Part shown: one piece after another, positions 1 to 64,000 of the stretch | Layout of the letters: every line of letters starts with the position of its first letter | Numbering within the stretch: position 1 is the first letter of the stretch | Assembly (NCBI RefSeq): GCF_000150275.1 | Contig: NW_002060949.1 | Location: forward strand, 5,017,006 to 5,081,005 | Length of the DNA stretch: 64,000 nucleotides | DNA from: Trichoplax adhaerens | Taxonomy: Eukaryota; Animalia; Placozoa | Reading direction: 5' to 3' | The notes under the pieces: model-generated | Database searches by the model: none | The model's input: only the letters and a program-made list of their open reading frames with translations | What the model was told of the DNA's origin: nothing | Position numbers and translations under genes: made by a program

Positions 1-262
1 CTACTGTTTCCTTTATGTACCAGTGGATCTTTGCATGCACCCGCATCGGCTGCTGTAAACTGTAGTGTTTTGCACTAACTTGCACCGTAGACGCTACTAT
101 TTACCCCACACTTGGTACATAATTTAGTTCTTTTTCAAAAACAAGCCCTGAGGTCATCCACGGTGTCTCGGTGAAAATTCCTGCTGTGCAATTCTTATTT
201 CCAACCTCGTTCTTTTCAATTTGTGAGGTCGCATTCGCTTAAGTGAACCTGGTTTCATAAAC

Positions 263-3200
263 ATGTCGATCAAGAAAAGTAATTTTCCTGATATAAAAAT
301 CCCTGAAGGGACTGTCTTCGATGTTGTTTTTAGTAACCTAGAGGAAAGAAAAGATCTCGTACTTTTGGTAAATCTCTATTTACCGTCTACTATAACTTGC
401 AAATAGCTTATCATTATATACGAGTAATGTAACTTATCATTAAATCGATGCAATACCTACACAGACTCTGCCAACTAGGAAATCATTTCTATACTTTGAT
501 ACCAATAGTCTCTTTAATTGCGGTTATCGTGACCTCAATAATCAAAACAAAATTGCCGATAGATATATTCACATTTGCACTAATTTTGCGTTATACTTTA
601 CAAAATTAACTATTGCAATCCTGTACGATATGCTTACAGTAAGATACATTATATTGCTTAGATTTGAAGATTCTAAAGCCTTGCTAATGCACTAGTAATA
701 TCCGTACAGAACTCTGATGTTATCATAATTTTATTCAAATTACAAGTAACAAATTTCTTTAGACCATTCATAGTAGCTACGATCGAAATCAAAATACGCT
801 ATAATACCAATTGATTGCATTCTGTTATTTATTTAACTTTTATTTAAATACCAACTGAACTTTTAATCAAGAAAGTATACTTTATAAATTTTTAAAATGA
901 TATTGTTTTCAACGTGATTATTAAGGTTGATGGACTCTCCGATAAGTCCTATACATTACAACAGATGTATGAATTATCCAGACGGGCATCTTGTGCTTTA
1001 CGAAAGCATGGTCTTCGTAAAGGCGATGTTTTAGCAATCATTAGTCCAAATACCCTAGATTATCCAATTATCCAGCTAGCTGCAATGGCTATAGGTGCTA
1101 CTATTACAGCTTTCAATCCTTTGTCGACACCTAAGGAAATATCCTATTTGCTAAATGATTCTGGAGCAAGATTTGTAATTTTGCATCCATTTGTGATTAA
1201 AAACTACGAGGCAGCGGAAAATAAAGGCGTTGATGAGAAATTCGTTTTTGGAAATGTCGACGGATACACTTCCATCTCCAGCTTTTATGAGTATGATTTA
1301 CGATATTTAAAAATTAGATCAATTGTATAATTATTATTGTTAATAAATACATTTATGCATACAAGCACCTTATATGTGAACGTATGGAGAAATTTTCGTA
1401 CTAGGCTAGATGTTATGCATTAGATATATAATTAATAACTGTTATTAAATTCGAGAATACACTACCCAAGAATTAGAGAAATAAATTATAAAAAAAATTT
1501 AGAAAATATGAAATTAGTAGACATATAATTGAGTATTTTACTACGTAGCACCTACACTAGTACTACACCATCCAGTAAATTGCTTTTACGAAGATACATT
1601 GTGAAGAATATCACAATATTTGTCTATCCATTACTGATGCGATACTTTTCCCATGGATAGGGAAGATGACTCCACATTTATGGTCGATGAAACTATTGAT
1701 GTTAAAGAAGATGTTGCAATGATGTTTTATTCAAGTGGTACTACAGGCTTACCTAAAGGAGTCATGCTTTCCCATCGCAACATTAACTCAATCTTCGGAA
1801 TGGCTGATGTTATAAATGAATTGCATCCTATTTTCTTTGTGGGAAAAGTTTGTTTTGGTCTCTTACCGTTCTACCATATTTATGGTAGTATCCTAGTACT
1901 ATTTTTGCGCATGGTAACCAGTAAAAAGCTAATTATTGTACCTCGATTCGATCCTGAAGGTTTTCTTGCTGCTATTCAGAAATATAAAGTAAGTACGATG
2001 ATATTTATTACATAAACGATGTACACCTTTGATCTATATCTTATATATCTACGTGTATCAGCATAACATAAACATATAATAGTTTATCATTTGACATTTC
2101 TTCCCATTAAACTATTCTTGCATTATATACAAAGTAAAAAGTATCGTCTATTTCTTATTTATTGACAGATTGAAATGCTCAATCTAGTACCACCGCTCAT
2201 AAATTTCCTCGCTAAAAGTCCATTAGTCGATAACTTTGATTTGTCTAGCGTATCAAGTGTCTTTAGCGGAGGAGCAAGTTTATCTCCTGAAGTTGGTCAA
2301 CTAGCAGCGAGTCGGCTAAATTTACAACTGATATATCAAGGTAAATACTTTTGTAGATTATTAAGAAACGCCGAATTCAAAATTCATATGTTATGTTGAC
2401 TATCGTACCATACAACTTTATAACATGTAAATTATCCTTCAGGTCTATTCTTCCTAATCTAACCAATATTAACCTCCATAATTTCCTCATCAGGTTTTGG
2501 AATGACTGAAACAACCGGTGCATGCCACTTTCCTCCACCAGGTAAACGGATAGATACCATAGGGTATCCTTTACCCAGTATGGAATGTAAGGTTGGTACA
2601 TAGCGAATAGCTAAATATGCCTAATTTATTAGCACAAATACTAGACTTTCTATCTACGTAAAAATGTTACGAAATTATGCAAAATCATACTTCGAATTTG
2701 CAACACATTTACAGATTGTCGATAGTGAAAGTAAAAAATTAATGGGACCAAATGAAGTTGGCGAATTGCGTGTTAGAGGTCCAAATGTCATGTTAGGCTA
2801 TTGGAAAAAACCTAAAGAAACTTCTGAAACAATGGATGAAGATGGCTTCTTGAGAACTGGTGACATCGGCTACTATGATGATGAGGGATTATTCTATTTA
2901 GTAGATAGAATTAAGGAACTTATCAAGTATAAGGGATATCAAGTAAGTTATCCCGGATGAGTTTAGCATCATTCATTACGCTATTAGCTTTGATAATGTG
3001 CTGGTGAAGCTTACAGAATTTTTTTGCATTTGCATTACCAGGTTGCTCCGGCTGAATTAGAGGCAATTCTAAATGGACATCCAGCAGTACTTGAATCAGC
3101 TGTTATTGGTGTTAAAAATGAAGAAGCTGGAGAATTACCAAGAGCTATAATAGTAAAGAGGCCAAATCAAGGTTTGAGAGTACCAACAGACGTGTCCAAT

Positions 3201-3403
3201 ATTGATACTATGGTATCAGAGTTTTAATTTTTTTTACTAATTTTATAGATGTCACAGCTGAAGATCTAATCACTTACGTTAATGAAAAAGTTTCACCTCA
3301 AAAGAAATTGAGAGGTGGCGTCATTTTTGTTGCTGATGTTCCAAAATTGCCAAGTGGAAAAATACTACGCCGAGCTCTACGTGAACAGTACGGAAAGGCT
3401 TAG
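263..3403 (+). CDS. 4-coumarate-CoA-ligase-like / luciferase-like acyl-CoA synthetase (ANL superfamily), copy 1; 8 exons
   Basis: Exons 263-367, 926-1290, 1661-1988, 2169-2340, 2494-2591, 2715-2942, 3042-3171, 3249-3403, all GT-AG and phase-compatible. Motifs: P-loop [60 protein letters not shown]. Ends ...EQYGKA*, with no PTS1. Confidence 0.92.
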
Positions 3404-6032
3404 TATCGAAATGCGTCGCTATAACCCATCGTAGCTTATGGCACTTTAATATGGACCAATTTTAGAAATATTGTTTGCTAATTTTATTATTATTTTATTT
3501 TCTTCTATCGTAATTGCCAAGCTTTCGTGTGTTGTTGTAACGAAGTTTTTAACAGTAAAGTACACCATATTAAACTAATAAAAGATAGCTACAGTGTTGT
3601 TGAAATTAAAAACAATTGGAATTAGTACCTACCTGCATGCATTATATTATATGCGTATCATCAAGATGCTCACTATCGCCTCCATATTTCGGGTACGTAA
3701 ATACAATACTGTAGTATCTTAATTAAAACGTTTGGCATAAGCCGGTTTAATAAGTTGTGTTGAGAGAAGGGTTTGTCTAAACTAGCTTGAAGCTGTTAAA
3801 AGATCCCACAATAAAGTTACTCAGAAGAAGTACTAGTACTAATCACTCTCGATACCCGTTTCTGTAACACGACATTATACCAAGGTTGATTATATAAATT
3901 AATTATATGCAGAATTGATCACTGCCTTTTTCAGTCAAGTCGATTAATTGATCTTGTCTACTCTTAGTCATGGAGTTAGACAGTGAGTGAGCTATAGTAA
4001 ACATGAGCCAGCATCAAAATTTTTAACTCTTCAAAAATTAACACGAGCACGCACACACACATTTAATGGCATCTATATCAACAGTAATTATTATTGGCAA
4101 CCATGATTTACAAATTAGATCGGACCTACATTCTACAAATAATACGACGTAATTAAATATCACGACATATGTCCTAGGACTAAAAGCAACCGTAACTACC
4201 AACAGCTTAAAGGCGGAGTCAATCATGCGCAACATGCGGCATATATGAAACCATTTCTTCAAAGTATGTAAACTAATTTAAGACTAAATGATAATTTTAT
4301 ACCACTTAACAGGTGCTAATTCAGTTTATTCTTGTACAATGTACAACCTGTCAAAATCCGGTATTCATTTGTTCAGTTTCAACTAATTTTGGGTTAGTAT
4401 CGGTGTTAAAGAAGTTTTAACAAAGAGTCATACAGTCAATACTTCTGTATACAGCAAAATGCCTATTGCAGTCCATAAATACAATTTATGCCTGATGTAA
4501 TCACCGTATCATATAACAGTACTGTCGTTAAATGACTACAATATAATTCACTTAATTTTATGGCCTATAGCGTATTCTCATATACCGTTTATTAAGCCTC
4601 GTACGTTAGTGCACTTATAACATTTTTAATGTACATAACTTGTAAGTACGCTTACTGTAGCATAAATATCATTGCTATTTTATGCAATTTTAGTACTATA
4701 TGTATCACAGATATACAATTTTACCCTTCCTAATTATGAGTACTCAAAACCAATTCAACTAAGTCATAAGGATTACAGCTATAATATGTGCTATTAAAAG
4801 TGTTGATCGAAATGTAATGGAATTGACTTACCGTCTGTGTATTGACTTCAAAATTAATAATTAGTACGTCCTTCTGAGCTATCAAACTAAAATACATCTA
4901 ATATAGTCTTTTACTGAACGGTAGTTTATCATGAGTTTTTATTGTAGCAAACAGGCTACAGCAGCATGCTTTTTAAATTAAAGGAAATCAATAACGCTAG
5001 ATTTTTATCTAATTCTGATCCAAGATTCAGCCAGACTCAATCCCATTCGACCATCATATGAGGAGATATACGGTACAGAATACACGTAATGCAATTTAAC
5101 TGAAATTAATGGCTAAATTAATAATTTTAAAATTAGTTTATAAAGTTATACCAGTCTTGATCAGTTCTATTAAAAGCAAATTTAGATAAAGTTAAAACTT
5201 TAGCTCCATATAAATAAGCCTTGGACATATGGAGTCATCATAAGGAAACTGCATCACATTATAGCACCATTCCCACTCATTTCCACTATTGAATATGCAA
5301 GCTATTATCAAACGTTATGAAATAATGCTAGTACGTAATGTGTAATAAATGTACTGTGCATACATCTGTACGAAAGTAGCACGCATAAATTTACTACTGT
5401 ACAGGAAATTGAGATAATAGCACCGAAATAATCTATTATTCTCATTATTTTTCCGCACGTACGCGTATGCAGTAAATAAGATCATTTTTTGCCATCTGTA
5501 AAATTTTATTTGTAGGCTACGATGTTGTAGTTTTAACCTGTCTTCACTTACCTATAAAAGCAGCTGTATAAATGATTATTAGATTACTTGGTAAATAATA
5601 AGGTGAAAGTAGACGATTACTTTTGAGGACATTTTCAGAGCTAAAATTACTAGACTGGACTATATTTTCAACAGAAAATACTCCTAGTCTTTAATGTAAG
5701 GTAATAAAACGAATAGTTTCTCTTTTATATATATATATAACCTATATGCATATACATGTATAAAAGTGTCGTACATATACCATACCGAAGGTAAATAGCG
5801 TTGCATTTTAAAGCAATATACGTATATCTTAAAATCTGAGCACTATTAAAGAATAAAAGATGTGAGTAAAAATTTTAAGATAACATTTACTGAGTGCTGC
5901 ACAGCTACAGCCACAAGACCGGTAATGTCTAATTATATTAATCTGTTATATCTGCTACACAGATAGCCAGTCAAGCAGTAGGCAAACGAAAACACACGGT
6001 CAAAGTTGTTTTACCATGCATATAACATTTCT

Positions 6033-7070
6033 TTATTGATAGTCATGTTCAGCTGGGAAGGTTATACCAGATCTTTGTAGAATGACACGTGCAGCATAAA
6101 TTCCACAACGAACACATTCAGTTATAGGTTTACCTTGGACCAATTGGCTCAAATAACCACCGGCGAAAGCATCTCCTGCTCCATTACTGTCTACAATGTC
6201 ATCTTGGTTGAGTGGTGGTACAGGAAACTCCATACATTCACCGTCGCGAACTACAATAACTGGATCTTGACTTTGAGTAATGATCACGATACGAGGATAC
6301 TTGGGATTCACCTTGGGCATAGCTGCTATTTTCTTACCAATTTCTTTCAAATCAGAGGTTCCAAACGAATGCTCTTTAGCAAAAACATCAAATTCAGTTT
6401 CATTACCGAATAAAATATCGATATAAGGGAAAATTCGCATCATGTCGTCCTTGACTAAGGTAATTAGATAAGGTGCGGAAATATTGGTTGCGAAAATTTT
6501 TCCATTGTCGTGGCTGTGCTTAGCGACAGTCATCATGGAGGAGGGTGAAACCTTTAAGAAATAACCTGAAGAATAGTAAATTTTGGCTTTTTCTACCCAA
6601 CGCCAATTTTCTTCTTTTAATAAATGCTCTTCCTTGTAATGTTCTGCGGCACCCAAGTTGGCGACTAAGGAACGATGCTTGTCGGTCAGCAAGACAGCAC
6701 AAGTTCCAGTTGGTTGTTCCGATGTCTGCATGTAATTGACTCTCAAGCCTTCATTGGTAGCGGCATTAATTAACAGATCAGCGAATTTATCCTTACCAAT
6801 ACAACCAATGTATGTGGTGACTTGCGGCTGACGTAATAACCACTGGGCTGTACGAATTGAATTTTGCGTAGCACCACCAGCAATAAAATCGCATTGATAT
6901 TTTTGCATCATTTGATCAAATAAAGGCAAGTGTTCCTCACCTGCCAAAATGGCATTATTGGCTTCCAAGTTGTACGCTTGTAGAAAGCTCTTATCAACAG
7001 GAGCGGAAATATCAAGTAATGGGTTACCCATACCAAAAAGTACTCCTTCTGGGATATCTGAATTAGCCAT
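6033..7070 (-). CDS. ADK: Adenosine kinase (PfkB/ribokinase family), single coding exon
   Basis: Uninterrupted 345-aa ORF with GMGNPLLDI, AGGATQNS, TGTCAVL, RSLVANLGAA, FGNETE and DSNGAGDAFAGG motifs typical of eukaryotic ADK. Confidence 0.95.
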   Translation of the reverse strand: MANSDIPEGVLFGMGNPLLDISAPVDKSFLQAYNLEANNAILAGEEHLPLFDQMMQKYQCDFIAGGATQNSIRTAQWLLRQPQVTTYIGCIGKDKFADLLINAATNEGLRVNYMQTSEQPTGTCAVLLTDKHRSLVANLGAAEHYKEEHLLKEENWRWVEKAKIYYSSGYFLKVSPSSMMTVAKHSHDNGKIFATNISAPYLITLVKDDMMRIFPYIDILFGNETEFDVFAKEHSFGTSDLKEIGKKIAAMPKVNPKYPRIVIITQSQDPVIVVRDGECMEFPVPPLNQDDIVDSNGAGDAFAGGYLSQLVQGKPITECVRCGIYAARVILQRSGITFPAEHDYQ

Positions 7071-8159
7071 TTCTAATGGAATAAAGTCAATGGAAAGGGA
7101 AGAAGAATTAGAAATACCTAGTCATATGCTAGCCAAAAGGAAAGAGCTTGTTGAAAGCCTTTGCAATTGCAGTCCACTCCCGTTGACGCGTTGGGTAATA
7201 ACAGGTACCTGCTAACGTGTCGAGTTCTGTTTTATAATACTGTATGCTGTAGTAGTCAGTCAGTATAAAAGTATTGCACATGCGTACCACCAGTCTAGTC
7301 CACCCGGTATCACATGGACTGCTGGTAATTGGCTAGCTCATGGCACTACTGTACTACATTCATACTGAACACTTTACACTTAAAGTGTACAGTATGGTAT
7401 AGTGTACTGTACTGTCAATGGAAATTTATATAAGCCCTTGACCTTGCGCACACACGCTGTCTGAGTTCACTGCCGTCAGTAGAATGTAGACCAGTCTGTA
7501 GCTTTAGTGCTGGACTAGTGTACCTACGGTGGGCCAGTTCTTGCCTTTTGGGGATAAAATTTACAATTTTATCTTGAGGCGTTCCTAGGAACAGTGCACG
7601 TAGAGGTAAACGAAATCCCAAATCCCCTGACCTCATTGCAGGTATCTATTCAGGTAAAAGTCCCTCGAGTGCAGCGATATTTTTGGAATGGCCGATTTCA
7701 CCAAGAACATCGCCTCATCAGGAAGAGAAAACAGCAGGGGATACACTCACTCACTACACCACACTGTAACTACAGTGCAGTATGGTGACTCCAGAAATCG
7801 GACATCATTGCTAGTACTGTAGACTGCATACTGTACGGTACAAAGTCAAAACAAGTCTCAAATAATAATAATAATAAAAATATTAATTAATATTTTACTA
7901 GCGAATTCCGTGAAAATTCCACGGAATATTGCACTGTACATTATACATGGAGTATTTTAACTTTAAAGTTAATAATTATATTCATTTATAATAGTGTGAT
8001 ACACGTACACTCGTACAGTACAATCGCATTAATCGCATTAATATAATTTGATGATTATGACAGCCGGTCTCGATCGTCTCGACAGAGTACGCAGTGCTGA
8101 TGGCACTATCCAGCTGCACTCAATCAAACTAGAAATATTCATGATCAATCTCCTTCATA

Positions 8160-9010
8160 AAAAAATGATTTTAAAATACAGTACATTGTGACATACAGTA
8201 TTAGAGCATACTGTACTGTACTGTACAGTACAGTACAGTAGTGTCGTGTACTCTACAGTGTATATACTGTACTGTACAGTATATAAATTATTTCCTTTTC
8301 TACAAGTACAGTACCAAAAAAATGTTCGCCGCAAAGCACAGAACGTGATGTACAGTGTATAGTACTGTAGGACAAGTACTGTAAGGTACAGTACTTAGTA
8401 CTTACCCGTGAGAAGCCTTTGCTTTTGGGGTTTTTCAATTACAGTACAGTACAGTACAGTACAGTATGCCTATGTCATTGGGGTTACAATACACTAGTCT
8501 GGACTATGGACTACAGGACTTGACTGATCACTCTTGGACGGACAGACCTTTTCGGCCTCATCTTGACAAAATATTGTTTCAAATACTTCGTTATGACACT
8601 ACTTTAGTATGAAGATGGTCGATTTTTACATTCACTGATTTTTTTTAAATTAAGAATATTATGTTGAATTCATACAGTTAAGAAAAAAACGCTTAACTCT
8701 GTGGTTGAATCTTATTATCCATTCCTAAGTTCTGCTTGGAAACAGTCACATAAGATCGTAAAATTTAAAGTGTACTGTACACTGTACAGTGTGTACTGTA
8801 CAGTACTGTACACTGTACAGTACAGTACTGTGTACTGTGTGTACATCATTATTCGATGTTTACGGCCTAATCCATATGAGAAGTCCGTCTGTCCGAGGGA
8901 GTGATCAGTTCAGGTCTTCTCTAGTAGTCCATGGACATTGGACATCTTGGACAGTGGACACTCCCGTTGAGACTCCATTGGACAATGGACAGTACTGTAC
9001 TGTATTGTAG
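8160..9010. repeat. CAGTA/TACTG pentamer arrays and palindromes with a pair of degenerate inverted repeats (MITE-like or regulatory)
   Basis: Perfect 32-bp palindrome at 8209-8240, (CAGTA)n at about 8440-8466 and TGTAC/CAGTA mixtures at 8770-8845. Imperfect inverted arms at 8501-8553 and 8878-8932 share ACTGATCACTC/GAGTGATCAGT. Confidence 0.7.
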
Positions 9011-10181
9011 AAAGGAAGGAAAGCTGTAATAGTCCTTGGTGGCACTATTTTCAAAGTCTCTAGCAGGAACCACAGTACTCTTTCTTTCGAGTAGTCCATG
9101 ACAGTTGGGGCATATCAGCATTTATTAGTTATCATGCACTGCACAAATCGCTGAAACGGCTTATATTAGTATGCACAATAAACCATATAAGCTGTTTTTC
9201 ACCGATTTGTACGTGATCACTAACAAATGCTGCAACTCTCTAATGACTATACTTAGAAGTTTCGACGATTTTGAGATCATGTTCTGTACTTCGAGAACTA
9301 CGAGATCGCGAGCATTTCTAAAAAAAGTAGAAAAAAATAGTAAGAGACAATTTTAGATAGACTGATGGAAGGCCTCCACTTTCTCTTCAAATCATCAGTT
9401 ATTAATGCCAGAATGCAACATGACTATCACGTCCACTACGCTTCTATATGTCTAACTTGAATAAATATAATAAATGGCTTAGATAGTTATGACAGCGTCG
9501 CCCCCAAAAATGAATAATAATAATAAAATGGACTCCTCAGTATAGTTCTCTATTTATTAAAACTAATTTCTCACTAATCAACTTTATAGTATAGAATAGT
9601 ATCAAAACAATTCAAATCGATCAATCAGGAAACAATAGCAATCACTGGAGGATGGATTAGAAAACAGAGAATGTTGCGGCAAAACAATTTCTTTTAACGC
9701 TGTCAAGAAACGAGAGTAATACAGTTATACATTGTATACATAGAACGTGTATTACTGATGTAGCTCATTGAATGATAACTATAATTAATTTGTCACTATT
9801 ATTTCTTATGGAAGATACAGTAAGTTGATTGCTTTAATTGAAAGCAAGTGTAGCCATTTGTCTGGGGAATAGTCATTGTTACTATGGTAATTTATTGACT
9901 TGCGTATATTCTGTTATTATTATTGAAATCAATGGCGTAGACACTTGTTAGCATTACAATATATCGCTACTTAGATTGGAATAACATTCACTATATATCA
10001 CGCTAACGATGTCAACGTATATAAGGTACATAGACACAGTTTAGCAACTGTTTGAGGAAATCGCGCATTGTTAATTGAATTGCATAGCAAGAGCATTCAA
10101 TGCTAACGTGTATTAAAACAGTTGGAATACTATAAGAGGACATTGGCATTGTATTCGAAAATTGGAAGGCATTAATTCATC

Positions 10182-12680
10182 ATGGCTGGTCACGTACCTA
10201 AGGATGCGCTTACCATTAAAGATGTTACTCAAGCTGAATTAAAGTTGTCACAAGTGGAAAAAATCAAATTGATCAATGATGAAATTAAAGCATTACAAGA
10301 TTATTGTAATAACTTAGGACTATCGAAGAACGACTTAAGTTCAAGTGCGAAACCCCTTCAAGATTTGTTATGGAGTCAGAAAATGAAGGGGCGTTTTCGA
10401 TTCCTGGTTTATCTCGCTATCATAGTTGCTATTTGTAGTATTGCCTACAAGCAACCACATATTCAGAAATCTTGTCATTTCTGGGCTCGTAAAGCTCAAA
10501 TATCGGTAAATTAATGAAAGAAATACTGTATAAAATATCCAATCATGATACATCACTGTCTAAATCATTGTAACTCAAAAGAACTTTTTCGCCTCTGAAA
10601 TGAGCAACTTCATACATTCTTGAAACCTCTTTGCGATATAATTTGTAGTACAAAAATAACAGGAGTAAAAAATACTGTTAATATACCATTTTAAGTATCA
10701 GTAAATTAATGCTGAAAGAATAGTTATATTAAATATCGAATCATCCTAGATTACTATACGTAAAAATCACTGTAACTTAAATGTATTTTCTTTCGCGTGA
10801 AGTAAGGAACTTAGTAGATTCTTGAAACCTCTTTGTGACCATAGATTGTACTGTATAGTACTACAAAAAAATAATGATAATATACCTTGTTCCTGTTCCT
10901 AAACAATAACTCTTTACTGTTTTCTATGTCCGACCAGATTCTAAGCTATTGGGACTGGACAAAGCTGTATGATAACGACTGCCTTGTAGCCAATCCAAGC
11001 TTTGTTAACGAAGGAGATGCGATAACGGAAGCGGACTGTGCAGTATGCAAAAAGTACTCGGTGAAAAAAGTCCGTAATATCACTACCAAATCATTAAACA
11101 AGTACTTTTTAACCAAAGACAGACCGGTTGTCGTAGTTGATGTCACCAAGGATTGGCCAGCAAATGAAAAATTCTCCGTTCAGTTTATCCGCGAGGTTGC
11201 TTAGTTACTTCGTCGTTATGTCGATAGTTAATAGCAGTCCGCTCTATGCAAATAAATCTATTTTTTATCACGTCGATGTTATAAGTACTTCTTCAATGTA
11301 AAACATATTCTCTTTCCGAACAGCTTTATAACAACAACTCTGCCTTGAAAGATGTCAAACCATGTTCCTTTCGAAGTTCAGATGAAAGCATTAAATCGCT
11401 AGACGATGTATGGGTTGCAATAGACCAAAATGAATACGCCGACGCTGTCTGGTATGTAAATTATGATGTAGTAATTGTTGTAATAATAAAGATTGCTATA
11501 TGTTGAAAATGTACTTCATTAACCTAATCAAGTTTATGCTTATCAATCAAATCCTATGATGATTATTCGCAATAGAATTGACTAATAGAATTAAATAATT
11601 AATAATCGTTAATAGAGCGCAAAGTCTTTGTGTGTTAACGATATCAACCAATCACTAATATAGATTGAAGTAACTGGAATGCTTAATATCGCTTGATAAG
11701 AAAAATGTTACATGATCTTATTTGAAAATTTTATTATAAAGCTTTCCTACTAATAGCAATTATATCAAAATTGTATTAATAAGAGATCATTTGAGTTAAC
11801 TGTTGCACATTTTACTACAGTCCTAGAATTATCGTCTCAAATCAGATAAACTACAGTATTCAAGACTCAATATGGATAATCATACGAACGTCGAAATTTT
11901 TAAATGATGAGGTTATGTAACCAAATATTTCTACTTTTATAGGGAGAACTGTGAGGGACCACCAACAAAAGCTCTTCGAGCTTTCCATAGCCGCATTGAA
12001 ATTTTGCCTATGTCGTGCGAAGGCTCCTCTACGAATTGGGTACTTGTATCCAAGGGCAAGAATCAAGATCAACCAATACTATTCGTAAGTTCGCATTTAA
12101 TAGCAATAATCATTATTATTATTTATATCCTGGTTCAAAATAAACCTGATCATTAAGTAGCGTCCAGTAATATTTACACCAGAATAAAGGTTATACATAA
12201 ATATCTTATACCTATAGGATGAATTTAGAACGACGGGCATCTTATTTACGCAGGTAACAAATCGTATTGCCTCGATCAACTTTTCATTGACACTTCAATA
12301 CCATCATTTAGTTCAACATAAAGCCAGACTATATTAATTCGTTATTCATTAAACTTAATATCGATTATTTTAGATCACTGGTAAAGGTGAAATAGAATTA
12401 GAACCACATGAAGCATGTGGTAAGATATGCAAAAAACAGAAAGTAACTTTAAATCCTGGCCAAACCGGTTAGTTGATATCCGAAAATTCAATAATTTTTT
12501 ATCTTAATACATTAATGATACTAATAGCCCCCTACATACTACCGCAAACTAAAGGAGTCATTTGTTGTCGTTTTAGTTATCTTTACCGAGAAGCTTTGGC
12601 TACTTTCATATCGACCGCTTTCCGACACGGAAACCACTGGCATCTTAACGACATATCATCAGAATGTTTTCTATAATTAA
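10182..12680 (+). CDS. C6orf89: C6orf89/BRAP-like (bombesin receptor-activated protein family) type II membrane protein; 7 exons
   Basis: Exons 10182-10505, 10938-11195, 11324-11451, 11943-12084, 12218-12253, 12374-12467, 12577-12680 join in frame. There is an N-terminal helical region, a TM segment (FLVYLAIIVAICSIAY), WDW..CL..NP and CxxC. The C-terminal ITGKGEIELEPHEACGKICKKQKVTLNPGQT resembles the C6orf89 G.....L.P...C...C.......PG segment as I recall it. Family assignment is from memory. Confidence 0.7.
10617..10875. repeat. Short direct duplication in intron 1 of the C6orf89-like gene
   Basis: TTCTTGAAACCTCTTTG...TACAAAAA(A)TAA occurs at about 10617 and about 10819. Confidence 0.6.
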
Positions 12681-14030
12681 CCTCCTTGCTAATCCACGTT
12701 AAATAGTGAATTAGTATAATAAAAACGATAATTTATCTATCAGCTTAGTCTGCTAAAATATGTCTGTTATAGGTCATATATTATCCTAATATGTTATTCT
12801 TAAAATAGATATAAGTATTTGCCAAGCTATTCTGTTATAAATGGCTGCTTTTATTATCGTTATTATATGTGTTGAATCCAGGTAAATGAGATATAAATTC
12901 TTTATTTCCTATACTGGTTATCATGAACTGATGAAACTTAAATTTCCCTTAATTTAAGCTTTATAGAAGGAAAATGTGTTTATAATAATTTCGTGCTAGC
13001 ATAATCGAGGTTATTTTAGATACATTTGATAAAACCATTGAGAATAACTATATAATAAAGAAATTGCTAACTTAAACTAAGTGATATTAGGATTTTCTAT
13101 TATAGCTATTGAAAGAAAATGATAATTAGTCTATTTTCTATTACTGCAAGCTCAAGCGCCAAAAGCTTGCTACCATGCATTACCATTAGCACACACTATA
13201 GTAATTTCATTCCACTAGAACTCGCGTACCTAAATTTTTGCAATTTTTCTGCTCCATGCTGTATTAAATTACTATATATTGCTTCTCAAGTTGCAACTAT
13301 TTGCTATAAATCAATAGAAACGAAATCAATGTGTACTTGACAAGGCTAAAAATTACAGTAATTGCGTTATGCAAAGTCTGAAAAGTACTATTACTACTAA
13401 TGAGTCCGAAAATTAGCTGCTGCAGACTATACAGACAGACAGTTACTCAAATGCGGAGAGACACTTACCAAAATGTCCTAAAATAGGAATAGCTACCTAT
13501 ATTAATTCAATGTAGGATTGCTCAAGTTTCAGTAGCAGACAGTTTCAATAGATGAATTTTCAATCATAATATATAATTAATTAATCACTCACTCATTAGT
13601 ACTGCATATACTGTATGTTATGGCAAATTTACTAAGTATAAATTGGTAATTTTACCGTATTTTCATACAAACTTATATGTATAACTTCGGGGGTTAGAGG
13701 TCGAGTGGGGCTGGTACCTAAACGTACAGTAGAGACAAGGATACAAACATAAGCTCACAAACACTTACATAGCTAAAAGGATTATTATCATTTACTGCAT
13801 AATTTAGTAAACTTCGTACACTTGATTACACCTAGTAGCTGTAGTCTGGTGATCAGTCAAAAGTCCAAGATAACTCTGGCATAAATATCAACAACGTAAT
13901 CAACTGCAGCAGTAGCACGAGAGAACTCATTTAGTAATTTCAATCTATGCGTATTCATTTTGGCTATTAAAGTTGATCTACTTCCTCCTCTTAAATATCA
14001 GAACCGAATATTGCAAGCCGTCTTAGAAAT

Positions 14031-17000
14031 ATGACTTCTGTTCGTAGCCCATATCCTGATGTCCATATTCCAGACAATGTTTCATTTTTTGAATATGTCA
14101 CTGGTAATTTCAAGAATTTCGGCAATAAACCAGCTATGGTAATCCGTTAATTATAATTAATATAGAACTAATAATTTGCATTCGCTATATAAATGCTATA
14201 AGACAACCTTATTAAAAAATGGACGTTCTTATCACTACAAAGATATAGATAATACTTAAATTGATTATATTGTCACCTTAATGATAAACCATAACTTCCT
14301 TGATGGTATATATAGAATTAACTGAACGACTACAAATACAACCGTGTTGATCAACTAACTTTATATGAAAACTCTTTTTATTCTTCTCAGACGGATGGCA
14401 TTACTGGCGCTAGTTATACCTTCCATCAGTTAGACGATGCTATTAAACGTGTAGCGTCAGCTTTAGTCAAGCGAGGGCTAAAGAAAGGCGAAGTTGTTGC
14501 TATAATTTCCCCAAACTGCATCGAATGGCCAGTTCTATTTTTTGCAGTCATATCAGTAGGTGGCATCATTACTACGTGCAATCATGGATATAAGGAGACA
14601 GAACTATCTTCACAACTAAGTAATGCAGGAGCAGTTTATTTAGTCGCAGCAAAATCATCCGTACGTACGGTCAGCAAAATGAGGTATAAAGTCAGAGAAA
14701 GATTTATCATCGGTGATGCTGATGGCTATACCTCATATTCCGAATTAATCAGGTAAGTTGGAAATAACACCAATAGACCTCTACATGACTAATGTTAGCC
14801 TATCTCACTATGGCTACTTGTTGATACCGAATTTTTACGAGAGATGAAATCAAATTTGCAGCCTACATGTGCATGCATGTACGGCCATCCGCCTCTAAAT
14901 GTAATTATTACACTGTAAATATCTCTTGTAATAAGATTAATAACATATACGAGTCTTACCGGTACATCTTCCTGACTATCAAGTAGCTAATTACTTGAGC
15001 AGACACTATCATTCAGATTTTGACATTTAATGCTTGTAATATCTTACTTTACGAGTATATAAGCTGCTATACAATCTAACTTTAAGTTACTTATATCGTC
15101 GAAACCTATGCACAGTACTGTACGTGCTTGTACTATTCATTTATGACTCTTTAGAAGCTATTAACAAACTAAATACAGCATAATTGTTTCTATAATTGAT
15201 AACTAAAAGGACATATACTTTCAATCATATTATTTGTACTACAGAGACGATGGCAGCAGGTTTCCTTCATTTGTTAAGATTAATAGCAAGACTGACATTT
15301 GCGTTTTGCCATATTCAAGTGGTACTACCGGTGTTTCCAAAGGTGTCATGATATCTCATTACAATTTAGTTGCTAATCTGGAACAAACACGACCTGTGAG
15401 AATACGAAACAGAAAAAATAATTGCTCATTGGCAGTATTACCATTTTATCACATCTATGGAATGGTCGTTATAATGTCAAGTTGCTTACGTTATGGAAAT
15501 CACTGTGTCACTCTACCTGGCTTTGAACCTAAATCATTTTTACGAACAATTGAAAAGTATAAGGTAAAGGAAAATATCTTTTATTTAAATCTGTAAACTA
15601 TTAAAATAAATTACAGTAGAATACATGCAATTGTTTTCGAAATTTCAAACAACTCGAGAAGTATAGATACCGGTAACGATGCAGTAGTCTACTGTAAACT
15701 TTAGTCTTTTAATAAGTGTTACGGTGTCGCTTTGTCATTAGGATAGTTTACTAAGTACAGTAGTAGCTAGTATGGAGAATATCCATATTTGTAGTGCTAG
15801 GTAAGATAAGTAATGCCTTAACGTGGATGTTGTTTGTAATAGTTCATTACATACTTCATATTGATTGTTATTGTGCGACAGATAGCAGTAAGATGATTCA
15901 AGCTCTAGTTGATGATAGTTAAATTAGACAACCTGCGAGCTTAGATTAAGATTAAGTATCAGTAAAAGATTCAAAACATTTACTGATAGAAAAAGCTATG
16001 TAAGGAACATCTCAGTTCGAGATGTTTCTCCTAGTAAGGTATAACAATAATATTGTTGTTGTTTACGAATTAGGCGGTTCCTATATAAACGGGAACATTT
16101 GAGTTCAGTGATGGTAAAAAGTTGTCGATGTATCTTTGCTAATAAAAGTTTCATCTTTATAGTCTTTTGCTGTGTGTTTAACGTTAAGTAAAAGGGCGTT
16201 TAAGTTAGTAGCTACTTATAGACTTTTACTGTACGTTACCTTGTCGCAGAAGTGAAAATGTGACGATTAGATAATCACAAAACTACTTAAAAGAATTACA
16301 GTAGACTTGCAATTGTACATTGAAAGTAACCTCATATACTGTATTCCTCCAACTTTATGTTTGTATGTATACTGCAGGTAGCACGACTAAGCCTAGTACC
16401 TCCACTAGCTCTTTTCCTCTTAAAGTCCCCATTGGTCGATAAATATGATTTATCTAGCCTTGAAGATGCTGGATCTGGTGCAGCACCTCTTGGAGATGAA
16501 GTTATGCAACAATTTTTAAGAAAGATGAAAGTGAAACGTTTTGTTCAAGGTCAGTAAAGGAATTTAATTTCACGTTGAATTAAACATTAAAAAATAAAAT
16601 TCTTGCAGGAAAATACTTTAATACTTAATATATAAAGTTATTTGTAGTGTTGATTGTTATAACCGTATCAAATTATAACATTCATCTAGTCTTAATATTT
16701 AAACGTATACATCTTTAAAATAAATTATACATCAAGGATACGGCATGACGGAAGCAAGTCCGACCATTACACTGGTTTCACCTGATGAAAATCATAATTT
16801 GGGCTCCGTCGGTAGGCCCGTACCAAATACACAATGCAAAGTAAGTATAAATTTGCAACAAATGTTCTCTTTTCCTATTATAAATGTTAATTTTGCATAA
16901 ATTAAGATTGAACATAAACTAACGCATTTTTTTATAATAAATATCTAAGGCTACCGTAACCCTGCATAAACTTTGACTATAATTCTAACTCTAGTTTAAT

Positions 17001-18032
17001 TAAAGAATGATGCAAAATTATTAAATCATTGACGTAATACACAAATTCTTTATATCTACGGAATAGTTTATTGATCCTGATTCGGGTAAAGTTCTTCCCC
17101 CTAATGTACCAGGCGAAATATTAGTTAAGGGGCCACAAGTAATGTTAGGTTATTTAAACCGACCCAAGGCGACTGCGGAAACCATCGATAAAGACGGTTG
17201 GCTACATACTGGAGATGTTGGTTACTATGATGAAAATGGAATATGTTATATCGTTGATCGAATAAAGGAATTAATAAAATATAAAGGATATCAAGTATGT
17301 GATCTATCTCACTTTAGTAAAAATTGCCTATAGTAGTGAATTATATTACTATATTTGTGTATTAAGCATTCATTTCGTAGCGCAGATTAAAATTTCTTAG
17401 CAAGATTGTTTTATCGGTTATCTTTTCAGGTAGCACCTGCAGAATTGGAATCATTACTAAAATCTCATCCAGATATTTCCGATGCCGCTATAATTGGTAT
17501 TCCTGACGAACGAGCTGGAGAAATTCCTAGAGCATATATTATCTTAAAGGATTCGGGAAATGGTTTGTAATTAACCATTAATTAAATAAATGCTATTATA
17601 TAGTTTACAATGTGTCATGTTTAGAAGGAAACGAGCGAAAGTAAAGATTTAAATAATTACTATTTTAATAACTTTAATTAGTTATTTATATTCCGAACTT
17701 ATCTGGGTCTATAAGTATTATACATATCATGTTTTAAGAGTAAATAAATTATAAATGGTTAATATAATTTACTTGCTTATGTTTTGATAGTACCATACTC
17801 TTTCCGTAATAGTTTATTTGTCATTAATTATGCGTATATATATAAATACTTTATAGGCAAGATTACAACCGAAAAAATTCAAGAATACGTAACTTCTAAG
17901 GTAGCTCCGCATAAGAGGTTAAGAGGTGGCATTGCAATTGTTACCGAGATACCTAAATCTGCTAGCGGTAAAATTTTGAGACGCCTAATTCGAGATCAAT
18001 ATAAGAAATCAATAGCCAAGAGTAAATTATAA
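14031..18032 (+). CDS. 4CL-like / luciferase-like peroxisomal acyl-CoA synthetase, copy 2; 8 exons; PTS1 SKL
   Basis: Exons 14031-14138, 14391-14752, 15245-15563, 16378-16549, 16737-16840, 17067-17294, 17430-17562, 17857-18032. Intron positions and phases match copy 1. Motifs: [39 protein letters not shown]. Ends IAKSKL*. Confidence 0.93.
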
Positions 18033-20560
18033 ACTATGTCCGGTTTCTTTTACAAACTACCAGGATTGGTGCATCTAGAAACTTTCTCGTTGCCTTAGTA
18101 ATAATCGCCGGTACATGTTGATTCCTACGCTAATAAAATAATGTTATTATATTATAACGGCTGATCATTTTATGGTAGTTATTTGATTTATTAATCTTGG
18201 TTGAATTTGATTTTTATTCACTCTCGGTACGTAAGGCACTGTTCATCCGCACTAGGCTAAATTAATTATTATTTCAATGGTGAATATTAATCTATAATCT
18301 TTCTTTATGATGCAGTTCATTTTTCATTAAGTGATATAGATCAAGTCCATATCAATAGGAAACATAAATTATTGCGCCATGGCATAGCATAGCCTGCAGT
18401 AATTATAATAACGTACCAGATGTCGAATTACTTAATATGATTTTTTTACCTGTTCTATCCTAACAATAAACGGTAATTGTGAAATTGAATAAGTACCAAT
18501 GTTTCAATCGTAAGAAATACTGCATGGCCGTTGCTAAATTTGAGTTGTAACAATTAACTTACGATAACAATTTATTTTTGATAAATCAACGATAGAAATA
18601 TAGCTTACTTTTGCTAAAGTTAAATTCTGCCATGGCTAATGCCACGCTACAAGTATTATCTCAATAACGTAATATGACCCAATAGCTGATTGAAAACAAA
18701 CAACAGAATTATCACTTGCTTCCCCGTTGCAGTTGCTATTACAACAGTCTAGCTGTTCAAATATTAATTACAGGATGTTTAAATTATTAAAAAGTAAATA
18801 ACTTCATTAACTACCTATAAGGTATCTATGTACTGCATCCACGAGTAAAAATATCTATAGTATTAGTACGACCAGGAACTACTCAAGTAAAAATTACCAG
18901 TATTCTTTTTACAGGGAGACGGTAAATTTTTTTCGGAAAGTGCAGAGAATTTTTACTCATGTAGTTCCTGGTACAAACTAAGAATTGAAATGATCTCATG
19001 CCGAAATTAGAAACAACTATAAATAAATTCAAGATAAAGTTTGTATCTTAAAAAATAATGTCAAAATACATTAACTGCTAATTAAGTATATTATGCTTAT
19101 TGTACAGTCGACGTTAATCATTCGATGTCCACTTTTACTCCATTCATTATAATTTCTATCTAACGATTACATCTCCTTTAGTATTGTTTATATATATATA
19201 TTAAAAATAGTAATTATATGTAATTTAACTCGATTTTTATTAATCTGTGGTTGGACAAAATAACTGCACTAAGAAATGAACTCATGTCTACTATTTTAAT
19301 GAAAAGGGATAATAACTCATTCTGAATTAAAAATAATAACATCATTTTACGACTGCTTTTCGATTTTTTATAATATTGTTGACAATAGCTAAATACAAGC
19401 AATGTGCCACGTATTGTCTAAATTAAAGTTCAACCGAATGCACTGGACTAACTATCAATAAACATAACTTTAGAATACAATATTACAAAGTATTCATTGA
19501 AATCAGTAATTACTTCCATGAATGATTTACTTCTAATCTGCCTTAGATTAAAAAATAACGCAATTTTAAAACTTCTATCTAATTTTATAAGCTAATAGAT
19601 TGCACATAATAGTAATATGCGAAAAACGTATGATTGATTGTCCAAATGAAGTGTTAATAGGATTCTACTGAAATAGCTATCAACAGAACATGACTCTAGA
19701 ATATAATATTACACAGTATTTGTTAGAATTTCTATTTATTTTCATGAATTAATTTCATGACTTGATTCTATGCATATAATTATTTTGTCAACAGACGAAG
19801 CCTATTTGAAAAATATAAAAGCAATTGTATAGTTAATTGACTGATAGTGATTAAATGATGACGTCTATTAACCATAGGAGCTCTTTGAAGACTATATGCT
19901 ATTGGTTGTTCATTATTCTAACTACTAAACATGTTATTTAACTAGATACACTAACTGAATGATTTAAATAAGTTGGCGATATTTGTAATACGCATATAGT
20001 CCATAAATCTGTTTTAATATTTATTTAAGCAGTTATTATGACGGCATACACTAATTGGCTTAAGGATGAAATCGAACCATTTTCAAGAATCATACAATTT
20101 AATGGAAGAGCATTACCAAACTATCGGAAAAAGTTCAAAGGAATAGCTTTATCTTATTAATCAAAGTACTTTTCATCATCCAACATTCATTTGCGCTTAA
20201 TAATCGATGTAACTGAGTACAACACAGTTTATGATAGCTCGTTAGACGCCATTTTCCCTACGCAAATCATTAATTCATAAAAAAGGGAGACAATATCATT
20301 TAAAGAGGAAACTGTAATAGATTCAAAAGATGCACCTATTAGTCAGCTTAAGATATCATTCCATAGACTGAGATCATTAATAATTGGTCGTCGGCTAGCA
20401 ATGCCGTCGATTTGTATTCATAGAACAATCTGCCGGCTGCATTAAAATTATCACGCAGCAGGGAGCAGTATTTACAAAACTGTCTCATCTCTTAAATAGT
20501 TGGGTTAGCAGACACAATCTTTAATTTAAGCATTTGATCTTTCTAAAGCTAGACTTCATC

Positions 20561-23500
20561 ATGGCAGCTTTACGCAGCAAATATGGCGATATTCATATTC
20601 CTGATAACATGTCATTCTATGATTTTGTTTCACGTCGATTTGACATTAATGCAAGCAAACCAGCATTGGTATGTTGACTCCATTACAATACAATTATTAC
20701 ACTGTACATGATATAGCATAAATTCATACTAATAAATCAACCTTGTGATAGAAAAAAATAATGATATCATACTTTGAAATAATTTTCACACGATCAAATA
20801 CATTCAAACGATGTAATCGTAAATTACTTTTAATCAATTTCCTTTCCATAATATTATATTCATAAATCGATGAGCGTGATATTGATCGCAATATTGATCA
20901 TTTCTTGTACCTATTTCTTATTAAACTTTTTGAAAGTTATGTCGCTTGTATAAATCTCCTGATCTATCAATACTTAGATAAAGTAAGAGTTAGGGCATAT
21001 CAACCTTTACTCTCTTATTTTTCAAGCAGCATTCCTTGTAATGACTATAGAATGATTTTGTACGCTATTACTACCGAACACTACTTAATGCATAATAATT
21101 TCATACATTAACATAGTCTATAGCCTGAAGAATAATTTTATTGTAAATTATGTGCTATTGTAGACATAAAATTTTTAGTGATCTGAAATATGAGTATATA
21201 AATATTGATCTAGACTAGCATATGCTTGAGTATTTATAAAACGACTTTACATATAATTACAATATGTCTAATTCAAATACGATCAATCAATTGGTCGCTT
21301 TAAATGTATCAACCCAACCAGTATCAAAAGAGCAGCCCATCACTGATCATTATGTACTAGTAGAGTTTCCTGCGCGTAATGCTTGGCGTAAATGTATAGT
21401 TATTCCAATGTAAATTTTTAATACTGTCTTATCTTTATTATGGGTTACTTTTAGAATCTAACGAAGTTTTCCGATATTGAGTTGCTTTAACAATTTTCCC
21501 CTACTGTTTCTGAATTACTTAAAACTCCGTGATTACATGTTGTAATTTTACACGAATCCTTATTTTATAAAAATAACTCTGGTAATCATGTGGATCTATT
21601 TACAAGAATAAAGACAGTAGTGGCAGCGCTGCCCTACCCCGATTTTAATGTACAGTATAATCATAGTCAGACTATAATAGCTTAGATTGAGACTATTTTT
21701 ATTCCGCTGATTATTATCATTTAAGAGCCATTTCGTACAAAATGGGCATCTTTTATCACCCTAAATTATGAATGAGACTAACTGAGTTATGCATATAGTC
21801 TACGTATATAATGGTCTTAAGCAATGCCTGTACTGTATTTAGATAATTTTGTTATTGTCTCAGCCTCAAAGTACTAAAATAAAGATTGGCTTTATAGTTA
21901 AATAACATAAAAAGATACTTAAGCAAGTTTGCAATCCATCTGTAATGCAGTAATGAATTAGTTTAAATTCGAAATCATATTTGGATAGCTGCTCTAGATA
22001 TAAGTTCTGTAGACCATTTCTCATATGGCAGATGTTTTCATCAAGAATGTCGTAAAACTTATCCAACGGGATAGTTTACTGTCATCAATAATCAGACAAC
22101 ACTGATTCTGCGTTAATTTAGCCAGCCATTTTTAACGTAAAATCAGATACTAGTAATCAATTAGATCAACTGTGGGCACATAGACGATCTTCGTCTTTTT
22201 CCACGTATTAAATAGAAAATGATAAAAGTAAAAATTTGTCAATCAAGTTAATAACTTATTTACAGGATTAAAATGTGGTCTATTATTTATCCCCAGTATT
22301 CACATATTTGTATAAGCTACTACAGTAATTAACTACCAAACATTTCTTCAGGCGGCAGCAGTAATTGTAATTACTAAAACTAATTTATCTCAATTCAATC
22401 GACAATTGTCTGGTAAAACTTATTGAAGTTAGATAATTTGATGCAGAGTTCCATTCTACCTGCTATTTTTGTTAATTATACACATTATTGTGGACTTTAA
22501 ATAAAGTCATTCATTAAAATTGATAAAGATGGTGATATTCCACTAGCAAAATGGAGAAAACCTTGTTGTTAGTATTACCAGTAGTCGATCTCATACCTCT
22601 AGTTACGTATAATTAATCTTTTTATACACGATCTCATATCTTGAACTTTAGTCTGCTGTAGCTATGATAAATCTCCAAAATGTATTAATATAAACATTGG
22701 CGTATAAATAATCACTTCTTGTATAATCTCATCTGTAGACTCTATACTTCGCTATAGCTAAAATTAGTAACCATCGTATATCGATGCTACCTGTTTACGA
22801 TAATTAACCTCTTCATCTTCTATCTTAATAGTAAATTTTATAGTCCTCTTTAGTAATTACTGATTTGTAATATATTTTAACATACTATTGGACATCATCG
22901 TTCGCATACTCGAGTTTCGCAGCAATTTCTTTACTCACTTATAATAATAGTTCGTATATGTGCTGTAGCAGTTAAATTAAATAGGCTACTATCTCAATAA
23001 AATAATTACGAACAATTTACTAGAAAAAGGCTTCAATTTGACGGACTTACTACAACTTATTTAAGCTCATCACGCGATTATTGTACACAATATGATAATA
23101 TTGTTCATATCTTTATATGAATCAACATATAGAATGTGGACTATATTTAAAATGAAGAATAAACATTTATTTACATTTTATCATTAAGGTTAATTATAAA
23201 AGATGATAAACTCGAACAGAATACTAGTACAAGAATCAATATTTTCATTAGCAGAAGATAAACTTAAGATACGTAATTTCTTTAACATATGCACTGAAAA
23301 TTAATTCCTACGAAGTATGCATTTTTTAAGACCTACTGCAAGTAGAATCATGACAAATACTGGAAAATACTACTTTAAGTCATTAGTATTTAATTTTTGA
23401 TTTTAATATCAAGTGATCAGCATCTGTTTTATCGATTATCTATCACCATAATTTAAATACCTCAAGATTCTTCCAATCTATCTACAAAATCTATATTATA

Positions 23501-26500
23501 TACTTAATTTAATTCATAAAATACTGAATATCTATAATTGCTTACACGAATAAGTTAATTTAGGATTTACATTCGGCCAAACCAAACGTATAGAAATGAT
23601 GTTAAAAGTAAATTTGCTAGTATCCAACACAATCAGCTTTACTTATTTAGACAATATTCACTCTTCGCTACGAAAGACAAACTCTTCGTAAATTATATAC
23701 TCCTGACTGAGAAACCCAAATATTATTTCAACTATTATAGCATGATAATATTAACTTAATGTTCTTTTCGACTGAACAATAGACTGATGGAATTACCGGA
23801 GAAACTTATACTTACGGCCAACTTAAGCAAATGATCCAACGATGTGCATCAGCGTTAACTCGATTAGGATTTCAATCCGGTGATATTATGTCTATAGTTA
23901 GTTTAAATTCGTTAGATTGGTCCATCATTTTCTTTGCAGTTATTGCTCTAGGTGGTATCGTGACAACATGTAGTCCCTTATTTACGCCTGAAGAATTAAA
24001 ATATCAATTGGAAGACGCTAATGCGAAGTATGTTATCGTCTCAGAATGTGCGGCCTCTAAAGTTAATAAAACCAATCATCCGTTTAGGCATAAATTTATA
24101 TTTGGCCATGCTGAAGGTTATATTCCGTATTCATCTCTAATTAGGTAAGAATAACTCAAACTCTCCTTGAATAACCTACCTTGAATACTAAATCTTTTGC
24201 TAATTCGATTATTAACCTCTAACCATTATCAGTACTAAGTTAGATTGTTATCATATTCTAATCTTAACAATAGAATTATTCTTCGTATTGTATAAAATGT
24301 TGGTCATGAGTTGCTTATCACTCATGTTATTCAAAATACTTCATTTCTAATATTATTATCTTCTTATCATAGGGATAGCGGCAATCAATTTCCAACTCTG
24401 GTTGTTATTAAACCTAAATCACATCTTTGCATTATTCCATACTCTAGTGGCACAACCGGTCTTCCTAAAGGTGTTATGTTAACCCACTACAATTTGGTTG
24501 CTAACTTGACTCAATATACTTATCGTGGCATGAGATCAGCTGATGATGTCGATCCAAGTGTTCTTTGCGTCTTACCATTCTATCATATCTTGGGCATGTG
24601 CTCCATCCTTTCGCTATCCCTTTCTAGTGGATCTCGAGTTGTTATCTTACCGCGTTTTCAACCCCACTCTTTCCTAGCGGCTATTGAGAAATTTCAGGTG
24701 ATGTATATGTCTATTTTAGTCGTTCCATTTAAAGGAATATTAAAGGTTTAAAAATCCAATTATTACGTACACTATAATTTCGGCTTAATTTTATTAACAT
24801 ATATTTCATCCATTCCATTTAGAGCAATATTAAAATTATAAAAAATCAAGTTATTATTATAATAATTTAGACGTAGGATAGTTTGAAGCGCAGTATTTAT
24901 ATATTAATACTCTGAATTATCAAGCATAGAATCTAAATAGCATTAATTATATCTCTTGCTTTAATTTCGAACATTTAATATTCGATAGAACTATCTATAG
25001 AGTACAATATAATTTTATTCATTCCATTTAGAGCAATACTAAAAGTATAAAAAATTGAATTATTACGGTACATTATAATTTAGCCATAGGGTCATTTAAA
25101 GCGCAATATTCTATATTTATAGACTGAATAGTCAAGCCTAGAACCTAAATAGCATTAATCATATCTGCTGCCTTAATTTTGAACATTTGACATCCGATAG
25201 AATTGTCGCTAGAGTACAATACGAAACCTTACTTTGCGTTTGATGTACGATTCTATGATATACATATGAATATATAGGTCACCCGCGTAGCTATAGTTCC
25301 TCCATTGGCATTATTCCTACTCAATTCACCATTAGTTGATCAATATAATCTTTCCAGCTTAAAAAACATAACATCAGGTGCTGCTCCACTCGATACCCAG
25401 TTAATGGAAAGGGTTAAAATGAAGCTAAATTTAGACCGATTCACACAAGGTATGTCCAATAAATTTATTTTATCGTTTTAGTACTAATAGTATTAAAATC
25501 TTGATGATCAAAAATTTTTACTTACCAAAATTAAAGTTTTAGATCAAAGATTAAATATTTAATGCTGTTATAGCATTAAATAAATATTTCATATAATAAA
25601 TCAAATATCATTGCTAACATTATCCCTTCCAGGATATGGCATGACGGAAACAGGTCCAACTACTATTATTAATCACTTCTGTAAAGCCAATACAAAATTA
25701 GGGTCTGTTGGAAAATTAATGCCTAGTACATACTGCAAAGTAAGAATAGATAACGTAACTACTTTTGATTAAAGATATATTTTTCTAATTCAGCCATATT
25801 GTCAGAGAATTTAGTCTAATGATAGATTTTAATACCTTTCTAAATATTTTACTTGCAAGATGCTACTTATAATCATTAATAATTGAGAATAATTTATCTT
25901 TCAACTACTTCCTATAATATACAACGAGTCACACGTAATTTGTTCGACGAATAAGTTAATAGATAATCTAATCTGTACATACGTATTGGATGGTTTATCA
26001 TTGAAGGTAGTCGATCTAATGACTCATCAAATTTTGCCAGCCAATGTGGCTGGCGAAATATGGATTAAAGGCCCACAAGTTATGGTGGGCTATTTAAATA
26101 AACCTCAACAAACGAGGGAAACGATTAATTCCGAAGGATGGTTAAAAACTGGAGATATCGGCTACTACGATGAAGATGAGGATTTCTACATTATTGATAG
26201 GCTCAAAGATCTTATTAAATATAAAGGCCATCAGGTAAGACTATTGAAGATAAGAACTATACCGTAGCAGTTTTAAATATCAGTAGTTCTGTACAAACGA
26301 TAGATGTAACTTAAACGCCAAAAATTTCGAAAGGTTGCTCCAGCAGAGTTAGAAGCCTTACTCAAAAGTTTTGATTATATTGCCGATGCAGCTGTCATTG
26401 GTATACCTGATACTGTAGCAGGAGAAATTCCGCGAGCTTATGTTATTTTAAAAGACAAGGAAGGTAAGATTATAAATTTTGGATATGTAATAAATGCACC

Positions 26501-26757
26501 AATATCCTATGCCATCTATCTTAGATACAGATTGCTAGGAGCTAACTTAGTCCTTTCTTATACTATCGTTTAATAAAATAGCGGCAATAACACCCCAGCA
26601 AATCCAAGATGAAGTTGCTTCTCGTGTTGCACCCCATAAAAAATTACGTGGAGGCATAGAAATTACAACATTCATCCCTAAGTTAGCAAGTGGTAAAATC
26701 TTACGACGTCAATTAAAGGATAAATATAAAACCCAAGCTCTTTGCTGCAAGCTATAG
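20561..26757 (+). CDS. 4CL-like / luciferase-like peroxisomal acyl-CoA synthetase, copy 3; 8 exons; PTS1 CKL
   Basis: Exons 20561-20668, 23783-24144, 24373-24697, 25278-25449, 25633-25739, 26007-26234, 26334-26463, 26582-26757. Exon 1 ([19 protein letters not shown]...KPAL) is homologous to exon 1 of copy 2 and lies across a 3.1-kb intron. Motifs: [25 protein letters not shown]. Ends ALCCKL*. Confidence 0.92.
24720..25221. repeat. Degenerate tandem duplication (~205 bp, two full copies plus one partial) in intron 3 of synthetase copy 3
   Basis: ATTCCATTTAGAGCAATA...CTAAATAGCATTAAT...TAGAGTACAATA at about 24812-25010 and about 25021-25221, with a partial copy from about 24722. Confidence 0.85.
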
Positions 26758-27419
26758 ATTGTTCTCATCTATTGCGCCATATTACACCCTATGCTTGGAG
26801 AAATTAGAAATCTTATATCCCTAATTAATGAAACTATCAATAAAGAAGCACATGATCGCTGTTTATTCATATGACTTTCAAGATTTGAGAATTTAAGGAG
26901 GGAGTTATCACTAGTAAGCCGGCTTGAATATGGCATTACTCGTTTTTATCAATTTATAATAATTTGCAGCACATCTTTGCAGATATACCTACGCAAATAT
27001 ATTCACTGTAGAACATATCAATCATAACAAATTTGCTAAGATTTTTAAATAATTTATCTTATTCGTGTCCTTAACACTTGACGATGACGATGGTAGATGA
27101 AAAGCAATGGAAGAAGTTTTTATAACCCAGATTACAACCAGATCTTCTCTTGAAGATTTCATTTATCTACAAAGTCATTTTGGGCTACTTTAATAACAGG
27201 TAGTTATAACAAACTTCGTTATTATCTACTATTCGACATAGTTTACAGGTTACCCATTTTCCAATATGGACCTCGGTCATTGCTACGAAATATTATTGGA
27301 AGCTAAAGTCTTTTCTTGCAAGAAGTATAAAGCATCCAATTGGATATGCCACGAAAACTTTATTATGTACTATTGTTATAAAAATTAATGTCACCGATAT
27401 CTATTAATCTTAAATGACA

Positions 27420-27925
27420 AATATAATCGCTATAGACAGTAATAACCAACCGATGTTGGCTATTCACTCAAACTTTCTAATATAAATTACTGTACTCGTA
27501 TAAACTATTTTAACTATCCTTACGATATCGTAGATGATTATAATTTCCTTTGATCATTATAGATACTAATTTTCGAGTAGATCTTTCTTGACTATCTACC
27601 TTATCTAATGTCAACCGTAGATTATCTCAATTATCGTATCATAGATGATCTTAAACTCCTTTAATCATCATAGATACTAATCATGATAAATCGATTTTGA
27701 CTATCTAGCTTATTTAACGTAAACTATAACCTATCTCAACCATGGATTGTAGGGGATTACAAACTTCTTTAATATATTATTGTTATAGAAAAATGAATGC
27801 AGTCATTAATGATAGATGCCAATAAAGACATCAATAAAAAGTAGATCTTAATTGTCTACCTTATCTAATGTAAATTATAGTCTATTTCAATCACTTTATA
27901 GATAGTGACTAGCTTCTTGAAATAT
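27420..27925. repeat. Degenerate tandem repeat, ~110-130 bp unit, 3-4 copies
   Basis: Recurrent ATCATyATAGATACTAAT (about 27553, 27665) and TCTACCTTATCTAATGT (about 27595, 27855). Confidence 0.7.
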
Positions 27926-29754
27926 GTTATCATGATGGCACCAAATGCTCATTTTACTTGCTACTATTATAATTATTAGCGAATTATATTGCATACCATC
28001 CAGTCTCTGCTAAAACAAGTAGCAGAAATGTTTTCGTTACGATGATTACAGTTTAACTGGCTATAATAGTAAGAATAGCATTCGAAGACTTTAAAAAGTG
28101 CTATAAGTTATCCACATCATCTTATCAGAAATTATTGCAAAAAATTAATTCTGGTCTATGCCGCACTTAAGATAGTAATTTTAACGATTTTCTCGCTGTT
28201 TCCCGGCTAATATGACAAATCAATTTTCATTCAGTCTTGCTTATTAAGCTAAAGGACAAACGTGAACAAGAAGGAACCTCATTATAATTATAGCAAATAG
28301 AAATTAGGAACGTTTATTATATACAAATTTGTTGCATTCTTATTGAGCTTCCCAGGTATATGAATATCGAATAATTTTTACTATTAATTATGTTACAGTA
28401 AGTGATTACGGTTGCACAGTTAATAAATTCGCTGTTTGTCATGTCATATCATAATAAAATTTCCAATTCTAGAATTAGAAATTAGCAATAACGGCAAATA
28501 AATATCTGATATAACAGTTAATAGATGCTGGATGATTAAATTTTAATAATTCTATTATGAAACGTAGGTTTCAAATAATCCGATCAGATTCTTTATATGT
28601 AAGAGTAAGATGTAAATAACATCACTTTCTAGTACAAATCTTGTTATTAACTTGCTATAAAACCTCCTAAACTGCTATCATTATGACTGCTATTGATATC
28701 TGGTTATCAACATCATTAGTATCTATCGGTCGCTTTAGTATGCAGTTTAATAAAAAGTAAGATTGTCATTTCACATGACATTTTCCATTTTATTAAGAAG
28801 CTCCTAGAGAAAGCAGTTAGTAAAATATCTGTCACTGCCAACTTTCAAATTCTTCTTCAAAACATACAATATAAGGTTATACGAAACTATTTCATGGCTT
28901 TAACGAACTATAATATCATGATAGCGATAATTCTAAAAGAAATCAGCAGATACTATTGATCTATTACTACTTCTATTTTGCGCTGGTAATTTAAATGAAT
29001 TCAAATGGAAGTGAACATCTAAGTTAATCTACTGTATTTACTTTTTATTGAATTCAATATCCATTTAATGATCATATTACTGTTTTCAATTAAGATGCTA
29101 CATCCGTGCTCCATAAAATCCTATTGTTGATTGTTTAATAGCTTTTCATCTCAATTATTAAGTGACAGCTCTTTGTCCGTTTAAAGATATCGGCATGCAT
29201 TTCTTATTTATTTTTGCACCGATGTCCAAAAACATCAAAAGCTGTTATATCGCCAAATAAGTTGAAGATATTACTGAAAATCAATGGCAAAGAAGTACTT
29301 ATGTCAGTGATCTATCTTATCGCTAAAACATCATTAAAAAATTAATACAGATTATTGGGATGTCTTTATATCGTTATATGTTAAGAAATTGAAGTTATGA
29401 CAACAGGCAACATGGTGCGCATAATACTATTCCGGATATTACTACTCCAAAAATGTATATGGCAATAAAAACAAGAATTTTTCCGGCTAAAATTAATATT
29501 GAATTATTGCAATACCGGTATACCATAGTTTGTTGGCAAAAGCGATGTTACAGCCTTGATCGGATATTTTATCAGTAAAGTTGTAGTGTACTTGAAGTTT
29601 ATTTTTATACAATGAAAGGAAATTTGTTTACAATCTATTATAGGTAAGAAAATTTATTTCTTTTCTTCTTGATCTACTCTACTATTTGCTATTCAATCGG
29701 ATGCTTATTGGTAAATAGCCTACTGTCAAAATACTAAACGTTACAATTTATATG

Positions 29755-29925
29755 AAGGAATATCGTATTGTGCCTTTAATTTTCAAATATTTAATAATAT
29801 GCTATATATTAGAATTTTTACAAAGGAATGTCGTATTTTATCTTCAATTTTCAAATATTTAATATACTAGACATTAGAATTCATACAAAGGAATATCGAT
29901 TTCTACTTTCAATTTTCAAATGTTT
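29755..29925. repeat. Tandem repeat, ~66 bp unit, ~2.6 copies
   Basis: AAGGAATrTCG...AATTTTCAAAT occurs three times in tandem. Confidence 0.8.
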
Positions 29926-30886
29926 TAATTAACAAGTCCAGTTCAGCAGATATTGTTGTCATGAAAATGTATGCTCTTCAATTATAAAGATCAACATAGC
30001 CGATGAAAAGACGCAGCAATTATCCAATTTTAATCAATGTGACCAATATTTGAAAAAGATTACTTGCAATTCTTTGTAAGACGTTGTTACTACTTAAAAT
30101 ATATAATTATATTTGCCTTGACCTCGTGAAAAATAGTACTTTATTGTTATATAGCGGAACTATTCACCTAAGTGCTCAGTCTGACTTGAACTTTGAGGTT
30201 AAATAATTTTTTGTATCAATAATTTACAATAAGTGAATATTACTCTAAATCCGGCAGAATAAAAAATATACCGATAGTTTTTAGTTCAAGTTGGATATAC
30301 AGAATTGATCATAGTTTACTACTCATAATCAAGGTTTAAAAATATACAATTGGAAATAATTGCTAAAATCATAAAATTCACACGATCAAAATTTAGTTAC
30401 CAGTTCTGAAGCTAGATCAATCATCTATTATATAAGTATTATATCAGAAAGCTAATAAAACCTGTTAAAAAATAATGCTGTTTTTACTATAAAAACACAA
30501 TAAAAAGAATATTATCTAACTCAGCTATATTATTACTAATATAGCATAATAAGTTATAAATATCGAAACAATAATTGGTTAGTAACTTAAACTTACCTAT
30601 CAATCAATTTAAGACCTCATTAATTCATATTGTGATACTAAAATACTGTTATAATGTAATTTTCTTGCATTATAATAATTAATAAGTGCACTAAATAAAT
30701 ATTATCTTGACGCTGACTTGGCCAAGTGGATATTTTTACAGCTCAATATACACTTCTTTTTGTCATATTTGTAGTGCAATTCTAATTACTAATAATACGT
30801 TCGTCATCAGGAGGCTATAATTATTCTATACTCCTGTAGACAAAAGATCTAGGCAAACAACGCTACTAAACTATATCAATACCAAT

Positions 30887-31210
30887 GAGTTTGGCTAAAA
30901 TAACATTACAAAATTGTACAGTTATCCATGCATGTACATATATAAGTCATAGATAAGCTTGCTATCACTAAATATCAAAGGCACTTATTAGACAAAAAAA
31001 GTTTTAATGTTACTAAACAAAATTCCTTCCACGCTAATCTTATCTTTTACTGATAAATTCGGCTAAGATAACATCACAAAATTAAACAATTATCTATTCA
31101 AGCATATATAAAATATACGTAAGATCTCTCACACTAACTATTAAGTCAATTTATTGATAAAAATAGTATTACACTTACCAAACAAAAATCCTTCCATGCT
31201 TAGCTTATTT
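30887..31210. repeat. Degenerate tandem duplication, ~170 bp x2, upstream of CRD gene A
   Basis: GGCTAArATAACATyACAAAATT...AAACAAAA.TCCTTCCAyGCT appears twice. Confidence 0.75.
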
Positions 31211-31483
31211 ATAATAAATGTGTAATAAAAGGTACCGTTAAAGTTAGAAAGATGGATAGAATTTATAATGATAACATGTAAGGATAAATAATTTCAAAGA
31301 GAATACAAATATACGTAAATTAATTATAATTATTGATGATTGATAGATACAGTAGTTGAGCCTAATAAGGTAATATCATCCTAATTAAATGTTATATTAT
31401 AAGCATTTTCCAGTCAGCAAAATTAGTGCTTATTTTATCTAGGGAATAAATTCGCAAAAATAAATAAAAATAGAATTTCCATC

Positions 31484-34400
31484 ATGGGTTATTCTTTCAT
31501 CGTTTTTCTCCTGTTTTTACAATCTTGCTATGGATATGAAGAACAATCAAACAAGGTAGATAAACAGCTAGAGAATGAATGTTTCTATCGCGTATTAGCA
31601 GCATAATTTATAATATAATATTGGACAGAGTAAAATGAAATAGATGAAAATCTGATCATGATATGACCATATCACAGACAAAGTTAATCTTTTAGTTATT
31701 GTAGGTTAAAAAATCGTTCATAATTCTCAAATAGATGTACTTACATCTGTGTTACAAGTTACATTTAACCACTATCTAAAGCATTCTCAGATTCTCAAAA
31801 TTTAGCTGTAGTAACAAATCAAACTAAGTTGATTAGAAACTACGGTATAAAATTTTTGAAACCTTTATTCATTCCTATAAACCCAAATTATTCAAGTAGT
31901 TCGACTTTTATATCTATTTCCTGATAGCATAGATATTTTAATTTCAATCCCAACTTGAAGCTATACTTTAGAATCATTTTACGAAGAAACTGGATAAACG
32001 GAATTCATCATTTGAGCATTTACTAGTATCAATTCAACAATAGAAATCATATTTTGAAGAAGCATATATCATTCATTATGCTTATAGAAAGGAAAAGATA
32101 CTAGCAAGGATAAGATAAGCGCGTAATTTTGTAAAGTAACGATGATAAACATATCAATATGATGATGAAAAAATACTTTCCATCTTACATTAAAGTAGAG
32201 AGATTGAAAGCTTCTGCATAGAAATTGTCAGTTACCGTATATAGTATTTGGCACTCGTAAGCCAGTTAACAAAATTATCCATTGAATAAATTGATTTAAA
32301 AATAATTAATTGATTTTGATAAGATAGGAGTAAAAAGTGGTATCATTTAGAGAGTTATACTATATTATCATAATAGAAGATGAAAAGGCTCATGTAGTAA
32401 CTATTAGACGACCCAGAGCGAGTAAGAAATTATCCTATAAGGACATTTATTGCTTTTAATAGCCAGATATCGATTAACATCTAGCGTAGAAACTGATATC
32501 ACTTAGGGAACCATGCTATACTATAATTATACAAGATGAAAAAGTCTCACGTAGTTGTTAGATGACCCAAGCGACTGATAAAATTATCTTATAATGACAT
32601 TTATTTTTTTAATAGCGTGATATCAAGTTGCTTCTACTGTATTATGCACAGTATATACTAATTTACACGGCAGAATAGATTACATTAAAGAAAGGAATAA
32701 ATTAGTATGGCCAGATTCAATAATGTTATTTAAAGTTATAAAAATTATTCAATCCATAAGTCGATAATGAGACAATTCCATACTCTATTTATTAAAAAGA
32801 ATGAAAGTTATTTCCTTTTTCGTCAACACCGCATAATATTTCTATCAAGTCCATTCCATTTTGATTGACAGTTTTATTATTTTTCATGTGAAGGCAACTT
32901 ATGACTTTAACCTATAATTTTTTGTTTTTCTCTAATAAGTTACGTCTGTAATAGTTTGATTAAAGGTATTAATGCTTCTAATCGAGCCCTAGCATATAAT
33001 CTCCTTTAACCTAAAATTTTTAATGCCGTTAAGATCTACATCAATTTAATTAGTATATGAATTAATAATTTTGAAAGTAAAAAGCCTATAAAAATCTTCA
33101 AATATATTGCCTTCATATCATCATTTTACGGAATAATATAATTCATGTTTAAGTGTCTCCTTGTCATCGATTTTTCTATACTGTCTTATTCCTAATTTGT
33201 ATTAATTACAAAGTTCGGATATTCTAAGGGATACTGACGATTCTAATGGTAATAAAATTATTTCTATCATTCTGTTCTTAGATAAAAACAAAGTTAGCTA
33301 GCAGTATAACTACGCAAGCCTACTACGATAGTAATATCCATTCCTGTAGGCGGCTCGATCCAGTTGGACAGCGATANNNNNNNNNNNNNNNNNNNNNNNN
33401 NNNNNNNNNNNNNNNNNNNNNNNNNNNNNNNNNNNNNNNNNNNNNNNNNNNNNNNNNNNNNNNNNNNNNNNNNNNNNNNNNNNNNNNNNNNNNNNNNNNN
33501 NNNNNNNNNNNNNNNNNNNNNNNNNNNNNNNNNNNNNNNNNNNNNNNNNNNNNNNNNNNNNNNNNNNNNNNNNNNNNNNNNNNNNNNNNNNNNNNNNNNN
33601 NNNNNNNNNNNNNNNNNNNCTACAGCATGCGCTTATACGCCAGCAATGGCATTTATGTCGCTATGCGGTACTAACGTTCATTCTCATACATATAGCTTGT
33701 TGGATTGTACAAAACCATCTGACATGTATCATTGGCCTAAATATTGTCCTCCACTACCTACTCAGATTCGATTTCCACAATGGATGTTACCATTATTGAG
33801 TTCGCGTCGTACTACTGCCATAGCAGTTAAAAGCAATTTAATACAAACTCATGGGTTATATCATCAGTGCCTTGATCAAGCTACGACTATCATTTGTCAA
33901 TCGATACCATTTTGCTCTTCAGATGGGAAAAGATTACTTAGTGGTACAACAAAACAAGATTGTATATCGAAAACTTCCTGGTAAGTTTATGTGTGATGAA
34001 TGAATAACGAGAAATTATCCTATGTAAATATTAGACTAAGTTTATTATAATGACAGAGACTTACCTGCTACATGGTTTTGGAAAATGTTGTTTCTTATCT
34101 CTATAGCACTATTTACTTCCTAATTTTGAAGTCATCTACTGTAATTCTGTTTACAATAGGTAGTTGAATATGTAATTTCTAAATTTTAAGTACTTCTAGG
34201 ACTTACAAGTACAGTCATTCCTAGTTAAATTCACTCATACTAATTAGATTATTAGTGAAATGATGTTGAATACGTTTTGATTACGTATAGGTTCAATACT
34301 TTATGTAGGACTATTATTTACTGTAATATCTAATTATGTGTAAGCTATATCATTCAGAATATTAATGATATTCGTACACATAAGATTAAATGGTTATACC

Positions 34401-35158
34401 TAATTTTAATATCATATTATCTGCGTTATCGCTGACTTTGTTCCCATTTATTATCAATTTACGATCCTAATTCTTTACTCAGGATAATAAATGCTACATG
34501 CAGTATACTGTCATTTTGGTACTTTATCCGCCATACAATTATCACTAATTCTTATTCGTAATTATCAGTGCATCCTAGATATTTTCGTAGACTAAGGGAT
34601 ACCCATATATAACATAACGTATTCGTAGTTGCATACAATATTGGTCATAAAGAAATAATTCCGTAGTGTCTACCATTGATCAAAAAGCCCAGTGTAATTA
34701 ATCTTCGGTATTATAAATAATACCTTCATTATTGACAACGTTCAACACCTGCAATATTTGATAGTATTTACTGTACATATACTTCATGCGATAATATGCA
34801 AAATTAAACATCTAAAGAGGGGTAAACGTTTTGTCGTCGCTAATGGTCAGACTAAAATTAAAACTATAATTCTTTTTATAGTCTGACAGGTATTGCGAAA
34901 TTACTAGTCAACGCAACACTTGATTGTGGATCATTTCCAGACTCTGAGGCAAAACAAGAATTGATTGAATCTGATCAAGGCTATGGTGATTCCACTACAT
35001 TTATTCTACCAGAAACAACTACAAAAATTGTTTCTAGTATCGGTACTACCGTTGACTCAAGTCAAAAGAATATTAATGCTGCGCAGTCTTTTCTCGTTAC
35101 GTCAGTTAACAGTCTAGTCGCTTTAATTAGTATGACTATTATAATGATTTTACACTAA
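31484..35158 (+). CDS. Secreted, probably GPI-anchored protein with tandem Frizzled-like cysteine-rich domains, paralog A (interrupted by assembly gap)
   Basis: Exon 1 (31484-31555) is MGYSFIVFLLFLQSCYGYEEQSNK, a signal peptide. Exon 2 runs from 33282 across the gap to 33980, reading SNIHSCRRLD before the gap and C-x8-C-x5-C...CISKTS after it. Exon 3 (34882-35158) has CGSFP, a Ser/Thr-rich stalk, NAA and a hydrophobic C-terminus. Intron phases (0, 2) match paralog B. Confidence 0.78.
32377..32624. repeat. Direct duplication (~95 bp, period ~156 bp) in intron 1 of CRD gene A
   Basis: AAGATGAAAA..CTCAyGTAGT...TTAGAyGACCCA...AAATTATCyTATAA.GACATTTATT...GATATC at 32377 and 32533. Confidence 0.75.
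33377..33619. other. Assembly gap (243 N) inside coding exon 2 of CRD gene A
   Basis: Run of N. The reading frames on the two sides differ, so the length is probably only an estimate. Confidence 0.98.
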
Positions 35159-36081
35159 GATTGAAACACCAATAGCTACCTTAGGGAAGGATAAAAATAA
35201 TAAAAATACTCAAGGTCTACTATCATCATCAATATAAGCATTGATAAGACGCGCATTATTATAGTTATTAATTATTTAAATAAACAGTGTTTTAGTATCG
35301 GCAATAATCGAAGGTGGTATACTGTCAAAAAATCTGAATTTAGTAACTACTTATCTTAGTATTAGTAATGTTATGTGACGCTTTTAAAATAAATAATTTG
35401 CTATTGCATAATATGGTAATCATTATAGTGAGAAGGATCGTATAATTATAATTGTATGCTGTATTATCTAAATAAATTTATTAAGATTAATAAACTTTTA
35501 CACGTATGTATGAACATTGTATTATCAGTATGTATTCACAGATTTAGATTAAAACATTAAATTAAATATAACAATTTTGGGCTATGGTATAGTAAATTTT
35601 AAGTGGAAATTAACAATCCTCAAAGGAGATAATTGGTTCTTAGCTGCCCACTGAGCGCCATCTTTTCATGTGAATCAGAGGCTTTGTTTCGGTTTTTCAA
35701 ATGGCCGACATCCCTTCTATATATATTTTAATTTTTAAAGAAGAAGATATTAACACAGGATTGCATCACGAACATTGTCTATATCTTACGTGAGAGACGA
35801 AAATCACCATACTATAATTGTATAAACACCACATATCTTAATAGTATGAAAATTTCTTGATATGTTATTATTTCTTCATTTAAGAATGTTAGTAGACGTT
35901 ACAAATTTCTTAATGTATCAATTTAGGCATTGACTATGAGTTAATACTAATATATGTTGTTCTATCAATCAATGAAATATGGCTATAAACTCTCCATGCT
36001 ATCAAAATAGTACTAATATACTTAAGTAGATCTAATGTGTATTAAGTTGAACTATTAATAACCCCTAAATATACATACTTA

Positions 36082-39000
36082 TTAACTGTTTTCAATGGCA
36101 AAAAAACTATCTAGTAGCTGACTAGCAGTTTTTCTTAATGATTCATCATCTCGGTATAAGAGTAAATCTAACTCCTCTTGTATATTCAATTGATTCAGTA
36201 TGCGCTTGCCCTTTAATTTCGGTAAGAGATAGGATCGTTATCAAAAGCTATGTATTGCCTACTGTATTAATAAGGACAATATGAGCAGTACTTACATCGG
36301 GAATCGTCGCTATCGTAATCTGAATGATATCTAAGAACACTAATGCTTTATCCACATCTGCAGATTTTAAGTTAGCCGTAACAGCTAAAAGGTAAAATTA
36401 GTTTTATTAATAAGACAAAAAAATAAATTGGATAATTAAAAATTTGAAAGATACTAAAGTACGTAGCTATGCCGACCCCGAGCTAATTCTTGTGTATTCT
36501 TACCTTGCAAAGCGTTCAAACGGGCAAGATGCTGGATACAATCTGAGCCAAGACTAGCATAATTTCTTAAAGCCATAGCTGCCTAACATTAGCGAGTATT
36601 TTATTAACTTAGTCCTACGCAATCTCTTTATCAATAGACTATCATGAAATGTCAAATTAAGTCTACTTCTATTCCAATTTCATTGGCCCAAGAAAGTCGT
36701 TTAATAGCTTCCTTAATCAGCTCAATCCCACTCTCATTTATAACCGTTAAATTCACTTGAGATCCACCTATTCATACAATAATAAAGTATTCAACCCTGT
36801 TGTAGCTATATTCAAATTATAGCTTCTTAATTGCTGATATAATACGCCAAATACATACTTACATAATAGATTTGAAAATAACCAAAAAATTTCCTTAACC
36901 ACGTGACTTGATAAAAATATTAAAATAAGATCATTTTATTCATGAAATACCAATAAATTCGTACTCAGATGATATCCCCAGTTTTTTGCCGAAGCCACCG
37001 TTAGTATAAAATAATTTATGCACCTATGAGTATTATGGTTAATCCAGTATATTAAATCATTTAAAATTCTTGGTTCTTCCAAAATTAAGGCATTAAATTC
37101 ATCTAATCCACCCGCAAGATTTCCAATAATTCTAATAGCTGGTGTTAGAATCTGAAATATAAAAATATTGACCTTCACAATTAATGTCCATAGACAAAGT
37201 TAAAGTAAGAATTCTAACATAATTAATATAACATAGACCTACTTTAATTTGGTAATTTCGTGATTCCGTTAAAAAGCGAATGACTTTTGTTACTAGCTTT
37301 ACAATATTAGTCGATAATAAGACACTGTCATATCCGTCCCTACAATAATTAAAATAGAAGTAAATTTTATTGAAGGAACTAGCGTTTATATTGCATGAAA
37401 ATAGCTCACTTGGCAGTAATATGATGCAGTAGATGTAATATATCAGGCAAAATCGTAAAAGATATCTTATCTTCCTTATCAAATTGAAGGTGGTTCGTCA
37501 AGTACTTCAAGACGTTACAATCTATCATTTCTCTATAAGATTTATAAAGATATACAATACATTAATTACATAAACACTATAAGTTGTATAGCCGACTTTA
37601 CCTCTACTGACAACATATATATAATAGGAACTAATAAAAGTAATAATATAAATTTTAATATAGACGTACTTGAGGTTAATATCATCTTCCCTGGTGAAAT
37701 TGGAGAGTGCAAATGCAGCAGATTGTATAACATTTTCAGATGTTGCCTAAAAATGTTATTGAATGGATGGAATAAAAACTTCAAGTCTACAGTATACTTT
37801 TAATCGAAATTCGTTGCTAAATCCTATCTGCTCTATGTTAAATAAAAGTCAAAAATTTACGTTTAATAGTGATACTAGAGGTTTGGTGACACCCTGTTTG
37901 ACTAATAATTTCCGAGATTTTTTACCATCCCCAGCCATGTTCCCAATAGCCCAAGCACATTGATCCTAAGATAATGAGACGGTAGACTAAGGTATGAATA
38001 ACTAAAGCATACAGCACTATAGAAAAATTTATACATTAGGATTTAAAGTAATAAATAATTATATAATTAATAAATCTATAGGATGTGTATAATACGTGAA
38101 ATGATAGTTATCTCCATAATTACAGTGCATAGTAAAAAATACCTGCATCGCCAAATTTTGTCCAGACAGGTAAGTAATACAATATGGGGCAGCCAGACGC
38201 GTTACTTGTAGCGTTTGTTTATGATTTCCTGTACAAATATTGGTAATGCACCAAGCAGCATGCTCCTGCAAATCTGAATCACTCTGGGTTAAGATACCGA
38301 TTAGTGATTGTAGAGCATTGTCGACACTACAGACGGATAGGAAATAAAATTCACGATTAAACCTGAAGTTAATGCGATAGAATATCAATATATGTCGTGT
38401 ATATAGTGAGAGATGAATTATAAAATTGTAATTTACTGCCTTCCTTCACAGGCAACTTAATAGTAGTGTCTGCTTATGTTAGAACTAGTTACCCTAGAAA
38501 TGTTGAGATTAAGGCCTCATCTTGAGTAAAAGCTCTGCATAAATTCTTCAGTATATCCATTCTGGAATTATTATGCTTTAGCAATCCTCGAGCCAGGGTC
38601 TGTACCTTTAAGAGATACGTACATACTGGTATTAAGCAAAGACACTACAGATTAATCAGTAAAACATTTCTAAATTTATTCTAGAACTTAATTCTACGTT
38701 GCGAATCTACCATTTTACTGACTGGATCCAATAATTTGTATGCAACTTACATGATTGCTATCATAGTACTGTTCATCCTGGACGTTATCGTTAAAATATC
38801 GAGGTCTTTTTGATGAAATTAATTGATCTCGTTGTCGGCGTATAAAATCTACCAAGAATAAATTGGAGGAAATTATCAGCTGGAAGGATTCGACATCATC
38901 CTTCAAGATACTGATAGAAAATAGTAATCTACCTTACACATCTTTTACTAGATACTGGATTATTTAAATCATGGAACTTGTCATGTTTAAGAGAAATAAG

Positions 39001-39129
39001 TAAGAAATAGGGTAGGATAACTGATCTTATTTTCAATTTACCTTGTTGTTGTTTGCGACGATCATTTCGACGATCTTCAATTTGATCACTAGCATGCTTA
39101 TACAAATGACTATGATCTAGACTAGCCAT
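36082..39129 (-). CDS. TMCO6: TMCO6-like importin-alpha-related armadillo-repeat protein; 14 coding exons
   Basis: The traced exons join in frame from MASLDHSHLYKH...RRNDRRKQQQDFIRRQRDQLISSKR (IBB-like). They continue through LQEHAAWCITNI, YCITYLSG..MQDQCAWAIGNMAGD, SAAFALSN, TPAIRIIGNL and KEIFWLFSNL to ASQLLDSFFAIENS*. The divergent ARM repeats fit TMCO6 better than canonical KPNA. Confidence 0.75.
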
Positions 39130-39994
39130 AATTTGTACCAAAATATGATTCAGTAGTATTTTTCCTCCACAAGCTAGTAACTTTTAGCTAAATGAATGAA
39201 TATGCTGACAATATCACTGAAAAAATAAAATCGATCCAAACGATCTTGTAGATTATACAGCTTTGTACGCTAACACCAGCTGATGAATCCTAACGTAACC
39301 AATTTTTTGGATAACTTTATGACGAAATGAAGTAATAACAGGCAAAATTTTGAGTTTAATGAGTGGTAAAACTATTTCAAGTTAATAAAATGAGGTAAAA
39401 TAGCCAAATAGAAGCGAATTCGATATGAAATTACTCCATCATCACGGAATATTTTGCATGGTTGCAGCTGAGCAAGGTAGAGGTGCTTGCCTGCAGCGAG
39501 CTGTCTAGCCTGGATATGGAGAGCAAAGTAAATTTTAGGATAGTGTCCAATACAATCGTCTTTTATACAGTATTTAGACTAAGCTAAGTTGTCAAGCAGC
39601 GAAATCGCGACCAAACATTGCTTTTTACTGAGGTGATAAATCAATTTCAACCTAATCTAATATAGTACAGTATGAACATTGTACTAATGTTTAGAACATT
39701 ATATAACCTAAAGGATACAAGAAGTCATATTAAATAAGGATTATCGAGGGGTAGTATAACAAAATAATTTTTGCAATCTAAGGCTTTGTATAGGAGTATA
39801 AAACTGTTGTCTTAGTAATATGAAAATTAATCTGCTTGGAATTATAAAATATCTCATTCAGAGGATTTTGCAGATTTTTTTCTAGTTTTCTGTTCGGTCT
39901 AATCATCAGACAAGAATAATTAGCTAAAAGATAGTTCCAAAATTGCAGTATGCAATGTACAGTATAATCGATAAAGGCGAAGAGCGACTTCATT

Positions 39995-41170
39995 TCTCAT
40001 TTAAGCTGCTACCGCAATCATCAATATATCGTAGCTAAGGTGAACGCATTCGTATATAGATTAAATATACGGCATATATATATAATGGAGCAAGAGCTCG
40101 AAATAATTAGGCGGGTGGTGAATATCACCACTATATATACAGTATAGGCGTAAATAAAATGCTATAATTGTTATATGCTGACATATTCAATTAAATAGCA
40201 GTATATAATTGATAAGGATTCCGAGCTACTTTTTGATGACTTAGAATCGAATAATGATTGGATGTATACAGGATACTTCTAGGTGTAAATTAAATGCTAC
40301 AATTGTTATATGTTAACATATTCAGCGAATAGCAGTTTAGAACTGGCAAGAATGCTGAGCTACGTTTTGATTACTTGTAATTTAACTTAAGCTGTTACCG
40401 CAATTTTAACTATATCATTGCCAATATAATGATTCGTATATTTATATATGTAATAAGAGTCCCTAATACTTAGACAAAGAAAGAATAAATATTTTGATAG
40501 TATAGGCAGCGTAGTGTAACTAAAATCCCGTAATCGTCATATACTATACTTATGTCTTTAATTAATATAAGTATGAAACTACTATATTAGTATAATTGGT
40601 AAAAATACTGACTTACTTTTTGATGACTTAGCAATTAAAGCTATCAGCTACTACCGCTGTTTTAACTATGTCATTCATAAACTACCAATAGCTTGGATAA
40701 TAAATTGATGAACTTTTCCAAGCTCTATCTTGAATTCTAGTCATGGCCAATGTAATTATTTATATATTTATAACTGTAGCAAGAGTTTGTAATAGTTAGA
40801 TAAAGAATGAATATTTTGACAATATAGTTAGCGTAGTGGAACTGAAATCCCATAATTGTCATTCATATACTGTACTTAGATAGTTAATTAATATTAGCAT
40901 GAAATTTCTTTTATTGTAATGATTAAAATTTTGTTCGTACATCAATATTATCATGTATACAGTGCAGTGCTCTATGGTTATTGGATAGCGATTTCACATA
41001 TTTCATTAATATAGAGCATGAGATAAATATCGTTTCTTTTATTATAATGATTCAAAATTTTTATTCGCTAATCGGTATTGTTAGGTTCGCTGTTTCTTGG
41101 TGGTGATTTCATATATTCAATTAATATAAACCATGAAATAAATATCATTTCTTTTTTTCTACTGTATCAA
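39995..41170. repeat. Nested degenerate tandem duplications between TMCO6-like and CRD gene B
   Basis: Recurrent blocks: AGCTryTACCGC (about 40004, 40391, 40647), AAATGCTAyAATTGTTATATG (about 40157, 40292), AGCGTAGTG.AACT.AAATCCC (about 40508, 40830) and ATTAATAT...CATGArAT (about 40887, 41005, 41120). Confidence 0.75.
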
Positions 41171-41976
41171 AGATTCTACTCATAGATCAATTTTATAGGG
41201 TTTGCAGCATTGCTATTGATGATTTACAAGCATTTCATAGTAATTCTAAAAAAATCTTCATGCAATTGTTTTACTGAATGCCGTAATATTTCTTTTATCA
41301 AATATTACCAATAATTCAACTACAACTCAGTCTTTTTTAAAGATGCAAGCACGTAGACGACTGTAGATTACGAGAGTAATAGTCTGTCTACGAACTGTCT
41401 CAATTCGATAATATAATATACCAAAATTGATTCGATTAGTAATATAATTATTATCAACCTAGCTATGATCTTAATTATAACAGCGCTTCAATCGTAATGG
41501 AAGCCTTTGGTATTATTCTTAGCACTATTTTTCCTAAAATGATTGATTTAGACATATTGTTATAGTCGTAATAGATAACAGCAGGAAATAAAACTTATAG
41601 TTATCCCTGAAATTTTTAGTAAATTTTATTTTGTACCTCATCGAACTCATTGATTTTGCAATCATTAATAATTGCTACTATTTCTTTACATAATGCTTTA
41701 ACACGGTACCTGTGTCGCCATGGAAAAGAGTCCTGTTTTGTTTGTATAATAAAATCTTGGGTGACATTCAATTGATAGTTTATCGAAGGTCATAGATCTA
41801 ATTTATTCATTTTTATTGTCTATCCGGTCATACTAAATAACCCTTTGTAATTTTTCTCAATATGATCTTCACAGGAGTAAGACTTAATTATTCAATTTGC
41901 TATTCATATATTTGTTCATCATTTCCGACTACACTTATTCTATCCATTTCGCTAAAAAGCGACACCAGCCAAAAAT

Positions 41977-44900
41977 ATGAATTTTAAAATATCACTCCTC
42001 TTCGGTTGCATCATCTTGAATACGTTGCATATTAGTGACTGCCATGGCTATAACCAAGCTGATACAAAGGTAATTCTTGATGGGAAATATAAAAACTATC
42101 TTTCATTTAAATGCTATAAGATTAGACGGTAGTAATTATCAAAATTTGTTTTACACCGTCTAACATAACCGGATGATTATACAGTATTGAAATTTAAATC
42201 AAGTTTGCATCTTTTGCTGTCATAAAGTCATTTCTTTCTAATATGCGCGTATAGAAATATGTCGTCAATTTTAGAGAATATCTATGAGACTATTAGGCAA
42301 TCGAGATGATTTAATTTTCCATTTAATATCTTTACTTTATCGTTTCTTCTAAAATGTCTAATAAATGCTCGGGTTAATTTCATTGTATATTTCAATCCGC
42401 TCACAATGAAGATGGTAAATTTCAAATAACAACCGTCATGTGCTTGGTTAAAATAATCAGCACATTAGCAAAAGTATGCTTTGAAATAAATCACTTATTT
42501 CCTAAGATAATCCTGTTTGAATCAACGTCAAAAATGAAAAAATTTACATAATTGATATATTCCGACTTGGATAAGTTGTTCATCCTTACAGTCTCATTCA
42601 GTGTGTCTACCACGTTGCAAAAACCTTCATAATTAATGACTTTTCCAAAATGTACTGCAGGCCTATAGAAAGAAACTAATTTGAGCTCGTCATGAATAGT
42701 GCATTAAAATGCAATTGTATTGTACTCCATCATAATAGCAAATGACAACCTCGCTAGGTGTTACTGTCTTGATAAAGGTAATTTATTAATTTTAGGAAAA
42801 TGCTTAATCCTATTCTGACATCTCCCTATCTTATGTTAGCAGATTCTTTTTTATTTCCATCATCTATGTATTTTCATTTCTAAACATATTAGAGATATCT
42901 TAAAATTTGTGTAATATCGTAAAATTTGTTTCAATTCCAGCGTCCTAGAGTTTTGTAGTTGATTTATATCTTATATTTAGCTGTTGCCATGAATAGAGAA
43001 GTCCTTGACTAAGGAAATCTATTGTGTGCTTCTATTTCTAATTTCCAATATCGAATTTTTTATATGGTTACCCTAAGAAATACATGAATGTTACCAAAGT
43101 GTATTCTTGTGATAAAAATATGCCGGAGATATTTCTTGACCTTCTATCTCGAACTACTTATCAAGATCACTTCTCTATGACAACTATGAACTTCTTCCTA
43201 AAGCTTTGCTACAGAAACTCTATAGACCGTCTCCTTACCCATAAATGATAAAATAAGCTCTCTTTATCGTAAAAAGTAATTCGCTTTTATACCTTCTGTC
43301 TATATTCACGAGCGCCTTCAGTTTATAAAAATAGAAATAGTAACCAATGATATTGCTATCGTTTATTCTTATATCTAAATTTGTATAACTTTGTGCTCTA
43401 CTTTAAATATACTCTAAGAGCACACATAGAATACGAGATCAGTCATGATCAGAACAAAATCTGACCTTTGAGCCTCTATAAATTAGGAATCGAACTAATT
43501 CACTTGCTATTATAGGAAAATGAATTAGTTTTACAATTCTATAACTCTAATAACAAGCTGTCTGCTCTACAATAATTAATACCATAAATTGACACTTCAC
43601 GGCGATCTTTAACACCGTGACACTGAAATCTTAATATCCTTTTCAGCCTAGGCCTATTTACTTACTGGTATATTTTTAGCATATTTCTTACCATCACACG
43701 TGTACAGTTGATCACATAAAACGAGAAGTTATAGTCACAAATTTAAATTCGTAAAAGTTAATGATATGCAAATGAGATTTGACGTTAAATAATATTATGA
43801 ATTTAATAGCTTTCTGGCTTTACTCTTCCGTAGCCACCCCCTAATTATAATGAGCAAAAACTAGAATTCAATAAATTCCGAAATAGCCTGGAGTTTTTCC
43901 ACATTAAGAAATGATAATTTATCGATCAAACATTAAACTCCTGTACACACGTAGAAGTAAGAAGAACTATACATTATAGCAACATCTACCATAATATCCC
44001 AGCGAGGGGTGGTAACAATTGCATCCCAAGCTGTTATAGGGTAGACAATGAAGTGGAACGACTTCTACTAATTTATTTTAAAATTTGTTTTCAAGGAATA
44101 TAGCCGTATAATCTAGTAGTTTAGCTTGTAAAATAGACCTATTATAATTATCTGAATAAATGTATGTATACTGTTATTACAAATCAAAAATTTTATAACG
44201 ACGACGAAATATAAAACTAAAACAGATAATAAATACTAGTCTACTGCAAGATTATCCACTCCGACATTGACCTGTAGTACAATTCTAAACACTGACGATA
44301 GTAACACCGCTAGTGTCTCTCAGACAAAACTGAACCTAGACTTTGTTAAATAATCTGCTAATTTATAGTACAATGGCATAACATCAGTACTTAGATAATG
44401 TTATAAAATGTTGCAAATATCTATTAAAAATAAGTAAGAGGTCATAGATTAATTAATACCAACACACTCCTAGATAAAGTCATCCTATGAAAACTAAGTT
44501 ACGACCACTATATTAAAGTTACTTCGCAGCAACTGTACATATTAATATCAATTTATTTGTCTTTTCTATCCCCTTCGATGAATATTTACCTAATATGAAA
44601 CGAGCAATAAAGTTCGAAATATGTATACTTTATCATTCTGATTTTTGATAGAGATGGCAATATTAGAAAGCTTCAATTAACTTTTGCTACGATTAGCCTT
44701 GCAACCTTCAAATTATAGCTCTGGCCAAAGTTTAAAAATATAAATTCATCGAGAAGAATTTGACAGCTACGCGCTACTGTCTATATATTATATTTTGCTG
44801 CATAGATAGAGTCCATACTTTAGTAAGTTACCAAAATTGTACCTTAGAATAATATCACATGACAAGCTTTGAATTCACTTACCCATAATTAAATTTATAT

Positions 44901-47136
44901 GCATTTAAGGATGTAAATGATGAACTTATGTCGCTATCCATTTTCTATTCGCAAGACTATTATATTTATAAAATAACCTCATATACGTATTGTATAATTT
45001 AACGCCATTTGATTCATTTACTTACGAACCATTAACTTGTGCTAATTTAAATTTTTGACATAATGCATGCCTCTACGCTACGACGATATTAACTGTGGTT
45101 TCGATAGAGTATTCCTACAAAATACGTTAATCTATACTGTTTCATTAAGACTAATATTCGGTAAATCGTATAACTATCTTGAAAATGAATTGGATTGGAT
45201 ATTAATTATTAATCTATTACTCAAGAACAAGTCCACTAGTCTCCTGTATTACAATGGCGAAGATAAGAAGTCAATTATATAGAGCCCATTATATCGTATC
45301 GCCTTGTAAAGATGATAGAGACTAGACTAAACATTTGTTCTACCGTGTGAATGTAATATTATGAAGATCAAATTGTCTAGACGATGTTAAGAGCAGAGAT
45401 CATACTATATAGTGAAACAGCAGCCTAAGTTTAAAAACTTAATGGCCACGATATTTGATCAATAATTTGATAATGATGGATATTAACTGTCGAGGTTAAC
45501 TTTTGCAACGAAATGCTGTCATCATTTAAATTGTTTATTTAATCTATATCGTATCCTATGGAAATAAGATGTTTAAAAAATATTTTTAATAGGCTGTCAA
45601 CGTTCTACTTTTAAAAGTATTGAAATTTTTAAAATGCAATGCAGTTCCTTATCATAATAATTTCGTAACGTCTAAAATTTTATGGCGATTCAATGTTATA
45701 AAGGAATAACTAATTTACATATTTATTAGCTTGATAGGGTCAAGCGTGCAAACATGCAAGTTCATGTCTTTAGTAATATCGATTCTTGCTCCACCTTGGA
45801 CATCAGAACCAGCCAATTCTGTGGTTCTACCTTTCAAACACCAACTGTAGCGAGTAAATTTCAAACTTTGCAATTTCATACTCATGCAAATGCCTTTGAT
45901 CGTCTGCCATCGTTATCAAACAGCTGCAAAAATGCTATTAAAAAGGTTTTATGTAGATTTAGCTTCCCTCAATGTGTTCCAACTAACAAAACTGTTATTT
46001 GGTATAATACTGCTAGTGTATGCAGCCAAATGAATTCGATTTGTGGTAAAGCTGCACTTAATTTTACTTATATGTGTGCAAGATCACCTAAAATTGAAAG
46101 TTTGACCACTTGTGTATCACCACCCAGAATGAATATGACAGCTGGTAGACCTACTGGTGGGCCTACTAGTGGACAACCAAGGTGTCCAACACTACCACCT
46201 AATATTAAATTTCCCAAATGGATTTTAAGTGTTCTATCTAATCGACGTTTGCGCAGTGCAATGTCCATTAAAGCAAGTATAGGTGGATTTAATAATATAT
46301 CAAATCAATGCATCCAGCGAAGTGTTGATGCAGTTTGTAGATCTGTTCCATATTGTTCACCTGATGGTACGAAATTGCTTCTAAGCATGAATGAAAAAAC
46401 TTGCGAATCAAGAACTAATTGGTAAATATAGCATATAAAGTGCATATTATATGAGTAGTTTATGTCATGTTTTTCTTTTTTTTATGTAATTTGCAATGAC
46501 TTATTGCTCTAGTAAACAACATAATTCTTAACGCATTCATAAAGATAGAAGTAACAATTTGCATACTCAAACTATACGTATACTTTAATATTTTAGGCCA
46601 TTTTAGATGTAAAGAAGCAGTAAAATAATAAAAGTAGTCATTTTTAGCCGAATAATTATTAGATTAATTATAATTTTATTCCCTCTCTTATAAGTTAATA
46701 ATCATTAGTAACGATTTATAGTGCTAGGCAAGCAATATATTTTAGATACAATTTTAGATACAATCACGAAAAAAGTTATAACAAGTCGCATAGGATTAGC
46801 TTAGATTAAAAAAGCCGTAGACCTATCATAACTTGTCTAATTTCAATTTCTTGCTCATTTTTGACGCAAAAAATAGCAAACAATGATATCAGCCAATTGA
46901 TACAAATAGTAATCAGATTAATAGTAATTTTATTCGCCTCTAGCTTACCTACCAAAGGTAAAGAAATGTTAAACTACATCATGGGATGTTCCGGCTTTCC
47001 TGCAGAAAATAGCCAACAAATATCCATTCAAAATACTCAAGGCTACAGTGGCTCTGACGTCAACTCTGCTCAAAGGATAATATTGACTCTTAATTGTTTG
47101 CTATACATGATTATCGTCGTGTTTATGTTGGTTTAA
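41977..47136 (+). CDS. Secreted, probably GPI-anchored protein with two tandem 8-Cys Frizzled/Smoothened-like CRDs, paralog B (~325 aa)
   Basis: Exon 1 (41977-42069) is MNFKISLLFGCIILNTLHISDCHGYNQADTK. Exon 2 (45730-46421) begins LDRVKR and contains CKNAIKKVLCRFSFPQC, CSQMNSIC and CIQRSVDAVCRSVPYC. Exon 3 (46944-47136) has CSGFP, VNSAQR and a hydrophobic tail with no cytoplasmic residues. All junctions are GT-AG and in frame. Confidence 0.85.
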
Positions 47137-47423
47137 ATTTACAGTATTATCTAAATAAATAGGAGGTATATGTAATAATAATAGCAGCAATTATGACTGT
47201 ACACTCACAATATCCTTCACCATACTTACTAAAATGATGTAATACATGTCGTGCAAAGTAACCAGATATTGATGTATTCAATCTAGCTATGGTTTTACCT
47301 GTTATCTAGTACGATATCAAGGTAATAAAAAGTTAAGTAGTACTAATCAATGCGCCGTTTACTCCTCATTATTTTTAATTTTATATAGTACAGAATTTAG
47401 TTGGCTTTAATTTACGCAAATTT

Positions 47424-47461
47424 AATAATACCGTACGCACGGTATTACGTACGGTATTATT
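47424..47461. repeat. Perfect 14-bp inverted repeat with 10-nt loop
   Basis: AATAATACCGTACG-cacggtatta-CGTACGGTATTATT. Confidence 0.9.
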
Positions 47462-48283
47462 CTAAATAAAAAATGTTCGACTTTAACCTCCTTTTCCTAC
47501 CAAAGATCTTGTTATACTGTCCATTATCGTACTAAAGAGAATGTAAATTACGTTTGTAAAGGATCTATATTAATCCATGAATTGCTAAGTATTTTAGACT
47601 GCGTACTTGTCTTTCTCAAAAATTAAATTACACAATTATATCAATTTCATAGGCGCGATTAGAATCATACAATCGTGTTCTCACACTTAAATTTGAGGGA
47701 AATATTAACACTCTAATTTTAACAATTAGAGATAAAGAAAAGAATTTGAATATACTTTATACCGACACTTAAAATTTAACTAATGCGTAGAATATGTCGA
47801 TGCAAATGTTTCCATATGCGTATATTGTACCAGTGTGTTATCATAGGATAGTAAGTCTGCATAGACTACGATATATATATATATATTCGTACATCAGTAT
47901 ACAGTAATTACTTTATATCATGCATTCGATTTTCTACCGTCATGTACCAGTTTTATAGTAAATTCTCATAGCAATCGTTGTGAACGAGCATATCACGTAT
48001 CCTTATTTACATGCGCATAGAATAAATCCGTTAGTGAATTCAGATTTACGGTAACATCCAATTCCTTACACAATATAACTACAAATGGAGTTTATAAACT
48101 AATATCAAAATCGCTTTATTCTCCGCAGCACAAAGACATAGTGATAGATTGAACTATCCATTACTGTCTTTATTAACATTTACAGTATCGCTAAGGAATT
48201 GACGCCATTGATTAGTATAATCTTTACAACCCTTTTACAAGTCTAAGAATTCAAAAATTAACAATTAAAACATCAATTTGCCA

Positions 48284-51200
48284 TCAGCCGCTAATCAGCA
48301 GATCGGGAAAGTTCTCATCCATTCGGCTTTGGCTAGCAACATTTTGTAAAACTTTCTTATAGCTATCTGTTAATGCTGCACTTGTTGCAGTGTCGAGGGT
48401 TGCAAGACATTTCTATTCGACATCGAAATATATCTCAATCAGTTAATTGCAAATTTACCAAGTAAACACGATGTACTGTACACTGGTACGTAAACGCATA
48501 TATGTATATTAGTACATACGCGTACTTGTACCAGCATGATCCAGCTGTGTATCATTCTTACCTGATAAAGCTCATTTCCATTTCTTAAATCTAAAAGGAC
48601 GGCCAAACACCTTTCCGAAGCTAATTTTATAGGCGTATTCTTTTCTTTTGCATTATTCAACAAAAGCGGAATCAATTTCGCTCGTGATGATACATTTAGG
48701 GTATCTGAATTACCACTAAATAATACATGCAAAGTATGCGTAGTGACTAATTTAACATCGTTCGATTTACTTCGTAATGCCTAAAATAATATAAAAAGGA
48801 ATGTTAAATTTAAAGAGTATTTAGATCAACATTCATATACTGTACAAGTGTACGTACAAAGCGAGTTTAAAAAGTTTGACATTTTTACATACTTCGATTA
48901 ACGCTGATATTAGAGGGAGTGGAGGATTTTCCGATGTATACAGTCGTAGCATACATCCTATTGACTGCACGCCAGCACAGCAGATAGGAATCTGACAATA
49001 CCAAGAAACTATTAACAACGACTCTAACTATATATCACTATTTCATGGGCAATTACCCTATCTGCACATGCTTGAGCCGTGATGGTCTTGATAATTTCAT
49101 TCTTCATATCTACTTTAACAAGCTGATTCATAGCCTTATGTAGACTGCAAGTCAGTGCCATAGCCAATCCATGCCTGTTAACCCATTCCTGATTTTCTCC
49201 ATCAGCTATACCAATAGCAATTATTTCAGCGTTAGCTAAAGTTATTGGAAGCTCTAAGATTAGAGGCCATCATTGGCCTACTATTATTATCAAAACAAAT
49301 AAGTTTTTACCAACAAATTCTGTAACGATATCCTTTAGCTCATTTTCGGGAATAACGTTACAAAACGAGCTAATACATTTTGCAGCCTCTTCTCGAAGTT
49401 CTTCCTGTTATAATAGGATATCGATCAAGAACAAATTGCATAGTTAACTTGAAAGCTAACGTAAATTTCGGTGTACTGTAATAATACCTCGCTAGAAGCA
49501 AGCAGTAGGAGTAACGTTGCAATAATAGGTTTACGAGTGTCTTCTTTAATTTTTCCTCCAACAACATCGGTAACGCCCGATAAAGCACCCAACATCGACA
49601 CCCTACATTATATTTAAATCAGATGTTATTTACTTTTGCTTAAATGAATACAGTTTCGTAAATCCTAAGTAACCTAATAGCAATATCTTCAACACTTTTA
49701 ATCCCCTTATGAAGCTCGGTAAACAATAAGTCCGCACGAGAATGATATTTAATCGCAAGTTTCAGAGCTTTGCTTGCTTCGTCTCTTACTGCACGATTGG
49801 CGTCATTAAGCGCTTTTCTAAACGTCGTTTGTAATTGTGGTACGAATTGTTTAAGGTTGGCGCCGACCTTTTATAATATAAGCAATAACAGGCAATTATA
49901 AAAAGTAATAATATAAATAGCGACAATATTATCTATTTACGAAAGAAAAAATTTTGTCTTGCCTTTTCCAGTAAGATAACAATCGTATGAAGTATAGCAA
50001 CACGAACATTACCATTAAATGTATCTCCTAAAATTCTAATCAGAGGGCCAGTCATATTGACAACATTTGGCTTTAAAGCCGCTACACTTGTTAACTCAAT
50101 CAACTCTCCTAAACCAGTCGCGGCTTCTTCTTTAATCTCGGAACTTCTACCCAAGATACCTTCACGGTAAAACGCAAATAAAGGCACTATTCCCTTTATT
50201 AAGAAAAAAATTCCTAAGCTAGGTTGTATCATTTAACCCTTTAAGATATTGCAGATAAAAACCTTTTTAGGTAAGCATAACCCGGGAAGTTCACCATCCT
50301 TTACGTCGTCTCTTACAAATCGTACTGCTTGCCTGAGATGCTCAACTTGTTGGATCATTTCAACCCCTGATAATCTCTACAAACAGAAGAAAAATTGCAG
50401 CTTGATTATTGCGATTATGATGATTGCTAAATGTTGTCTGCAATTTGGATAAAAACCTTTGAAATAACATTTAGAATATTCCAAGCAAGGCACAAAACAT
50501 CATTATCGGAATCGTTAAGCATTCGAATGAGAGTGCGTAAAATTAAATCCATCTGAGAAACATAATCGGCAGTGGATTCGCTAAAGAATGGATGCAATAA
50601 GCCTAAGGCAGTCTGGGAATATAAATGATAATGTAATAATTATAATAAGACTTCGCGAAAATGCTGTATAAATAACAATTATCATGCTTCATTATACCCT
50701 TCGCATGTCAACATCTGATGACTTTGCTAACTCAAAGAGTTCTTCCAATACAACTCTAACAGTCGTTTCATCACTTATTGAGACAACTAACGTCATACAA
50801 GCTTCATAGCTCTATCAAACGCAAGTACAATTTAAGCTTAATAGCAAATTTTATCACGATTAGATCTAAACTATCTATGAGTATACTACAAACTGAACCT
50901 CTTTTTCCTTTTCATTATCTCTTGTATACCCTTTGATAACACTTAGCAAGGCAGGTATTACTTGATTCGCATATAACGATAACTCTTCACCGGCAACTGA
51001 AGCAACGTAGGCAAGAGCTCTTACTTGGATTGGTTCTCTAGCAAGCTATTATGCAAGTGAACAAAAATCAGCATATTTCTTATGCTTTAGAAATCTTGTA
51101 TACCATATAGATAACATTCTAACAATATTTTACTTTCACTATGATTACCTTTGGCACTAAGAACGGCAATGTAGTACTACTTTTAACCAATACTACTTGT

Positions 51201-54200
51201 TTTAACCCATCAAGTGCATTTTCTACCATATTCTTATCATCACTATCGATTTCATTTAAAAGAACGGTCAAGATTTCATCAAAAGCAACATCGCCTGTGG
51301 AAAATGAATTTTTAGTTTAGTCAATCATAATTAAAGATAGAAATAAAATTTCTGTTAGAAAAACTACGCACCAGTTCTGTCATGAAGATTGTGAAAAGAT
51401 TTAGCCGCAGCCACTCTAACATCCTGTATATCATCGCATAATACTTTACGAATAACTGCCACCAAGGCATCAATAAATTGCAAAACCTATACGGTAGCAA
51501 ATCCAGTTTTAAACATTTCTCAATCAATATGATACCATAGTTAACTACAAACAAGTAGGATAAAGTAGGAGATAGTTACTTGTTCTCTACTTATGCATGA
51601 GATGATTGCACCCAATCCAATACATGTGCCTTTTCTTCTAATAACGTCATCATCTTCAATTCCTTGTTCTAGAATTGGAATCATCTCTGGTAAGACCCGG
51701 TCTCCTAATTTTGTTACTAAATCTGTTAAGCTAGCAGTGGCCATCTGCAAGTAAAGATATTCAAATATTAACTTATGAAGCGCATTTTAAATGAGTGTAA
51801 ACTGCTACAGCTACGCACATGTCTCATATCCAAGCTAGAGCTAGCAAGACAACCAATAAGCTTCACAAATAGGTTAGGCAGCATTTCGCGTAAAGCCTTC
51901 GGCGTATTGATAACAATAACTTTCCATACGTGCATAGCAGCTTGTCGAACCAAGTGCGCAGCATCTGATCTACACATATAGAGACCAGAAAGTACTCGAT
52001 CGCGACGTCCTCGACCTAATGCACCTAAAATCGACTACGTCAACAATCATAACATTTATTAATAAAAGTCGAAAAAACTGTACTGAGCGTAAAATAATTT
52101 AAGACGAATACAACCTGCATCGAATTTTCTGTACCAAAGTTTTCTTCTTCTTTACCTTCTGTACTCATTTTACCAGTAACGCCAGATAAATGGAAAAGTA
52201 AATCACCGCACAATTGTACAGAACTAAAACGGATGCGCCAATTATCATCAAGCAATCCAGCTTCAAGTTGAGGTAGAAATAATGATATGGCAGTTTTAGA
52301 GTATAAACTAATAATTAGTTGAGCTGCCCGGAGAGAAGTATCTCTTACATATTCTGTTTCATCAGCTAGACCCTAAGAGAAAAGCCGTTGTTGTACTAAT
52401 TAGTGTTTTATCACTAATATTGCCATTACCAAGAACTATAGCATAACAGCACCATTACCATGGAGGATAAATTTTACCTGTAGTACGCTAGGTATGATAC
52501 TACCAATAAATGGAGAGAAATCATCTTTAAATGTCATTGGTAAATAAATAAAGAGCATCAAGTATCCATCTCTGACATTTGGTGGCACATCTCTTCGTTG
52601 AGTCGTTGCAATTATATCAGGGAGTAGTTTTTCAAGTCTCTCCAAGCCCAATCCGTATACAACTTCGCTTAGACCTATCGAAAATCCAATGAACGTTACG
52701 CTTTACATAATATTCTAAAAAACTATGTTAATACTGTATTAATGCACTAGAGTTATTGATATTTGCTATACCTTGAGCCGCTCCAGATCTATCTACAGTA
52801 CTGGTATCAGTTACTAATTTATCCAATAACCAAGGCAATAAATCCTGAAAGGGTTGTTCTCCCATCCCTTTCACAAGAACTCCAAGTGCTTTAGAAGAAA
52901 CGTGTCTCACCTACAATTTTAAGTCATACATTAAAGTATCAGGACTAAACTTATAACATAAAAATTTAATATTCCATAAAAAACGTAAACTACATTAGGC
53001 ATCGGGTCCAAAAGAGCTTGCTTTAAACCAGGTACAATCGAAGGTAAGTACGGCGCTAAATCCTATAATAAAATAATTACTTCTTACTTCTTAATTTTAC
53101 TAACGGCTTTTACTTTCGTAAGGTCATTACTAATCATAACTAATCAATCTTAATCACTATTAATCATTACTTTCATATCAGTTAATGTAAACATATTGCC
53201 AATAATTTGAGATGCCATCTTCTTCGTCTCAGATGATCGTTGCTGCAATGCTCTATGGATAACTGGCATAATGAGGGCTAAAGATGGTGCATCAATAAAG
53301 TGCACGAAAGATGTTGACAGTAATGTTTGCAAGCAAGTTGCCGTATGAATAGTCGGCTCACTGAGAGCATCAATTAGAATCGATGATATATCTACAAATA
53401 CAACATTGGTTGTCATTAAAGTTATTAATAAAATGTTTATAAGGATAAAAGAGATAATAACGTCATTTGTAAAGTTACTTTGTATTTCAGGATTTTTAAT
53501 AACGGAAGCAATCTGCTTCAGCGCATGTAAGCCAGCATGTTGTACTTTAGCATGTGAATCGCCTAAAATATCTACAAGGTTAGGCACTATATTTGGAAGG
53601 CATGATGATAACTGCTTAGGAGCACAGTGAGCCATAGCTCCGAGTAGTTCTACACTACCAGTTTTAGTTCGCCAAGAATCTTCTTTTAGAGCATCCAACA
53701 ATGATGGAAAAATCAGTTTAACACCATGAGCACTTAATTTCTGCATGATTACTTTTGCTGCATCCTCTGTTGCCTAAGTTAATTTTAATTTTAATACTGT
53801 TTAACTTAACATCATCGTGCCGATCTTAATCGATAATTAAGGAAATCTATTGATGATTTTAAAACCAAGAAATTTACCTCTCTAACGTATTGGTTTCCAT
53901 CGCCGAAGCAAGTTAATAAATGAGGTAAAATTACTACGATATACGGCTCGAATATTCTACCAAGCAAAGAGAATAATATCTCCAAAGCAAATAATGACCC
54001 TTCCGAAATACCGTACAAAAATATTTTAAAAGCAAATAAAACATAGTTCATATTTGAATATTATATGAAATCCACAGTATTAAAACCTTCTCTTCGTTTA
54101 TAGTTTTTCTTATCTTGTATAGCTTCTTCCAGTGCCGACATAATGTTTAATTGTTTCAATGATAATATTCCAAGACCTTTCACAATACCCGCCAGTCCGT

Positions 54201-57200
54201 AAGCGGCTCCCCTTCTTTCGCCATATTGACCGGATTCAAATAGCTAATTATTTCAATTAGTACAGCACAGTATTACAACACTGAGGTTCTTGTTAACACA
54301 TTCGCATGCAGGCAAGAACATTATACTATCAAACCTGTTGTAACATTCTCTTTATTAGATCTGGAACTTTATGTTTGACAGCAGGTATTACAGGAGGCAA
54401 ACAATTAGCTACCGCTTGTTGAACCTTACGTTAATTAAAACAGTAAATTAAAATCTTTAATGAGTGATATTTGCTAAAGCAGATAATTATCATGAAACTA
54501 CTTTACATTTAAAAATTCGATTAAGAGAGCATATTTACCGGCTGCGAGGGAGTTGACAATGTGTCCAAAAGTTTATCGATGATGGGTAACATCTAAAAAT
54601 TTTTAAAAATTATAATCATTATCAATTTACGAATCCAAAATAGAGACGAATGCGTACAAAAATGAAGTCAGCAACATACCTTAGGATCATCCTTATCCAA
54701 ATGTTTTGCTAGAGAGCCCATAACGACAACAACAGCTTGCCTAATTGCATCTTCAGCGGAAGTATTAGGAGCGTTATCAAGGTAACTTTGCAACGTCGGC
54801 AGTAAGTTCCCTACAACAGCCTACAATATATGTATTGTTACCATCATCTTTTATCATTAGGCTTATCTCTACGCCAATTAGGGTTAATATACTCATAAAA
54901 CATTGCTAATCTGACAGAAGCGTCACGGCAATATTAGTTCTATATTTACATATTAGGGACAAACCTTGCCATGCTCATTTATAATTGCTAATGCAGCGTC
55001 AAGCATATGCTTTCTAACATTTTCATCGCGATCACCAAGACTCAAGGGGACGAAAAAATTAAATATATTTGATACCTGTTTGAAGTTCGAAATGTTAATT
55101 GATGATGGAGAGAAAACACAACCATACTTAATGTAACAGCAAACAATAAGCTATGCTTTACATGATTTTTGCTCATCAACGGAGCCATCAATTCTATAGT
55201 TTGGCCAAGGCCACATCTTGCACGCCATTTATCTTTAGGTTCTTCATCATTTCTACGCCCCATAAGGTCTCGAGTTGGTTGTATAAGCTGAAAAATGTGA
55301 AGTAATTATTTTAATACTGATATTAACTTACAATTGAATTATGAGTAAGTGTACCTACAATTAGATTCTTATCATATAATTCCAAAATTTGCTTAATGAC
55401 AACATCGATCTGATCTGGATACTTGTTCACGGCAGCAGTGACAGCCATAGAACTGATTTTTCTGAGCATTTCATCATCATTAACTACAAACTCGAGTAAA
55501 GTCGCGCAAATACCAGGCTCTAAAGAAAAATCTAGATCCTCCCATAATCTGTCAAATCATAGAACATTTAATTCATTTTAATCTTAACACGTTTTCTAAA
55601 TAAAATTAGTTACCTTTTCGAAAGATTTGCAACGTCTTCATTGGTATCAAATCTCAATACCCAAATGGATTTCAAGAAACTTGTACAACGCAGGCGAGCA
55701 TCATCGGCGGAAATGTTTACCGATTTTAAATCTTTAAGGCAACATAAGGTACAAGTCATGCCTAGAAGACCGGATAACACAGATTTTCTCAAAATAACTT
55801 CCGGTGACATTAACCCCAATAGCAGGACATCAAGTTGCTCAGCTGTAACGTTTCGATAACAATTTTCATCGCCAAGAGTGCTACACAATCGCTCCAAACT
55901 ATCGCATGCTACTCGCTGCACGAAATTTCATGTTAAGTCAAAAAATTGTTGGATCAAGTAAGTTAAGGTTAATATTGGACAAATTTACCTGTAAGTTAAC
56001 TTCTTGAATTCCACTGACGGGTAAAGCTATGAAATCTATTAGAAGGGAAAGCATATCATACGATGGAAGGAATTGTGGATCGTCCTGTAAGCAAACCCAG
56101 TTTTTTCAATAATGATTGTTAGTCTTATACACAATAAGATAGGGCTTGTAAAATATTAGAATATAATTATATGATATAAAAAGAACGTACCTCACTAACA
56201 GTACTTGATTCGGTTGTAGCTCGGCTAATGCGAAATTGCGAATGCTCACATATAACTGCCAAAGCTCGTTCCAGTAACTCGTTACTTCGTTCTATTGTTG
56301 TTACAATATAACGTAGTAACGGAAAACAGTAAGAAAATGCATAGGTTGATAATTTCTTATTGATTTGTACGGTGTTGTGACCACTATCCTTAGTAGATAG
56401 TCTTTGATATAAGCGTTCCATTGATAAACGAATATGTGATTTAATATCAATCATTCTCCATTCACTGTCTAGGTTCGTATCAGATTCCGTAATACGAATA
56501 GTACATGATATTACAGTATCAGCTGTAATTCAGGCATAAACAAAATGTTAGTATAAAATACAACCGTCTCATATCTAGCTAGATTAGAAACAGTGCGAAA
56601 GAGCAATAAATAAAAATATATAAATTTACCCAGGAGTGTATCTTCACGATTGGTAAAAGCACAAGTACGAAGTTTATAACATAATATTTTCGCATATGAT
56701 TTGGCAATGGGAGATTGAATTAGAGATAATAACACCGGTAGTAAACTAGATACATGACGTTGCAAGCAGCCTGGATTTGAATTGATGATGGACTCTAGTA
56801 TCTGCGAGGACCTTGTAAGCGATGTATCTAACTGTGTGCATTAATGTGAGAATAATAATTATTCTTATGATACCCTGTGGTACGTAATTGCAAGGTACCA
56901 AGTTGTAAGCTTATCGGTCTTTATGAAACTTACCGATTTTAGTCTTGCACGTATTTCAGATTCTTTCTGTAACTGTGCTTTCATCAGCTCACGTTGTTTA
57001 CTATCTAATGCTGCCATGCCAGATTCTTTATTGCCTTTTCGCTTACTGATTTCCTAAGATACAAGGATGAGGTTCAATATCGCACTATCAAAGCTACCAA
57101 CACTGAAATAGCGGATTTTCTTTACAAGCATTATAATAGAAGTAGTACACTTACACGTCTAATTTCATCATCCATTAATTGATCTTCATACGAATACGCT

Positions 57201-60200
57201 TTCGATTCTCTTTTGACATTTTTTGCTCTACTATCGGCATTTAAGCTATAGAATTACAGTCATCAACATCATTTTTTGTAATTATCATTTGGTTTTTTGA
57301 AAGCAAATTAAAAATTTCGACGAAAATAGTAATAACCTTGCGATCAAATTTTGATTCGACAATTCTCCTTCAGGACATAAAAAAATTTTGTAATCTTCGT
57401 CCGAAATATTTAGCAAAGCCTCTTGGTTGAAATCTTGCAGAACATTATTAACCATTGCATCGACAAATTGACTTCCAACAACTTTAGAAAGAGTTTCTAT
57501 GACATTCCTGACACCCTATCATAGTAATACTGTATTACAAACTGGTAAAAAGGTAGCATATTAAAAGAAATAAAAATAAAACTGAACCGAAAAAGAATAC
57601 CTCAAACGACGTACGACTTTCCTCCATCATAGCAATAATTTCACCTAATCGACTTTGGACACATTCCTTAGCAATTACACCATTACTTTTTAATAGCTTT
57701 AACCAACATCGTCCGTCAACTATAGCTAAAGGTAAAGTATGAGAATTTCTATAGCGTGATAGCAATAACAGTGAATTATATGAACCGATGACTTCTACCT
57801 ATATCGGGTTCGTGAGTATCAATCAAGATTTTGACTGCTAGTTCTTCATTAAATTGGTTACTAAGGTGTGCAGTTGCTGATGCTTCAAAAATTGTTTTAA
57901 GAGCAAAGACGAATATTTTTCTAGTCTTTTCCTGATTGCTACTACCTTCCTCTTTAGACGTATCAGTCTATACATATATACACATACACATATAAATCGA
58001 ACATACAGCCTAAGTAACTAATTAACTTGACATTATTAATACATATAAGATTTCCTAATATTTCAAACCTTCTGAGATAAGCAAACTCTATAATGTTCTC
58101 TAAAGCATTGTAGTAGACAATCCAGTACATGAACTCCATTTAGAGTAATAGACTTCAAAATGGTTACGACATCTCTTGCTCCTTTACGGATTGCCCAACT
58201 ATCATGTGTTAATCCATGAACAATGACGCTAGCAAGTGGGCTTTAAGCAAAAAATAATAGCACATATTGAATTACTTCCAGATTTACCCAACTAATAGGT
58301 ATAAACAGTAGTGTCAAAGAACAAATAATGTTCCTTAGTATTAACCTTAAATTTTCTGCGGTTAGTTTAGAAGAGTGACATTTCAGGAGTATTTCAACGA
58401 ATTCTAATACTAGTGCTAAATCTGTAAATAATGAGAAATTGTTATCAAACAAAAAAATTTCTAATCTAGTATTAGATAAGAGCTGCATATTAGTATCTAC
58501 TACCTTCGTCACTACAATTGTTCATGAATTTATCGGAAGTAAATAGTTTGGAATTTGCATTAAGCACAGCTGACCAAAATCCAGTAAAATCGCAATCTAT
58601 ATTAAGTGTTTCATAACATCAGAAATTCAAATATTTTCCTTTGTATTTTTAGCTACATCCTAGTACAATTTACCTGACGCTTGTCCAGCTACACTTAACT
58701 TGCATAAAATAATGGCAGCTATTAAACCCTCTATTCTTGATGGTTGTTGACTAATTTGGGAAGTACACTTACTAAAGACCTAGTAAAGTTGACATCCAAC
58801 ATTACTCTTTTCATAAAGCATAGCAAAATCTAATCACAGTTTTAATACCTCTAGAATAGAACCTAGTACTGGAGCTCCGTATTTAAGGCAATCACCTTTA
58901 TTTTCAAAGGCATAAAAATGAAGGTTATACTCGACCTTACTTCAAACAGACAGTCAATAATCAAAATTGTATCATTGATGCAACCATTTCTAACCTTTAA
59001 GGCATTTAGCTAAGAATTTCAAATAAGCAACACGTACGGTAGGTGTCGAGGCTTTATCAAGTGATCCATTCTTTAACAGATCAATTTAATCATTTAAGTA
59101 TAGAATGTAAATAAGATTTGAAATAAATCAATCCTAGCATCTTAAACGGTACCTTTAAATATTCAAACAGAAACTTGGGTATTTCCGAAGTAATTGCTTC
59201 TGCCCATAAATTTATCACCGATATTGCATATATGTGCGATCCTTCATGAGCTAAACAAATTTGTTGCATTGTATTAAAAAAATTGCAACGTTTAATGAAA
59301 ATGACAGTATCCTATTCTTACTTTCTTGCTTTGTATAATTTACGAGCTCTTGGCAAGCAAAGATAGCCAACTCTTCTTTTTTAGAGCTACCACTAACACT
59401 GTGATAACTTATACATCGGAGGCCTGTAATTGTATTGTTGCCATATCACAAACATTAAATAGTTTTATTTAATACCTAGCAATACCGTACATAATTATAT
59501 CATCTTCATATTTTTAATAACCTTCTAAAATAGATACACGTTGTGTCCAAGCAGTTATTTTTCCTTCAGAACCTAAGACAAGAAATATCATGAGAAACCA
59601 ATGGTAACTTCGTAAGTTTACGTCAATTTACAAAAAGGTTCAACATAAATAAAAAGTGTTTTATATGTATCAAAGATACTGTCCATCTTTTATGTTATAA
59701 AACCAATCTACCTTTCAATATTGATAACAAATAGTTAAAAAAACTTTTTGTAGCACCAGAGTCTGTACACTGGCGAATAAAATTTTTAATCATCAACGAT
59801 GCTTCTTTGCAAATTTCTTGCTTGGATGAACGGAGCGCAGCTGAATAAAATATAGTAAAAGTAATTAGCTACTAATTTTATACAATTGAATGTTTACAAG
59901 AGTACAATGACTTATAGTTCAGCTTACAGGCGGTAATTTTGGAAATGTCCATCAGATATTGACTTAGATCAATTCTGACCGAATCGAATAAGAATGGCAT
60001 ACCTGCGATCGAAATATAAAGTGTAAGCGTTATTACAGATATAAGTCTAATCTAAAACTATGTTATGGCTGTCAAATTTTTGAAAAGATGAAGTTTAATA
60101 TCACACATACATATAATAGCAACATCGAGGTTACGTAATGCAGCTTTTTGGACCGCTGGAAGGACCTTTTCTTTAAATTCAGCGTGATCGATATTATATA

Positions 60201-63200
60201 TTAAGTACTTTGTCCAGATCTAACAAACGTGCGGTAGAGAGAAGGTAACAGATTATTATAAACTCTTTGTATATCTGTAGACGATAGTTAGTAAAAAATA
60301 CTGTACAATTTATTACGGAAGCAATTTCAACGGAATTAAAGTAAATAATATTTGTAGTAGCAATTTGATAAATGTAATAAAAGTAACATAGCAGTCTTAC
60401 CAAGATGTGTCTGGGAGGGACAGTTTTACTATTAATCACTGTTTTCAAGAATAGATTGAGCAGTTGTCCCTGAATATTACAGAAAACATATTACCGAAAT
60501 TACTGTAAGATGTTATAAATTAACATACCAATTCATTCAACACATCTATTACAATTACTGTAAGATAAGTAAAATGTTGACTTACTTTATACTTCGAAAT
60601 AGTCCCATTATCACGTAAGGATATCAAATACTTTAAGATCACCCCTAACATACTGAGGTAGTACTGTGGAGTGGGAAATTGTAAATTTATTCAATAATTT
60701 TTCAATGTATTAGATAATAGGACTAATGCACAGTCTTTGCTATACTTTTTACCTGCTCACCATCAAGGTTAGTGATAACGTCTAAGTATACAGTCGCTAA
60801 CTCTGGAAACTAGATAAATAAAACGACAATCGCATGATATAATCCCATTACGGCTTCATAGCACTAGTATGGAGTTCTGTCATTGGTAGATAGCAAAATC
60901 ACATTTAATATCTTCACTCTGAAAATTACCAGTTTAAAATTATTGACCAAGTATCTATTCGCCACGTTTACTAGTCTTTCATTATTGCTAGAAAGAACGA
61001 AATCCAATAGCTGACTCTGCATAACGATCTATGATTGAAATATGAAATAGGGTCATAATTCAAACGTTATATTATGTAAGTCACATAAGAACTAAAAGAG
61101 TAAATTGGATGAGATAACCGTTCGATATAACGTACAAGTTTATTCAGTGCAGGACTGGTAAATGTTTTAGATGAATTGAATACTGTACGCTGTATGATGC
61201 AGAGCCAATTTAGCATTATTAATACCTCCCTAGACGTTGATGTGCTATAAAAAGTAAAAGTAGTGTACAAAATTCTTAGCAAATTCTACACTTACGATTT
61301 CTGTATGGATACGTATATTGATTGATATCAATATACTCAAGACATTAACGAAGACATATTCCTTATGAGTTAATTAATAACTTACGTGCTTAGGCGACCA
61401 AGAGTGAATGCAGCTTCTTGCTGTAATAGTGGTAACAAGCACTTGATAGCCAATTTAGCTATTGAGATTAAAATAAATTGATAGTCATTAGCTTCCGTTG
61501 AGAGATACGATTAGATGTCACTCTAGGTGTACATGTAAGATAATTATTCCATAGAATGATAGATATTATACAACTCACATACTCGAACAAAATATCATAA
61601 TTACATTATCCTGTTGTAACTACTATAAAATACTTTAAATCACTTGAAATAATACAAAAATGAATTTCTACTTGCATCATAACTGTACACAATGCAATAG
61701 CAATTAATGCTATATAACTTCAACTTTACCAGTCAATTGTTAAGCCTATATGGTACTGAATATAAAATATATGTAACGTATTTGCTGTATCAAAATAGAT
61801 AACGCATTCGTTAGTATACTGTATTGTAAGCGTTACTTAAGTTGTCACAGATATGATGCTAATATTGCAAAAGTAACAATACGTCGATTACGTTTGTAAC
61901 AGTTTACATCAATTAAATATTTTTAGAGATATTTGAAACTTAAGAAATTTACCATGAGATCCAGCCAAGGTATGTATGACACCAGCAACTTTTAAGCGAT
62001 TTCTCCGAAGTCTTTTTTAAAATAGTAAACATGTAAAAGGAGCAAAGGTAAATTATCTATTGAAGATATACATGATGTAACAAAGTACCCTATTCAGTAA
62101 TAATATAATTATTATTAAAAAAGGAGATTACTAATGTATCGTAGGATAACAAGCAATACATAGTTTGAGGTAGGTGAAGTGAAATTTTCAAGAGATTAAT
62201 TTACCGAAGATTTCTCACAGACAGCATGAGATGATAGCATATTTGTTTGACTGCATCTTCTGGTAAATCTGTCATAACGTGAAAGCCAAATTTGAAAGTT
62301 AAGTACAGAGAATAATTGATTGGCTGTAATAAACGCAGTAGGCACAAAACTAGTGCGTCCAGTAGCAATGGCAAAATTGATTAAAACAAATAGGGTAGAA
62401 TAGTTCAGTCCATGATTAAAGAGCTAGTATTTCAGATTATTGTATTTCTATATTCTATCTAACGTAGTATACTGAGAAAATGTTTTACGACATGTACTCG
62501 TATATACGCGTATGCACTGAATTTATAGTACTCCATTTTTGCAATCAGTGACTATCTGGATAGAAAATCATGGTCACAAAGTTACTTTTCTGCTTTAATG
62601 TACGTTTGTATGCAAATGATACAATGTATTTAGTATCTCTGTATGAAACTGAAGTAACATTATTAGCTTCTCAATATTTGATCCTTTTTCAGCTGCAGTG
62701 CGCGTATTATATGTTAGTCTACTCGTACATTTAATCTAGAGTAGTGTAGTAATGAAAAGGTTCAGCAATATAATCCATGTATCGAATTTATAACACTAAG
62801 ATTTTGCAGGCAAATAACCATCGGGATAGAAAGATATAGTGATGAAGTCGTTTTTTTCTGATTTAATATACGGTTGTACTTTAATTATGTAATGGAATTA
62901 CTGTATCTATTGTAGAACACCAACATCGTATTAGCACATTGCTTCAATATCTGATCTTTTTCAGCTTTATTACATGTCTTTTAACCTCCATAGTATTACT
63001 TTTATCATAAAATCACACATAAAGCTGCTATAAAGTCTTTTTTCTGCAATACACAGACGATTCCTAGCATTAGCTGATGCCTACTATCGTTATCCATTCT
63101 ACGGATAAGTATCAATTCAAAAGTAGAACATTACCCTTGTTGGCAAAGTAAGCAAGGATTGTATTATTTCGGAATAGGGCATGTTGGAAAGCTGCCGATG

Positions 63201-63365
63201 ACATATTTTCTAACATCAAGACATTTTCCTGAGTTGGCAATCGATGTCGATGTACAAAGCAAAAGAAGAGAGATTATTTATTTCATTCCTATGCAGTGAC
63301 AATGCTGGATCGATCAACCATGACTGTAATCAGTATTGCAGTCTTACCTTTTCTGTATTGGCCAT
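48284..63365 (-). CDS. GCN1: GCN1 (eIF2-alpha kinase GCN2 activator, HEAT-repeat ribosome collision sensor); apparently complete, dozens of short exons
   Basis: The first exon MANTEK (63365-63348) is followed two exons later by [11 protein letters not shown]. Conserved segments include [107 protein letters not shown] and FVPQLQTTF. Stop TGA at 48286-48284. I did not check every internal junction. Confidence 0.95.
62650..62970. repeat. Short degenerate direct duplication in GCN1 intron 2
   Basis: TCAATATyTGATCyTTTTCAGCT at about 62670 and about 62944, with similar upstream context. Confidence 0.55.
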
Positions 63366-64000
63366 CACTGGTTTATGGGAAAATGTGAATTCAAAATTCA
63401 ATTTTCCAGAGTATTTCTGTATACACGAGCAGCTTCCGCTGTGTATTTCTTAAGAATCTTTGATGAGTAAAATGGAAAAAATTAATTTTACATACGAGTA
63501 GAATTGCAAGTTGATCAGCTGACTGCGCTAGTAGCCATGCTGTATCCCAGATCTATTTCATACTTGATTTGTATACGATCGTTGATAGGGCTGGTGGTCA
63601 ACACCTCGTATAGTTATCTCAAGTTTTTACTGAATTATTCATCCAATACAGATGCTGCTTACCTTCGCTTTCGTTAGTATAATAATCAACAAGAAGAGTC
63701 CAAGTGGTTTTAAAATTAGTTTGCAGGCCTCGACAATCACTTTGGATCGCTTTCCTTTCAGCAAGGTCCTTGCTGATTGTTCCCCTAGAATGTACAGTAC
63801 AGGACAGTATAGGTTTAGACTGTACACTGTACAGAATGCATGACCATGCTTTGGGGGTAGCGAAAGGGTGGCCAGACCACTGTATTCTATTCTCATACGT
63901 ACACTCGTTCAGCATGCATTATCACAGTACTGGTATAGACTGTCGACTACTGTTCAAGCCTAGTACCATCGTCTATACTCTAGCATACAGTATAACACCA

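Follow-up and report, generated by a model that had tools for sequence, protein, structure and literature searches.

What kind of protein is encoded by two neighbouring genes of Trichoplax adhaerens that combine cysteine-rich domains (CRDs) of the Frizzled type with hydrophobic ends, and what might such proteins bind? The window, a stretch of 64,000 nucleotides of this placozoan's genome, contains gene A (31484-35158; TRIADDRAFT_58363) and gene B (41977-47136; TRIADDRAFT_58365), both on the + strand and with three exons each. We find that A and B are sister paralogues in a family without a name and that they encode small surface proteins. The best explanation overall, to which we assign a probability of about 45%, is that these double-CRD proteins capture lipids or small molecules.

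Results

We first consider gene B, which is free of assembly gaps. Exon 1 (41977..42069) carries the ATG and a hydrophobic signal peptide in 31 codons, identical to residues 1-31 of the Trichoplax sp. H2 protein P0169, and closes with a GT donor in phase 0; exon 1 of gene A ends alike. Exon 2 (45730..46421) is preceded by a TAG acceptor and encodes a pro-segment with R-V-K-R at 45736-45747, CRD 1 (first Cys at 45787, eighth at 46075-46077), a Pro/Gly-rich insertion and CRD 2, which begins with a Cys at 46111 and continues until a cysteine codon that is split by the intron. The exon ends in TG (46420-46421) followed by gtaaat, and the first base of exon 3 (46944..47136) gives TG+C, a Cys. Exon 3 then encodes the last helix of CRD 2 with the Cys of a C-x2-FP motif (46987-46989), a stalk, N-S-A at 47062-47070, a hydrophobic tail (47077-47133) and the stop codon (47134-47136).

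Gene A follows the same plan. Its exon 1 (31484..31555) holds the ATG and signal peptide in 24 codons identical to residues 1-24 of the H2 protein P0170, with the donor in phase 0. Exon 2 as a whole spans 33282-33980 and is broken by an unstranded run of 243 N (33377..33619). The part before the gap (33282..33376) encodes a linker and the first Cys of CRD 1 (codon 33345-33347) in 31 codons identical to P0170 residues 25-55; the part after it (33620..33980) encodes the end of CRD 1, with its final two cysteines, and then CRD 2 as far as the split Cys, in 119 codons identical to residues 130-248. Here the TG lies at 33979-33980, and TG+T at the junction with exon 3 (34882..35158) again makes a Cys. 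That last exon completes CRD 2 with its final helix (C-x2-FP Cys at 34925-34927), then runs through the stalk, N-A-A (35075-35083) and the hydrophobic tail (35087-35155) to the stop codon (35156-35158).

Public models agree with these structures. P0169 (325 aa) and P0170 (340 aa) contain all pieces encoded in the window, with a single substitution each relative to the three-exon models, and the spliced T. adhaerens models P0001 and P0029 have exon 2/3 junctions identical to ours, P0029 sharing the split Cys of gene A. The prediction of two paralogous three-exon genes is thus upheld by the exons and the H2 models. With 243 N, the reading frames flanking the gap in gene A are one base out of step in this assembly; the H2 orthologue spans the same stretch uninterrupted with 74 residues (~218 nt), and, judged from P0170, five of the eight cysteines in CRD 1 (the second through sixth in chain order) lie in the gap. 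Because the orthologue fills the gapped stretch, gene A is probably intact.

The ends of the proteins probably represent a signal peptide and a GPI anchor, as had been proposed. On inspection of exons 1 and of 17 last exons from the family, the layout was a signal peptide and a hydrophobic C terminus without a cytoplasmic tail. In 16 of the 17 last exons the protein ends in a hydrophobic stretch of ~16-18 residues with a few residues at most after it (mean Kyte-Doolittle value of 1.3-2.7 for the final 18 residues); the sole exception is a broken locus, L016. Small residues precede the tail in most cases, with N-S-A in B and N-A-A in A as candidate sites, and some tails contain a charged residue. 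Onward splicing to transmembrane or kinase exons would have spoken for a different protein; none follows, as both genes stop in exon 3 and the H2 models end at 325 and 340 aa. At the other end, a dibasic site (RVKR in B; R-x-x-R or K-R) closes the pro-segment in about half of the paralogues. Gene A lacks such a site, so that cleavage of the pro-segment is not general. The architecture is very probably a signal peptide, a short pro-segment, two eight-cysteine CRDs, a short stalk and a tail-less hydrophobic C terminus.

Recounting the cysteines on the sequences confirmed the original prediction. In B, successive cysteines are separated by 10, 34, 8, 6, 15, 6 and 10 residues in domain 1 and by 23, 41, 8, 5, 15, 5 and 14 in domain 2, where the final Cys is followed by x2-FP; all eight domain-2 cysteines are kept in A. 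The core of the canonical Frizzled CRD reads C3-x8-C4-x6-C5 and C7-x6-C8. The corresponding spacings are 8, 6 and 6 in domain 1 of A and B and 8, 5 and 5 in domain 2, which agrees with a Frizzled-type core, and the pattern is kept across a 60-sequence alignment. Each domain has eight cysteines, however, and not the canonical ten (five disulfides). Neither domain has a cysteine where canonical C6 and C10 would lie, and in the alignment with Ror2 the first Cys of its C-x3-C pair (canonical C6) stands opposite a non-cysteine. By alignment, from which the pairing is read, the C6-C10 disulfide appears to be absent, as had been anticipated.

Profile and structure comparisons both place the two domains among Frizzled-type CRDs. 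Against the curated cut-off of 32.1 bits for Pfam Fz (PF01392), B scored 34.6 bits (P0001) and 34.1 bits (P0169), with two matched stretches each; exon 2 of B alone scored 31.7 bits over residues 18-114 of the exon and the orthologue of A scored 29.1 bits, under the cut-off. The profile matched 13 of 16 family members at E <= 1. Searches against PDB profiles returned 22 and then 50 matches, all of them CRDs of Frizzled, Smoothened, Ror2, MuSK or sFRP (best 5e-5). Ror2 was the top match of the placozoan-only profile, and the wider profile matched FZD3, FZD6, FZD5, FZD8, Smoothened and sFRP3. A non-FZ predicted fold had been set beforehand as a test; the AF2 models (pLDDT 79 and 83, pTM 0.75) instead superposed on Fz-type CRDs, which made up the entire top 11 and top 12 in comparisons with 48,161 chains. 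Domain 1 matched at Z of 5.2-7.3 (best 7.3 and 7.0) and domain 2 at 5.2 (FZD2) and 6.5 (MuSK, 124 residues aligned); these values are moderate, unrelated chains beginning at Z ~4.3. Foldseek on the predicted structures gave no significant match. Identity in the structural matches to Wnt-binding CRDs is 10-22%, and the ranking among CRD types spans less than 1 Z unit, so that closeness to ROR2 is not separable from closeness to other CRDs. When domain 1 was aligned to domain 2 with hhalign, the cysteines fell in register and the probability was 93.7% (E 3e-8); judged from sequence, the two CRDs arose by internal duplication. Both domains are Frizzled-type CRDs, and since they have eight cysteines each and a non-cysteine at canonical C6, we assign them to a divergent eight-cysteine subtype distinct from canonical FZ-CRDs.

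The pair belongs to a larger family. Trichoplax has ~25 loci of the double-CRD type, arranged in tandem clusters, and the paralogues are 22-32% identical to B. These loci retain a common cysteine scaffold, and the split Cys codon and tail exon are kept in 14 of the 15 full-length intact loci examined; the pattern seen in A and B is therefore more than chance. The whole two-domain profile also matches relatives in the octocorals Xenia and Dendronephthya, in the hydrozoan Hydractinia and on many eukaryotic contigs. Among the eukaryotic-contig genes, at least four have the same split-cysteine intron and three show a GPI-type last exon, and the Dendronephthya protein and eukaryotic-contig relatives share the GPI-type end. 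The description of the family as lineage-specific is thus only partly borne out: the pair belongs to a placozoan set of ~25 loci, but there are these octocoral, hydrozoan and other relatives. Our literature search found no paper describing a GPI-type double-CRD family of this sort, consistent with the earlier failure to recognise a named one.

Among known proteins, both domains come structurally nearest to the CRDs of ROR2, Drosophila Nrk and MuSK (Z 7.3, 7.0 and 6.5; ~100-124 residues aligned), with which they share the C3-x8-C4-x6-C5 core and the helical form of the CRD. The CRDs of these proteins have ten cysteines and sit beside Ig and Kringle domains in receptor tyrosine kinases, whereas A and B consist of two lone eight-cysteine CRDs and a GPI-type tail; we rejected a ROR/MuSK-type receptor tyrosine kinase, as A and B have no Ig, Kringle, TM or kinase Pfam match and a tail-less hydrophobic end. 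The CRDs of Frizzled, sFRP and Smoothened are linked to B by its Pfam Fz score and by fold matches at Z 5-6, but A and B lack a 7TM bundle and a netrin domain, and identity in those matches is just 10-18%. A Frizzled receptor (class F GPCR) was rejected on the lack of a Frizzled 7TM Pfam match and the stop in exon 3, and a secreted Frizzled-related protein on the lack of an NTR Pfam match, the second half of the protein being another CRD. RECK, which contains a Frizzled-like CRD, and the glypicans are GPI-anchored surface proteins that modulate Wnt signalling, but they are far larger and multi-domain, and we found no sequence relationship between them and A or B. Corin has two Frizzled-type CRDs in a single polypeptide, but these are non-adjacent; it belongs to the type II transmembrane serine proteases, with LDLa and SRCR domains besides the protease domain, and it is not GPI-anchored.

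Two further families resemble A and B in layout. GAS1 has two helical cysteine-rich (GFR-alpha-like) domains and a GPI anchor and binds a lipid-modified morphogen. Its layout is analogous but its domain family differs, and A and B gave no GDNF-receptor Pfam match at E <= 1. The folate receptor/riboflavin-binding protein family (PF03024) comprises small proteins with 16 cysteines and a GPI anchor, which capture a small ligand at the cell surface; they have one domain and another cysteine spacing, as against two CRDs in A and B, and no Pfam Folate_rec match was found at E <= 1. This family also appeared as an Atlas feature neighbour (score 0.81-0.83), which we note as a lead only.

Discussion

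How would such proteins work? The precursor would enter the ER, and GPI transamidase would replace its C-terminal peptide by a GPI anchor at a small-residue site; the pro-segment may be cut back by a furin-type convertase. On the outer leaflet of the membrane, the protein would then present its two helical CRDs as a ligand-capture module. As the ligand we tentatively propose a lipid or hydrophobic small molecule, of fatty acyl or sterol-like type, taken from the environment or food. We place it ahead of Wnt because ~25 divergent paralogues in tandem arrays contrast with two Frizzleds and one sFRP in Trichoplax (PMC13128682), and because several CRDs of the same fold bind lipids. The Smoothened CRD with 20(S)-hydroxycholesterol (5kzv) is among the structural matches, and in the Nrk CRD a fatty acid lies buried and is non-exchangeable (bioRxiv 10.1101/2021.04.29.442059). 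The original prediction stated that this fold binds Wnt palmitoleate or sterols; lipid binding is borne out for Smoothened and Nrk but is not general, and since CRDs of the ROR2 and Nrk type are the nearest with a solved structure and the human ROR2 CRD has no hydrophobic lipid pocket (PMC11219042), it cannot be assumed from the fold.

Could the proteins instead be membrane-tethered Wnt modulators, whose CRDs bind the Wnts of Trichoplax and serve as decoys or co-receptors in the manner of a GPI-anchored sFRP, RECK or glypican? Every sequence and structural neighbour is the CRD of a Wnt or Hedgehog pathway receptor, and GPI-anchored Wnt co-receptors exist, RECK having been described as one (PMC6588345). 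Trichoplax moreover lacks Dkk, WIF-1 and Cerberus and has its single sFRP, which leaves room for other antagonists; ~25 fast-diverging paralogues are nevertheless disproportionate to its small Wnt/Frizzled repertoire (PMC13128682). Resemblance to Wnt-binding CRDs is weak, with low identities and Pfam scores at the cut-off, and the C6-C10 disulfide is apparently missing. We consider this reading, and Wnt as the ligand, rather unlikely.

More doubtful still is that A and B are lipid-free recognition modules that, like ROR2, bind proteins or glycans and serve adhesion or the recognition of microbes, food, or self and non-self. The pocketless ROR2 CRD stands with Nrk and MuSK at the top of the structural neighbours, and environment-facing recognition genes typically expand in this way, as tandem arrays of copies with low mutual identity; the narrow spread of Z values among CRD types, however, does not single out ROR2. 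Lipid-free protein recognition is a low-ranking ligand class, the remaining weight falling to other possibilities.

There is little to recommend a version in which the proteins are not GPI-anchored and carry a tail-less membrane anchor or are simply secreted. The charged residues in some tails and the reading of the omega site by inspection would allow it, but the near-uniform hydrophobic ends with mostly small residues upstream, and the like ends of the Dendronephthya protein and eukaryotic-contig relatives, argue against it; type I membrane proteins, moreover, normally carry a basic cytoplasmic stop-transfer tail. That the genes are dead or an artefact of annotation or assembly is very improbable: an assembly gap breaks gene A and two further loci of the family show visible damage (a TGA at a cysteine position in one, a frameshift in the other), but the exons outside the gap are open with canonical splice sites and >99% identity to the H2 proteins, a probable orthologue of A in a Logan transcript assembly (P0033) is 62% identical, and the cysteine scaffold persists across the 60 aligned sequences.

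Lipid or small-molecule capture by surface double-CRD proteins therefore remains our preferred reading. It is conceivable, if speculative, that A and B belong to an ancient animal family of GPI-anchored double-CRD proteins that predates the placozoan/cnidarian split, keeps one intron position (a Cys codon split TG|Y), is apparently absent from annotated bilaterian genomes, acts as a tethered binder of Wnts or of other lipid-modified or lipid ligands, and expanded to ~25 genes in placozoans. If so, it would supply a class of extracellular regulator hitherto missing from early-animal signalling or, alternatively, represent a lipid or nutrient receptor of a new class.

Gene structure of the two paralogues

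The DNA of the window is AT-rich and eukaryotic. TRIADDRAFT_58365 of Trichoplax adhaerens matches the large exon of gene B at 100% identity, and the source genome is therefore that of this placozoan. Three plus-strand exons make up B: exon 1 (41977-42069) opens with an ATG, encodes a hydrophobic leader and ends at a GT donor in phase 0, exon 2 (45730-46421) ends with TG ahead of a GT donor, and exon 3 (46944-47136) starts with a pyrimidine. Its paralogue A (TRIADDRAFT_58363), also on the plus strand, has a typical leader in exon 1 (31484-31555), the same TG ahead of a GT donor at the 3' end of exon 2 (33282-33980) and a pyrimidine as the first base of exon 3 (34882-35158). In both genes, therefore, the second intron splits a cysteine codon.

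We used public spliced models for whole-protein analyses. The T. adhaerens models of B (P0001, 286 aa) and A (P0029, 203 aa) are truncated; full-length orthologues are available from Trichoplax sp. H2 as P0169 (TrispH2_002889, 325 aa) for B and P0170 (TrispH2_002887, 340 aa) for A. The H2 proteins include all of the window-encoded pieces of A and B with one substitution each, which bears out both the remote exons for the signal peptides and the 325-aa length of B proposed in the original prediction, and their models contain no exons beyond exon 3. On inspection, both first exons read as typical leaders, in keeping with predicted signal peptides. A and B share 32% identity, and a quick tree placed them as sisters (SH-aLRT 98).

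Exon 2 of A is interrupted by an assembly gap of 243 N (33377-33619) that places the flanking frames one base apart, so that the continuity of this exon is not demonstrable from the assembly. The H2 orthologue has 74 residues (~218 nt) across the gap, and these supply cysteines two to six of the eight in domain 1, counted along the chain. Judged from the orthologue that fills the gap, A is most likely intact in the T. adhaerens strain, with a complete first domain.

A and B are separated by an unrelated minus-strand gene (36936-39141), one exon of which matches the Armadillo repeat (Pfam Arm, E 4e-6), so the two are not strictly adjacent. The window also holds a pfkB-family sugar kinase as a single 345-aa ORF (6036-7070, minus strand), two AMP-binding (acyl-CoA synthetase-like) exons (914-1327 and 24311-24748, both plus strand) and one EF3/GCN1-type HEAT-repeat exon (53153-53746, minus strand).

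Both domains are Frizzled-type cysteine-rich domains

Each domain contains eight cysteines, with spacings in A and B exactly as first described. The Pfam Fz model matched B at 34.6 bits (P0001) and 34.1 bits (P0169), each with two matched stretches (cut-off 32.1), and scored the orthologue of A at 29.1 bits, below that cut-off; matches were found in 13 of 16 family members, and in the relative from the octocoral Dendronephthya the best stretch lay in domain 2. When the family profile was compared with the PDB, it matched solely the cysteine-rich domains (CRDs) of Ror2, MuSK, sFRP3, Frizzleds and Smoothened, with 22 matches for a placozoan-only profile and 50 for a 60-sequence profile (best, FZD3 at 5e-5).

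AF2 models of the two proteins were graded confident (pLDDT 79 and 83, pTM 0.75). In an all-against-all structural comparison with 48,161 chains, the 11 top-ranked chains for B and the 12 top-ranked for A were Frizzled-type CRDs. Domain 1 scored highest against Drosophila Ror2/Nrk (Z 7.3, rmsd 2.9, 101 aligned) and human ROR2 (Z 7.0, rmsd 3.6, 107 aligned), and domain 2 reached Z 6.5 against MuSK (124 aligned) and Z 5.2 against FZD2. Unrelated chains appeared from about Z 4.3 downward. We assign both domains to the Frizzled type, as had been proposed, because the Pfam matches, the PDB profile matches and the structural comparison agree, with Z values that are moderate and with Foldseek returning no match to the PDB at E < 0.001 for either model.

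The two domains also match each other in profile-profile comparison (93.7% probability, E 3e-8, 109 columns) with their cysteines in register, which makes the protein an internal duplication of a single CRD. Alignment with Ror2 places a non-cysteine residue opposite the first cysteine of the C-x3-C pair of Ror2, which fits the earlier view that the canonical C6-C10 pair would be missing. Domain 2 of B alone carries a Pro/Gly/Thr-rich insertion of ~11 residues between its first two cysteines (46114-46179, residues ~160-181), and the AF2 model is of low confidence there. Membership of A and B in the Frizzled, sFRP, ROR, folate receptor and GAS1/GFR-alpha families was rejected in each case by membership tests.

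Protein ends

After the leader, B has an R-V-K-R motif (45736-45747). About half of the paralogues have R-x-x-R or K-R at the corresponding place, and A has neither. Downstream of the leader, a dibasic K-R-K or K-R site is also present in P0048 from Xenia and in several relatives that either group with it or belong to a set of ORFs ending in tryptophan (see below).

Last exons were located by one common rule in 17 family loci. They begin with the split cysteine, usually followed by L-P. Next come C-x2-[F/Y/L]-P and a short stalk, and then ~16-18 hydrophobic residues that reach the stop codon or end a few residues short of it; the tail was weak in only one of the 17, a broken locus. By inspection, the tail-less hydrophobic C termini of A and B resemble a classical GPI signal, as first suggested. 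The sequence describes a predicted protein of the secretory pathway that carries two CRDs and has a hydrophobic end lacking a tail.

A gene family that extends beyond placozoans

A profile search of the Trichoplax genome gave 29 matches, which we counted as ~25 loci. Most lie in tandem clusters on three contigs, and the paralogues are 22-32% identical to B. Two loci look broken (assembly G000, C1404:1920591-1921247 and C1412:6711175-6711821), one having a TGA at the position of the second cysteine of domain 2 and the other a frameshift between the domains. A small unplaced contig (C1099:590-1261) carries a near-identical copy, with a few substitutions, of the cluster gene at C1412:6719112-6719783; this contig probably represents an allele or an uncollapsed haplotype and not an extra paralogue.

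The genome also has the two true Frizzleds as well as other loci with CRDs. Fz-domain exons form two more tandem clusters (C1414:10945006-10949816 and C1378:322392-329655), which align with the whole length of the canonical Pfam model and are absent from the A/B-family profile matches; they look like another CRD-only family of Trichoplax. Runs of 6-11 Frizzled-like CRD repeats were also noted in three large uncharacterised proteins, P0037 (Oculina patagonica, 859 aa), P0045 (Oryzias melastigma, 1379 aa) and P0088 (2283 aa), of which P0037 has both a transmembrane helix and a cytoplasmic tail.

A full search with the profile against 1.84 billion representatives returned 202 matches, ~36 of them placozoan-like. 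A second tier consisted of proteins of 230-345 aa aligned across the whole two-domain profile. Its named members, all uncharacterised, come from two octocorals, Xenia and Dendronephthya, and from the hydrozoan Hydractinia; a larger group comes from eukaryotic contigs and transcripts (sample codes include ERZ25069326, ERZ24894574, ERZ19433661, GCA_029782575.1 and SRR19300263), in which the called ORFs end in tryptophan because they read through the same TG|GT donor. The next exon was located in three of four such contigs examined, and the best candidates start with the split cysteine, continue to Cys-x2-[F/L/W]-P and finish with a stalk rich in Ser/Thr/Pro and a hydrophobic tail. P0054, a transcript-derived member, has the same architecture in one piece. 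On this evidence, placozoans share the design and its intron with much more distant organisms. The original prediction of a lineage-specific family therefore held only in part: with relatives in cnidarians and other eukaryotic contigs sharing the intron and the tail, the design is conserved and not peculiar to one species.

Word-index protein searches were nearly blind to the family: exon 2 of B returned no sequence but its own, and a 24-sequence alignment and the member P0040 found three proteins each, none of them named. Atlas searches with two family sequences gave feature-level leads only, with unreliable taxa.

Candidate ligands and significance

The domain and its fold are already known, and UniProt applies the automatic tag 'FZ domain-containing protein'. 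What is new is the architecture of two tandem eight-cysteine CRDs on a GPI-type tail, together with the ~25-gene expansion, the cross-phylum range and the conserved split-cysteine intron. We found no description of a double-CRD family in the literature searched, and the A and B gene identifiers did not appear in the papers searched or in the supplementary material to the placozoan cell atlas. Earlier CRD phylogenies dropped two-thirds of CRD sequences, those outside the Frizzled/sFRP clade (PMC3516229), and the A/B family was probably among those set aside.

We propose that these proteins would act as a GPI-anchored ligand-capture module. Frizzled-type CRDs bind sterols or fatty acids in Smoothened (5kzv) and Nrk (bioRxiv 10.1101/2021.04.29.442059), and we tentatively favour a lipid or other hydrophobic small molecule, captured at the cell surface, as the ligand (probability roughly 0.4). 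This choice weighs those lipid-binding CRDs, and the number of genes relative to the Wnt toolkit, with the CRD of human ROR2, the nearest solved type, which has no lipid pocket (PMC11219042). That structure would favour lipid-free recognition, a less probable but serious alternative. A role as Wnt modulators is a somewhat stronger rival, though also less probable than lipid capture. Placozoan body patterning uses Wnt signalling and most known secreted Wnt antagonists are missing; Trichoplax has two Frizzleds and one sFRP and lacks Dkk, WIF-1 and Cerberus (PMC13128682). Against such a role, ~25 divergent tandem genes are out of proportion to so small a Wnt toolkit.

A large surface family consisting only of Frizzled-type CRDs is an obvious candidate source of extra Wnt regulators in placozoans. 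If its members do not bind Wnt, the family would represent a new use of the fold, for example in capturing lipids or nutrients at the feeding surface.
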